NCBI GenBank assembly: GCA_951804945.1
Contig: OX638163.1
Coordinates: 4,092,001-4,156,000 of the forward strand
Reading direction: 5' to 3'
Length of the DNA stretch: 64,000 bases
Source: Podarcis cretensis
Lineage: Eukaryota
The notes beneath the pieces were generated by a model. It saw only the letters and a program-made list of their open reading frames with translations, was not told the DNA's origin and made no database searches. The translations under genes were made by a program, and so were the position numbers. Numbering within the stretch: position 1 is the first letter of the stretch; the number at the start of each line of letters is the position of its first letter. This document shows, piece after piece, positions 1 through 64,000 of this stretch.

Positions 1-481
1 GGGCCCTCAGGATCGTAACAGCTGCTGGCTCGCCACAAATGTGCCCCCCGCCCCCCGCTTGGGCAGAGTTCTCAAGTGAGTTCTTGTTAACTGTGCCCTA
101 TCTCCTGTGGTGTCTTATTACTACCCCTCACGGGCCATGTTTACTGCTCTGCATTTCACATTTTTTATCAATGCTTTAATACTTATGTTCTTAACCGCCT
201 CGAATATCTGGCTTGATAAAAAGGTGTTGGTGGTGGGAATCTCAACTGTTTTTATAGATAAAAGGTAAAGGTAAAGATAATCAGCAATAAATGGTACACG
301 GGAACTTTTCCTTCTCTTGACAGCTTTTTGGACTTGAGCAAAAAGAGGCAGGATTTTAACGTCTCATATTTACCACCTGCATATCCATTGCATTGTCCTA
401 CTTTGTAACCAAAGGGTTTCCCTCCCTCCCTCCCCGTCTTTCTCTTTCTCTCTCTTATTCCCACCCCTTACTGCTCCTCAG

Positions 482-535
482 GGCTTTCCTGGTGATCTTG
501 GAGAACGAGGACCTCCGGGCATTGATGGCAACCCA
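482..535 (+). CDS. COL27A1: Collagen exon A, 54 bp: GFPGDLGERGPPGIDGNP
   Basis: Pyrimidine tract, ctcag|GGC...CCA|gtaagt; 6 Gly-X-Y triplets. Confidence 0.95.
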
Positions 536-1116
536 GTAAGTTGGCAAAAGTTTCTCTCCTGGTTTTTGTTTTCTTTTGTGGGCCTCACTGGGAGGCAGCC
601 TGTTTGCTGTTTGGGATTGGCCCCTTGGAATCAGCGGCCTCAGGCCTGCCTTGTTGTTTTAAGTTCCCTCTTGAAACAATTCCCATCTTTTATACAACGT
701 GCTAAATACTTCAGTCAAGCATCTAACAAGGGAGAGGTCAATGAGGGTGCCCTCCCTTCCCTGCCTCTCCTCTTTCCGTCTTCCCCTGCAGTCCCACAGA
801 GTGCTTTGCTTGCTGGGGAAAGGATGAACAAAAGCCAAGGGTAACTGGGTGTTTTTGAAGCATATTTTCTGTCACTCATCGTACAGATCTTATACTCAGA
901 TCTCTAGGCAATTTACTCAAAGTAGGCCCATTAAAACGGATGGCCCCAATTTAGCCATGTTCATTAATTTCAATGGGCCTGTTCTGAGCAAAATGCAGTT
1001 GAATGCAACCCCCTGTTCTTTTGAGTGTAGATTGTATCAACTGATTTTAATACTGTGCTTTGACAATGCTGCAACCTCCCCGGGACCTTATCGTGAAGGG
1101 CAGGTAAGAAATCTTT

Positions 1117-1152
1117 AAAAACAAAAACAAAAACAAAAACAAAAACAAAAAA
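1117..1152. repeat. (AAAAAC)n microsatellite
   Basis: About 6 tandem units. Confidence 0.9.
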
Positions 1153-1597
1153 CCAATCATTACAATAATACTAATAATAGTTTCCAGTGTTAGTCCTACT
1201 CAGAGTAGACCCATCGAAACTGGTTGATATTACTAAGTTAGGTACCTTAATTTCAGTGGGTATTCTCGTGAGTATAACTGCTCTGGATAAAATCCAACCC
1301 TGCTCCTCCCTGTTGGTACAGTGAGAAGCTAGCAGCATTCTACAGGGATGAAATGATAGAGCTGGGCCGCTCTGTTTATTGGACTGCTTGGATGGAGGCC
1401 TTAGGGAAAGAGCTGTAACTTCCTGGTGAAGTATGTGCTTTGCATGCAGAAGGTCCCATCTTCAGTCCTCAGCAGTTCCAGTTAAGGAAAGGGTTGACCA
1501 ATATGGTGCCTTCCAGGACTTCTTGGACTACATGCGTCATCCTTCTTGACCATTGGCCATGCTGGCTGAGGCTAAAGGGAGCTGCATTTATTTATTA

Positions 1598-2033
1598 CCG
1601 TATTTTTCCATGTATAAGACGCTCCCATGTATAAGACAACCCCTATTTTTTTAACCCAAAATTAAGAAATTAAGTTGTTTAGCTTTTTTTTGGGGGGGGG
1701 GAGGTCACTTCCACCAATGACTCACCTGCCTGCCTGCTACTGCCAATCACTTGCCACAGCCACTGCTGATCACATACCTCGCTGCAGCCACCAATTGTCT
1801 GCCTGCTCGCCGCCACCACAGCCCACCTGCCCACTTGCTGCAGCTGCCAATCGCCTGCCCACCTTGCCACAGCCACCAATCACCTGCCCAATCGCCGCTG
1901 CCAATCTCCTGCTTGCTGCTGCCATTAATCACATGTCCCCCCTCTGTATTTACTATCCGTGTATAAGACGACACCCAATTTTTGCCTATTTTTTAATAGC
2001 AAAAAACATTGACTTATGCAGAGAAAAATACAG
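1598..2033. mobile_element. Tc1/mariner-type MITE with internal degenerate minisatellite
   Basis: TA|CCGTATTTTTCCATGTATAAGAC ... GACTTATGCAGAGAAAAATACAG|TA; internal repeats of gccaccaatcacctgcc. An inverted fragment of its left end lies at ~49889-49967. Confidence 0.8.
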
Positions 2034-2842
2034 TAGGTTTATTTATTTATTACCACTGTAACTTAGTGGTAGAGAATCTGCTTTGTCTGCAGATCCCAGA
2101 TCAAATCCCTGGCATTTCCAGGCAGGGCTGGGAGAGACTCTGGTCTGTAACCGTGCAGAGGTCCAGCCTATCAGATGGGGAAGCAGTTGCCCGCTAGATG
2201 ATGCTGGATTCAACTCCCATCAGCCTTAGTTGGCATGATCAGTGGACAGTAATGATGGGAGGTTATGTCCAGCATCTTCTGGAGGACTGTAGCTACCCAA
2301 TCCCCACTCGATAGAGAGGAGGAAGAGGAGGTTTTTATGCTAGATTTCTCTCCTGGTGTTTTGGGCAATGTGTGGTTTGAAGAAGGCCCAGCTCTGATCA
2401 GTAATCGTAGATCTACAGCAGAGATAGGGAACCTTTGGCCTTCCAGATGTTGCTGGACTCGAACTCCGATCATCCCTAGCCCTTGGCTGTGATGAATTCT
2501 AGCAGAATTTCATCAACAGCTGCAGGACCACAGATTCAGCATCTCTGGTGCAGTCCATTCTGCAGTGTCTGGGTTTTCTTAGGATATAAAAGAAGACCTA
2601 CGTCTGTACACATTCCTTATGCTGAAGATTCAGACCATTTGGTATGGGAAGAGTTTGCATCCCTTACTTTTAGCCTGTATAAGAGGCAAGTTGCCAGTCG
2701 CTTTCCAGATCCAAAACATGAATGTACAGTATTCAATTACAAAAAGTCTCTTATTTCTAAAACTTTTGCAGATATAAGGGAAAGCATGCAGGAAGTATTC
2801 CATCAAATCTTGTATGCTAATAGTGAACTTTATCAGGAGAGA

Positions 2843-3188
2843 TAAAAGAAAGTACTTTTTTGTGCAGCTATACACAAAACTATGGAACTCCTTCCTGCAG
2901 GAGGCATTGATGGCCACCAACTTGGGTGGCTTTAGAAGAGGACTGGACAAAGTCATGGAGGAGAGGACTATTGATGGCTACTAGTCACAGTGGCTATGCT
3001 CTGCTGCTACTGTGGAGGCTCAGTGCTTTTGAATACTAATTGGTGGAAACTACAGGACGGGAGCGTACTGTTGTGGTTGAATTCTGCTTGCTGGTTTCCC
3101 ACAGACATCTGGTTGGCCACTGTGAGAACAGAATGCTGGACTAGATGGGCCATTGACCTAGTCCAGCAGAGCTCTTCTTAAGTTCTTA
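2843..3188 (+). mobile_element. CR1-type LINE 3' end (old subfamily)
   Basis: Decayed ORF2 end (FRRGLDKVME-like) and a 3' UTR ending ctcttcttaagttctta. Related pieces at ~26787-26860 and ~27397-27900. Confidence 0.65.
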
Positions 3189-3982
3189 ACTCATTCTTGA
3201 CAGTGGACTCTTATGCAGCTGCAACAGAGCCATTCCCACACAACTGGGAGGTAATCAGCAGCCTTGGGCAAAACTCTACGGTTTGGAGAAGTACTATAAA
3301 CCCCCAGCTAGATCAAGAAGTGTTAAGCATGTTCAGTGAGCACAGAATGTTGAGTGTCTTTTGGAGGGGAAATAGGAAACTGGATGGTGGAGAGAGAGAG
3401 GAATGGAATGGACATGACTTCGGCTGGCTGAACTGGAATCTTGGGCCAAGAACCTGCAGTATCACAATGTTTTGTTGCAGGTCCCACTTATTATTGATAG
3501 GCTTCTGGTTGGACAATGTAAGAACAGGATGCTGGAAAATAAAGGCTGTTTGTCCAATTCAGCAGCCCTCTTCTCATATTCTCCCTAAGAATTAAAACTG
3601 TGGTTCTGGTGAAGGTGTGCAAAGGTAGCATACCTTGAAGCAGCTAGCCTTTTAAAAAACCCCTGATGGGATTGAATTGTATTGTAGTAACACTGAGTAC
3701 AGTTAAATAGCTTTCAGCTTTGATATAAGGCTACCTGTACGTCTGGCTGTTTCTGTAATCTCTCAGAAATAACCTTACAACCTGGTTGTTTTTGCAGTGT
3801 TTACCTTTGGTCCCCTTAAGGATTGAGGAGAAATGTGATTCAGGTCTCATTTAAATGCAAATCTATGAAATCTACACTTTCCAAAACAAAATGTGAACTA
3901 AAACATAGCGGTTCTTTGAAATTTGCACTTATCCAAATTGTCTAGCCAGTGTTTGCAAAACTGCATATGTTAGGGAAAAGTA

Positions 3983-4339
3983 CAGTGGTGCCCCGCAAAA
4001 CGAATGCCTCGCAAGATAGAAAACTCGATAGACAAAAGAGTTTTCTGTTTTGGAGGTGCTTCGCAAAACGAATTTCCTATGGGCTTGCTTCGCAAGACGA
4101 AAATGTCTTGCGAGTTCCTGTGGGTTTTTTTCCCTTTTCCCCTCCTTTTTCTAAGCCACCAAGCCGCTTATCCGCTTATCCGATAAGCCGCTAAAAGCCA
4201 CTAAAAGCCACTAAAAGCCGCTAAACCGCTAATAGCGCTAATCCGCTAAGCCGTCAATGGGCTTGCTTCGCAAGACGAAAAAACCGCTAGACGAAGAGAA
4301 TCGTGGAACGGATTCTTTTCGTCTTGCGAGGCACCACTG
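3983..4339. mobile_element. Tc1/mariner (Tigger-like) MITE, family A, copy 1
   Basis: TA|CAGTGGTGCCCCGCAA ... TTGCGAGGCACCACTG|TA; closely similar copy at 34063-34397. Confidence 0.9.
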
Positions 4340-6378
4340 TATGCCTGAAAATGAATGCATTAGAGAAAATGACATATAAAAAACGCATTATATCAGGGGA
4401 AATTGTTTGCAAATATGTGTACATCAGGCAAAACTGCATAGAAAAATGTGTATATTAGGATAAGTTTGCATGGAAATGCTGAATAATTTTTAATGAGGAT
4501 TTTTTAAAATGCAAATTGCTGCAGAAATTTGGAGAAGTGAATTTATTTGAAAAGCACAAAATTCAGGGGACCATCCCTGGTCCCTTCACCATACAATTTC
4601 TTGCTCAGCTTATCCCCTTCTATAGAAACGGGCCACGAAGGCCCTTTTTCCTTTTATTCTTTTCGAAAAATAAAACTGCATTATCACCAGAAAATATGAC
4701 TTGGACCAGCAGATTGCTTTCCCCAGCCCTTCCTAAACGTTGCTTTTAACTCTCCCTAACCTCAAAATTCTCTGTTTCAATTGATTTTCCTTGGCGCATT
4801 TGTGTGTGTTTGTGTTTTAAGTAGAACAGCTGTCCAGCAGTTCAGTTGTCAGAGCAGGGATAAAATGCATAAAGATTGCTTGCTTTAGACACAGCATATG
4901 CCCTTCATTCTGGCTGCTTGTGTGAGAATTAAAGGGTAGGAGTTAAGGACAATTAGAAGGGACCTGTTGGATCAGACCAAGGGCCAACCCGTCTGCTCTA
5001 GAATCTTTTCCCACAGTGGCCAACCACCAGCTGCCTCTGGGAAACCCACAAGCAGAACATGAAGGTTTTCAGCACAAGAGCTGAGTGGGCTTTCCCCCTT
5101 TATGTGTGTGACTCTCATTCAGAATCCGCCATTGCAACTCAGTTATGCCTTAGGTATTCCTTGTTTTGGAAGCATTTGCCCACCTAGAGATACTGGCTCT
5201 GTTGGTGTCTTCCTGGGTGCACCTAGTTCCCAATTTATTTAATTAATTCAGCCCATGGCCACATTCTCTGTTGGACAACTTTCCTGGGCCTTCATGGCAG
5301 TAGTGGTCACAGCCATGAGCAAAAGGAGAAGGTGCAATAAATGTGAATCTTACCATTGTACCGTTCACCCCAGGACTTGTCCTTCATCCAGGCAGGCAAG
5401 AAATATTATCAGACGTGCAAAAATGTTCAAGGAAGGGCCAACTGGGGGGGGGGGCGTAGGTTCAGGAAGAGGGGGCATAACTGGGTGAACCCTAAGGGCC
5501 AAATAGTGAGGCTTGGAGCATTTGCCCCTTGGACTTGAGGTTTCTTACCCCTGATTTAAAGCATTTCTAGTTGAGATTCCTGCGTTGCAGGGATTTGGAC
5601 TAGATGGCTGTCAGGTTCTCTTCCAACTCAACAATTCTGTGATTCTACTCTGCCTTCCATCAAACTGGATTTGAGTAAATTTTTGCATGGGTGTGCCAAA
5701 GGCAGCCATTGGAACCAGAAGAGATTAGCCAGTAGTCAGGACCAAAGAGCAAGGCTGGGCTACAGGGCAAATCAGCAAATAGGACAGAGGAGTGAGTGAG
5801 AGGTCAGGACTGAAGATTTCCAGGAGTGTGCCAGGGTTCAGGAAAACACCATGTTTCTCCAGCGATGTTCTAACTGGAAGCAGGAGCCTTTTTTTATGCA
5901 CTTCCTTGTCTAGGGAGAATCCAGTGGCCAGTCTGGCTGAGCGCATTCACTATAGAGGAGGTCCATCAGCCATGCTGTCTGGGGCTGATGGAAGTTGCAG
6001 TTCAATAGCATCTGGAAAGACCACTTTTGCCACAGAGGTACCCTCCAGATGCTATTGGACTCCAGCTCCCACCAGCCCCTAGTCTGGGGCCTGAAGGTAC
6101 TTTACTGAGAAGCTGCCAACTGTAGTTCAAAGGCTCACCACATGAGGGAGTTGATGTGTGTATTGATCTATTCTTAGTTTGTTGTTAATTATTTTTGAAT
6201 GTTTGTTGTTAGCTGCTTTTACCAATAATTTTATTGGGTGGTACTTTTTTGTTTTTGTTTTTTTTTGTTTAGAGCCACATTCCCTCCTGGGCAGGCCTTC
6301 TGGAATCTTGAAAGCCCAGTGAAGGTACAACCAAAGGCCCAAGTGGGCAGAGTCAAGGATGGGGCTCTTATCTGTCCT

Positions 6379-6511
6379 NNNNNNNNNNNNNNNNNNNNNN
6401 NNNNNNNNNNNNNNNNNNNNNNNNNNNNNNNNNNNNNNNNNNNNNNNNNNNNNNNNNNNNNNNNNNNNNNNNNNNNNNNNNNNNNNNNNNNNNNNNNNNN
6501 NNNNNNNNNNN
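6379..6511. other. Assembly gap (133 N)
   Basis: Run of N. Confidence 1.
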
Positions 6512-9500
6512 TTCAAGCAAAAGGCAGGATCATGGTTCAAGCTAGGTATACAAGCACTAAAGGAAGTCACAGAGGAGAGCTGGTGAGAGGTGTGGGGGTC
6601 GGTAGTGCCCTGCCCAGGGGAAAGTCCCAAGGGCCAGAGAGATAGAGAGGGGCTAACAGGGCTGCATTTGGCTCCAACTTAAGGTTCCCCACACCAGGTC
6701 TGGTCCCCGCTTCTAGCCTAAAGAGAAAGCCATTTTAACTATTCCTGTTGGAGGGAAACAGGAATTGATGGATGGAAGCACTCCATTGCCTGAGAATCCT
6801 TAAATGAGCCACAAGCTTCATTAAAGTGGTCCGTGGCATGTGTGTGGACTTGCAGTTGAAGACAGGAGAAGGCGTACCCATGACACTAAGTGTTCACATT
6901 AATTTCTCATTGCATTTCTGTTGCTTCTTTTATTTCTTATATTGTATTACAGTTTGAATTCTCTGTAAATCCTACAGTATCTAGCACAGTGCATTACAAG
7001 AGAAATTGTTAAGTGGTCCTCCAAGGCCCTTGGCAATTTTCAAGTGGTCCATGGCGGGGAGGGGGTATTTGGGAACCAATGGTCTATGCTGCAGATCAGG
7101 CGGCTCACCATGACCAGGACACTGCACAGAACCAGGGGTTCTTGGCCCTCACACTGCCAGTTAAATTCAGAATGGCAGTGTGAGAGCTGCCACACTCCCA
7201 CTATGGATCTAAAGCGTCTTCAGGGGTTCCCTTACCTTAAGAAAACACCTGGTGAGCACCTCACTCTAATGCACCCTTATCATCCTCATCTGAGATCTGT
7301 TTACTTAAACCAAGTATGGGAACCTTAGGCCTGCCAGGTGTTGCTGAACTACAACCCCAAGCATCCCTGCTTGCTTGGAGCTAATGGGAGTTGTAGTTCG
7401 GCAGCATCTGAAGGGCCAAAAGATCCCAAAAACATAGCGTATTTAAGCTGTCATCCTTCCCTATTAATCACTCTGCCTTAGTAGCCTTCTTTGCCTTCCT
7501 TCAGTTAGCCCCTTCTCTCCTTGACTTGCCACTGGGGTGGCCAGCGGCACAAGTGCTGCCTTTTGCCTCCCTCCCACACTGTGACCTAAGTCATTATGGG
7601 AAGGCTTGCCCATGGACTCACTCTGTATTCTTTTATTCTCCTGTTATCCCTTTCCTGTTCTCCCACCCTCCTTTTGTTGGACCCCTGCCCCTCAAATGTG
7701 TCATCCGCCATGCCTTTATCCCCTGGCTGGCCAAGACTCTTTCCAGAGTGGGTCAGGGGCCACCCTGCCCAGCCTCTTCTGGCCTGTTTGGCTCACTTCC
7801 CCCGCTTACTAGTGGGATGACAGCATCAACCATTCCTGACTACCTGATGCAAGGGTGGTGGCAACAGGAAGGACAGACCCCCATGCACCTTTGACAGTTG
7901 TGCTGAAGAGGGAATTTCAGCACAATTTATGCTTCTTGCCCCCACGTCAGAGTTCTAGGAGTTTGTCTCCTGTGTTTAACTCATTACAGAATAAGCTGCA
8001 TTGATTTCCCCACATTCCTGATTGTGTATGTCAGTGAGAGTTTGTCCGCATCACCATTTATCTTGTGATAAACCATAGATCCACTTAATTATACTGGGTG
8101 GGTGGGTGTGCCATTAGGATTTTAAATTGGTACAGGAACAGAGGAAGCTGTCAGGAATCCTTTAGTTTAGATTCCTGCATTTCAGGGTACCTTCCAACTC
8201 TACAATTCTAAGATTCTAGGATTCCAGGTCAGGAGTCTCTCTCCAAAAACTTCCTGGAGAAGCCACTGGGGATTGAACCTGGACCTTCTGGTTGCATGGC
8301 AGATGTTCTGCCATAGAGCTATGGCCCTTCCCATGAACTGACAGTCTACCCCAACCTGAAGCCCTTTCAGGTGTTGTTGGACTCCCAACTCCCCTCAGCT
8401 CCAGCCAGCATGCAAAATGGACCAGGATTATGGGTGCTGAAGTTCAGAGTATATGGAGGGTGTCAAGCTGTGTTGTAGGAAGGAAACACTAGCTGCCTCT
8501 TTGAAATGTCTCCAGTCATCTGGTCCAGTTGCATGCAGGCCCTCTTTTATCCCCAGCAACATATTGGGCTCATTCTGAAAGAGGGGCAAGGGATCTGTGG
8601 CCCTCCAGGTGTTGCTGGTCTCCCATCACCCCAGACCATTGCTCAGGCTGGCAGGGGCTAAGCAGATTTCAGGGGCTCAACGTAAATCTGGCTTGGAGCT
8701 CTAGGTCAGTTTTTGAAAGCTCTGCCTGGGATATCCAGAGAATCCAGAGTCCTGCAATGTTGATTCCCCAGCGGAAGAGAATCCTTCCCTTTGGCCTTTT
8801 TAGATTTTCTCCCCACCCCCATTTGGACAGCTTATGACACTTAGTGCACAGAATGAAAAGGGAAGGCCTTAGCTTGCTTGAAGAGAAGTTTGGTGGGGTC
8901 AGGGAAAGTGTCACAGACAGAGCAAATTCCAGCAAAGGACACCCATGGAACAGATTCTGAGTCTGCTGGGAGGAATGTATGCAGAAAACACAGTTGTGGA
9001 TCCCACGTTTCTGTCCTGCCACCTGCTTCCAGAATTTTATACACACTTTGGGCTCTTGACTGTTTCTTCTCGTGCCACTGAATTTGGGTGGCTTGTGCTG
9101 TTTACCTCAGATTGGCTTGTGGCAGTCTCCTCCCACACCCCCAACCCCCTTCTGTTCTTCTGTTCCAGCCTAACTACTCATGCCCTCCTCCATGCTTTTA
9201 CATCCCACCCCCATTTTACATACACCATCATTCTCTGGCCACTGAGCATGGACTGGAGCATCTTCCACATCAGGAAAGGTTATAACATTCAGAGTGTTAT
9301 ACTTTGCTGGGGTGGGGTATAGAGGCATGTAAAATTATGCAGGGTGTGGAGACACTGGATAGGGAGAAGTGGATGTGAGTAATAATAACACACCCACCCC
9401 CAAATGCCGTTTCCCCCTACATATTGTTTTGTACTTTTGCAAATTTTGGGGTTCCCCCAAACCTGCTGATGCCTCTCTTTTGTGCACCAAAGGTGCCATT

Positions 9501-10370
9501 TTGGCTGTGCACATCAGCCTTCGCCACAGCTGGAGATGATGGGATATGTTACCCATAACATCTGGCACCAGGTTGGCAAAGGCTGGTGGGTATGATGATT
9601 TCCTTATGATGAAGGAGAGCCTCACAGGATTTTATCCAACTAAGTCATAGTCAAAGTAGACCAACCTGAAATTAATGAATCTGTCAGCTGTGACCATTCA
9701 GTTCAGTGTGTCTACTCTGAGTAGAACTAACACTGGATGCAACCCATGCCTGCAGAGAGGCCCTTCTTCATGAATGGCTTTCTATAGGTTTTTTATAGAC
9801 ATAGTCCTCCTCATCAGCAGGATTATTTTATTTGCTTGTGGTAAGTGTGGCCCCCAGGCCTCTCTGCCTGGCCCTCAGGAGCCTTCCCTAGGCCACACAC
9901 TTCCCTGAGCCAGACCTCTTACTAGTCCTGCTTTGCATCCTCATTGAGTGCTTTTGTATAGCTGGAATGTGTCTTTGAACTCTGATCATGAGTCTTGAGT
10001 GCCTGGACAGAGGGCAGAGAGATGTGTGTGAGTGTGGGTGTAGAAACTAGTCTAATGTACAAAGGTAAAATTGACATCCATTGCTCTATGCAGGCTGAAT
10101 CTAGACACATCAAATAAGTGTTTCAGTGAAACACGTTGTAAATTTAAACAGGGAAATCCTGTAGGGAAAGACAGGACTCCACAGCACCGTCTGGTGGCGC
10201 ATTGTTATATTGCATATACAACACATATAAATCACCTTTTCTTTACCAATCTAGCTGAGTCCCCAGCTTTGCCATAAGCCAGTGGGACGCCCCAAGCCCC
10301 ACCAGACTGTTTACTGTGCATTTCTGAGCGCTGAGTGGGAAGAAAGACTGAATTCCTGAACCTTTTTTCT

Positions 10371-10504
10371 GTAGCTCAGTTAGTAGAGCATGATATTCTT
10401 AATCTCAGGGTTGTGAGTTCGAGCCCCATGTTGGGGGAAAGATTCCTGCATTGGACTAGATGACCCTTGTGATCCCTTCTAACTCTAGGATTCTGAGATT
10501 CTAT
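10371..10504 (+). mobile_element. tRNA-Lys(CUU)-derived SINE with CR1-type tail
   Basis: Head tagctcagttagtagagcatgatattcttaatctcagggttgtgagttcgagccccatgttggg; tail gattctgagattctat. Other copies at ~15064-15180 (-) and 27051-27168 (-). Confidence 0.8.
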
Positions 10505-11136
10505 ATGTATCTATCGCTGTTGCTCCAGCTAAGACACCTCTGTCTGGCGCTCCTGTTGCTATGCATTAGACTCCAAGCCCTTTTTTATTCAACAGTTTGC
10601 CCCCTCTCTGCCTTAGTTCGTCCATCTGTAAAATGGGAGCAGTAGTGTCCAGTTCTTAGCCACAGGGCTTGTTTAGAGGTGAGCAAGGCAGAGGTTTGTG
10701 CTGGACTCTTGAGGGTTGTTTTTGCAGGTGGGAAAGAGAAAAGTGATGGTGGAAAATTCTCTTTCTTTCTTTCCTTGTCCAGCACCCTTCTCTTGCTCCG
10801 CCCCCCCCCCCCTTTCCAAAAGCACACAGTGAAATCCTTCTTCTCTCCTGTCCCATTTTTGGGGGAGGCGGGGGGGGGGGGAGCGAGAGAGGAAAGCCGG
10901 TCTTGAACAAGCAGCCTTGTGTCTTCCAAGGAGGTCTCTTTTATTTACAAGCTTGCTGAAGATGGAAGCTCTAGATTGCCCACCGAGGGCGGGGCACCCT
11001 TAACCCTTCCCCTGCCGCCCTCACCACACGGAGGCACTTCTTCTTCTATGCTTTAAGTTGGGGTGTGTGGAGGGAAGAATCTCCACTTTTTGCTGACAAA
11101 AAGACTGTAACTGTGTTGCTCTTTGTTTCCTTTTAG

Positions 11137-11181
11137 GGAGACGTGGGAGCCCCAGGTCCTCCTGGAGTTCACGGACTCGTT
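11137..11181 (+). CDS. COL27A1: Collagen exon B, 45 bp: GDVGAPGPPGVHGLV
   Basis: ttttag|GGA...GTT|gtaagt. Confidence 0.95.
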
Positions 11182-11620
11182 GTAAGTACGGTAAAGACAG
11201 GAGAACTTTTCATCTGGGGCTCTGGGACGCTGCTTCTTCTTTTTAACTCTTTCCAAGACACCACTAAGAGCCCCGTGGAAATGCACTGTGTTGATTTAAT
11301 CTGCTGCCCTTGCAGGGCGAGGCGAGGGGGAGGTCCGTGCAAGCAGGGAGGGAAGTGTTAAAGCTGCAGTGTTGACACAATGGGCGAAAACAGCAGCGCT
11401 GAGTTACCTTTGCTGGGGTGGGAGAAGGAGGAGGCTACTTAGCAGGTGCTCCTGCATGCAGGAAGCGGCTGAGACTGCTGCAAACACACACCGTGCATTT
11501 AAAGCTCCACCACCCAAAGAATCCCGTGAGCTGTAGTTTTCCCTCTGGACTACAATTCCAAGCACTCCCAACAAAGTACAGTGCCCAGTATTCTTTAGTG
11601 ATGGCAGAATGTGCTTTAAG

Positions 11621-11767
11621 CAGTGGCGTAGCGTGGGTTGTCAGCACCCGGGGCAAGGCAAGTAATTTGCGCCCCCTAACCCGTGGATTTGCGCCCCCTA
11701 ACCCTAACCCCCAGATGTTGCGCCCGGTGCGGCTGGGCCCCCCTGCACCCCCCACGCTATGCCACTG
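11621..11767. mobile_element. hAT-type MITE (147 bp)
   Basis: TIR CAGTGGCGTAGCGTGGG / CCCACGCTATGCCACTG; perfect 8-bp TSD GCTTTAAG at 11613-11620 and 11768-11775. Confidence 0.92.
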
Positions 11768-12509
11768 GCTTTAAGTGTGTGTTGTGTGTGCAGCCTGTTC
11801 TTCGCAACAGGGCAGTTCATTGGAGGCTGGTTCATTAGGGCAGATAGGGGACTGCACTATCCATCTCAAACGGGCTGTCAGCTCTTGCTTTGCCTATGGC
11901 TGGTGTTTCCACTCTACCAGTCCCAGTGGGCACCAGTTAGCACTGGGCAGCAGTGGGGGGAGGGACCTGTGGTCCTCTTCCAGGTGTTCTTGGACTACAG
12001 CTTCCATTAGCCCCAGCCAGCGTTGCCCAATGAGTAGTGGGAGTTTTGTAATTCAGCAACATCTCTGTACGTGAGACAGGTTCCCCATCAATGCAATACA
12101 GCCAGCTCTTCAAAGTCTTAAATCCTCCTTGGGGTGGTCAGTATGTGCCTGGGTTGTAGTGCACTGGACTGCAGGTTGTAGGATCGGTGGGAAGTCTCAC
12201 ATGGCTGGTTTTTCCTCCATTCACAACAAATCCCACCATTCAGAAAACTAGCTTGTCAACCTAGCTTTCTCTCTTATGTGGTGGTTTTCCACATGCAGGG
12301 ATTAAAAATATATATGGCGGAGGACTGTATGAAAGATCATTCTGACATATAATTCCCTTATTGGCTTAAAACACAACACTCCAAGCACAAGTATACCATT
12401 GTGCACTCTTGGAGGGGGGTGAGAAAAGGTACGACCCATCATTCACTGATCCTCTAACTGAAGATGCTGAGACCAGTGAAAGGTAGCTGGTCTAAAAGTT
12501 CGGGAAAAG

Positions 12510-12680
12510 CTTGTAGTGTAGTGGTAGAGCTCCTGCTTTGCATGCAGAAGGTCCCAAGTTTGATCCCTGGCATTCTCAGTTAAAAAGACCAGGTAGCGTG
12601 TTAATGAGAAAGCTGCTGGCAGTCAGAGTAGAGAAGCTTGAGTTAAGTGGACAAAAAGCCCGACCTTGTTTAAGGCATTT
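12510..12680 (+). mobile_element. Old tRNA-Ala(UGC)-derived SINE (representative of about 10 decayed copies)
   Basis: gtggtagagc...ctttgcatgcagaaggtcccaagtttgatccctggcat; similar at ~1410, 2059, 8240(-), 14690, 14913, 15478, 25755, 29650(-), 44036. Confidence 0.65.
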
Positions 12681-13970
12681 TTCCTCTCAAAAGTAGCAAC
12701 CCACCTTTTGCTGAGACCTTGGAGAGCTGTTTCTGGTCTGCGTAGACAACACAGGGCTGGATGTGGCAATGGTCTGACAGTATATGGTAGCATCACATGT
12801 TTAGGCTATAAGGACTAGGGATCACGCGTGAGAGCATGCTGTTGTGTCCTTGTTGTATTTGTGAGCCTTCCATAAGTATGCAGCTTGCCACGTGCGTTTG
12901 CAAGATTTATCAATAAATGTAATGAAGTTTATTGTCCCCCAGCAATCCGCGTCTCTCTCTGGAGAGGATACTTTATGTTTAATTAAGTCAAATGAAGGTG
13001 TCACTGTGTTGTCATAAGTTATAACACACTTTCTCTGGAAGTCTCCTATTACTGAATGCTGATCTTGTGTTATATGTTCCACTGTTGTTGTTAAAACAAC
13101 TATGTTTTGGAGCCCAAAAACATCTGGAAGGCACCATGTTGAGTACTGGATTAGAGTGTGTCCCACATTGGGGAGCCAGGGCATGGCTAAAAGGTGCCTG
13201 CAGAGTAATAATTCAACCTTGCGAGTATTTTTATTTTTATGCTGCCAGTCTACAACCTTCCCCCACAGCCCAACCCTCCTGCCCACAATGTGGCAGTCAT
13301 TTTTGGCTCAGATGGCCTGAATGAGTTGTCAGGGGAAGCAGCTCTTGCACTTTATAAATGGTACATTTTCCTGGCTGAGAACTGAAACTACCCTAAGGTG
13401 TCTAAAATCTGGTGATTTGGTGGCGTGCCGCTCCTGCAGCTGTCATGATTAGCGGCCATTGACAAGGGTTATCCTCTTCTGCAAATTTGTCTGAGTCCAG
13501 GGATGGGGAACCTGTGACCCTCCAGATGTTGCTCACTGAGGATGATGTGAGTCAGAATCTGACAACATCTGGAAAGCCACAGGTTGCCCATCCCTGCAGC
13601 AGAGCTGTCCAAAGCTGTGGCCATTGCCTAACCTCATTCCACAGAAAAATTCCACGCTGCTCGAGGAACTTCCTTCTTTCGTCTGTCTCATTTCTCCCAT
13701 CAATCAGTTTAACCAGATGATCTCTTTTCTGCATCTTTCCCAGTTTGCAGTGCCTCCCCCTTTTAAGATAAGGCAGCACCCCACCCCCCAAAAAAAATAA
13801 GTATACTGCATCAGGGAGTATGGATATTCCCTTCTTAGCAGTTTACACACAATAGCCATGGGAAGGCCTCTCTAGGTCCCTCTTCTCCCATCAGCCCCAG
13901 TCAGCGTAGCCAATCGTCAGGGACCATTGGAGATGCCTTTGCTTTTATTACTAATTTTATTTTTACACTT

Positions 13971-14186
13971 ATAAACCCCACTTATTTTCCGTCCAAGGAG
14001 CTCAAGGTGGTGTACGTGGTTCTCCTCCCCATTTTATCCTTACAACAATCCTGTGAAGTAGGTTAGACTGAGATAAGGTGACTGGCCCAAGATCACCACC
14101 CAGTGAGCTGCATAGCTGAGTGTGGATTTTGGACCTAGGTCTTCCATGTCTTAGTCCAGCACTCTTGAGTGTTAACACTACACTAG
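13971..14186 (-). mobile_element. MIR/CORE-like SINE (representative)
   Basis: ccccattttatccttacaacaatcctgtgaagtaggttagactgaga...gactggcccaagatcacc; similar at ~31685(+), 46430, 48400, 61380, 63230(+). Confidence 0.65.
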
Positions 14187-15401
14187 AGACCTTTCTGGTG
14201 ATGCTCAGCATAACACCCCTCGTGGTTGACTTTGCCCATTCCCTCCTCTTGTTTCTGGATGTCCTGAGGGCTTGGTACCCAGTTATCTCTTTTGTATGCT
14301 GGCACTGAGTGCTGTTCCTCCACGACCAGAGCACCAGAGCAAGGTGTGAGCAGTAACCAGAGCTGGCCACATCCATCCAAGCTGAGTGATCCAGGCCTGC
14401 TTTATGAAGTGAGCCCTCTATGAAGCTGCAGGGCATGAAAAAGACGCAGCTGAAAGCTCACATGGTGCATTCGGCTGTGTGATCTCCCTGTACAGAAATA
14501 TGCCTTTAGCAGAACCAGCAGCTCCTCTGTTTGTTTATCCAGGGCAAAGAAGAACTCAAGGCACAGAGCTAGCTTGCTCTGTTCTAAGGGTGTGTGTGGA
14601 AGCAAGAAGGAGATTGCTTTAACAGGGACCTTGAAACAGTTGAACTCTGGTACCTTTCCTGGGTAATTCACACAATGCTGGGAGGACCCACAGCTCAGTG
14701 GCAGATCCAATGTTTTGCACACAGAACTTCCCCGGTTCAGTCCCTGTTGTGTCCAAGTATGCCTGGGAATGACCCCCAAAGCTGGAGAGCTGCTACCAGT
14801 TTGAGTAGATAATACTGAACTAGATGGGCCAGTGGTCTGACTCAGTATAAGCAGCCCTTTATTCAGAGCCATGAGGACTGTGGCTTTTCTTTGTTAAGTG
14901 AAAGGCTGTTCCTCAGTGATAGAACTTCTGCTTTTCATGCAGAATGTCCCAGATCCAGGTCTTAGCATCTCCAGGCAGGGCTAGGAATGTCCACTGTCTG
15001 AAGTCTGCTGTTTCAGGCAGGTTTCCTATTCCACCCTTCCTTATGACCTTGAGCTTTTTCCATATAGAATCATAAAATTGTAGTTGGAAGGGACCACAGG
15101 CGTCATCTCATCCAACCCCCTGAAAAGCAGGAATCTTTTTGCCCAGTGTGGGGCTCAAACCCACAACCTCGAGATTGAGCTATCTATGGATAAATTTAGA
15201 AATACATTCTCAGCATACTCTAGTTTGGTGTTGTTTAAATTGCACCTTTTTTTTAAAAAAAGTAAGTTTCTAGTCCTTGTGGCTTGACTGTTCCTCTTTG
15301 CAGTAAATGGCTTAGCAGCAAAAGTTAGACAGCCTTCAGAGGAGGCAGAAGGCTTTGTTGTTCTCCATTCCTAAACCTCACTTCTCTCTCTCTCTCACCA
15401 G

Positions 15402-15455
15402 GGCGATATGGGTGCAATTGGACCTTTAGGTTTTCCAGGACCAAAAGGATTAAAG
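15402..15455 (+). CDS. COL27A1: Collagen exon C, 54 bp: GDMGAIGPLGFPGPKGLK
   Basis: (ct)n caccag|GGC...AAG|gtgact. Confidence 0.95.
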
Positions 15456-15774
15456 GTGACTGACTTCCAATAAGCAGAGGCCACAGCTCAGTGGTGCAGA
15501 GCACAAGGTCCCAGGTTTGATCCCCAGCATTGCCGCTCAAAGACTGTATTGGGTTGCTGGGCTGGTAAAGACCCCACAGAGCCATAAGCAATCAGAGTGG
15601 ACCAGCCTCTCCCAGTGGAGTGTCCTGCAGATGCTTTCAGCTACAACTCCCATCAGCTATGCTTACTGGGGCTGATGGGAGTTGTACTCCAAAACACCTA
15701 GAGGGGACACCATATTAGCAAAGGCTAAAGCAGAAGATGCTAGATGAGATGGATCCTAGTTCAGTGTTAGAATA

Positions 15775-16016
15775 CAGTGGTACCTCGGGTTACATAGGCT
15801 TCAGGTTACAAACGCTTCAGGTTACAGACTCTGCTAACCCAGAAATATTACCTTGGGTTAAGAACTTTGCTTCAGGATGAGAACAGAAATCATTCTCCGG
15901 CAGTGCAGCAGCAGCGGGAGGCCCCATTAGCTAAAGTGGTGCTTCAGGTTAAGAACAGTTTCAGGTTAAGAACAGACCTCCAGAACGAATTAAGTTCTTA
16001 TCCCAAGGTACCACTG
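15775..16016. mobile_element. Tc1/mariner MITE, family B, copy 1
   Basis: TA|CAGTGGTACCTCGGG ... CCCAAGGTACCACTG|TA. Confidence 0.9.
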
Positions 16017-16844
16017 TACTAGCTTGCCATGCAGATGGCCCCTGGAATCTCCATTCCAAATGTGACCAGGTAGCAGGTGATGGGGAAATCCTTGAAGAGC
16101 AGCTGTTGGTCAGAGAAGACAACAGGTGGGGAGACGGGCACAATGACTTGCCTGCCAAAAGTATAAGGCAGCTTCATATGTTTTTCAAATCATCTGAGTT
16201 AGGCACCCCTTTGTCACATTCTTCTTTCTTTAGGGTTCCCTTGAACCCAGCACCCACAATTTGTTCTGCATGCAGAAGTGTGTGTTATGATCTGTAAGGT
16301 GGAGCACAACTCCAACCCTTGAATTAGAAGACCATGGAATATGTCCCCATCTCCTGAAGCCACAGGCAGGGAAGCATCATTAAAACAATCTTAAATGGCA
16401 CAACACAAAAAAGGAGGGAAGAGGAAAATGAAAAAAATCAGACACCAGTAATGGAAGTTATGTACTAGTTCTTATAATGACCAGCTGGAATGGAAACTGT
16501 CCAGGAAATGGACTGTAGCGAACTATGTTCTGCTTAGAGAAGACCCATTAAAACCAATGTATCTAAGTTGGCCACACCTATACTTCACTTCATCTAGACA
16601 CTTCAATGTGTCTAATCTGAGTAGGACTAACATTGGCTGCAACCCTGTATTTTCGCTATGTTTCCCCCTTTATATGAATTTCCTGAAGCAAATGTATTTC
16701 ATGGATGGTTTGGTGAACGGGAATCCTCCTTATATTTCAGGAGAGCCCTGGTTCAGCCTCCTCACACTCCATGGCTCTTAGATTTGGAACGAAGGGCAAT
16801 GTTTCAGTTCACTTTGGTCTCACTTTCTCTTTTCTCTTTGTTAG

Positions 16845-16889
16845 GGGCTGATGGGAAATCCTGGAGAGAGTGGACTGAAAGGTGATAAG
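16845..16889 (+). CDS. COL27A1: Collagen exon D, 45 bp: GLMGNPGESGLKGDK
   Basis: tgttag|GGG...AAG|gtgatc (weak donor). Confidence 0.93.
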
Positions 16890-19800
16890 GTGATCTGAAT
16901 ATTCCCTTATTGCACTGTTATTTCTTTCTGCATGCAAGACCCTGTTTTCTTCACACTGTGTGATATATACTTCATTACTTGCAACTCCCTTAATTTGCCA
17001 GTCTTTCTGATCTGTATATCTAAGTTTAGAACATACTGGAAAAACAAAGATTTAACGCCCTCAAGATTGGTCCCATCTTGTTTTGTGAAAGGTTCCCAGA
17101 ATTAAACGGGATGGATCTGTAACAATGTCTTATAATTTAATATGATCTAGGGCTGTTTGGTCATTTTTGGTGGCAAAAATCAGTTCAGTTGTCTGGGGAA
17201 GAAATATGGGGTTGTGTACAACATTAGCACTACTTAGTGTATACTCAGAGTAGACCACTGAAATTAATTAATATGATTAATTAGGCCAATTGGTTTTAGT
17301 GGGTTTATTCTGCTTATAACTCAGGTAGATACAGCCTTTGGTGTTTTTATGCACAGCTAGATATTTGGTGATCAACCAATTTGTTCTCCATCAAGAGACT
17401 TTAGGTTTATGCATTTTGCTATAATTTTTCTCTGCAATTCGAATTTCACAGTGAAATGTACATTGAAGAAGATCCAATGTTAGCCACACCCAGAACCATT
17501 GAAATTTAAGTCTGTTGATTTCAATGGATCAACTGTTAAGAATGACTTAGTAGGATCCCACCCATTATTTTTATGTTGTGGTCCATCTTGTAGAATATAT
17601 ATTTATTTTTCGAAACCTTTTTTTTGTTGGAGAGCATATTTTCTTTCTTTGTTCATGTGTATATATATATATATTGCTTTTCATCAAGTAGAAGTTCGTA
17701 AAGCAGTTTCCAAAAACCCAGCAACTAAAACTGAACGAAAACTAGATAATCAATAATTTATTTTATTTTAAATAAATGAATGAATAAATAATAACTTGTG
17801 AATGTTTGAAGTAAGAAAGAATATAATGCAGTAAAATATCCAGTAACGTCAAAATGCTGTAAAACCTATGGGATTGGAAAGCATTAAAATTTAAATAACC
17901 CATATATCAGAGCAGCTAATCAGATAGACAAGCTCCTCTGTCTGGCCCTTTGAGTGCTCACTAGGCCACACTGCTCACCCAGCCTTGATCAACTGCAGAA
18001 GCCCTTGACTGCTTCTGCTTGACTGGAATGTACTCTTGAACTGCGATTGTGCTTCTTGCTTGCCTCTTTATGGCTTTTGAAACCTCTGTGTTTCTGCATG
18101 ACTGGAATGTAGCCAACTGTACAAACGTTGCTCTGTGTATTTTTTTTTTTGCCACCTCTGGCATGCAGCCCTCAGAAGGTTGCTCATGAGGGAATCTGGC
18201 CCTTGGGTTGCAAAAGGGTCCCACACCCACCCCTGAAAGAAGCCCCCATGCCGCTGGGTTTTTCTGCTAGAGGGATCTGAATCATTCAGAACAGAGCTCC
18301 AACTTTACTCTGCTCCAGGTTGGGGGGGGGGGCGAGTATCCCATGTGCAAGAGAGGGTCTGAAGCGCAGGATGCTGGCTCAGCAGCAGCAACAGCATGGC
18401 ACTCAAAATGTCCTCTGTACTGCCAGGAGCCAGCAACCTTTTCCGAATTATTAACTCAAATCAGATGAGATCAGCATCCCCGGACCTAACTTGTTCCATC
18501 TGCTGCTTCTTGCTGACTTGCAGAGTTCTGGGAGAAGGACTTACAGGTTTTGAGGGCATCCCACATCCTGCTTGGCAAAAGCTGATGTCTCTCTCCTTCC
18601 ACCAGAGTGTTGTAGAATCGATGCAGCCCTTTGCTCCGGTGTGTCTGCATTGTGGCTCTGCTGGTGGAGGATCTTACACACCTCTCCCAAGTTATTTTAC
18701 TCCAGTTCATTTCCTTGTGCAGGAGATGTTTCCAAAAGACTGAACCCCATGGTTTGCAGCAGTGACCAGTCCAGATTTTTCTCTAGGGGCAGTCAGTCAC
18801 TTGACGTACACATTTGTGTATGAAGTAGGGTAGACATATTGAAATTAATGTACCTAAGTGCATCATGTCCATGAATTTCAAGGGGTCTACTCCAAGTAGG
18901 AGTAAGATTGGGTTGTATCCCAATCAGAGTAGACCCACTGATTATTATTTTTTTAATGACTAACTTTAATTCCATTCATTTCAGTGGGTCTACTCTTGAG
19001 TGTAACTTAGTTGGATACAACCCATAGTTTTAAGCGTTTGTAGAACTACTCATTTTTTGTAATAAATTAGTCTGCTTCCATCCCAGTAGCGTAGCTAGAC
19101 AGGGACGGGGTGGGGGCATTTTTCTTTGTTATTGTGGTATGTATTTTGTGTTTTTATATTGTAAACTGCCTTGAAGAGTAGGGTAGAAATTTAATAAACA
19201 ATAACAATAATATAAAGTCTGCACAGGAATGGAAGAGGATGGACTCAGTAGTCCCATCCTCAAGTAGTACTAGGAAGAATTGGACCCTCATGGGTCCCTC
19301 CCTCCCTCCCTCCCTCCCTCCCCTTCTTCAAAACAGGTGACAAGCAACATCTTCCACACCACCTGGAGGTGGCACACCCAGCCCAGTCCTCCAGTGCCTT
19401 GTCTCTGCTTCCAATTGCAGCATCTGTTGCCTGAGGCAATTGCCTCACTTTGACTCATAGTAGGGCTGGCCCTAAGGCTACCATTGGATGCTGTGCTTAT
19501 CCAGTTGTCCCCATGAATGTGTGAACGTATCCTTTTAGCAGGCTTAGCTTTGGGAGGCCAGAGTTAACAGGTGAGAACTTTCACTGTGTGTTTTTGTTTA
19601 ATAGGGCTTCATTGGCTATTTTACAAGGGTATTAAATTGTAGGCCATCTCACATGCCAGGGTTAGGATGGCCTAGAAATTCTAATAAAAATAAGAAGTTG
19701 TCAGCAGTGCAGCTATTTCCTTCAGTTGTTTATATTTTTGAGAGTAAATAATTTGCCGTGCATTGCCTAATTCTTTCCAAATGCCTGACAAAAAAGAAGA

Positions 19801-20097
19801 AGAAGCCTTGCTGCTTTTGGGGAAAATATACTGTATATGTAAGTTTACATGGAATAAGCACCTCCTGTGAGAATATTCTAAGAGCTTGCATCCACAGCAA
19901 AATGTGGACTGATAGGCTTAACTACTTGATGGTGCAGGCAGGGGTGGCCCTTTTCAAATTGTCCACTCCTCCCACCCCCCACAAATAAGTCAAATAAGAT
20001 CAGGGAGAGAATTGTTGGTCCAATTGCTGCCTGCTATGCTTTCTACTTGAAAGGGATAATTTTTGGTATGTGTGTGTGTGTGTATGAACATCCTATG

Positions 20098-20935
20098 TAC
20101 AAACAGGTCCCACTATCCAAACATTCATACAAAAATTCACTTATCCGACCACAAGGAATTAGTACACAAACCTTGCTATACACACTGCAGTTTCAGATAT
20201 CCAAGCAACCAGACCTGCGTGTAAAGGTAAAGGTAAAGGGACCCCTGACCATTAGGTCCAGTCGCGGACGACTCTGGGGTTGGGGCGCTCATCTCGCTTT
20301 ATTGGCCGAGGGAGCCGGCGTACAGCTTCCGGGTCATGTGGCCAGCATAACTAAGCCGCTTCTGGCAAAACAGAGCAGCACACAGAAACGCTGTTTACCG
20401 TACTTTCCTGCCGGAGCAGTATCTATTTATCTACTTGCACTTTGACTTGCTTTCAAACTGCTAGGTGGGCAGTAGCTGGGACAGAGCAACAGGAGCTCAC
20501 CCCGTTGCAGGGATTCGAACTGCCGACCTTCTGATCGGCAAGTTCTAGGCTCTCTGGTTTAACCCACAGCGCCACCCGCGTCCCAGACCTGCGTGTAGTA
20601 TTGTACAAAAATAAGCAACCTTAAGTGAGCCTTACTTTTTGTGTTTTGCTAGTCCATGGGAGCCGTTTTGCCAGAAATCATGGTGGGTGGGTGGGAGGGA
20701 GAGAGAGAGAGCAGATAAGAGAGTGGTCTTTCCTTCCTTGTTTGTCTTCTGCAAGGTTTCAGGGGGGTTTTCCTCAGCCCTTTCCTCAGTTCGTGGCCAA
20801 AATTACATGGTCAGGAATGCATTATAAATTTTCTCATAGGAATCAATGGAAATTGTCTGCTTGTTATGCAAACGCTTGCCTAACAGACCATTTCCTGAGA
20901 ATACATTGTGTTCAGATGGTGAGACCTGCATGTAC
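20098..20935. mobile_element. Older TIR MITE (family C) hosting a Sauria SINE
   Basis: Ends tacaaacaggtcccactatccaaaca / tgttcagatggtgagacctgcatgta are inverted; homologous copy at ~41460-42238. Confidence 0.7.
20224..20584 (-). mobile_element. Sauria SINE, full length
   Basis: GGGACGCGGGTGGCGCTGTGG head, B box GTTCGAATCC, (ACCTTT)n tail; 13-bp TSD AGACCTGCGTGTA at 20211-20223 and 20585-20597. Confidence 0.92.
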
Positions 20936-21108
20936 TAATGCCAAACTCATTCTCTGAGTGTGGATCCTTACGTAGCTGAAACATAATCTATCCTCACAAT
21001 GGCCAGCCAGATGCCCCAGTGGGAAGCTTGCAAGCTGAGCACAGCAGCCATCTCCTGCAGTTGTTACCCCCAGCAATTACAAAGTGCACTGCCTATGAGC
21101 CTGCAGTA

Positions 21109-21367
21109 TAGGGTCACCATATTTCAAGAAGCACAAAGTTGAGCTTTTTTTGGGGGGGGGGGCGATCAGCAGCAGCACACAGCAAGCTGTCTTCTGAAAT
21201 CGCTGTCTAGAAGACACTGAAGTGACCACTGCATGGCACTTCCACTATTGCCGGAGAACAGACTAAATCCCAGACATTTACTGTTCATTTGAAAATTCCC
21301 CCCAGGCACCAATTTAGCCCTCATCCCTGGACGTTACTGGAATTTTCTGCTTTATATGGCGACTCTA
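21109..21367. mobile_element. hAT-type MITE
   Basis: TIR TAGGGTCACCATA / TATGGCGACTCTA; degenerate 8-bp TSD ctgcagta / ctgtagtg. Confidence 0.7.
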
Positions 21368-21763
21368 CTGTAGTGCAGCCCTCATGACTAGTTGCAACAG
21401 AGAATCTCATCCTTCACAAGGTATAAGGAAGAATGAGGAGGATGTCACCCACCAATTTGATTTGAAAAAGGGGTTTAGACAACTTCTAAGCATTCTTTTG
21501 CACCATTAATTGATTGGTAATTTGTCAAGGAAGAACCTCGAGATGAGTTATGTCCTCCTGTCATTGGTGTGTGAAAACTCCAATTTTGCTCAGAAGTCCT
21601 GTTTTGCTCTGGGGTTTTTTTGCCACCAATCCTGCCTTGAACAAGCCTGAAAAATGACATTTCTGCTGCTCCAGTAAAACCAAGTCCTTTTCCATTAACC
21701 TGGGCATGTGTTTTATCCCTGATATGATGTCTGTTTTAACTTTCTTTGGTGGTGTGTGTTCAG

Positions 21764-21817
21764 GGTGATCAGGGAGTGCCTGGTGTGCCAGGAGACGTTG
21801 GATTCCAAGGAGACAAG
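21764..21817 (+). CDS. COL27A1: Collagen exon E, 54 bp: GDQGVPGVPGDVGFQGDK
   Basis: gttcag|GGT...AAG|gtaact. Confidence 0.95.
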
Positions 21818-23284
21818 GTAACTGGTTTTAAGTATTATTGCACTCCAAACCCACTTTCCTTCAAATTAAAACTTCTTGGATTTTTTTTATCGAATTACTA
21901 AAATTACCTTCTCTTCAAGTCAAAGCTGTTAGACTGCCATGACTCATCTGTGTGCATGATATTTGTAAAACGGGTATTAATTATTATTTCTGAACTGCTT
22001 TGTTTATTGTTTGATGTGTTGTTGTGAGCCACTTATGACACAATTTTATGAAAAAGTAGCATGCATGCAAATAAGCAGATTATCTTCATGATTAATAATA
22101 ATTACATTAATGTTTCACCTTAATCAATGAGATCCTCTGATGGGACATTTATTTTGGGCAGGGGAGCTTTTAACATGGCAGGTCATGTCCTGTGGAACTC
22201 ACTGCAAATACATATTTGGCAGGAATTGCCCCTATTTCTGTTAGATGTCTTTTAAAAATGGAATTGTTCAGACAGTCCTTTGGACCAAGGATTTTTTTAC
22301 CAACCAATTTTTAGTGATTTGGTACTGATGCTTTTACTCATACTATTATTGCAGCATTGTGTTTTCACGTTGTTTACCACCTTGTTACATTTTCTATGAA
22401 AGTGTGTGCATATAATTTTTATGCCCCTTTTCATTCACTGACTACCGAAGTGGTTACCAATCAAAACTGCAGCAGTAAAAGATTACAATGAATTATTCAA
22501 CAATCTAAAGAACTGGTAATAGTGGCTAGGGAATCTCATTAGCCTGGTCAGTATGTCTGGTGTGTCTGGAAAGCTATCTGGGGCCTAAGGCAGTTCCAGA
22601 AGAATCTGCAGCACTTGTCAGGTATTCAGTTTGAACAGGCAAAGAGGGAATGTACAAGTCCTGCCCCCTTGATGACAACATTCATATTGGGCACCCTCCC
22701 CAGCCAATGCTTGAGCAGCGTTGACCTCAAGCAGGGCCAACCCACCCAATGAGGCAAGGTCAGGTGACCACTTCGAGCAGCAGGTACTCGCTGCCGCAGT
22801 GAGATCCTTGGAGGCTGATCTGCTGCTTCCTTGGGAGACCCCTCACCATGCTACCTCCATAGCAGCCTCTTGGAGAATAGGAGACACTGCTGGTCTCCTC
22901 CCATCCCTAGAGAGGAAATGGCAAGGGCTGCCCTCTGGGGTCTTTGGGGCTCTGCACCCACCCAGCATGATTCAGAGCAGGCCCTTTCCCTGTCTCTGTG
23001 ACAGCCTCTGATTCCCACTTCAACCGTTGGGTAAGATTGATTTGATTCTCTCCCATGTTCTCGATGTAGATCTTCACTCATCCTTTCTTCCTTGGCTCAG
23101 GGTGCGGACACAATTTTGTGGTTCTCAGGTGCCAAAACATATTGCGTTGGCCCCAATTTGTAGTGAGTTGTCATGCTTAGGGCTAGAGTATACTGATTTT
23201 GCAGGACCACAACTCCCATCGTCCCTGACTGTTACACATTCTTGCCTGGGGCTGTCCTCTAGAAGCTTCTCTTCTGTTTTTCAG

Positions 23285-23338
23285 GGTAGCCAAGGTTCAC
23301 CTGGGATGCCAGGTGCCCGAGGAAAGCCAGGACCTGCT
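23285..23338 (+). CDS. COL27A1: Collagen exon F, 54 bp: GSQGSPGMPGARGKPGPA
   Basis: tttcag|GGT...GCT|gtaagt. Confidence 0.95.
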
Positions 23339-23792
23339 GTAAGTAACTGCTCCTGTTTCCATTTTGACCCATAAAGGCTCCTGCCAGTAGTCTACTACTC
23401 AGAACCAGTGTAATGGCTAGAGCAACCTTGTCCCCAGTTGTTTCAGGATTACAGCTCCCATCATCCCTGATCATTGGTCATGTTGGGGTTTGCAGTGCAA
23501 CAACATCTAGGGACCCAAGATTGGGGAAGGCTGGATTACTGGGGAGAAGAAAGGTGGGATGTAAATGTAAGAAAAGAAAATGTGATTGAATGTGTCCTCG
23601 TGAAAAAAAGTATTTTCTTGGTAAGCCAGGTAGAAAGCAAACCTAGTCCTGACCTGCTAGTTTTCTAGGTGGAAGGGTATATTGGTTTTATGTTTTATGT
23701 AGGAGCATTTCAATAGGTGAGCACCCAGGTTGACTGCCTCAATCTTAAAAAGCCCTCTCTTGAATCACTGTTCCCCTTCTGGTTTTTTGCAG

Positions 23793-23846
23793 GGGAAGAT
23801 CGGTGACAAAGGTGCAGTTGGAATTCCAGGATCACCTGGCCCTGAG
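23793..23846 (+). CDS. COL27A1: Collagen exon G, 54 bp: GKIGDKGAVGIPGSPGPE
   Basis: ttgcag|GGG...GAG|gtatga. Confidence 0.95.
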
Positions 23847-24660
23847 GTATGAGTTCAAGATTGCTTCTTCCTTTGGAGACCTAATGCCATTTTTTTAGTT
23901 GGTTTCTTCTTAAACTGCATTCTATCCTAAGCTGGTCTTCCTTCCTTCCTTAAAATTTATCCACTTCTCTGAATCCCACCCCCTTGCTTATTACATTTTT
24001 TAAAAAGGCAAGTAAAATGAATGTAAGAAGAGCCCTGCTGGATCAAGCCAAGGGCCCATCCAGTCCAGCTTCCTGTTCTCAAAGTGGCCAACCAGATGCC
24101 TGTGGGAATCCAAAATGGATCAACACAGCTGCCTGCAAGTTTGGACCCTTCCTGGGAGCAGGGAAGGCTATCTCAATGGGGCAAATGGGACTGTGCCCCA
24201 TCAACCTCACCCCGCACTCAGCCAGCCCACACCTGCCTACTTCTTACGTGCATCCAGTCTAGTATGGTGGCACTTCCTATCAGCTTCCTCCTTCATAGGC
24301 TCTGTGTTACCCTTGTATAACTTAGGTGGGAGGATGATGGTGACAAAACCAGAATTAGGCAGCCTCTATCTGTCATTGGCTCTACTTGCTGTTGGTCTCC
24401 CTGCTTCCCATTCTACCAGTCCCAATAGGCACCAGCTTCCACAGCTTGGGCGGCGTGGCTTTTGGAGCTGTCACAGTGAGCTCCTGCCCCACTGTTTAGG
24501 GCTGAGTGGGCAAAATGGAGTCTGGTATCATCTTCAAAAGACTAGTAAATTTCTTGTGGCATAAGTTTTCGTAGGTCCAGGCCTGCTTTGCCCAGTGATG
24601 TCTTTTTGTAATCGGCATAATGCTCATGCCCAGAGACTCCCTTTTGGGTTTGCTGTAACA

Positions 24661-24796
24661 CAGTGTTTCCCAACCTTGTGCCTCCAGCTGTTTTTGGACT
24701 ACAATTCCCATCATCCCTTGCCACTAGTCTTGCTAGTCAGGGATGATGGGAGTTGTAGTTCAAAATCAGCTGGAGGCACAAGGTTCGGAAACACTG
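24661..24796. mobile_element. Palindromic hAT MITE (136 bp); best-preserved member of a very abundant family
   Basis: Almost fully self-complementary; perfect 8-bp TSD CTGTAACA. More than 15 decayed relatives with the actacaactcccatc...gatgggagttgtagt core. Confidence 0.92.
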
Positions 24797-25512
24797 CTGT
24801 AACAGACGGGACATAACTCAGGAGTCTAGTGGAGCACCCTCATCACTAAAGCAGCTGGGTGATATTTTTTGGTTATAGGGACTCATTTGGTTGAAATGAG
24901 AGGAAAAGAAGGAAAATAAAGAAAGGAGTTCATCCAGGAAAGCTCCCCACCATATTGGTCAGTTCTCAGTTATTAATATGTTTGTATCAGGAATAGTCTT
25001 TGGCAGATACTAGAAATCCATCAGAAAGCCAACAGGGTTAAAATAAATAAAGGCTATTTAAGTAGCGGGACACGGTCTTGGTGGCTGAACTAGCATCCTA
25101 TAAACATGTCAGAGAGCAAAGGCAGAACATGGATAGGTTTAAAAGAGAAATGGTTTATATTATGAAATTGGATGCATCAAAACAGTTTGTGCCATAGTCA
25201 AAATATGAGTCTTAAAAGCTTGTGGTGAGGTTCTGGATTAGTTTCAATGAATTATATTTTTTGGAATGGCTGTTCTGTGAAGTTTACTACAGTTCCTCTT
25301 GTTCATGTATGTGACGAGGCAATGGTTGAGTAGTGTCCATCATTCTTTTATATAAGGAACAGGATGAAACACTAAATATTTAAAGAGCGCCACCTGTCTT
25401 CCTGAAGAAGGCTAATTTAAGCCCAGGTCCTTTGGTTATTTTTGCAATGTGGTTGCTGGTGCAAAGTTGCTCCCCCTCCCTTGGCTACCTCTTGCACTGC
25501 TCCAGTAATATA

Positions 25513-25727
25513 CAGTGGTACCTCGAGTTAAGAACTTAATTCGTTCTGGAGGTCCGTTCTTAATGTGAAACTGTTCTTAACCTGAGGCACCACTTTAGCT
25601 AATGGGGCCTCCCGCTGCCACCGCACAATTTCTGTTCTCATCCTGAAGCAAAGTTCTTAACCCGAAGTACTATTTCTGGGTTAGCGGAGTCTGTAACCTG
25701 AAGCATCTGTAAACCGACATACCACTG
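25513..25727. mobile_element. Tc1/mariner MITE, family B, copy 2 (opposite orientation to copy 1)
   Basis: TA|CAGTGGTACCTCG ... TACCACTG|TA. Confidence 0.88.
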
Positions 25728-27050
25728 TACAACTGTCACAGTCAGTGAGGGAGGCTGTAGTTCAGTGATAGAGCATCCACTTCGCAGGCAGACATTCACA
25801 GCTTTGATCCGCAGCATCTCTAGCTAGCACTAGGATTAAATTGTGCTGCCAGTCTGTGTAGAAACTGCTGAGCTGGAAGAACTCAGTATAAGGCAGAGTC
25901 CTATTGGTAGTATGAATATTTCCCATGTCACAGTTCTGGTGGGAGTGGGGCTGTGGGGTAGGAAGAGCCGATGGGATCTTAGCCACCTTTGTGTCCATAG
26001 AATATTTTATGTTACTGGTGCAATGAGGGAGACATTTCCTATGGTAAGTCTCACCCAAAAAATGATACATGGAATGAGGTGCGGCATCTGATCCTATGCA
26101 TATTCATTTTTGTAGTGAGGAACTTGTAGCCTTCTAGATATTACTGAACTCCTGACTCACATCAGCCCTGACCATTGGCTGGGCTCCAGCAGCCCCTGGA
26201 GGGCCTCAGGTTCCCTGCCCTATATTCCTATATTGTAGGGCACTTTGAGTTTTCTTTACATAAAAAGACCGAATAGGTATAAATAATAAATAACAACAAC
26301 AATGTCCATGCTTTAAAGCAAACTCCACTGGGTTCAGTGTGTGCATGGGGTTTGAATTGCACCATTTAATCATCCCTGTTAAAGATGAACTTGGGGCTTC
26401 CAATTGAAGGATATTTATTCATTTCATATATTTATATATTGCTTACTACTAAACAGTCCCTAATCAATTTACAAATGAACAAAAGAATAAATCAGGCAAT
26501 GAAACTGAAAAACCACAAGGCAATATGAAACAATAAAATTAAAAAGGCAGAATTGTAGCAACACAGCATTTACACACACAGTGTTTAAAATTCCACCATT
26601 AGCAACACGAAGCAATTGATTTCTAATTCTGCAGTTGGGATAGACAGGGCATGCTAGGTATGGGGAATCTGTGGCTCCCCAGATGTTTCTGGACTACAGC
26701 TCACATCCTCCATGACCACTAGACTTGCTGGCTGAGGCTGCTGGGAATTGGAGTCCAACGACATCTGGCAGGCCAAAGGTTGATGAGCAATAGGTTCAGG
26801 AAGGACAAAAGGAAGTACATTTTCATGCAGGCTTGTATTAATGTACTGAATTCATTACCATGAGTCAGCACCAGCTCCAGGTTTTGCAGGGCCCCAGACA
26901 AGATGCCCTCAGAGGGATGCCTTCACTGAGTGGGTCTCCTCTTCCTCCTCACCAAGGTCACTGCTACTCATTCAATTGCCAGTTCCCTGTGAGCCCAAGC
27001 CATATCATTGCCCATAACAGGAGTGAGGATCCTGTGGCCCCCTAGATGTT

Positions 27051-27168
27051 CATAGAATTGTAAAGTTGGGACCATGAGGGTCATCTACTCTGGCTTCCTG
27101 CCAAACTGGGATTTGAACCCATGACCTTGAGATTAAGAGTCTCATGTTCTACCAACTGAGCTATCCTG
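27051..27168 (-). mobile_element. tRNA-Lys-derived SINE nested in a palindromic hAT MITE
   Basis: Reverse head caggatagctcagttggtagaacatgagactcttaatctcaagg; apparent TSD GATGTT at 27045-27050 and 27169-27174. Confidence 0.75.
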
Positions 27169-28213
27169 GATGTTGTTGGACTCCAACTCCCATCGGCCCC
27201 AGGCAGCATGAACATTGGTCAGGGATGATGGGAGTTGTAGTCTGACAACATTTGGAAGGCCAGAGGTTCTCCATCCCTGACAAATAAGGAGTAGACTTGC
27301 TGTTGTCACTCTGCATATGCTTTCAGAGGACAAGTCAACAGGCAGCGATACCAAGCAGAAACAGTGCCAGAGGGCTGGACTGATGCCAGCCCCAGCACAA
27401 GATGTGGTGATGGCCACTGGCTTAGATTGAGGTTCAGGGCTATCAATGGCTTGTAGCCATGATGGCTGTGCTCTCTGTCCACTGTTGGAGGCAGTATGCC
27501 TCTTAGTGGAGGTTAGTTCATAAGGCCAAATGGGGCAGTGCCCCCAGCCAAGGGGTGGCCAAGGCTGCCAGCCTCCTCCTCCTCCTCCACCTTAGTCTCA
27601 ATGTTCCCTTTATAGGACTCAACAGGGAGGAGGATGGGGACAAAACCTGAATCAGTAGGCTTGTCTATCATTGGCTCTGGCTGCACCTGATGTTGGTGCC
27701 CCTGCCTTCTAGCCCACCAGTCCCAATGGATACCAACTACCACTGATGCCTTTGAATACCAATTGCTGGGTATCACAGGTGTGGGGAATACTTCTGCATT
27801 GCTTGCGAGCTTGCCATGAGCATCTGGTTAGCTACTGCGAGAAAAGGATGCTGAACTAGATGGGCCCTTGGCATGATCCAGAAGAGCACTTCTGATGGCT
27901 TTGTGGCATTGTAATTAATGGAGGACTGAGCTGTCATTAGCCTGGACCAGTTTGTAATTGATGGAGTGCAGATCTGTTAACAGTTATGAGTCTTCCACAT
28001 TCAGAGAAGGCAGAATGGCACTGGGTTGCCAGTGGGCTGGGAGGGCACACACTGGCTGTGTGTGTGAGAGAGAGACAAAGAAAGTTGGACACTGCTTGTT
28101 GCCTTTCTGGAAGCATGTTTAAGGCCACTGTGGGAAGCAGGATGTTGAACTACATGGACCTCTGCTCTGATTCTGGCTGAGTTCTTGGTACATCATCATC
28201 ATCATCATCATCA

Positions 28214-28550
28214 TTTTTTTATTTATGCCCTGCCCATCTGGCTGGGTTGCCCCAGCCACTCTGGGTGGCTTCCAACACACATAAAAACATAATAAAACAT
28301 CAATACTTAAAAATTTCCCTATACAGGGCTGCCTTCAGATGCCTTCTAAAAATTGTGTAATTCTTTATCTCCTTGATATCTGATGGGAGGGTGTTCCAGG
28401 GAGGGCACCACTACCAAGATGGCCCTCTGCCTGGTTCCCTGTAACATCAGTGCTGGATCTCAGTGTCCAAGCTGAACAATGGGGGTGGAGACGCTCCTTC
28501 AGGTATACAGGGCCAAAGCCATTTAGGGCTTTAAAGGTCAGCACCAGCTC
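28214..28550 (-). mobile_element. L2-type LINE 3' fragment
   Basis: Minus-strand remnant LVLTFKALNGFGPVYLKERL; adjacent (CAT)n tract at 28191-28213. Confidence 0.7.
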
Positions 28551-29069
28551 TTTTAAAAAGACATGTGCATCATTGGAGAATGGTTTAAAATATTGGCTCA
28601 CACCACCAGCTCCCCCACCCCCCAGTCAACGTTCTGGTATTTTGCTGGGTCTGGAACAGCTCTCCATTGAGTGGTATCACTTGATAATCTTTCTCTTTGT
28701 TAATATTGGCTTGGACTGTGGCTTTCTTTGTTTCCTTAGTTGAATGGATTGTGGGCGAAAAATGGGGTTGGTGTTAAACGTCAAGTGCTCCAGCTAATGA
28801 GCATGTCGTCACCTCTCCATTTGCAATGCCAAGTCTGCTCTCCCCCCCCCCCACTCTTCTTGGTCAAGCTTGCAATGCTTTGATTTATTTGTTCAAGAAA
28901 ACATGACTAGCTGCTGACTCTAAATGCGGAAAGAATTGAATGGGGACTGCCTTTGCTGTGTCGTGCCAAGGAAACATTTGCTGACATAAGCACATCTTTA
29001 GCTGAGAGAAAGGGGAAAGTTTTCATGACAAAGAAGGATTGATTTATGCTAAGGAACAAACAACACATT

Positions 29070-29429
29070 CATAGAATTATCGGGCTGGAAGGGACCCCAA
29101 GGGTCATCTAGTTCAACCCCCTGCAATGCAGGAATATCAACCAAAGCATCCCTGACAGGCGGCCATCCAACCTCTGCTTAAAAACTTCCAAGGAAGGAGA
29201 GTCTACAGCCTTCCAAAGGAGACCGTTCCACTGTGGAACAGCTCTTACTGTCAGAAAGTTATTTCTTAATGTTTAGTCGGAATCTCCGTTCTTGTAACTT
29301 GAATCCATTGGTTCAGGCCCTACCCTCCAGAGCAGGGGAGAACAAGCTTGCTCCATCTTCTATGAGACAGCGCTTGAGATATTTGAAGATGGCTATCCTA
29401 TCACTTCTCAGTCTTCTCTTCTCCAGGCT
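29070..29429 (-). mobile_element. CR1 LINE 3' fragment
   Basis: Homologous to 51765-52283; ATTCTATG-type tail. Confidence 0.85.
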
Positions 29430-30745
29430 CTTATATTCTCTGGGATAAGATACTGTTCATGCAATTAGCAGATTTCTGAAGTAGATTGCAAGTGGGGGTA
29501 GGGCGCATGGTCTGGATGAGGTCTGTGGTGTGTGTTGCTAGTAGGCTTGGGTTTTTAAACCATTTGGATTGGGGCTCCACACTCGCTGTTTGATCCAATG
29601 GAATGTTCTTCCCATCGCACGCAAATGGGAAGATTAACAGTTCCCTTATACTGAGTCAGATCCTTGGTCCATCAAGTTCAGCATTGTCCACACTGACTGG
29701 TTCTACCTGGAGATGCTGGGATGGAACCTGGACCTTCTCCATGCAGAGAAGGTGCTCTACCACTGAGCCGCAGTTCTTCCCCAATTAGCAGGCATGTCCC
29801 TCCCCTGACCAAATTGAGACCACGGTTGGGAGCAACTCCCCACAATCCCCAAGTCCCAATCCGAATCAGCCTGCTCTCCAGTACCCGCAAGTTATTATTT
29901 ATACAGTGCCTCAGATTTTAGGCATGATATGATAGGCAAAAGAACCAAAAGAACAGACATTATTTTGATTAGTTACTGGGTTCAGACCTACTGTAAGCAG
30001 GAAAACCTGCTCCCTGCCTTGCTGGCCTTTTCCCACCTAGCCTGGGAGGACAGGGTCCCAACTGACTCCAGCTGCAAGAGCTGAGGCTGATGAACAGACT
30101 CTTAGAGTGGGGTATTGTTTTCTGGTTTTTGTGGCTACTGATATTATTATTTTTTGTATCTCTGTTTTAAGATCTAATGATTTATGTCGGAATAGATCAG
30201 CCTGGTTGTGTATTTTTGATGTGTTTTATTTATTATTTATGTCTACTTTGTTATGTTGCAGTTATGTGTTTTTCCATGCTGTAAGCAGACTTGAGCATGG
30301 TTTGAAAGGTGGTATACAAATAAAATGATGTTTGTACGTATGTACTGTATAGTAACTTCATGCAGCCACTTAAGGCCCTATGGTTTGAGAGAGAGTGTTT
30401 GGTCACTCCACTGAATAAGCCTTTATATCTAGCTGTAATACTGGACCTAGCTTCAGTGTTCCCTCAACCTATAGAAGAAGCAAAAAATCAACAATTTGGC
30501 AACCACAGAATAAAATCAACATTACACACACAACCCCCCTCCAGTCTAGGCTTAAGTGTATAGATACAAGGCAAAACAAGAGTTGACCAACAAAAATGTT
30601 TTTGGTGCTGGTCTTGCTACACTACAATGACCCTGGCTTATTTCAGCAGGCAACAGGCTAGCTCTCTTCTCCCAAAGCCTGGTGTGTGAAGCTTTAGCTT
30701 GGGGACCTTGTTGTTTTAACACCATTTCTGTCTGATGCTCTCTAG

Positions 30746-30799
30746 GGCTTTCCAGGTGACATTGGCCCACCAGGACAAAATGGCCCCGAAGGCATTAAG
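30746..30799 (+). CDS. COL27A1: Collagen exon H, 54 bp: GFPGDIGPPGQNGPEGIK
   Basis: ctctag|GGC...AAG|gtgagt. Confidence 0.96.
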
Positions 30800-31169
30800 G
30801 TGAGTGGTGCTGAAATAAACAGGCTTTGCATTTTTCTTGGCAAGTGCCAGTGCATATGAAAGAACCAAAGAAAGAATGGCTGGGTAAGGAGAGGAAGAGG
30901 AAAAATCCTGGAGATCCCTGCAGATAGTCATGGCCAAAGCTCTGGTTTTTAGGGCTTGTTTGTGTTGAGATGGCTCCAAGAGAGCTGGAACAGATTTCTT
31001 TTTTCTCTCTTGGTCTCTCTCCCCTCTCAATCTGCAACAGAATTGATGTTGGATGCCGTCCTGTGGCAACACACACTGGAAGGCAGCTTTCACTCTGTGT
31101 TTCGATGAGCCCTTGGAAGCTTGTGTGTTTTTTCTCAGCCTTCCCCACTCTCCCCCTTGTCTGTTGCAG

Positions 31170-31223
31170 GGAAAACCAGGAGCACGTGGGTTACCTGGCC
31201 CCAGGGGACTACCTGGCCAAGAG
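31170..31223 (+). CDS. COL27A1: Collagen exon I, 54 bp: GKPGARGLPGPRGLPGQE
   Basis: ttgcag|GGA...GAG|gtaaga. Confidence 0.96.
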
Positions 31224-32009
31224 GTAAGAGAGGAGGCAGGAGATGCTGACATGTCTTTGGCCATGCTGTGCAGTCCAAATCTACTGGAAGGCACTGGCTT
31301 GGCCATGGCTTCAGACGCCTTTCCTGCTTTAAGCAAACTTCCTTTCTTTCATAGAGTTATACAGTCTTGTAGATCATCTAGTCCAGCCGCCTTCCAATTC
31401 TGCTTGATGCAAGAAATCTGACAGGTGGCTCTCCCTAGCCAGCTTCTGCTTGAAGAGAGGTAGAGAGAGACCTTCACCACTCTGGCAACTGGGTCCATTG
31501 CCAAACTGCCCTCGTGAACAATAAGTGTCTCCTTATGTTCAGTCCAACCCATCCTGTAACCCATTAGGATCAAGTTCTGCTCTCTGAGGCTGTAGAGAAC
31601 AAGCCATGGACCTCCTATAAGTAGCAGCCCTACATATTTTGCAAGAGAGCTCCCCCTCAGGGTCCCTCCAGACCACTAATCTGGGGCCGGTGGTAGTATA
31701 GAGGTTAGAGGGCCAGACTAGGACATTGGGAGTCAGGGGTTCAGCCAGGAAACTCACTGGGGGACCTTGGGCCAATCAGTGCCTCTCAGCCCAATTGCAG
31801 GGTAATTGTGAAGTCAAAACTGGAAATGGGAGAACCATGTATGTCACCTTGAGCTCTTTGAATAAAGGTGGGACATAAATGCAATAAATGAAATATTTAT
31901 TGAGCAGTCATCCTGATTCACTTGCACAAAGCTGACTTGGAGGTTAAATTATATTTAGTCTTTATAGAGCATTATTTCCTGATTTGTGGGGCAGTTATAC
32001 AACAGTGGT

Positions 32010-32215
32010 GGGACGCAGGTGGCGCTGTGGGTTAAAGCCTCAGCGCCTAGGGCTTGCCGATCGAAAGGTTGGCGGTTCGAATCCCTGCGGCGGGGTGCGC
32101 TCCCGCTGCTCGGTCCCAGCGCCTGCCAACCTAGCAGTTCGAAAGCACCTCCAGGTGCAAGTAGATAAATAGGGACCGCTTACCAGCGGGAAGGTAAACG
32201 GCGTTTCCGTGTGCG

Positions 32216-32252
<37 letters not shown>

Positions 32253-32390
32253 CCAGAGCAGCGATGTCACACTGGCCACGTGACCCGGAAGTGTCTCCGG
32301 ACAGCGCTGGCCCCTGGCCTCTTAAGTGAGATGGGCGCACAACCCCAGAGTCTGTCAAGACTGGCCCGTACGGGCAGGGGTACCTTTACC
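32010..32390 (+). mobile_element. Sauria SINE, full length, CpG-rich variant with internal (GGCTCT)6
   Basis: GGGACGCAGGTGGCGCTGTGG head, GGTTCGAATCC B box, tacctttacc tail; 13-bp TSD TTATACAACAGTG at 31995-32007 and 32391-32403. Confidence 0.92.
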
Positions 32391-32858
32391 TTATACAACA
32401 GTGAGCATTCATCCTGCTTTCACACTGATTTTCTTGTGGGCTGTTTATATGCATTTCCATTAACCATTCATTCATCCTGCACTTTTCAATTAATTTTCCC
32501 ATTGCTTTCCAAACTGCAAAGTCCACTTCGGTTTTTTAAAAGGGAGACAGAGCCCTTTAGTCCACCATAAATGGCAGGTGCGCTATTGGTGGGCTGGAAG
32601 CCTCTTCTGTTCATTCTGCTTTTCCTCACAGGACTTTCTTTCCTGCTGACCATCTTCCTAGCCTTCCTTTGACCTCATTACACTTTGATTAATGCAGCTT
32701 AAATTTGCATTTGTCTTTCTTGTTTAATTTGCAGCCAAACCACCTTGATGACTCATGGCAATCCTGAGATCCTTTTCTGATGTACTGCTTCCCTCTTCCA
32801 GGAAAATACTTTGCAGTAGTTGCACCAGGTGGTGCTTGCATCTTTTAAAAATAATAAA

Positions 32859-32980
32859 GGGTTGTAAGCACACTCAGTTCTACTCAGAGTAGAACCACTG
32901 AAATTAATGGATTTAAGTCCATCATGTTCATTACTTTCAATAGGCCAACTCTTGAGTAGGACTAGCATTGGATACAACCC
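32859..32980. repeat. About 120-bp palindromic interspersed repeat (MITE-like, GGGTTGTATCC...GGATACAACCC ends); representative of about 12 copies
   Basis: Self-complementary arms containing ctactcagagtag; copies near 885, 1180, 9627, 16520, 17209, 17475, 18910, 45337, 48640, 59727, 63422. Confidence 0.8.
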
Positions 32981-33111
32981 AGAGGGAAGATGCCTTTTCC
33001 TTATAGAACAATTACTTGACTTTGCTCTCCTGCAACTTACTAATGAACTAACTGCCTAACTGGGTGACAGCCCTGTTTTGACCTGTCTCCCATTTTCCTT
33101 TTGTGATCCAG

Positions 33112-33156
33112 GGTGATGAAGGACCAGTGGGACCACCTGGCATCCCAGGGGCAGAG
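33112..33156 (+). CDS. COL27A1: Collagen exon J, 45 bp: GDEGPVGPPGIPGAE
   Basis: atccag|GGT...GAG|gtaaga. Confidence 0.95.
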
Positions 33157-33227
33157 GTAAGAGAGATGAAGAGGGTTGTCGTTGTTGTGGGTAGGTGTGG
33201 GGAGTTTTTAAAATTTTTATTTTGCTT

Positions 33228-34591
33228 TGTGAGTGAGAGAGACGGCGCAACGGCACTTTCTCACTTTGGCGCCGTTGGGCCAGCCCTCAATTATATTTAG
33301 TGCGACCACCTAACGGTACACCAGTTATACAAATTTCTATAATTTACCCCAGATTATCTAGTGAGGGACTTGTGTGAGGGAAAACATATTGATTTAGAGT
33401 CTCAGGCAGAATTAATCAAACGAACACAAAAAGTTTTATTAAACAAAGGAAGTTTATGACACAAAGTGGGCCAGGAATCAAGTTCTTTCGGGTAGAATTT
33501 AACTTACTTACTTGTAAGTAAGTTAAGATGTCTCAGGCTTAAACACAATGTCTCAGGCTTAAACACAATATTGTAGGTACAACTCTTCTTAAACTTCAGT
33601 TACTAAACATCAGTTGGTACACTTCAGGTAGATAAATATTCAGGTTTCCCAAAGAAATGGTAAAATGTTCCAATCAGTGTCTGTCACTTAGATAATACAA
33701 TACTTTCAACACTATACCACTTCCCTCACAGCTTAATCCTTCGGTTCATGAGTGAAGGGCATTTTTCCTCAGTTACCCCCTCTCTTATAAATCCCACACC
33801 TGAGATATTATAAATGGTATTACAGACCCAGGGGATCTCCTCTCCCCTTGTCACTGTCTTTGGTACCTAGAAGAATTCTCCCCTCCTGGCTAGACTGACC
33901 CCTCAGGGAGCCTGAAATCCCATAGGATCTGTTTCTCCTGATTCAGACTCAGCCCTTCCAGCATACTCCTGCCTGGACACCTTTCCCAGACCCTCAGCCT
34001 GGTCTCCTTATCCCAGCTGCGAGGCTCTGTCCTCTCCCTATGGATAGTCTCCTCAGAGTGTACAGTGGTGCCCCGCAAGACGAATGCCTCACAAGATGGA
34101 AAACCCGCTAGACGAAAGGGTTTTCCGTTTTGGAGGCGCTTCGCAAAACGAATTTCTCTATGGGGTTGCTTCGCAAGACGAAAAAATCTTGCGAGTTCCC
34201 GCGGGTTTTTTTTGCTTTTCCCCCGCCTTTCCTAAGCCGCTTATCAGCTGTTCGCTATCAGCTGATCGCTAAAAGCCGCTAGACCGCTAATAGCGCTAAT
34301 CCGCTAAGCCGTCAATGGGCTTGCTTCGCAAGACGAAAAAACCGCTAGACGAAGAGAATCGCGGAACGGATTCTTTTCGTCTTGCGAGGCACCACTCTAT
34401 CTCCTTCCCCCCTCAGAACCCCTTCACCCTCTCTCCCAACCTGAAACCTGTCTAACCTCTCCAAACCAATCATATCCCTCCCCCGGAACTCTGGCCAATC
34501 AAACGCTGTTGCCAGTCAACCGTTTGCTGGCAGGAGAAGAAACAAACACTTGGTGACCCAACCTGATCAGCAAACAAACTTTTCTGTCACA
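33228..34591 (-). mobile_element. Probable solo LTR, interrupted by a MITE
   Basis: TGTGA...TCACA termini; flanks GCTT/GCTA (near 4-bp TSD); minus-strand AATAAA at 33435-33440; about 1.03 kb after removing the MITE. Confidence 0.6.
34063..34397. mobile_element. Tc1/mariner MITE, family A, copy 2 (inside the LTR)
   Basis: TA|CAGTGGTGCCCCGCAAGACG ... CTTGCGAGGCACCACTC|TA; terminal G changed to C. Confidence 0.9.
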
Positions 34592-35599
34592 GCTAGTTTC
34601 TAACCAGGGCTTAATTTTAACCATTCCTTCCCCCACCCCCTTATCCCCATGGCTTTGAACCCAGAATATATTTTGAATGGTTCACACTTCAAACATGTTG
34701 AATAATAATAATAAGAGTGCTCTGAGTATGTGCAGAGTGCATTTTGCTCACCACCGCGCTCTGAACAGGTTTGAATCTCTGCTTCCACGCCCACCTTTTT
34801 TTTTTTTTTTAAAGGTAACTGACAGCCCTGTTTTGGTAACCAGAATATGCACTTGGCTTGTCCCCTGCTTGCTTTTAGATACTTGGTCAAGGTCCTGTTA
34901 TTTCAGTGAAACTATTTCAGTTGGTACTCATTTTTTGTTCATTGTTGCTTTGTTTGTAATAAATATATATGTAATGAATACACACACATACACACACACA
35001 CACCATTTTAATGTATTTCATAACTATTTGTTAGATTGGCTTGAGGGTCAGCACATACAGGAAGGAGGGACTGAATTATTTTAATTAATCCATAAACCTT
35101 CATGGGGTGGGGGCTGAATTCCCTTCAGAGTCAGGCCATCTTGTTTTTACAACCTTCTCCCAATTCCTGACTGGTCTGACAGGTTAAAGGCTTCTTTAAG
35201 GGCATGCTGACTAATTTGGTCGAATTTGGTGACCTGGAATTCTCTCCAACTCAGGCTGAGGCAGCTGTGGAGGTTCTAGCCCACATGATGATGGTTATTT
35301 ACATTTATTAGTTGCTCCTCCCTCCCCCCAAAATGTGACCTTGTCATATTCATAAGTCAAATCCATGGGATTCAAAGCACATTTAACGCATATGGTTTTC
35401 CCCAGGGCACTATATTTTACCCCTCAGAAAGCTACAATCCCCATGATTCTTTGGGAGAAGAAGTGTGTGGCATGGATGTTACCTTACATAGTCCAAACCA
35501 ACTTACAGATAAAGCAATCATGTTTGTACTGATTCCTGTGCCTCTTGCTTCTGCTCCTGACAGTGTTTTCTTCACTTGTTTGTGTGTGTCATTTTTCAG

Positions 35600-35653
35600 G
35601 GTCCACTTGGCAGGAAAGGATTTCCAGGCAAACCAGGCCCTGATGGCTTGAAG
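35600..35653 (+). CDS. COL27A1: Collagen exon K, 54 bp: GPLGRKGFPGKPGPDGLK
   Basis: tttcag|GGT...AAG|gtaaag. Confidence 0.95.
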
Positions 35654-36441
35654 GTAAAGATGGCTTTGTTTTAGACACAAGAAGGGAGGCATTTGGGTAA
35701 AACGTGGTGTTAAAATCCAGGGAACCCTACTGCTTAAGTTTCAACATGCTGTGCATTTGAAAGTTGCTTCAAATGGCCTTTTTTTTACTATTCTTTCTTG
35801 CTCTGGAAATTCCTACTCATGGTGGTTTCTGTGGCAGAAAGAATGATGGTGCATATTTTTGGAAGCCACAGAGTTTTATTATTAACCATTTTAAAATGTC
35901 TTCCCTTCCCACCACCATCCTTTTTCTTTCCATCAATCTGTTTTGGATTTTCTCCATCTCTCTCTCCCCCCCCCCCAAATAGTTCTAGGGCATGCTTCTC
36001 TTCCCTTCCGATTCCTTCCAGAGATAAAAAAAATGTAACTCTTGAAACTGAAGAACAACAAGGAATCCCAAGCAGCCTTTCTGTAATCATGGGGCATGGA
36101 ACCTGAGAGAATGCAGCTGCTGTTGCCATAAGACTCCCCCCCCCTCGCCCCCACTGCCACATCCTGTGTAAATGCTGTGCTAATTGGATGCTTTTCTGCC
36201 AGGCAACCATGCCCTTTGCACGATTTTCAGCATGTTTGCAGCTTGGTTAAATCTCTGCTACTCTTTAATATTTTTTTTTTGTTAGCACTAGGTGGTAGGT
36301 GCTGTACTGAATATAGGAGCAATACTGGACCTGCACAGAAGACCTAGGCTCTGCTGAGCCTTATTGCTCCTCTGTGCTTCATGGCTCAGTTCAGAGATCA
36401 CATCAAGCCATGGTTAAGGGAGCTTAACTGTGGTCTTAATA

Positions 36442-36683
36442 CATTGGTACCTCGGGTTAAGTACTTAATTTGTTCCGGAGGTCCGTACTTAACCTGAAAC
36501 TGTTCTTAACCTGAAGCACCATTTTAGCTAATGGGGCCTCCTGCTGCTGCTGCGCCGCTGGAGCCCGATTTCTGTTCCTATCCTGAAGCAAAGTTCTTAA
36601 CCTGAAGCACCATTTCTGGCTTAGTGGAGTGTGTAACCTGAAGCGTATGTAACCTGAAGTGTATGTAACCCGAGGTACCACTG
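36442..36683. mobile_element. Tc1/mariner MITE, family B, copy 3
   Basis: TA|CATTGGTACCTCGGGTTA ... TAACCCGAGGTACCACTG|TA. Confidence 0.9.
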
Positions 36684-37351
36684 TAAGTTGTCTGCGTTGA
36701 CAAATCATGGCCTCCAAACTGAGCAACTGTGGCTTAGAGTGTGTTTATAAACCAGCCTCTGTAGGAAGTCTGAAATGGCAAACCAGAGTTACAATCTTTG
36801 CTTTACTTCCCGAGGCTGTAGCACCCTAATGGGAAACTAGAACAGTAAAGCAGCTTTCTCTGTATGTTTGGAAACTCAAACCATGGTTTGCTGTGGTTTC
36901 TGAATTGAGCCTGTGTCACATTATTATGTTGTGGTGAAAACTGTAGTGTGTGAAGAGAGGAAGGGTGTCCTTTATCCATGTTATACTTACAGTTTGAAGT
37001 GGATCCCTGGCATTTGTCCACCATAGTTTTGCAAAGACAAGAGTAGAGAATCACTTTCAGCCCGAGGGGCCACATTCCCTTCTGGGGAACCTTCCAGGGG
37101 CCACATGAGAGTGCTGGGTGTCACATGAACCAAGGGTGGGCAGAGCACTGGAAGAGATTCTTACCTTTGTATAATAGACTACATTCCAGCCACTCAAGAG
37201 TCCAATATATCTTCAGCCACACCCAACTTCTCAGTCTTCTATCTGGGGAAGCTAGGCATTACCATAGTTCAGTGGCATTCCAGCCAAGCCATATCAATTC
37301 AAGAGGGCATGGGTCAGGGCTAATGAGGGATATTGCTTGGTAAGGGTCCCT

Positions 37352-37714
37352 AAAGGTAAAGGTAAAGGACCCCTGACAGTTAAGTCCAGTCGTGAATGAC
37401 TCTGGGGTTGTGGTGCTCATCTCGCTTTACTGGCTGAGGGAGCTGACCTTTGTCCACAGACAGTTTTTCCGGGTCATGTGGCCAGCATGACTAAGCCACT
37501 TCTGGCGAAACCAGAGCAGCACACAGAAATGCCGTTTACCCTCCTGCCGGAGCGGTACCTATTTATCTACTTGCACTTTGATGTGCTTTTGAACTGCTAG
37601 GTTGACAGGAGCTGGGACCTAGCAATGGGAGCTCACCCCATCATGGGGATTCAAACCGCTGACCTTCTGATCGGCAAGCCCTAGGCTCAGTGGTTTAGAC
37701 CACAGCACCACCCG
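37352..37714 (-). mobile_element. Sauria SINE
   Basis: (AAAGGT)n tail on +; colinear with 20224-20584. Confidence 0.9.
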
Positions 37715-38272
37715 GGTTTTTCACACTGTGTAAAGGCATGCCTTCTCATTTGTTACCCTGTGCGGACTTCCAGTAAACTAGAAGGAACCTATCTGTGCCA
37801 AAAGTAAAATGGCCCTCAGTCAACACAGGCCACATCTGCACTGTATGTTTATTATAGCACTTTACACCAAGATTCTCAGAGTGCTGAGAGTCGTTAGCCC
37901 TGTGAGGCATCTCCTAAGAGCTCTCAGCACCCTTGGCAAACTACAGCTCCCAGGATTTTTTAGGGAAGCCATGACTGTTTTAAAGAGTTGGGATGTTTTA
38001 GAGTACATCACGCTTCAGCCCCAGTCAGCATGGCCAATGATCTGGGGTGGTGGGAGTTATAGCCCAACAAAATTTGGAAGGCACCAGGTTGGGAAAGACT
38101 GCAGTTGGGAAGCGGAGAGTCTAGTGAATAAAGAATTCTTATTTGAACTCTACGTTCATGAGCAAACCTGTCTGTCACAGTAATAAGTTTGAAAACACTT
38201 CACAAAATTTTAAGTGTCACATGAATGGCAAGTAGTAATCCTACTCTGGTCTTCTCTCTTGTCTTGATTCAG

Positions 38273-38317
38273 GGTGAACCAGGGAATCCAGGGCGACCAG
38301 GAAAAGTTGGTGATCAG
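38273..38317 (+). CDS. COL27A1: Collagen exon L, 45 bp: GEPGNPGRPGKVGDQ
   Basis: attcag|GGT...CAG|gtaaat. Confidence 0.95.
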
Positions 38318-41021
38318 GTAAATGTCTTGCAGAGCATTTTTGCTCATTTCTCCTTGACCCCATGGCATGATAATGATTTGTTTGTTCACAGTAGCTTTGA
38401 TGGCTGTGGCTGTCCAGGAAAGCCACCTTTCTGGATCTGAAAATGTCTTATCAGAGCAGCAGTTCGATGAAGTGTACAAGATACAGTTGTAAAAATGTAC
38501 ATGTTCCTGAACAGGAAATTGTTATATGTAGATTTAAAGACTCCAAAACTCACGATGCAATGTGACCATGTGTGGAGCATGTATGCCCAAAGATACCTAT
38601 CACTTTTAATAATAACAAAAATGAAAATATTGAAGGAACAACAGCACAAAAGGTACCAGATGAAGTCTGAATTGGGCTCAGAAAATGGAATTCCTTTTGC
38701 TGGTTCTGTGCATCACTAGTTATAACTGCAGAAGCTGTGTGTTTAGCCTAACAGAGTTTAAACATTAGGATTGTTCTCTATGGGTCTTTGCTGAGTGAAA
38801 ACTTCAGCTAGTGCCAAAGACAATGGCTGCATTTGGACATCATGCTAAACCATAGCTGAGCATAACGAGAATGAGCTGCAGCACCCCCTACCTTTTACTT
38901 ATTCTTCTTATTTCAGTTAATCACAGTTTAGTATGTCATCTGAATCCTAAACATGGCTAATACTAATTGCAGTTTGTCTAGACGAGCCATTGTCAGAAAC
39001 TGCTGGCAACAGCCCCATGTAGTGATGTACATAACTGCATCCTTGCAGCCAGCAGCTGCCTCATGTGGTAATTCTCTGAACTGAAGGTGGCTGCTTCTCA
39101 GCAAAGAACCTTCCAGATCTGGACTGTCTCCACCCAGTCAGGGTGGCCACTAAATCCTTCTGGGCAGGAAGGAGAAGAAAGGGTTTCCTGCTGCAGCTGA
39201 AACTTGCTCGAGTAACAAAATATGCCTGACCTCTGGTGTGTCTTGCATTTCTGGTGTTGATTTTGTTCCTGCCTTTCCCTCTAGCCCTACCTTCTAGGAT
39301 GGCTTCTGATCTTGACTTATAGAGCCTTGAGTCATCTTTCACCCTCAGATCCTTGCTGTTCATTCATCCTGACTCTGGCTTGTATTCAAGTCCTACCTTC
39401 CAGCAGTGGGAAGCGCAGGCCCAGGGACTAAATATGGCCCCTCAATCCTCTTTTGCCGGCCCTTGGAACATTCCCCAGGCCACACAGCCCAGTACTGACC
39501 CTGTTTCACACCCCAAGTGTTTCTGCCTGGCTAGAATGTGCCCTTGAACTCAGGTGATGCCTTTTCTTGTCTGAACGGAAGACAGGGAGCAGTGTGTGTA
39601 CAAACTACCCAATTGTACAAGCCGCTGTACACTGATGATGATGATGATTTGTTTATATGCCACCCCTCTGACTGGGTTCCTGCAGCCATTCTGGGCATCT
39701 TCCAAAGATAAAGTTTGCATTTATTGCTCCTCCCACTTTTGCCTCTGGCTATAGCCACCACTAGCATTGGGTCCTCAGAAGGTTGCCCTGGAGAGAACTT
39801 CATATTTTTACAAATTCCTTTAAGGCTTCCAATCTTGAACTTGGCAGCCTGCAATAACCCCCCACCCCCACCCCACCCTGTACAGTATTTTGTCCTCAAA
39901 ATGCATGGTGGGAAACGCCACCAAGAGACGAGTAAATTAAAGCTAACCATTGCGGTTTCCTTCTGTCACTGGGAATGAAAGAGGGAAATTGGATTATTTC
40001 CCAGACGGATTCGGATCAAATCGGTGTGCAGCTGTCTAGCAGGGAATGTAAACATTGATTGATGCCAGCCTGCCCAGATGAAACCGTGTGCCCACGTGGA
40101 AATGATCCCTGTTTTAAAATCCGTTGTCAGGATCTTTGCTAGATTGTGATGCCAGGCACTTACTCAAGAGAGAAAAGTCTGGTTCCCCGTGGGCCTGAGG
40201 GGGAACCACAGACATAAAAGCTGTAAAGCCCACATTTGTGTGCATGTTCGAAACCACCAAACTGACCAACTGCTGTTTAGCCTCACAGCCTCTGACATAG
40301 TCATCTCATTCCCATGTGACCACAAGGAGTAGCCTGTGGTGCCTTTGGTGAGACCAGCTGTGGGCTACTCAACTGCTGTGGCCTGTCCTAGAGGCCATAT
40401 TTTACAGTCATTCTTTGCTCAGTGGTGGAGCCCTGTTTCAACTGTTTTGCAGTTTTTCATTTTTTTTTTATAGCCCACCTCTTTCTCTCCCCCCTCTTGT
40501 TCTTCTTTGTTGCTTTTCTGGAGGGCCTTTTCAGTTGTGGCTCCCTGCTGATGGGATGCTCTCCCCAGCGAGGCGCCTCACTTGGGTCTCAATGCTCTGC
40601 AGATGGAGTTACATGGCAAACAATAATAGTTAAGTGCCGCCTTCTTGAACCTTTGGTGAAAGGTATGGTGGAAGATGGAACACTGTTTGTGGCTGTTATT
40701 CTCTTTCCACTTCTTGCCCCTCTCCCCACAAGACCCTTCCAGACATGCTCTTGAGTAAGAAATGTAGGTCCCTTTCGTACTTAAGAAAACACAGCTGGCC
40801 TCTACTGATTGCCACTGGCCTGAGAGTATGAAAGCCAGGCTGTATTATTTTTACTCAATTAGTTTTCTGTCTAGAAATATCACTGTGGAAAATTTCCATT
40901 TCCTTACCAATTATGTCATTAGAAAAAGAATGTTGCGCTTGTTCAGTCAAAATGCCTCCCCCCTTTCCCTCTCTTTTCCACCTCCCCCTCCTGCCCCAAA
41001 CTCCATTGTAGCCTTTGTGGC

Positions 41022-41269
41022 GAGAGCCAGTGTGGTGTAGTGGTTAAGAGCGGTAGACTCGTAATCTGGTGAACCGGGTTCGCTTCCCCGCTCCTCCACA
41101 TGCAGCTGCTGGGTGACCTTGGGCCAGTCACACTTCTTTGAAGTCTCTCAGCCCCACTCACCTCACAGAGTGTTTGTTGTGGGGGAGGAAGGGAAAGGAG
41201 AATGATAGCTGCTTTGAGACTCCTTAGGGTAGTGATAAAGCGGGATATCAAATCCAAACTCTTCTTCTT
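41022..41269 (+). mobile_element. Squam3-like tRNA SINE
   Basis: gagagccagtgtggtgtagtggttaagagc A box, gggttcgcttccc B box, CORE-like body, (CTT)n tail. Confidence 0.75.
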
Positions 41270-41504
41270 TGTGTTGGTATAGTTTTGGGTCCTACTGCCG
41301 CCTGTATGGCAAGGAGTTCTTACATTCAGCTTAGAAAGATTTACAGATACAGCCATTTCTGAACCAGAATAGCTCTGGTTCCCTCCCTCCTGGACTACTT
41401 TAATACACTCTATTTGGGGCTGCCCTTGAATATGGTCCAGAGGTTGCAGCTTGTTCTGAATGCAGGGAACGACCAGCCCCAGGTGTTAGCTATGCAAAAA
41501 GTTA

Positions 41505-41839
41505 GGTAAAGGTAAGGGGACCCCTGACCATTAGGTCCAGTCCCGGACGACTCTGAGGTTGTGGCACTCATCTCGCTTTACTGGCTGAGGGAGCCGGCAT
41601 ACAGCTTCCGGGTCATGTGGCCAGCATGACTAAGCTGCTTCTGGCGAACCAGAGGAGCGCATGGAAACGCCGTGTATCTTCCTGCCAGAGTGGTACCTAT
41701 TTATCTACTTGCACTTTGACGTGCTTTCGAACTGCTAGGTTGGCAGGAGCTGGGACCGAGCAACGGGAGCTCACCCTGTCGCGGGGATTCGAACCGCCGA
41801 CCTTCTGATCGGCAAGCCCTAGGCACCACCCGCATCCCT
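41505..41839 (-). mobile_element. Sauria SINE nested in a family C MITE
   Basis: Colinear with other copies; flanking duplication ttagctatgcaaaaagt; small deletion in the head. Confidence 0.88.
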
Positions 41840-43060
41840 AAATTTAGCTATGCACCACCCGCATCCCTAAATTTAGCTATGCAAAAAGTCACTTATCCGA
41901 TCACAAGGAATTAGTACTCAAATCTTGCTATATACACCACAGATTCAGTTACATAGGTTTTTTGTTTTGTTTTTTAACTTCCTTGTCTTCCTTTTGTTGG
42001 TTGGCTGATGAACAGAGGGAGCGAGGTAAGGGGAGCCGTTGGAAAAATTAGAAAACATTTTTTCCAGGATTTTCTTTGGGTTTGCGGGGCTTTTTGGGGT
42101 CACAATTCCATGGTCAGAAACGAATTAGAAATTTCCCCATAGGAATCAATGGAAATCATCAACTCATTGTGCAGATGCTCACTTAAGAAATGATTTCCAG
42201 GGAATTCATTGTGTTCGATAAGCAGGAACTGCATGCAGTAGTTTACAACGCCCTAACTGGATTGAAACCCAATAACATAAACCCAATAACCTTTTCTGTT
42301 AATGGAGTTTGCCTGCCCCCTGAACAATTTGGTTTGCCCTTTTCTGCACCTTCCTGGGTTGCCACATTTCAAAAAGTGAAATAGCCGGTTGATGAGCTTT
42401 TTCGTCCAAAGTTGTTGAAATCTCAAAAATAAGAGAAATATGAAGTTTTTGAGCTATTTTTAGGAAAGTTGACACTGCTTCTGACTGCTGTATTCCAGCT
42501 ATGTCCAGAAAATGTTCCAAGTGCGGTTGTACGATTGATTTTTATGAATGCATTATTATGTTGTCAGTTTTATCTTTGAACTGCTTCCTGTTGAATAGCT
42601 CAGCAGCTCTCACGTAGGGCAGAAATGGGGAACGTCTGTCCCTACAGATGCCGTTCGGCTCCACTTTCTTTGAGCCTAAACAAGCATGACCAGTGGTCAG
42701 GGATGTTAAGAACTGTGGTCTACTAACAGTTGGAGGGTTTCCCACCCCTGATGTAGAAGGTCCCAAGTTGAAACTCTGCAGCCTCCAGTTTAAAAATAAA
42801 AAAGATTTCTAGTAACAGCAAAGCTAGGAATGACTTCTGCTTGAGACCTTGGAAAGTAGACAGTCCATTGGTCTGATTCATTGTAAGCATGATCCTTCAT
42901 TCCTCTTCTAGTGAGTATAATTAGAAAAACCAAGTATCCATCTATGACCAGTAGAAGAATAAGGCTACACATTTTTGATGGGCTCAGGGCAAAATATCTG
43001 CTTGGCACAATGTCCTATATTCAATCCCTGGCACTTCCAGTTAGGGCCAGGAAAGACTTA

Positions 43061-43516
43061 CTGTATTTTTCGCTCCATAGGGCGCACCGGACCATACGGC
43101 ACACCTAGTTTTTTTTTTGGGGGGGGGGGAATAAAGCAAAAAAAAAATCCCCCCCAGCCCCCAGAACAGGTCCAGGAGCAGCGGCAAGATTGCGCGCAAC
43201 CGCTGCCATGCTCAGAAGACTTGCAGATAGCTGCCTGAAGCCCGGGGTGCTCAGCAGGACTTGGCGCTGCACTCCCCAGGCTTCAGGCTGCAGACTGCTG
43301 TCCGCAAGCCTTCGCAGCCCGGCGGGAACTCCCGCCGCGCTCTGAAGGCTTGCGCAGAGCTTCCTGAAGCCTGGAGAGCGAGAGGGGTTGGTGTGCACTG
43401 ACCCCTCTCACTCTCCAGGCTTCAGCGAAAGCCTGCATTCGCTCCATAGGACACACACACATTTCCCCTTCATTTTTGGAGGGAGAAAAGTGCGTCCTAT
43501 AAAGCGAAAAATGCGG
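43061..43516. mobile_element. Tc1/mariner-type MITE with three internal GC-rich hairpins
   Basis: TA|CTGTATTTTTCGCTCCATAGG ... CCTATAAAGCGAAAAATGCGG|TA. Confidence 0.85.
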
Positions 43517-45060
43517 TATCTGAAATCCCAGAGAACTACTGCCTGTCACCACTGGCGGAGCGTGTTTTCATAGCGCCTGGGGCGCACCGGGTTGTGGAGG
43601 GTGGATGGACCCCACCGTACACCAGCTCAGCCCTCACCACCACACAGCAGTACTGTGCTACTTGGAGAGGCTGGGATCTGATCAGATCCTAGCCTTGCAA
43701 AGCAGCTCAAGAGGGCAGCATGAGAAGCATGTCGTGCATCCCTTGATCCCAGCCTCACTCCCAGGGGGCTGGGATTGAAGAGTGGGTGGCTGTTGTGTCC
43801 TTCTCACACCACCCTTCCCAGATCCCTGCCTTGCAAAGTGGCACAGAGCTGGCTCAGGGAGGGCGGTGTGAGCAGTGCTCCCCCAATGCATCTGGGGTGA
43901 TTGCCCTGGCAGCTCCCCCCCCCCATGCTACTCCCCTAGCAGTTACTCTAGACAGAACTGAGATTGATGGTCCAGTGGTCCATACTCAGCATAAGGCAAC
44001 TTTCTCTGTTTCCCTGCCTTTTGCGGGAAAAGGAACATAGCTCAGTGCTGGAACTGTTTCACATGCAGAAGGTCCCACATTCAATCCCTAGCATCTCCTG
44101 GTAAGATCTGTCTGAAATTATTGAGAGCCACTGGCAGTCACCATAGCCCAGGTATGGAACCTTTGCCCCCTCCAGATGGCGCTGAACCACAGCTCCCATC
44201 ATTCCTCAACATTGGCCATGCTTGCTAGGACTGATGGGAATTGTAGTTCAGCAACATCTGAAGTGCCAAACTTCTGCTTTAGAATTCAGCTAGAAAGACC
44301 AGTAAGACAGCTTCCTGTTTTTGTATAACTCATTTGAACCATAGCTAAGTGATATAATGTATGCTTTGTATGCGGGAGGGCCCAGGTTCAGGCCTTGACA
44401 ACTCTAGGTACCGCTGGAAAAGAAACCTGGCTAAACCCTCGACAGCCACTGCCAGTCAACACTGTAGGCGGTACTGAGCTCCATACACTCGGTAATCAAA
44501 GGCAACTTTATGCGTTCAAGGCCCTTCTTCTTGGATTGCTGCTGCAGAAATACCTATTCTATCCCACCCATCAGATTCCAGTGTTTTATATTGCAGCCCT
44601 TTGCTTAGATTAAAGAGAAGAAATATGTAGCAGAAGAAAATAATAAATATAGCACCATCTCTCTCTCTCCATCTCCATCTCTCTCTCTCTCTCTCTGGCT
44701 TATGGTTGTGGCACTGCCTGTAATTTGTTCCTGGTCTGTTGTGTGTTGTGGCTCCTGCAGGCGCCGAGCTTCAAAGGCCCAACTGTGGTTTTAAAGCGGG
44801 ACCAGCTGGCTGAGCTGCAGAGGCCACAGTCTGGGAGCAATTGTGTCCCTGCCAGTAGCCAATAAGAGGTTGTGGGCAGTTTTTAAGGGGTGCTGGGCTA
44901 ATTCATCCCACAAGGAGGACATTATCTCTTTCTCTGTTTATGGCTCTGACTCAAGCAAACCAGAAAATCAATTCTGTTGTTTTTCTTCTCTCTCTCTCTC
45001 TCTCTGTCCCCCTCTCTCCACGCCCCGACCCCATGTCACCCTCTTTTCCCCTCTCTTCAG

Positions 45061-45114
45061 GGCCTGATGGGGTTCATTGGTCCAGTAGGGGAGCCTGGAA
45101 TAGTCGGGGACAAG
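45061..45114 (+). CDS. COL27A1: Collagen exon M, 54 bp: GLMGFIGPVGEPGIVGDK
   Basis: cttcag|GGC...AAG|gtaaga. Confidence 0.96.
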
Positions 45115-45740
45115 GTAAGAATGTGTTGCTAAATGGACTGACTGTATTGTGTTGCAGGGGAACATGAGTGTGGAGAGTCCTGCTTGAGGCTTTCCAGAAG
45201 AGGCTTTTGGTTGACTATTGTGAGAACAAGATGCTGGGTTAGGGGGGCTGGCTTTGGCCTGATCCAGAAGAATTCCTTATTTTCACTCAACTTTTCAGTG
45301 CTGGCTTTTGGCTCCCCCTTACCCAATATTATTTTTAGGTTGTATCCAGTGTTTGTGCTACTAAGAGTAGAACCAGTGAAATTTGTGGCAACGACTAACT
45401 TCAGTTCATTAATTTCAGTGAATTTACTACGAGTAGAACTTAGTTGGATACAACCCATTATTATTTAACTTATGCAGGAAACTCTCAATTTACGCAGGGG
45501 TTACATTCCAAGGCACCACAGGTTTAAGTGAAACTGTGTATATTTGAAACAGCATTGAAAAAGCCCACAAACCTTGCCCCTTTTTGTGACCTTATGGGGT
45601 CACTTCTGGGTTTGGTGCAATGCACACGGTCATGGTCACACACATATCAGATGTGCCTAAAACAGATTCAGGTAGGTAGCCGTGTTGGTCTGATGCAGTC
45701 GAAATAAATTAAAAAAATAAAACACTGTCCAGTAGCACCT

Positions 45741-45822
45741 TGTTGTTGTTTAGTCGTTTAGTTGTGTCCGACTCTTCGTGACCCCATGGACCAGAGCATG
45801 CCAGGCACTCCTGTCTTCCACT
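45741..45822 (-). mobile_element. BovB (RTE) LINE 3' tip inserted in the Penelope pLTR
   Basis: (TTG)n tail, then tagtcgtttagttgtgtccgactcttcgtgaccccatggac. Confidence 0.8.
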
Positions 45823-45845
45823 AAGTCCAACTAAGTTTGTTCTGG

Positions 45846-45883
45846 GTATAAGCTTTCATGTGCATGCACACTTCTTCAGATAC
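45846..45883 (-). ncRNA. Minimal type I hammerhead ribozyme motif (PLE-type)
   Basis: GUAU CUGAAGA A GUGUGCAUGCACAU GAAA GCUU AUAC; stem I GUAU/AUAC, palindromic AGCU stem III. Confidence 0.65.
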
Positions 45884-46068
45884 ACTGAAACAGAAGTCAC
45901 CAGACCCTTATATATAGTGGGAGGGTGGGATGGGGTTTTTCTCAGAAGGGTAGTAGGAGATGGTTGATTGACTGAATGGGTATGGTGAACCTGTTGATGA
46001 CTGTTAATGGCTGTAATTAGTCCTACAGGAAAAAGCAAGGGATAGTGTGCAGATGACCAAAAATAGCT

Positions 46069-46299
46069 TTAGCATATGTAATGAGACAAGAATCCAATAT
46101 CTCTATTCAGACCAGGTCTCTCCATAGTTTTCAGTTTAGTAGTAAGTTGTAATTCAGCAACTTCTCTTTCAGGTCTATTTCCGAAATTCTTTTGTAATAA
46201 GACAGCTGCTTTGAGATTCTGTATTGAATGTCCTGGAAGACTGAAGTGTTCTCCTACTGGCTTCTCTGTCTTATGATTCCTGATGTCAGATTTATGTCC
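46069..46299 (-). pseudogene. C-terminal fragment of Penelope-like GIY-YIG endonuclease
   Basis: Open frame (no start codon): GHKSDIRNHKTEKPVGEHFSLPGHSIQNLKAAVLLQKNFGNRPEREVAELQLTTKLKTMERPGLNRDIGFLSHYIC*. Confidence 0.85.
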
Positions 46300-46346
46300 T
46301 ACTATATATATTCTATATATAAGGGTCTGGTGACTTCTGTTTCAGT

Positions 46347-46384
46347 GTATCTGAAGAAGTGTGTATGCACACGAAAGTTTATAC
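46347..46384 (+). ncRNA. Minimal type I hammerhead ribozyme motif (PLE-type), sense to COL27A1
   Basis: GUAU CUGAAGA A GUGUG UAUG CACAC GAAA GUUU AUAC. Confidence 0.6.
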
Positions 46385-49073
46385 GTACCCAGAACAAACA
46401 TAGTGGGTGCCGAAAACAGTCACTGCTTATCCTCCACCTTTCTTCCAAAGCTCTCAAGATTGTCACATGGTTCTCCCCCCCTCCACATTTTATCCTCACA
46501 GTAGCCTTGTGATAGCTAAGTAGGAATTTGAACCCTGGGCTCCCAGGTCCCAGTACAACACCTTAAGCACTGCATCACACGGTATCATTGGCTGCTGAAG
46601 TTCCACCTTTATTCCTCACCCACCGTCATTGCTCATTTGCACCACTTGGGGCTGGTAGACGATGCAGGTGAATGGGCAGTCAATGGTGGGAAAGGGGAGT
46701 GGCAGCAGGGGGCAGTAGCCTCCTGTCAGCAGTGGGTCTCTCCTGCTGGAACTTCAGCCTCAGTAGGAGCCCAACTTGGCTGACTCCACACACCAGGCCT
46801 GCAAGTTTGTCATCTAGAAAATCTCAGTTAAGGGACCTCTGCAGAAAATAAACCTAAGATATGTTGGTACAGTGAGGAAGGCAGTTGCAGCTTCTTAAGA
46901 TTTCAGGTTATGCCCACATCATATGGAGGTGCAAGATATTCTAATGGTCACTTATGCATTTGCAGCAAGGGAGAAGTTAGTTACCGGTATGTACAGTGTG
47001 GCTGTATAATTCTCCCAGGGACAGGTTTCTCAAAAGGATTCTTCAGAGTGTTTCTGTCTTGAAAAATTGTTGTTTGCTGTCCGATGAGGATAAAAACACT
47101 ACATACATGATGTTTCCATGTTTGCTTTAGCAGCCCAACAGATCAGATAAAATATTATTGTGCAGCATGGAATGCAGTGTGCTGTGAACCATGTGTGCTA
47201 AAACGTACCTAAATATTTTGTATCTTTATGGTGACCGATGGTTTTTAGCAAATAAAGTTCGCTGGTGTAAAATTAAGCAACCTAGTCAAACAAGTGCTTT
47301 TAAGACCTGTTGAAATTAGCTGTGTGCGAAAGTCTTATGTGCATGCATACATTAACACATTTGAATAAGCAGGGGTTTGGGGGTTGGTGGAAGCAGAATA
47401 TGTTTATGCATGCATGACTCTCAGCTATCACCAGATCCATTTAGTGAAAGGAGTTCTGGGCTGTGTGGTGCCTGTTGGTAACATCTGAGCAATGGCACAG
47501 ATTTGGGCCTCAGCATCTTCCCAGCCTCCCCTAGATATGCAGATGCATGGAGCATGATTCTCCCATCTGCATCTCCCATCCTATAGCCTAACTAGGAGTC
47601 TCAAGGCAATTTGTAATGAAATGTACACAAACCATGCAAGTTAAATATAAAACACCTTTGCACTTTTCAAGCAGGCTTCATCCTGAAGCTGTAGAATTGT
47701 GGAACCTTAGCTCCCTTGTTTATTTATCATGTTTGCATTTTATGGGTGAGACTTAATATCCACTTGCACAATGGGGCTTCTCCTCTCCACCTGCTGCCCA
47801 TGCCCCTTCTTATTTAGAGAGCTGAAGAAGGTTTTGGAAGTGCACAGGGGGCTGTAGTGGGAAGAAGGAGCCCTGGTGCACAAGCAGATGACGTCACTGG
47901 ATGCCACCCAATGTATCAGCCAGATTCAAATAAACCATCCAAGGCAGCCCACCCATGAGGCAAGGTGAGGCGACTGCCTCAAGTGGCAGAATCCACAGGG
48001 GCAGCTGATCCCAGTGTAGATCTTTACTTTGGGCTGGCCTGACCAGGAGGTAAGGTGAGCTGCCTGCCTTGGGCAGCAGGATCCACTGGGGTACAGTAGC
48101 AGATCCTGATGGAGATCTTTAACCCCCCAACTCCTGATGTAGATATTCCCTCACCCCTTCTTCTCTGGTGGGGGGGGGAGGGCATTTTGGGGTATATCTC
48201 AGGTGCTAAGATATCTTGGGCCGGCCCTACCCATACCACTAGTGGAAGCCGGTGCAATAGTTCCTGGTGGCACAACAGGGCTTTCTGTCCCTCATGCCTC
48301 CCCAATCAGTACACAAGGAGAGGAGAGGGGAAATTGTTCCATTGGGGCAAGCAGAAATCCTTGTGCTGGAGGATTTATTTATTTGTTGCATTGGTATTCC
48401 ACTTCTTCGAAAGAGCTCAGATTTGTGTACATGTTTCTCCCCCTTCTCCTTCAGTCCCCGAAACAGCCCTGTGAGGTAGTTTAGGCTGAGAAGCAGTGAC
48501 CGGCCAAACATCACCTAGTGAGCTTCATGGCTCTGTGGGAATTTGAACCCTGATCTCCCAGGTCCAACACTCTAACTGCTGCACTACACTGGCTCTCAGT
48601 ACTACAGTGAATTTCACGCTAAGTATTTACTTGACTGTAGTTTTACTCAGAGCAGACCCATTGGAATATGCATTCATTTCAATGGGTCTGCTCTAAGTAG
48701 GACTAATGTTGGCTATAACCCATTATGTTTTATGTGCTGCTTTTCTCCCTGAAGAGCTCGGTAGTGTTACGTGGACTCCTCACTACTGCCACTGTTTTGA
48801 TCCTCACAATAGCTCCTTGTGAGGTAGGTTAGGCTGAGATGCAGCAACTGGGTCCAGCCTTATTCAGCCTTCCTTCCAATGGGTTTCCCAAGTGGTCTCT
48901 CATTCAGGCATCAGCCAGACCTGGTCATGCTTAGCTTCGTCTATGCTGCTGCATCACATGCCTTCAGGCTTTAGGGTTTACAACACTTTTACAATTCCCT
49001 CCACCATTCCTTGGCACATTGTTTGCTAACAGAACTTCTTACTCTTCCTTCTGTGTGCACCTGTCTCCCTTAG

Positions 49074-49127
49074 GGGGATCGGGGTGCAGTAGGACCTCCA
49101 GGACCACCGGGCGTCAAGGGATCGATG
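49074..49127 (+). CDS. COL27A1: Collagen exon N, 54 bp: GDRGAVGPPGPPGVKGSM
   Basis: ccttag|GGG...ATG|gtaagg. Confidence 0.95.
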
Positions 49128-49470
49128 GTAAGGAGTAAGTCTGCATTCTCTCGCCTCCTTTTCTGCCTGAAGAACCATAATCTGTCTCCTCTCCCGCTGC
49201 CACTTGGAGGGCATGCTTTTCTCCCCCCCCCCCATGCTTGGGGGCACAGAGGGTGGTTGACCCATGCCAAGTTATAATATCTTCACACTGATTTCCCAGG
49301 TAGCCTTTGAAGTCTTCACATGTTAGGCCCTTGACCATTTAGGGTTTGTGAAGACCTCAAAGCAACCCAAGATTTACTGCTGCTGATTGTCGTGTGTTTG
49401 CAGTATTTTTCAGTGTTTAAGATGATGCTTGTTGCTAAATATTCTTAGTTCAAAATTTGGGTTCATATTA

Positions 49471-49682
49471 CAGTGGTATCTCGTTTTGAGTCCGCCCCGT
49501 TTAGGGTCCATTTCGTCAAATGTCCACGGCAAACCCGGAAGTACCGGAATGGGTTATTTCCAGGTTTGCCATTTGCGCATGCGCAGAAGCACATGCGCAG
49601 AGCTGGGCTTTGCTGAGTGTCCCTTTTGTCAAGCTTCTAGGGCTCCAGAACGGATCCCGGATGCCAAAGAGGTACGGCAGTG
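49471..49682. mobile_element. Degenerate Tc1/mariner MITE
   Basis: TA|CAGTGGTATCTC ... GAGGTACGGCAGTG|TA (right TIR damaged). Confidence 0.6.
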
Positions 49683-50073
49683 TACACTGATGGTGAATGC
49701 ACAGGATCCACTACCTCCCTGGTGCCCTATATCTCCAAAATAAAGCTCAACAACTGTGGGTGATCTCAGGTGTTGGTGGGGCACGCTCCACTGCTGCCCG
49801 TGTGCAAGCAGTCTCCCACCGCCCCAGGCACTGGCAGGGGTTGCTACGCTGGTGCTGGGGTTCTGTCTGATGTTTAAACTATTGAGTTCTTAATTTTGGG
49901 GGTAAAATAAATAAATAAATAGGGGCTATCTTATACATGGGGGTGTCCTATACATGGAAAAATATGGCGCATTCAGCGCTATGTAAAGCAGCATGGAGAT
50001 GAATGAATTGCATCTGGATATGAATACAGACATATTATGCAGAGCTTCATGCCTTCTCTCCTTTGTTATATAG

Positions 50074-50127
50074 GGACACCCTGGAATACCTGGAGCAATT
50101 GGTGAACCAGGGCTCCCTGGACAGCCT
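50074..50127 (+). CDS. COL27A1: Collagen exon O, 54 bp: GHPGIPGAIGEPGLPGQP
   Basis: atatag|GGA...CCT|gtaagt. Confidence 0.95.
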
Positions 50128-51023
50128 GTAAGTCAAGCCTATTTTCCTTGCTGCTCCCCAATGCCCCTTGTCTTTCATACCCCTACATATTTTATTCAAG
50201 GGAGAATAAGTTATCTTCTGCTAGGGATGCTGGATAAATTAGATCCTGCTTGCGTTTTATGGAGAAACCACCTAATCCACACTTCTTGAACCAGTACAAA
50301 AACTGCTACCCTTTGAAGTTGTCCAGCACTTGTCCAGCTTTTTCTATGCAGTTCTCCAACCAAACAAGGTGTTCAAAAATACATCTATAAGAAGGAAATG
50401 TAATGGAAACAACATCCAAAAATGTATTAAGTTGGAGAAAATCGCTTCCAAAAAATGGTCACATTAGTCAAAACTGCAGGCAAAATTCTGTTTATTGGGG
50501 AAAATTCACTCCAAAATGCTGATGGATTTTTATGAGGAAATCATGGGTTGTTGTGTAAATTTGGAAAACTGAATTTAAGATAAGAAAAAACTGGAACTAG
50601 AAATTGTCAGATTCATACTCCCCTCTCTTCCCATCAGTGCTACATCTGAATATTTGCTTGTGAGTGAGCTCTGTGATTTGTTGTTTGAGTGATCAGGTCA
50701 AATTTGTTAAGGAAAAAAAGAAGGCAAAACCCTGAAACTGAACTGTGGGCGGGTAAAAGAATTTTATAGACTAGTAATAAGATGGAAGTTTTTCTTTAAA
50801 GACAAGGAAATAAAGAGAGGAATAAACCACATTACAGATTATTAAATATTGTTTGATTCTAACTCCCATAAGGGCCAGTCAGCATGGGTGGCAGCAGCCG
50901 CAGGGAGTATTGGGAGTTGTAGTCTAGCAGTATCTGGTGAGCTGTGAGGGTTCCCTGTGCCTGAACGATCCATTTTGTTGGGTTACGGTGATGTTTTTGA
51001 TTAATCTGGTTGTTAATTGATTA

Positions 51024-51230
51024 CAGTGGATGCTCGGGTTGCGAACATGATCCATTCGGGATGCACGTTCGCAACCCGTGTCTGCGCACGCGCGGGTTGC
51101 AATTTGGTGCTTCTGTGCATGCACAAAGCGCGATTTAGCGCTTCTGCACATGCGCGATCATCGAAACCCGGAAGTAACCTGCAACCCGAAAAAGTGCAAC
51201 CTGAAGCGGCTGTAACCCGAGGTGTGACTG
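51024..51230. mobile_element. Tc1/mariner MITE
   Basis: TA|CAGTGGATGCTCGGGTTGC ... GTAACCCGAGGTGTGACTG|TA. Confidence 0.75.
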
Positions 51231-51764
51231 TATATGTATTTATTGAGTATTAAACTGAGCTGCCTGAAAAACATGGTTGATTGAGGAGTATACAAATGCC
51301 ATAAATAACAGTGCAGTCCTAACCATGTCTACTCAGAAGTAAGCCCTAATGAATCGGTTAACTATTGCTTAACTAGCTACGGCCCAACCCACTTGCACAA
51401 CGCAAATGTCCACAGCATTTTACCTAAGGGCTACAGAACCTTTTACATCCTGAAGGCCGCATCCTGCCATAGGCAGCTTTCTGTGGGCTGTGTTGCCAGT
51501 GGCAGATGGGGCCAGAGAGCAACATGAGTAGGATCTGAATCAAAAGTGGGTAGCACCAAATGGGGGCCTGTTACATTTGATCAGTAGTTTACATCCCAGC
51601 CATGCAAAACTAAAGGTTCTGCACCCACTGAACACACACACACACACAGTTGGTCCATCCTACATCCAAGCCAATAGGAGCCTCTGTTCAAAGACACAGT
51701 TCAGCCAAGTTGTGAAGTAGAGACTGTGAGGTGAGTGGTCTGGCGAGCATCCCAAGGGCAAGAT

Positions 51765-52283
51765 CATAGAATCATAGAATCACAGAATCATAGAGTTGGA
51801 AGAGACCACAAGGGCCATCGAGTCCAACCCCCTGCCAAGCAGGAAACACCATCAGAGCACTCCTGACATATGGTTGTCAAGCCTCTGCTTAAAGACCTCC
51901 AAAGAAGGAGACTCCACCACACTCCTTGGCAGCAAATTCCACTGTCGAACAGCTCTTACTGTCAGGAAGTTCTTCCTAATGTTTAGGTGGAATCTTCTTT
52001 CTTGTAGTTTGGAGCCATTGCTCCGTGTCCGCTTCTCTGGAGCAGCAGAAAACAACCTTTCTCCCTCCTCTATGTGACATCCTTTTATATATTTGAACAT
52101 GGCTATCATATCACCCCTTAACCTCCTCTTCTCCAGGCTAAATATGCCCAGCTCCCTTAGCCGTTCCTCATAAGGCATCGTTTCCAGGCCTTTGACCATT
52201 TTGGTTGCCCTCCTCTGGACACGCTCCAGTTTGTCAGTGTCCTTCTTGAACTGTGGTGCCCAGAACTGGACACAGTACTCCAA
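51765..52283 (-). mobile_element. CR1 LINE 3' fragment with intact ORF2 C-terminus
   Basis: ORF 51852-52283 [33 protein letters not shown]...FKQRLDNHM; (ATTCTATG)n tail; CAAGAT on both flanks. Confidence 0.95.
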
Positions 52284-52498
52284 GATAGGGAGGTCTTGAG
52301 GGCTACATTTGGCTCATGGACTGGAGTGTCTCCCTCCATCCTCCCATACCTACACTTTATAACAAATTTCCCATTTCAGATACGCTCATCTAACTTAGGT
52401 CTTGCTTTTTAAAAAATAATGGAACTCAAACATTTTGGAGTCCTGATGTGACCCCATCCTGTAAGCAAGTTACCTCCACATTTTTCTTGTTTTACCAG

Positions 52499-52552
52499 GG
52501 TCCTGCTGGAGTTCGTGGATCCCCAGGATCAAGAGGTTCAAAAGGTCGTCGG
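52499..52552 (+). CDS. COL27A1: Collagen exon P, 54 bp: GPAGVRGSPGSRGSKGRR
   Basis: taccag|GGT...CGG|gtaagt. Confidence 0.95.
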
Positions 52553-55500
52553 GTAAGTTGTGGCTAAATTTGTAAAGTTGCCTGTTGATAATTTTTCCTT
52601 TAATGTCCCAAAGAAGAAATTGCAGTGGGGCATTGCATGCAGTAAAAATATTACTAAGGATGGCGGAAAATGGTGATATGGGCTTTTGTGTGTGTGCATG
52701 TAGCAGTTGGGTGGAATTGCTGATTTGTTTGTTTGTTCATAAAATCATTTGTGCTTTGCCTGCTGGTCCTCAAGAAGACCCCATAGCAGCTTACAGCATT
52801 AAAACCATAGGGCATTTCCAGGTAGACCTCTTATAGTAAGGTTACCAGACGTCCCCATTTCCTGGGGGCAGTCCCCAGATTTACAAATCAGCCCCCATAC
52901 AAAACCCATTGAAGTTGAAACGTGTCCCTGGATTCATTGGAAAAAATCTTATAAGTGTCTTCTTTACAATTTCTTTTTAATGGAGCATCCAGAATCAGCA
53001 TCCTTTCGCAATCATCTCGTGCCTTTGCCTTCTTTCACTGATTTGCTTTCTGTTAATGGGGGAAATCCAACTTTTATGCAAGATCTGGAGCAGCAATGCA
53101 TCAAATCTTAATTGTTAGTGTGTCTTTATGCTTTTAGCCCTAAGGTTTCTGATGGGTGTGGTTTTTACTTGGCTGATGATGTTTTTAGATGCTATCCTCT
53201 AACTTCAACTCCTTCTGGGTGCTCCTCACCTGATTGCACCTATGCCACTTCGTTTCAGTCTATTTATAACTGTCAAACGTCTACTACAGATAATTTTCAG
53301 AAGAGTGCTTTGCTAAGGACCTCCAAACAGGAAATCTGGACAAGTTCCCACAGATTATTGTTTTAAGATATATATTGGAAGTCTTCTGGAATCCTTGTAT
53401 CTCTTTATAACAAGCCGCCATAACAAACGCTTCTAATATTCAGTATTAGGAAGTACCTGCTAGTACCATTGTATGTATGCCTTTTATGGAACACGTAGGC
53501 TGTTTTTGTACATTGCACAATGCAGATTACAGTGTGCATGTATTGGCTGTAGGTCTGTTTACCTTAAACAGTCAGGCAGCATTGCAGCCTGGCTGAAGGG
53601 GAGATTGTAGCTTCTTCCTGCCCCCTCCTTGGTTAAGGGTATCCCGTTAAAGGGAACCGTGGAGAGTTGCTTCAGTTTGACTGCCAGACTGGGACTAGAG
53701 CCATAGAACTCCTTTAATGAGGACCCCTTGGGGGTACCCCTATTTGATGTAAGCCTTAGTGCCCCCCATGTTGTGGTTTACCCTTAGATACACTCCCAGC
53801 AGATGGGCTGGAGTTAATTAAATGGCTTCACCCAATGCCTATTACAAACCATTTTCATCTGTATCCGATAAAGCAGTGGCCTGTTTGAACCCACTGTCTA
53901 GTTTGGTTATTTCATATTGTCTAGTATGGTTATTTCATCATATAGGGAATGACTGGGTCACAGGGCCTTGGCACACAAGTTCCTGTCCTGCAAGGGTAGC
54001 TAACTCCTTCCACCCCAGCCAGCATGGCCAATGATCAGGGATGGCAGGAGCTGCCATTCAACAACATCTGAATTTGTGATTTCTAAGTCTCATCTAGAGA
54101 CCCTCCTTCTCACAACCATTCTTGCCTGGGTCAGAACAGAGGCAAGGTGAGCCTGCAGGTTGCAACAATGAAGAGGTACTCATGCCAGTTGGCCCCTTTC
54201 TGGTGTGGAGCATTGGCAGATATCTGGCTGTGCTGACCCTTGACGCCAGCTCCAATTTTGTGGATGCTGTAGGTAGGGGCATGGTTTCTCCTTAGGCGCT
54301 CAGTAACTCTCTTTGGGAATCTGGAATGGAGGTTGCTGTTCTACATAATATTACCACGCTGGGACCAATGAGACTTCAGAACTGACAGTTCCAAATTTCA
54401 TGGAGGATTGTGGGAAGATCCAGATTGAAAAGATGCGTAGGCCTTGAATTCAGCTGAGCACTGCCTTTTGTCAAATTGCCTGTGGTTCTTGTTGTGAGGG
54501 AGAGCAAGCCACAGTGGCTTCAGCCCACAATGCCAAATATCTGCTAGTTTGGATACCAGCTGGAAGAAAATCCATCTTTAGGTTTCCCATTCATCAGATT
54601 TGGCACAAAGACAGGAAGGGGCTGGCTTATGTGTCACAAAGCAGTTGTTCCTTCAAATGGCAGCCCAAGCTGTTAAACCTGCAAGCAAATCTTTAGTTGA
54701 TATAAATATATCTGTTTTAAAATTGATTCAAGCTTCTATCCCTGCCACGAGTTAGTGAAGATTAGAATTTACAAACAGCATTATATTACACAGTTCTACG
54801 TATTCACCTTTAAAATGTGGCGATGTGAACCAAACTTATAGTTTTGCTTTTATGTCTGTATTTAAGAGCTTGGTTGGAACAAATACAAATTTACAATATC
54901 TAGCCTGGCTTTGCTGTTGTCCTGGATCTGAAACCAGAGATGAAGAAGTGTGTGTATTCAAGGTCAGAGGAGTGGGGGAAAGTTTGGCTCAAAGATCTGG
55001 AGGCACTCAAGTTACCATGCAAACAAGAGCTAGGAGCTTATTGTTTTCAGAGAAGTTAAAGAATTGCCTGCAATTACATGCAGGAATTATTTAAAGCTCC
55101 CAGAGTGGCTTACAAAAATCAGGAGTAAGACAGTCCCTGCCATCAGGCTTACAATCAAAAAATACATGACACAAGAGGGAAAAGGGAGGAGGAGGGAAGA
55201 GGAGAGAAGCAAGATTGGGCACCAATTCTTTAAGTTATAGCTCTTACAGCATAGTTCTGTTGACACTGATTCTGGCTGCCTTAGACAGCAACCCTTCTCT
55301 ATAAGAACTCCTCACAATCAGATATAAGAGCTGAGCAGCTAAATTTGTTTGGACTAGAAAGGCTGGGCTGTTCCTCCCACACAGTTTCCTTTTATCAAAC
55401 AGCTGATTTGCTAGTATTTAGAGTCCTGCAGTTTACTTTCGTGCAGTAAATGAAATTTATAGGCCACCTTGTAGACTCAATGGCTCTCAAGGCAGTCTAT

Positions 55501-55585
55501 AAAAGCCTTGATGTCTCTCAAGATGGAACATGAACTAAAGCAACACACAAGTTGTAAAATAAGTTACTGGCACCAGCAAGAGACG

Positions 55586-55588
<3 letters not shown>

Positions 55589-55638
<50 letters not shown>
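55589..55638. repeat. (GT)25 microsatellite
   Basis: Perfect dinucleotide run. Confidence 0.98.
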
Positions 55639-55640
<2 letters not shown>

Positions 55641-58222
55641 TTATTAGGGCTGGGTGAATTGTCATATTCGGTGTTTCTCATTTTTTCTAGTCTTAAGTCC
55701 ATTTTTTATAGATTTCCACATCAATTTATGATTTCTAAGTCCTCGTGAAAGTTCTGGGGGTGGGGGCATCTTATTCCTCAACAGAGCTCTTGGCGTAGAG
55801 AAGTAGCCAGTAGATTTTCTCCTTGTATTTCTAGAGGTTGTGAAAACTAAACAACACCCATTTTTGCATGAGAGGAGCCAATGACATGCAGAGAGCCATC
55901 ACCGTTGAGTGGGAATTGATGGAAAATTCTTCCATAGCAACCTGCCCTGGGGCAGAACTAATCTCCACTCATTAGCGTGGAAATCTCCAGTGCTCTGTGC
56001 CACACAGAAGCAGCGAAGCCAAGAGGAAGAACCTCTTAAGCATCCCATTCTGGAGCACCAGACTCCCTCCTTCTTGATTTCTCTCTGCCTTGCCACCCCA
56101 CACCCCAAGCCAAGCCTGTGCTTACAGCAGCCAATTCTCTGCAACTGCAATATTGTGCTACCTCTGCCAAAAGGCCCCAGATTGTGCAGGGTTCCCTCCA
56201 CTCGCCTTCCTTTCCAGCTCAGGCTGAGCAAAGCAGGCAACTGGTGAGGCGTGGCGCCAGCGGCAAAGCTTTCCGGCTGCCCTCGCCCCAGAAGCTGTCA
56301 GAGCCACTTAATTTTGGAAAGCTGCTCTCCCAACCAACCACCGATTTCTCTAAAAAATAATAATGCTATTTTAATGAGGTGGAAATAAGGCAGTTAAAGA
56401 CTTTAGAAAGACCAGCGGGACTTTTCACTTTAGCAGAGTGAAAAGCTGGGTCCTGAATGAGTTCAGCTCTCTTCATGCTCTGGGTGGCCAGATCCACTCT
56501 GGCCTGGAGCGGATGAAGCACTTCTGGAGGCCCTGCTGTTAAATTAGGGTCACTGTTGATCATTGTGCTCATGAAATCAAGGCTGAACAACGCACTAAGG
56601 GCCAAGCTACAGGTGACATTATTCACATGTTTAAACAATTGTGCTTAACTTGGCTTTTACTGTGACCCAAACGCCTGGTCCATCCATCATGCGTAAAGCT
56701 TTCCTGTAGGTTAATCTTTCAAATAGGCTTATGGCAGTTATTAGCCAACAAAGAAATGCTACTATTGCCTTCTAGGGAGAGAGTGCTCTGTCACTGTTCC
56801 ATAAGGGTGTAGGAAGCTGCAGACTGATTCCACAAGAAACAGCTGTCTTGAAGCATGGTATGATCTATCTGGGCTCTTACATTCTTTGATGGAGCATAAG
56901 TGGGGAATCCTTTTCTGCCTGAAGGCCATGTTCCTTTCTGGGCAACTTTCTAAGGGCCACATACCAGTGGTGGGGTAGGCAAGAAGCAAGAGTGGGCTGA
57001 GCAACTAATGCGAATTTTACCTTTGTACAGTAGGCTAGTTTCTACACATACCAGGAAACCCCTTCTTTATAGTCCGTTACTGCATCTCATAATGAAATGG
57101 TACTGTGCTGCAGCCATGTTTGGGCTCCAGGTTTGAGAAGGCCCTCTGGGAAAATGTGTTCTGGTCAGCCCCTTCATATATTGAAGGGCTTCCCATTGGC
57201 TTATCTGCCAGTGGCAGCAACAGCTGCACTGTGATTTGCACTGATTTTAAATACCCATAATGCATCACTCCAAGGCACTGGTGGAAATTTAAATGGATTC
57301 TTCTGCTTAGTAACCACCATTTAAATTTCCATTCAGGGATGTTATGCTTTGTGAGAATGACAGTTGACTTCCAGACCCATCTGTTTGGGATTGGGTACAT
57401 TTGAGAAAACAACTGTTCTAACAGTGAAGAACAAACAGATTGCATTTGTACAGATTAATGTAATACTGGATAAATAAAATTTCATTTGATTATTATGAAA
57501 GGTTGCACCCTATTTTTTCATGAATACTGGGTGGTTTCTTGTGATAGTCCAAACAACCCATGTGTTCCATGAACATTTGCCACATGTAGTATAATGAAAA
57601 TGGACTGTGCTTGCCTCTAGCCACTCTGACCTGGAACATCAATTTTTCAGCCAGTGCTATGGACCATACTAGCATGCCAAGAGTCAGTGTTAAGACCAGC
57701 CCCAGTTTTCCACCCATGCCACTGGTAACAGAGAAGCTATCATTGTTAGGATAACCTTGAGCAGGTGTGATTCTAAGCCCAAGTATTGCCCGTGCAGGAG
57801 ACTTTTCAATTGTGATGTTGCATATCAAGCTGATTTACTTGAAGGGATGGGGTCAGTAGTGAGAATAGTGGGGAGCTGGGGGTCTGGACAGCTACCTAAG
57901 GTTTCTAGATTATAGTATTGACCTGGGATTAAAGATGAGTGAAAAATTGGATTCCATTCACATTTAAATGTGAAACTATCAAATTTTCATATTCTGAAAC
58001 TATATGTGGACTGAAATGCTGCCTTTCTTCAAAACTCTCTGCTCTCCAGTGTTTGCAGTGCTGTTCTCCAGGCATATAATGTGCACAAAACTGCATACTA
58101 AAGTGTGCATATTAGTGAAAACAACATGAAAAAAGGGGGATGACATTACAAAAATGTGTATGACATGCATATCATAATGTGGTGAAATTCACAAAATACT
58201 GGGGAATTTTCATGACACCCTC

Positions 58223-58304
58223 TTTCCTTCCTTCCTTCCTTCCTTCCTTCCTTCCTTCCTTCCTTCCTTCCTTCCTTCTTTCTTTCTTTCTTTCTTTCTT
58301 TCTT
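58223..58304. repeat. Compound (TTCC)n(TTTC)n microsatellite
   Basis: Polypyrimidine tetranucleotide runs. Confidence 0.95.
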
Positions 58305-61300
58305 GGCACTCATGTTTCAGCAAGGATTGCATTCTGTGATTCTGGTGCCACCAGTGAAAAGGCCCACCTCTGTGTCCCCCACAAGCCAATAGGCTTTAAT
58401 TAACCTCCCACATGCCCAGTAAAATTGTTACAGGATGAGCAACATGTGTTGCATGCTTAAGCAGCTCTGCCCTAACCAACCTCACCCTAATCATCTCATG
58501 TGAACAAGCCTTTAATTTCATCGTCATTCTTTTCCTTTTCGTTTTGGTTTTGTTAAGTTTCTGAGGGGCAGTAATTCCAGATCCTGTCCTCTTCAGCATG
58601 CCCTGTGTTTCTGATCCCACATCCAAGGATGTAATTCAAATCAGAATGGAAAGACATTAATGCAGCTTTTTGCCAGATGCATGTGGATTCTGTCAGGGTT
58701 TAATTTCGGTTTTGAAGGCAAGACTAATGGCTGATCTGGTTTTGATTGAAAAGAACAATGGAGATTTTTAGGGGTCTCTGCTTAAATGTTTATAGTTATT
58801 AGACTGAGAAAACACCGTGTAAACTTCTGGGGGGAGGGGACAGAAACAACCTTTTAGATAAATATACCTCCTGATAGAAGAATATAATTTTGTTCCGATT
58901 TAGTTGAGGCGTTTCCATTCCCTCTTAGAAAAAAAAAGTTTTATTTTGTGTGGTTTTTTTGTTTAAAAAACTAATATAGGAAGTCAATTTTTGTTCCATT
59001 CTTCACAAATACCTTTCCTCCCCTTTTGGATGAGTCCCAGATTTTCAGCAAAATGATTTAATCTAAGGATTAATTTTAAACACATGCCAAAGACTGCTCC
59101 TGCCCTCTACACATGCACCAAATCCTCTCTGGAATTAAGTCCATATGTGTTGGGGTTCAGGATTAGATTCCCTGGTTGGATGCAACTCTGAGCCACTTCA
59201 TGAATGGGGAACTTGGGTTATATACCTAGGGCTACAGCTGATGGGAGCCAGAGTCCATCAACATCTGGAGTGGCCACAGCTCCCCCACTCCTCGTCCGTG
59301 TTGTTAATAGAACTGGTTCTTAATCTGCCATTTTCTGGGGAGAGAATCCATAGCTTTCATCAGTTTCTCAAAGAAATCCATGACCCAATAAAAGTTGAGA
59401 ATGGCTGGACTTGAAAATCTTATGCAATTTCAATTTGGCCTTCTCTCTTGTGGCCTTTTAGCAGTCCTTAACAATTTATTTATTTTCTACTCAGCTTTTT
59501 ATAGACTGCGTTGCTGGTTCTCATTTATATAATTTTAATCAGATGCTAGTTTTATTACATGCTAGCATATTCCATTGTTGTATTATGCTTTGCAGTTTTC
59601 CTTGCAAGCCTCTTCCTGTGATGGCTAGGGTGGTCATTTGTCCTGCTTTGCAGAGGAAAGTCTTCTGTTTGAAAGCATCTCTGTCTGAAAGACTCTCCTC
59701 CAGCCAAGTGTTGTGTAAAGATAAAGGGGTAGTTTCCAACTAAGTTCTGTTCAGAGCAGACCCACTGAATTAATGAATCCAAGTTAGTTGTGGCCATTTG
59801 TTTCAATGGATTATATCCAACAATAGTCCTACTCAGAGTAGGCCCATTGAAGTTAATATATGTGACCAACTTCTGTCCATTACTTCCAGTCTGCTCTGAC
59901 TAGGACTTAGTTGGATACAACTCAATGAGTCTACCCTGAGTAGCACCATCACTGGATATAATCCAGAATCTTTCAGCCATAAAATGCTTGGGTAGGCAAG
60001 AATGTTTTCAGCTTCTCCTGAATGTCAATGATGAACAGAAAGGAATTATCCTTGTGAAGACCCTGTCATGGGTGAATACCAACCTGGCAGTCCCCAGTGG
60101 TGTCACTGCCAATAGGACCTTCCCTGCCAATTGCAGGGCCTGAGATAGTTAATACTGGGGAAGGTGTTCTTTTAGGTTTTGGGTCCCAATACCATTTAAG
60201 GCTTTGTGTGCTATTTCTAACACATTGAACTGAGCCAAAGTAGCTAATTGATAGCCACTTCTGATGAAAAGCATTACATTACAACACACTAAATAAATGG
60301 ATAAAGCATTAATAATTATGTTGTTGTTAGTGTATTAATTTATACACTGCTTAATGCCAAAATAGGCTTCTTAGCAGTTTACAAAGTAAAAATATAATAA
60401 TTACTGCCTCTTTTAGTTGCTCTGAAACTACCTAGAAGGAAGCAGGGGGATAAGGAAAAACTTCTGAAAGCTAAGATAAACAAGAAGGAAAAGAACAAGA
60501 GGAGAGGAACTCTGATGAGATGGAGGGATGGGGCAGTTTCAGGAGTTGTTGTGGGCCACATGCCACCTACCTGTGACCTGGAGGACCAGAATCTTAGGTA
60601 TATGTTTACTCCATCTTATGGGCACGCCAGTCTTATATCTCCCAGAAGATTTTGCCACTGAAACAGTTTGTTAACTATGGACTAGTTCCATCACATAGCA
60701 AGGAACACGTCATAACCTTTTAAATATATTTCTGGAAGTTGGTGCAATTTTTGGAGGGCCTCCTGGCTGCTGATGGGCCATTTCCTGGCCCAGGGCCGCC
60801 ATTTCTCTAGTTCATCTGTGACTGCCACTGTCAGCTAACAGAGGTTTCACAGGCTTCAACTAATTGGTGCAATGTTGCCTCTAGGATATTGCACCTAGGA
60901 GGTAGGAACAGGTAGAACTTGTTCATAGTCATATCCTAAATGCAAACAGAAAGATGTTCACAGTGTGAGGTCTGTGGTTGATAAAATGGACAGTGAAGGG
61001 ATTAGTTCAGTTTACACTTTGAAGAGGACTGCTGTGTTAGGCATGGCGGAGAGCAGCTGCATTAAAGTTACAGCATTTCAGTTGCTTCTATAGTTGTTGG
61101 CAGCATTAGGTGTACCTCATCAGGGTGTTTGGCCTTTGCATCCTGTGGTTTTTCCAGTATTTTGTACTACAGAGTACAGTGCAATCACATCTTAGGTGCA
61201 ATGAACTTCTGCGATTTCAACTTTGTGTGGTTGAAAGCTGTCCAATTAAACCCCCACAAAATAAGCTATCTGATTAAAACTCTTGGATGCAAGGGCGAGA

Positions 61301-61591
61301 GCTTAAAAGCTCCTTTCTCACCAAGTTTTTCCAGCACAGGAAGAGCTTTGAATCTCTCCCCTTTGCTTACTGGGCTCAGGGATGCTCTTGCATTTAACCA
61401 CCACAACAATCCTCTTAGGAGATAGGTAAGGCTGAGAGGCAGTGACTGGTCCAAGGTGAAAGCTTCATGGCCAAGTGTGGATTTGAACCCCGGTCTCCCA
61501 GGACCTAGTTCAATACTCTAACCACTGCACCTAACTGATGCTAGTGAAATTCAGTTAAAATGCCTATTGCCTGCTTGGAAACTAAAATAGT

Positions 61592-62313
61592 TCTTGGTGT
61601 CCATCTGGCTTGAGAGACAATGGAGTGTTCCTCCAAGGGTGAAGTCAAACGGCTGTGTTAGCACCACCAAAGGGACCTCCCTGGGGCGCAAGCCTGAGCA
61701 GTGGGTATGGAGGTCCTGAGCTCAACTCTTGGAATTGCTGATGTGGTCCAAATGAAAGCAGAGCAATACATCTGGCGCCACCTTGGCTGCAGGAGTTGCC
61801 AGAGGGAGGCATACAAAGCACCTTTCAATCGTCTTAGGAACCCCTCTGCAGATTTGTATAGGGTTTACTCCTTAGCCTTTTGTTCCCCCAAAAAACATTC
61901 CACAAAGCAGTGGAGGTTTAGGATCAGAGTTTTCTTTCTCCTGGATGGACTACCTTCCCAGGCTGATGAGCCCCATCTGCCCCTCATTTCCCTCTACAGC
62001 ACATGCAGAAACTGCCTTCTTGACTGCTAGACCACCTCTTGGTCTCATCCGCTCAATCCGCTGCCGCCTGTCTTTGCATGCAGGGGAAGTCTGTAACTCA
62101 CCTGGGGTTGGAGAGCCATCTGCTTCCCTCACCTTGTTTAGCTGGCCAGTTGAAGCCATTCCTGGGGTGTGGCCGCTGCCACATGCTAACAGGACAGCTT
62201 CTAGGAGCCACAGGTGAGCACTGAGTGCAGAGCAAGGACCAAAGGAGGGCAAACTACCTTAGAAGGAGCATGACTGACCCCCACCAGAGATACTACCCCT
62301 CCCCCAACACTCC
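61592..62313 (-). mobile_element. Non-autonomous, probably RTE-related retroelement with an HDV-like ribozyme fold at its 5' end
   Basis: Degenerate 13-bp TSD aaactaaaatagt (61579-61591) / aaagggaaatagt (62314-62326); no credible ORF; RTE-like 3' end cactccattgtctctcaagccagatggacaccaaga (family from recall). Confidence 0.65.
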
Positions 62314-63562
62314 AAAGGGAAATAGTAAATAAGTAAGTAATCTATTGAAAGGGGCAGGAAGAAGGACTTGGGACTATCATGCGTATGATGATATGCCTTT
62401 CGTGCTTTATCAGTGGCATAGTAATGCCAAATGAGACGCAGAATTGTTGGGACTTCCCAGCCCTTCCTTACCCTGTGTGATAGATTGCTGGATTCCCCTG
62501 ATGTGTGATTCATCAGAGTACCAGTTATCTTAAAGGGATGGGGGTAAGTAGCTTCAGATTTTGTGTGACAGGAGATAGCTGCTGCCCTACCATCTGGAGC
62601 CAAGTCATCAGTCCCACCTGCCAGTTAAAACAAACAAATAAGTAAATAAAGTGCAGGATCTCTGCATTTACAACTGCCTCCTGTCCACCAAGCTTTCAGC
62701 TGTTTGGGCTCCTGCTGCGATCTTGCCATCACAGATTGGCCAGGAGTTCCTGCTTTGCTTTAAAAAAATATAAATAAAACAAAAAAGGACATTGACAGGG
62801 TTTTGCTTGCTGTAGCAGTTTGGCTGTCTTCCCCGCTGCACATCTTATGCAGTTACACTACCGCTCTGTGTGACTCTTCCTCTCTCTCATACTGTACTCG
62901 CTTTGGTCAGTGTTGGCTCTCAGTTTTGTTGGCTCCAAGTCTGCATCATGATTATCGCGTTTGGCTCCACTTTTCTTTCCTCTTTCCCCTCTCCCATTTC
63001 CTTGCTGGCCCACCTCTCCTCTCCTCTCCTTCTTTCCTCCCGGCTGATTTGCATGTTACAGTCAGCTGCTGATCTGTCTGCTTAAGAGCTTGCATGAGTG
63101 GGCAGCTTGCATGAGCTGTACTGTGTGTGGGAGGAAAATGAAGCTGGACTAGGGATTTCCATTTCCAAGTGCTCCCAACCCCACTATTCACAGAAGTCTA
63201 GTGTTGCACAATCACGCCTGTCTTGCATGTGGTGTGTAGTGGTTCAGAGTGTTGTACTAGGACCAGGGAATTTCAGATTCAAATCCCTGCAAGGCCAAGA
63301 ACCTTACTAGGTAGTATGGGGCCAGTCTCAAACTCTCAGCCTAGCCTACCTCATAGGGTTGTTCTGAGAAGAAAATGGTGAAAGAAGAACTACTTAAAGG
63401 AGTAGTAAGATAAAAATTATGGGGTTGTACCCAACTAAATTCTGTTCAGACTCATTAAAGTTAATGTACCTGTTAGTAATATACATCAGTTTCAATGGGT
63501 ATACTCTTGAGTAGGACTAACATTGGATACCACCCATAAATAATATTGGCCATTATAATATA

Positions 63563-63751
63563 CAGTGGTGCCTTGGGTTAAGAACTTAATTCATTCTGGA
63601 GGTCCGTTCTTAACCTGAAACTGTTCTTAACCTGAGGTACCACTTTAGCTAATTGGGCCTCCTGCTGCTGCTGCACCGCTGGAGCACGATTTCTGTTCTT
63701 AGCCTGAAGCAAAGTTCTTGACCTGAGGTACTATTTTTGGGTTAGTGGAGT
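63563..63751. mobile_element. Tc1/mariner MITE, family B, copy 4 (one end truncated)
   Basis: TA|CAGTGGTGCCTTGGGTTAAG..., colinear with 36442-36683. Confidence 0.82.
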
Positions 63752-64000
63752 CCATCCTGAATATCCAAGGAAGTCAATCCTGCTGCCTAGGCTAAGTGAT
63801 CCAGTGCCCAACTGGGAATAGGGCTGTGCAGCCAATGCAGGATTAACCCCTGTCCTCCCGCTTCTGCTGGGTGGAAATGGTTTGGGGGAACTCGCTTGGT
63901 GGGCCAAGAGTGGCCTGTGGACTAGAGGTTCCCCACCTCAGGTCTGTCTAGCAGTCCCTTATGGCTCCTGTAACAGGCAACCAAACACTCACACAAAGGT

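What the first reader, a model, noticed from the sequence alone, without database searches (positions are those of the whole stretch)
62128..62313. HDV-like ribozyme fold with an extra hairpin in L3, starting exactly at the 5' end of a non-coding retroelement
Seen: the minus strand reads GGAGUGU (P1 5', 62313-62307), an 88-nt J1/2, CUCACCUGU (P2), GGC (P3), UCC UAGAA [GCUGUC CUGUUAGCAUGU GGCAGC] G (L3), GCC (P3'), ACACCCC (P1'), A GG (P1.1 partner of the L3 CC), AA UGGC UUCAACUG GCCA (P4), GCUAA (J4/2), AC A AGGUGAG (P2'). The first G of P1 directly abuts a 13-bp degenerate TSD (10/13 match). Established: this is the element order of the HDV/CPEB3 nested double pseudoknot, GCUAA matches the antigenomic HDV J4/2 with its catalytic C, and such ribozymes generate the 5' ends of R2, RTE and ingi/L1Tc retrotransposons. 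Inference: canonical L3 is about 7-8 nt, whereas here it is 33 nt with its own 6-bp helix, so standard descriptors would miss it. It may be an undescribed structural variant that defines a 722-nt SINE-like family in which I see no tRNA-derived head. This copy is damaged (A-C in P1, A before GG) and antisense to the collagen gene.
Basis: partly seen in the sequence, partly recalled or inferred. Interest (0 to 1): 0.85.

Follow-up and report, generated by a model that had tools for sequence, protein, structure and literature searches.

The report
Doubtful HDV-like ribozyme drawing in repeat
The drawing needs several exceptions to the known rules, is about as good as chance gives, and is absent from the only related sequences I could find, so it is more likely coincidence than a new ribozyme variant.

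Summary

The evidence is split, and I lean towards no ribozyme.

**Against a ribozyme:**
- No Rfam HDV-family model matches, even at E<=10 on 241 nt.
- A neutral composite score is reached in 10 of 80 shuffled windows. This falls to 1 of 240 only if the L3 hairpin is rewarded after the fact.
- The 3' domain prefers another nested fold, -38.1 against -21.8 kcal/mol.
- The 10/13 TSD alone is worthless: 45% of window positions have one.
- The only detectable relatives are eight copies of an old ~400-nt repeat. They share an 88-nt block and lack P3', P4, J4/2 and P2'.

**For a ribozyme:**
- The TSD starts T|A and follows a CAA-like tail, as published for Bov-B. Only 0.06% of positions do so.
- One relative keeps a P2 closure and a J4/2-like motif.

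Other genomic copies could not be fetched, so covariation was not tested.

Odds: coincidence about 0.5, genuine relic about 0.3. The scan holds unchecked notes of similar folds elsewhere in this genome.

The parts
62307..62313 (-). Proposed P1 5' strand (GGAGUGU). The first G would be the cleavage product's 5' end.
   Evidence: It pairs 6/7 with 62170-62164 (A-C at the third pair), and the closing pair is G-C rather than G-U. It also has a perfect 9-nt complement at 61629-61621 (I15).
62219..62306 (-). Proposed J1/2, 88 nt.
   Evidence: Folds into an irregular hairpin of -28.6 kcal/mol that is no more stable than shuffles (z -0.02). 22 nt stay unpaired before P2.
62210..62218 (-). Proposed P2 5' strand.
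   Evidence: P2 is the only proposed helix also present in the MFE ensemble (pair probabilities 0.6-1.0).
62207..62209 (-). Proposed P3 5' strand (GGC).
   Evidence: Pair probability 0 in the nested ensemble.
62174..62206 (-). Proposed L3, 33 nt. It starts UCC and holds a 6-bp hairpin (62198-62193 with 62180-62175).
   Evidence: Canonical L3 is 7-8 nt (my recollection of the genomic and antigenomic HDV ribozymes, not checked here). No search with L3 of 6-9 nt finds a fold in the window ('canon').
62164..62173 (-). Proposed P3' (GCC) and P1' (ACACCCC).
   Evidence: 62183-62168 is a perfect palindrome (6-bp stem, 4-nt loop) that competes with P3 and P1 and is part of the MFE.
62161..62163 (-). 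Spacer A, then GG (proposed P1.1 partner of the L3 CC).
   Evidence: In known HDV ribozymes P1.1 follows P1' directly (coaxial P1-P1.1-P4 stack, PMC13635239).
62143..62158 (-). Proposed P4, a 4-bp stem with an 8-nt loop.
   Evidence: Pair probability 0 in the nested ensemble.
62128..62142 (-). Proposed J4/2 (GCUAA) and P2' strand.
62314..62326 (-). Upstream copy of the 13-nt direct repeat (putative TSD). It starts with A, preceded by T.
61579..61591 (-). Downstream copy of the direct repeat, preceded by CAAGAA when its first A is counted.
   Evidence: The Bov-B signature is taken from PMC13295347.
61592..62313 (-). It has no coding remnant and no second copy in the window.
62178..62265 (-). 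88-nt block distantly similar to the core of an old interspersed repeat (family F below). It covers the end of J1/2, P2 5', P3 5' and two thirds of L3.

Best explanation
Most likely there is no ribozyme here. The HDV-like picture is a coincidental drawing on a GC-rich, hairpin-prone stretch of decayed interspersed-repeat DNA in a collagen intron.

The drawing holds only if four exceptions are allowed together: a 33-nt L3, one P1 mismatch with a G-C closing pair, a spacer base before P1.1, and an 88-nt J1/2. With that freedom, chance supplies matches of similar total quality.

The RNA by itself would rather form one long irregular hairpin closed by the same P2 helix.

The insertion may still be a real Bov-B-mobilised retro-copy with its 5' junction at 62313.

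Shown: the helices exist, the fold is not favoured, the statistics are near chance, and the relatives lack the fold. Inferred: that the family to which this copy belongs has no such fold.
For: - No HDV-family covariance model matches at E<=10, in 4 kb or in 241 nt.
- No canonical-L3 fold exists in the window.
- The loose descriptor gives 10 sites against 9.5 per shuffle.
- The candidate's composite score of 19.5 is reached in 10 of 80 shuffled windows.
- The 3' domain MFE is -38.1 kcal/mol against -21.8 for the nested part of the HDV drawing. P3, P4 and the L3 hairpin have zero ensemble probability. The whole 194 nt has z -0.43.
- The palindrome at 62183-62168 sequesters P3' and half of P1'.
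- A 10/13 TSD occurs for 45% of positions.
- The only significant relative is S (37203-37005, minus strand; nhmmer E 0.009, 0 of 100 shuffles). S belongs to a repeat family with 8 copies in the window.
- In the alignment these copies have gaps at P3', the first 3 nt of P1', the 3' arm of P4, J4/2 and P2'.
- Family homology extends about 230 nt upstream of the shared block, so in them the block is internal and not a 5' end.
- None of these copies passes even the loose descriptor.
Against: - A descriptor requiring every feature to be at least as good as in the candidate finds only the candidate. Zero hits came in 100 shuffles at an intermediate stringency with 0.09 expected, and my extrapolation is about 1e-4 per window.
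- If an L3 hairpin is rewarded, only 1 of 240 shuffles reaches the score.
- The fold starts exactly where a TSD with the published Bov-B signature ends, and 0.05-0.06% of positions have that signature.
- HDV-like ribozymes are known at the 5' ends of RTE-clade elements (PMC3774820), and long structured J1/2 domains are known in active ones (PMC4908430).
- Relative S keeps a J4/2-like motif followed by a P2' strand (49 of 5000 shuffles), with two double-sided compensated pairs in P2.
- The link between this copy and family F is weak. A profile of the 8 copies does not find it at E<=100, so the absence of the fold in F may say little about this copy's own family.
Confidence: 0.5

Rival explanations
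1. A genuine but decayed HDV-like self-cleaving ribozyme forms the first 186 nt of a Bov-B (RTE)-mobilised, ORF-less retroelement. In the active parent it would have cut read-through transcripts just 5' of the first G, defining the element's RNA 5' end. The enlarged L3 with its own hairpin would be a tolerated expansion between P1.1 and P3.
For: - The order and spacing of all core parts are right, with UCC at the start of L3, GGC/GCC for P3 and GCUAA for J4/2.
- The candidate is unique under an 'at least as good' descriptor and is matched in 1 of 240 shuffles when the L3 hairpin counts.
- The boundary carries the Bov-B signature, p about 6e-4 before allowing for choices I made after reading PMC13295347.
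- There is literature precedent for RTE 5' ribozymes and large J1/2 domains (PMC3774820, PMC4908430).
- S keeps a P2/J4/2-like closure.
- Unchecked scan notes describe 176-181-nt HDV-like folds, one with an enlarged L3, at 5' ends of ORF-less RTE-derived elements elsewhere in this genome. These are leads only.
Against: - All the points listed in favour of the best explanation apply.
- I found no precedent for a hairpin inside L3 in the papers I could search.
- The closing pair is G-C rather than the usual G-U (my recollection that G-U is usual, not checked here).
- The 3' end shows no significant similarity to the Bov-B 3' end present in the same window.
- The J1/2 hairpin is no more stable than shuffles.
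Confidence: 0.32
2. A conserved structured RNA domain that is not a ribozyme: a long irregular hairpin closed by the P2 helix, for example a recognition or stability element of the parent repeat.
For: - The 91-nt domain 62218-62128 folds to -38.1 kcal/mol, z -2.58, with 3 of 200 shuffles as stable.
- P2 is the one helix kept in both models and the one with compensated changes in S.
Against: - z -2.58 is modest.
- The S counterpart folds worse than its shuffles (z +1.41) and does not form P2 in its MFE.
- The other family copies have no P2' strand.
Confidence: 0.1

Closest known systems
HDV-like self-cleaving ribozymes at the 5' ends of non-LTR retrotransposons (R2, R4/Dong, L1Tc/ingi, RTE; e.g. 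drz-Agam-2 of Anopheles)
   Same: The order of strands matches the nested double pseudoknot. P3 is 3 bp, L3 begins UCC, a C-U-A-A stretch lies in J4/2, and the J1/2 insert is long. The position is at a putative element 5' junction.
   Different: L3 is 33 nt with its own hairpin, against 7-8 nt. There is one mismatch in P1, a G-C closing pair, and a spacer base between P1' and P1.1. No Rfam model matches, no covariation is available, and activity is untested.
Antigenomic HDV ribozyme
   Same: GCUAA in J4/2 and UCC at the start of L3 (from my own knowledge of the sequence, not from a tool).
   Different: Everything else in the sequence differs. HDV has a 7-nt L3, and its P1.1 follows P1 directly.
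Bov-B (RTE-clade) LINE and Sauria SINE insertions of squamates
   Same: The TSD begins with A after a T, in a T-rich target. The 3' end is a CAA-like hexamer, matching the (CAA)n plus T|A pattern of PMC13295347.
   Different: There is only one degenerate CAA unit. The 3' end shows no significant similarity to the Bov-B 3' end at 45850-45740 or to the Sauria SINE profile. No other copies were seen.
Old ~400-nt interspersed repeat of this window (family F, unnamed)
   Same: An 88-nt block (62265-62178) aligns with the family core. The best match is copy S (z 6.6). The other copies align weakly but in the same register.
   Different: The family profile does not detect this copy. The flanks are not similar. 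The family lacks the 3' half of the proposed fold.

Membership tests
HDV-like ribozyme | Strand order P1-J1/2-P2-P3-L3-P3'-P1'-P1.1-P4-J4/2-P2' (nested double pseudoknot) | tested here: met
   All parts are contiguous at 62313-62128.
HDV-like ribozyme | Uninterrupted P1 of about 7 bp starting at G+1, usually with a G-U closing pair | tested here: not met
   6 of 7 pairs, with A-C at the third pair and a G-C closing pair.
HDV-like ribozyme | Short L3 (about 7-8 nt) carrying the two P1.1 bases and the U/G reverse-wobble pair | tested here: not met
   L3 is 33 nt. No fold with L3 of 6-9 nt exists in the window. A U at L3 position 1 and a G before P3' exist but cannot be assigned.
HDV-like ribozyme | Two-pair P1.1 directly after P1', stacking between P1 and P4 | tested here: not met
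   CC and GG are present, but one A separates P1' from GG.
HDV-like ribozyme | Catalytic C in J4/2, followed by adenines | tested here: met
   GCUAA at 62142-62138.
HDV-like ribozyme | Match to a curated covariance model (Rfam HDV, CPEB3 and drz families) | tested here: not met
   No such hit at E<=10. An L3 insertion would be penalised, so this is weak evidence.
HDV-like ribozyme | Covariation supporting the helices across relatives | tested here: inconclusive
   Only one doubtful relative is usable. In it, 7 of 9 changed pairs stay paired and 29 of 500 shuffles reach the observed value. The eight family copies have gaps at P3', P4 3', J4/2 and P2'.
HDV-like ribozyme | Self-cleavage leaving a 5'-OH at G+1 | not testable with these tools
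Bov-B/RTE-mobilised non-autonomous retroelement | TSD whose first base is A after T, in a T-rich target | tested here: met
   62327 is T and 62326 is A. The 10/13 repeat plus this signature holds for 0.05-0.06% of positions.
Bov-B/RTE-mobilised non-autonomous retroelement | 3' microsatellite such as (CAA)n | tested here: inconclusive
   A single CAAGAA (5/6 to CAACAA), sharing its last A with the TSD.
Bov-B/RTE-mobilised non-autonomous retroelement | 3' end related to the partner LINE's 3' end | tested here: not met
   Local alignment to the Bov-B 3' end at 45850-45740 scores 11.5 against a null of 11.1. The Sauria SINE profile gives no hit.
Bov-B/RTE-mobilised non-autonomous retroelement | Many copies with a common 5' end | not testable with these tools
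   No second copy exists in the window. No access to the rest of the genome.

The most novel reading that the evidence does not exclude
Squamate genomes carry an ORF-less, Bov-B-mobilised retroelement family whose RNA 5' end is made by an HDV-type ribozyme with a hairpin-bearing, roughly 30-nt L3. This structural variant is unknown to current descriptors and covariance models. This locus would be a decayed copy of it.
Probability: 0.3. Interest if true: 0.65.

Novelty: not a real feature. Interest (0 to 1): 0.3.

Why it matters
If the fold were real, HDV-type ribozymes would be shown to tolerate a helix inserted into the loop that builds the active site. Motif searches that fix L3 at 7-9 nt would then be missing members. 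It would also add a vertebrate RTE-type element to the retrotransposons that process their own 5' ends.

As it stands, the case mainly shows how easily the low-information HDV motif can be drawn once L3 and J1/2 are left free. It also shows that a short degenerate TSD carries no weight by itself.

Tried and rejected
- **Protein route to other copies.** I searched the 100-aa sense ORF over the fold against the protein collection. There were no hits.
- **Metagenome scan.** A scan with a 20-mer from the core found one chance match in a 58% GC contig with no flanking similarity.
- **Scan notes by sequence and by relatives.** Both were blank.
- **Coding remnants.** The six largest ORFs in the element give no Pfam hit at E<=10. 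The ten largest ORFs of the window give none either. There is no RT motif in the six-frame translation. So there was no transposon protein to use as a hook for fetching squamate loci.
- **Collagen exons.** They are 15-18 aa, too short for the protein tools.
- **Similarity to Sauria SINEs.** Gapped local alignments gave z 1.5-2.7, but the SINE profile finds nothing at E<=100 with filters off. Rejected.
- **Similarity of the 3' end to Bov-B.** Not significant.
- **Extension of the match with S.** Neither upstream nor downstream is significant.
- **Single-sequence covariance model of the 3' domain.** The S region ranks third at E 0.38, with nothing else.
- **Alternative boundaries.** An exact 9-mer direct repeat (62320-62312 and 61675-61667) and a perfect 9-nt inverted repeat (62314-62306 and 61629-61621) both touch the 5' junction. 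I estimate each is expected at about 0.03-0.07 by chance. I treat them as coincidences, and as a warning about my own after-the-fact statistics.
- **Ruminski 2011.** The paper is not held in the library.

Full report
**What is there**

- P1 pairs 6 of 7 positions, with an A-C at the third pair and a G-C closing pair.
- J1/2 is 88 nt.
- P2 is 7 bp plus 2 bp across a one-base bulge.
- P3 is GGC/GCC.
- L3 is 33 nt, begins UCC and holds a 6-bp hairpin.
- One A separates P1' from the GG that would pair with the L3 CC.
- P4 is 4 bp with an 8-nt loop.
- J4/2 reads GCUAA.

The 13-nt direct repeat (62326-62314 and 61591-61579) matches at 10 of 13 positions. The observation as written is accurate.

**Is the fold more than chance?**

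No HDV-family model in Rfam matches. This holds at E<=10 both in 4 kb and in the 241 nt around the fold. An insertion in L3 would hurt those models, so this counts only weakly.

- P1 at least 6/7, starting with G.
- J1/2 up to 100 nt.
- L3 of 6-40 nt with CC at positions 2-3.
- 0-1 spacer before GG.
- P2 at least 6 bp.
- P4 at least 4 bp.
- A C shortly before P2'.

The results depend on how the match is judged:

| Test | Result |
|---|---|
| Loose descriptor, real window | 10 sites |
| Loose descriptor, dinucleotide shuffles | 9.5 sites per window |
| L3 limited to 6-9 nt and no exceptions | nothing in the window |
| Every feature at least as good as the candidate | only the candidate |
| Intermediate stringency, 100 shuffles | 0.09 expected per window, 0 at the next step |
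| Trade-off score (pairs, UCC, C[G/U]AA; penalties for long L3 and spacer) | candidate 19.5; 10 of 80 shuffled windows reach it |
| Same score plus a reward for a hairpin inside a long L3 | candidate 25.0; 1 of 240 shuffled windows reach it |

From the "at least as good" test I extrapolate roughly 1e-4 per window. The significance therefore lies anywhere between 0.1 and 0.004 per window or below. It depends on whether the feature that breaks the rule is counted as a merit.

**Thermodynamics**

- The whole 194 nt is no more stable than shuffles (z -0.43).
- The J1/2 hairpin has z -0.02.
- The 91-nt 3' domain prefers a single irregular hairpin at -38.1 kcal/mol (z -2.58). Its base is the same P2 helix. 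Its tip is a perfect palindrome at 62183-62168 that uses P3' and half of P1'.
- The nested part of the HDV drawing scores -21.8 kcal/mol.
- P3, P4 and the L3 hairpin have zero probability in the ensemble.

Pseudoknot and tertiary energies are not modelled, and co-transcriptional folding could favour the L3 hairpin. This weighs against the fold without excluding it.

**The element and its ends**

A 10/13 repeat within 3 kb downstream exists for 45% of all positions in this window. The TSD alone therefore says nothing.

PMC13295347 reports three things for squamate Bov-B insertions:

- They end in (CAA)n.
- Their TSDs start with A after a T.
- They sit in T-rich targets.

Here the upstream repeat starts T|A, and the downstream copy follows CAAGAA when its first A is counted. 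Only 0.05-0.06% of positions in the window satisfy the repeat plus this signature. I chose this test after reading the paper and would have accepted other tails, so the real weight is perhaps ten times less.

This is the best argument that 62313 is a true retro-insertion junction of the RTE type. Against it:

- The 3' end is not significantly similar to the Bov-B 3' end that lies in this same window at 45850-45740.
- It is not similar to the Sauria SINE profile.
- The element has no coding remnant.
- It has no second copy in the window.

**Relatives**

nhmmer with the element alone found one weak relative, S, at 37203-37005 on the minus strand. The evidence for S is E 0.009, 0 of 100 shuffled windows, and a local alignment z near 6. 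The significant block is 62265-62178. It covers the end of J1/2, P2 5', P3 5' and two thirds of L3.

A profile of the two sequences then found further copies:

| Copy | Coordinates | Strand | Note |
|---|---|---|---|
| T | 57058-56885 | - | E 7e-13 in the first profile search |
| U | 5397-5213 | - | |
| V | 6376-6243 | - | cut by the assembly gap |
| X | 39666-39846 | + | |
| Y | 18088-18241 | + | |
| Z | 51611-51420 | - | |
| Q | 10026-10200 | + | |

Together with S these form an old repeat family, which I call F. Its homology runs from about -230 to +160 around the core.

In the multiple alignment, all eight F copies have gaps at P3', the first three bases of P1', the 3' arm of P4, J4/2 and P2'. 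None passes even the loose descriptor. In them the shared block is internal and not at a 5' end.

Taken at face value, the 5' strands of the drawing come from a sequence that works without the 3' strands. That fits coincidence.

Two caveats apply:

- The link between this copy and F is weak. A profile of the eight copies without it does not find it at E<=100. blastn finds nothing. Only S (z 6.6) and Z (z 2.6) stand out, and the rest align weakly though in the same register. The "extra segments" 62177-62168 and 62156-62122 lie outside the block of demonstrable homology.
- S itself has a GCAAAAC motif followed by a strand that pairs with its own P2 5' strand. That arrangement arises in about 1% of shuffles. 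On a sequence-only alignment, P2 shows two double-sided compensated pairs and P1.1 is kept. However, S has no P1, its core folds worse than its shuffles, and the other seven copies have no such closure.

**Literature**

- HDV-like ribozymes at the 5' ends of R2, R4, L1Tc and RTE elements are established (PMC3774820, citing Ruminski 2011, which I could not read).
- A large structured J1/2 domain is known in the fast drz-Agam-2-1 ribozyme (PMC4908430).
- I found no paper linking HDV-like ribozymes with Bov-B or squamates.
- I found no described variant with a helix inside L3. These searches cover open-access text only.
- Structural work stresses the coaxial P1-P1.1-P4 stack and the L3 U/G reverse wobble (PMC13635239). 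A spacer base and a 30-nt insertion would have to accommodate both.

**Scan notes**

The scan holds six unchecked first-reader notes of HDV-like folds in this genome.

- Two are at Bov-B 5' ends.
- Four are on ORF-less RTE-derived elements. Three of these are 176-181 nt, one of them "with an unusually enlarged L3". The fourth note covers a 12.9-kb stretch with three partial copies.

If these are copies of the same family, the extra segments are not private to this copy and the ribozyme reading would gain much. I could not read those sequences, so they are leads and not evidence.

**Verdict**

The drawing is accurate, but its reality as a ribozyme is not shown. My odds are:

- About 0.5 for coincidence on decayed repeat DNA, possibly inside a real Bov-B-type retro-copy.
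- About 0.3 for a genuine relic ribozyme with an enlarged L3.
- About 0.1 for a non-catalytic structured domain.

The decisive data are other copies of the element and read-level 5' ends.

Noticed in passing
window 57058-56885(-), 37202-37027(-), 5397-5213(-), 6376-6243(-), 51611-51420(-), 18088-18241(+), 39666-39846(+), 10026-10200(+): Eight copies of an old, unnamed interspersed repeat. Copies are about 60-85% alike, and homology runs from about -230 to +160 around the core, so roughly 400 nt. I found no tRNA head, ORF or clear termini.
   Followed up: partly
window 45850-45740 (-): A 5'-truncated Bov-B LINE 3' end finishing in (CAA)3.
   Followed up: partly
window 37693-37351(-), 20557-20222(-), 41826-41504(-), 32041-32392(+): Four well-preserved Sauria SINE copies, three ending in ACCTTT repeats (the 41826-41504 tail was not checked). 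The one at 37693-37351 ends 13 nt before the repeat copy S begins.
   Followed up: partly
window 61552-61400 (-), also 48584-48473 and 14165-14042: An older tRNA-derived SINE lies about 45 nt downstream of the putative element on the same strand. Two relatives at about 70% identity lie elsewhere in the window.
   Followed up: no
window 62314-62306 and 61629-61621: A perfect 9-nt inverted repeat. The proposed P1 5' strand has a better complement 676 nt downstream than its proposed partner P1'. No matching TSD for a DNA transposon was seen.
   Followed up: partly
window 62320-62312 and 61675-61667: An exact 9-nt direct repeat (TCCCTTTGG) that overlaps the first two bases of the proposed P1. It is an alternative but unsupported pair of boundaries.
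   Followed up: partly
window 62100-62178 (+): Weak plus-strand resemblance to the Rfam BiP IRES model (17.6 bits against a threshold of 40; E 0.0015 only in the 241-nt search). Probably chance.
   Followed up: no
window 482-52552 (+): Sixteen Gly-X-Y exons of 45 or 54 bp on the plus strand, typical of a fibrillar-type collagen gene with large introns. None was seen after 52552, so the finding lies at least 9.5 kb beyond the last detected exon.
   Followed up: no
window 6379-6511: An assembly gap (133 N) truncates repeat copy V at its 5' side. I did not fill it or look it up.
   Followed up: no
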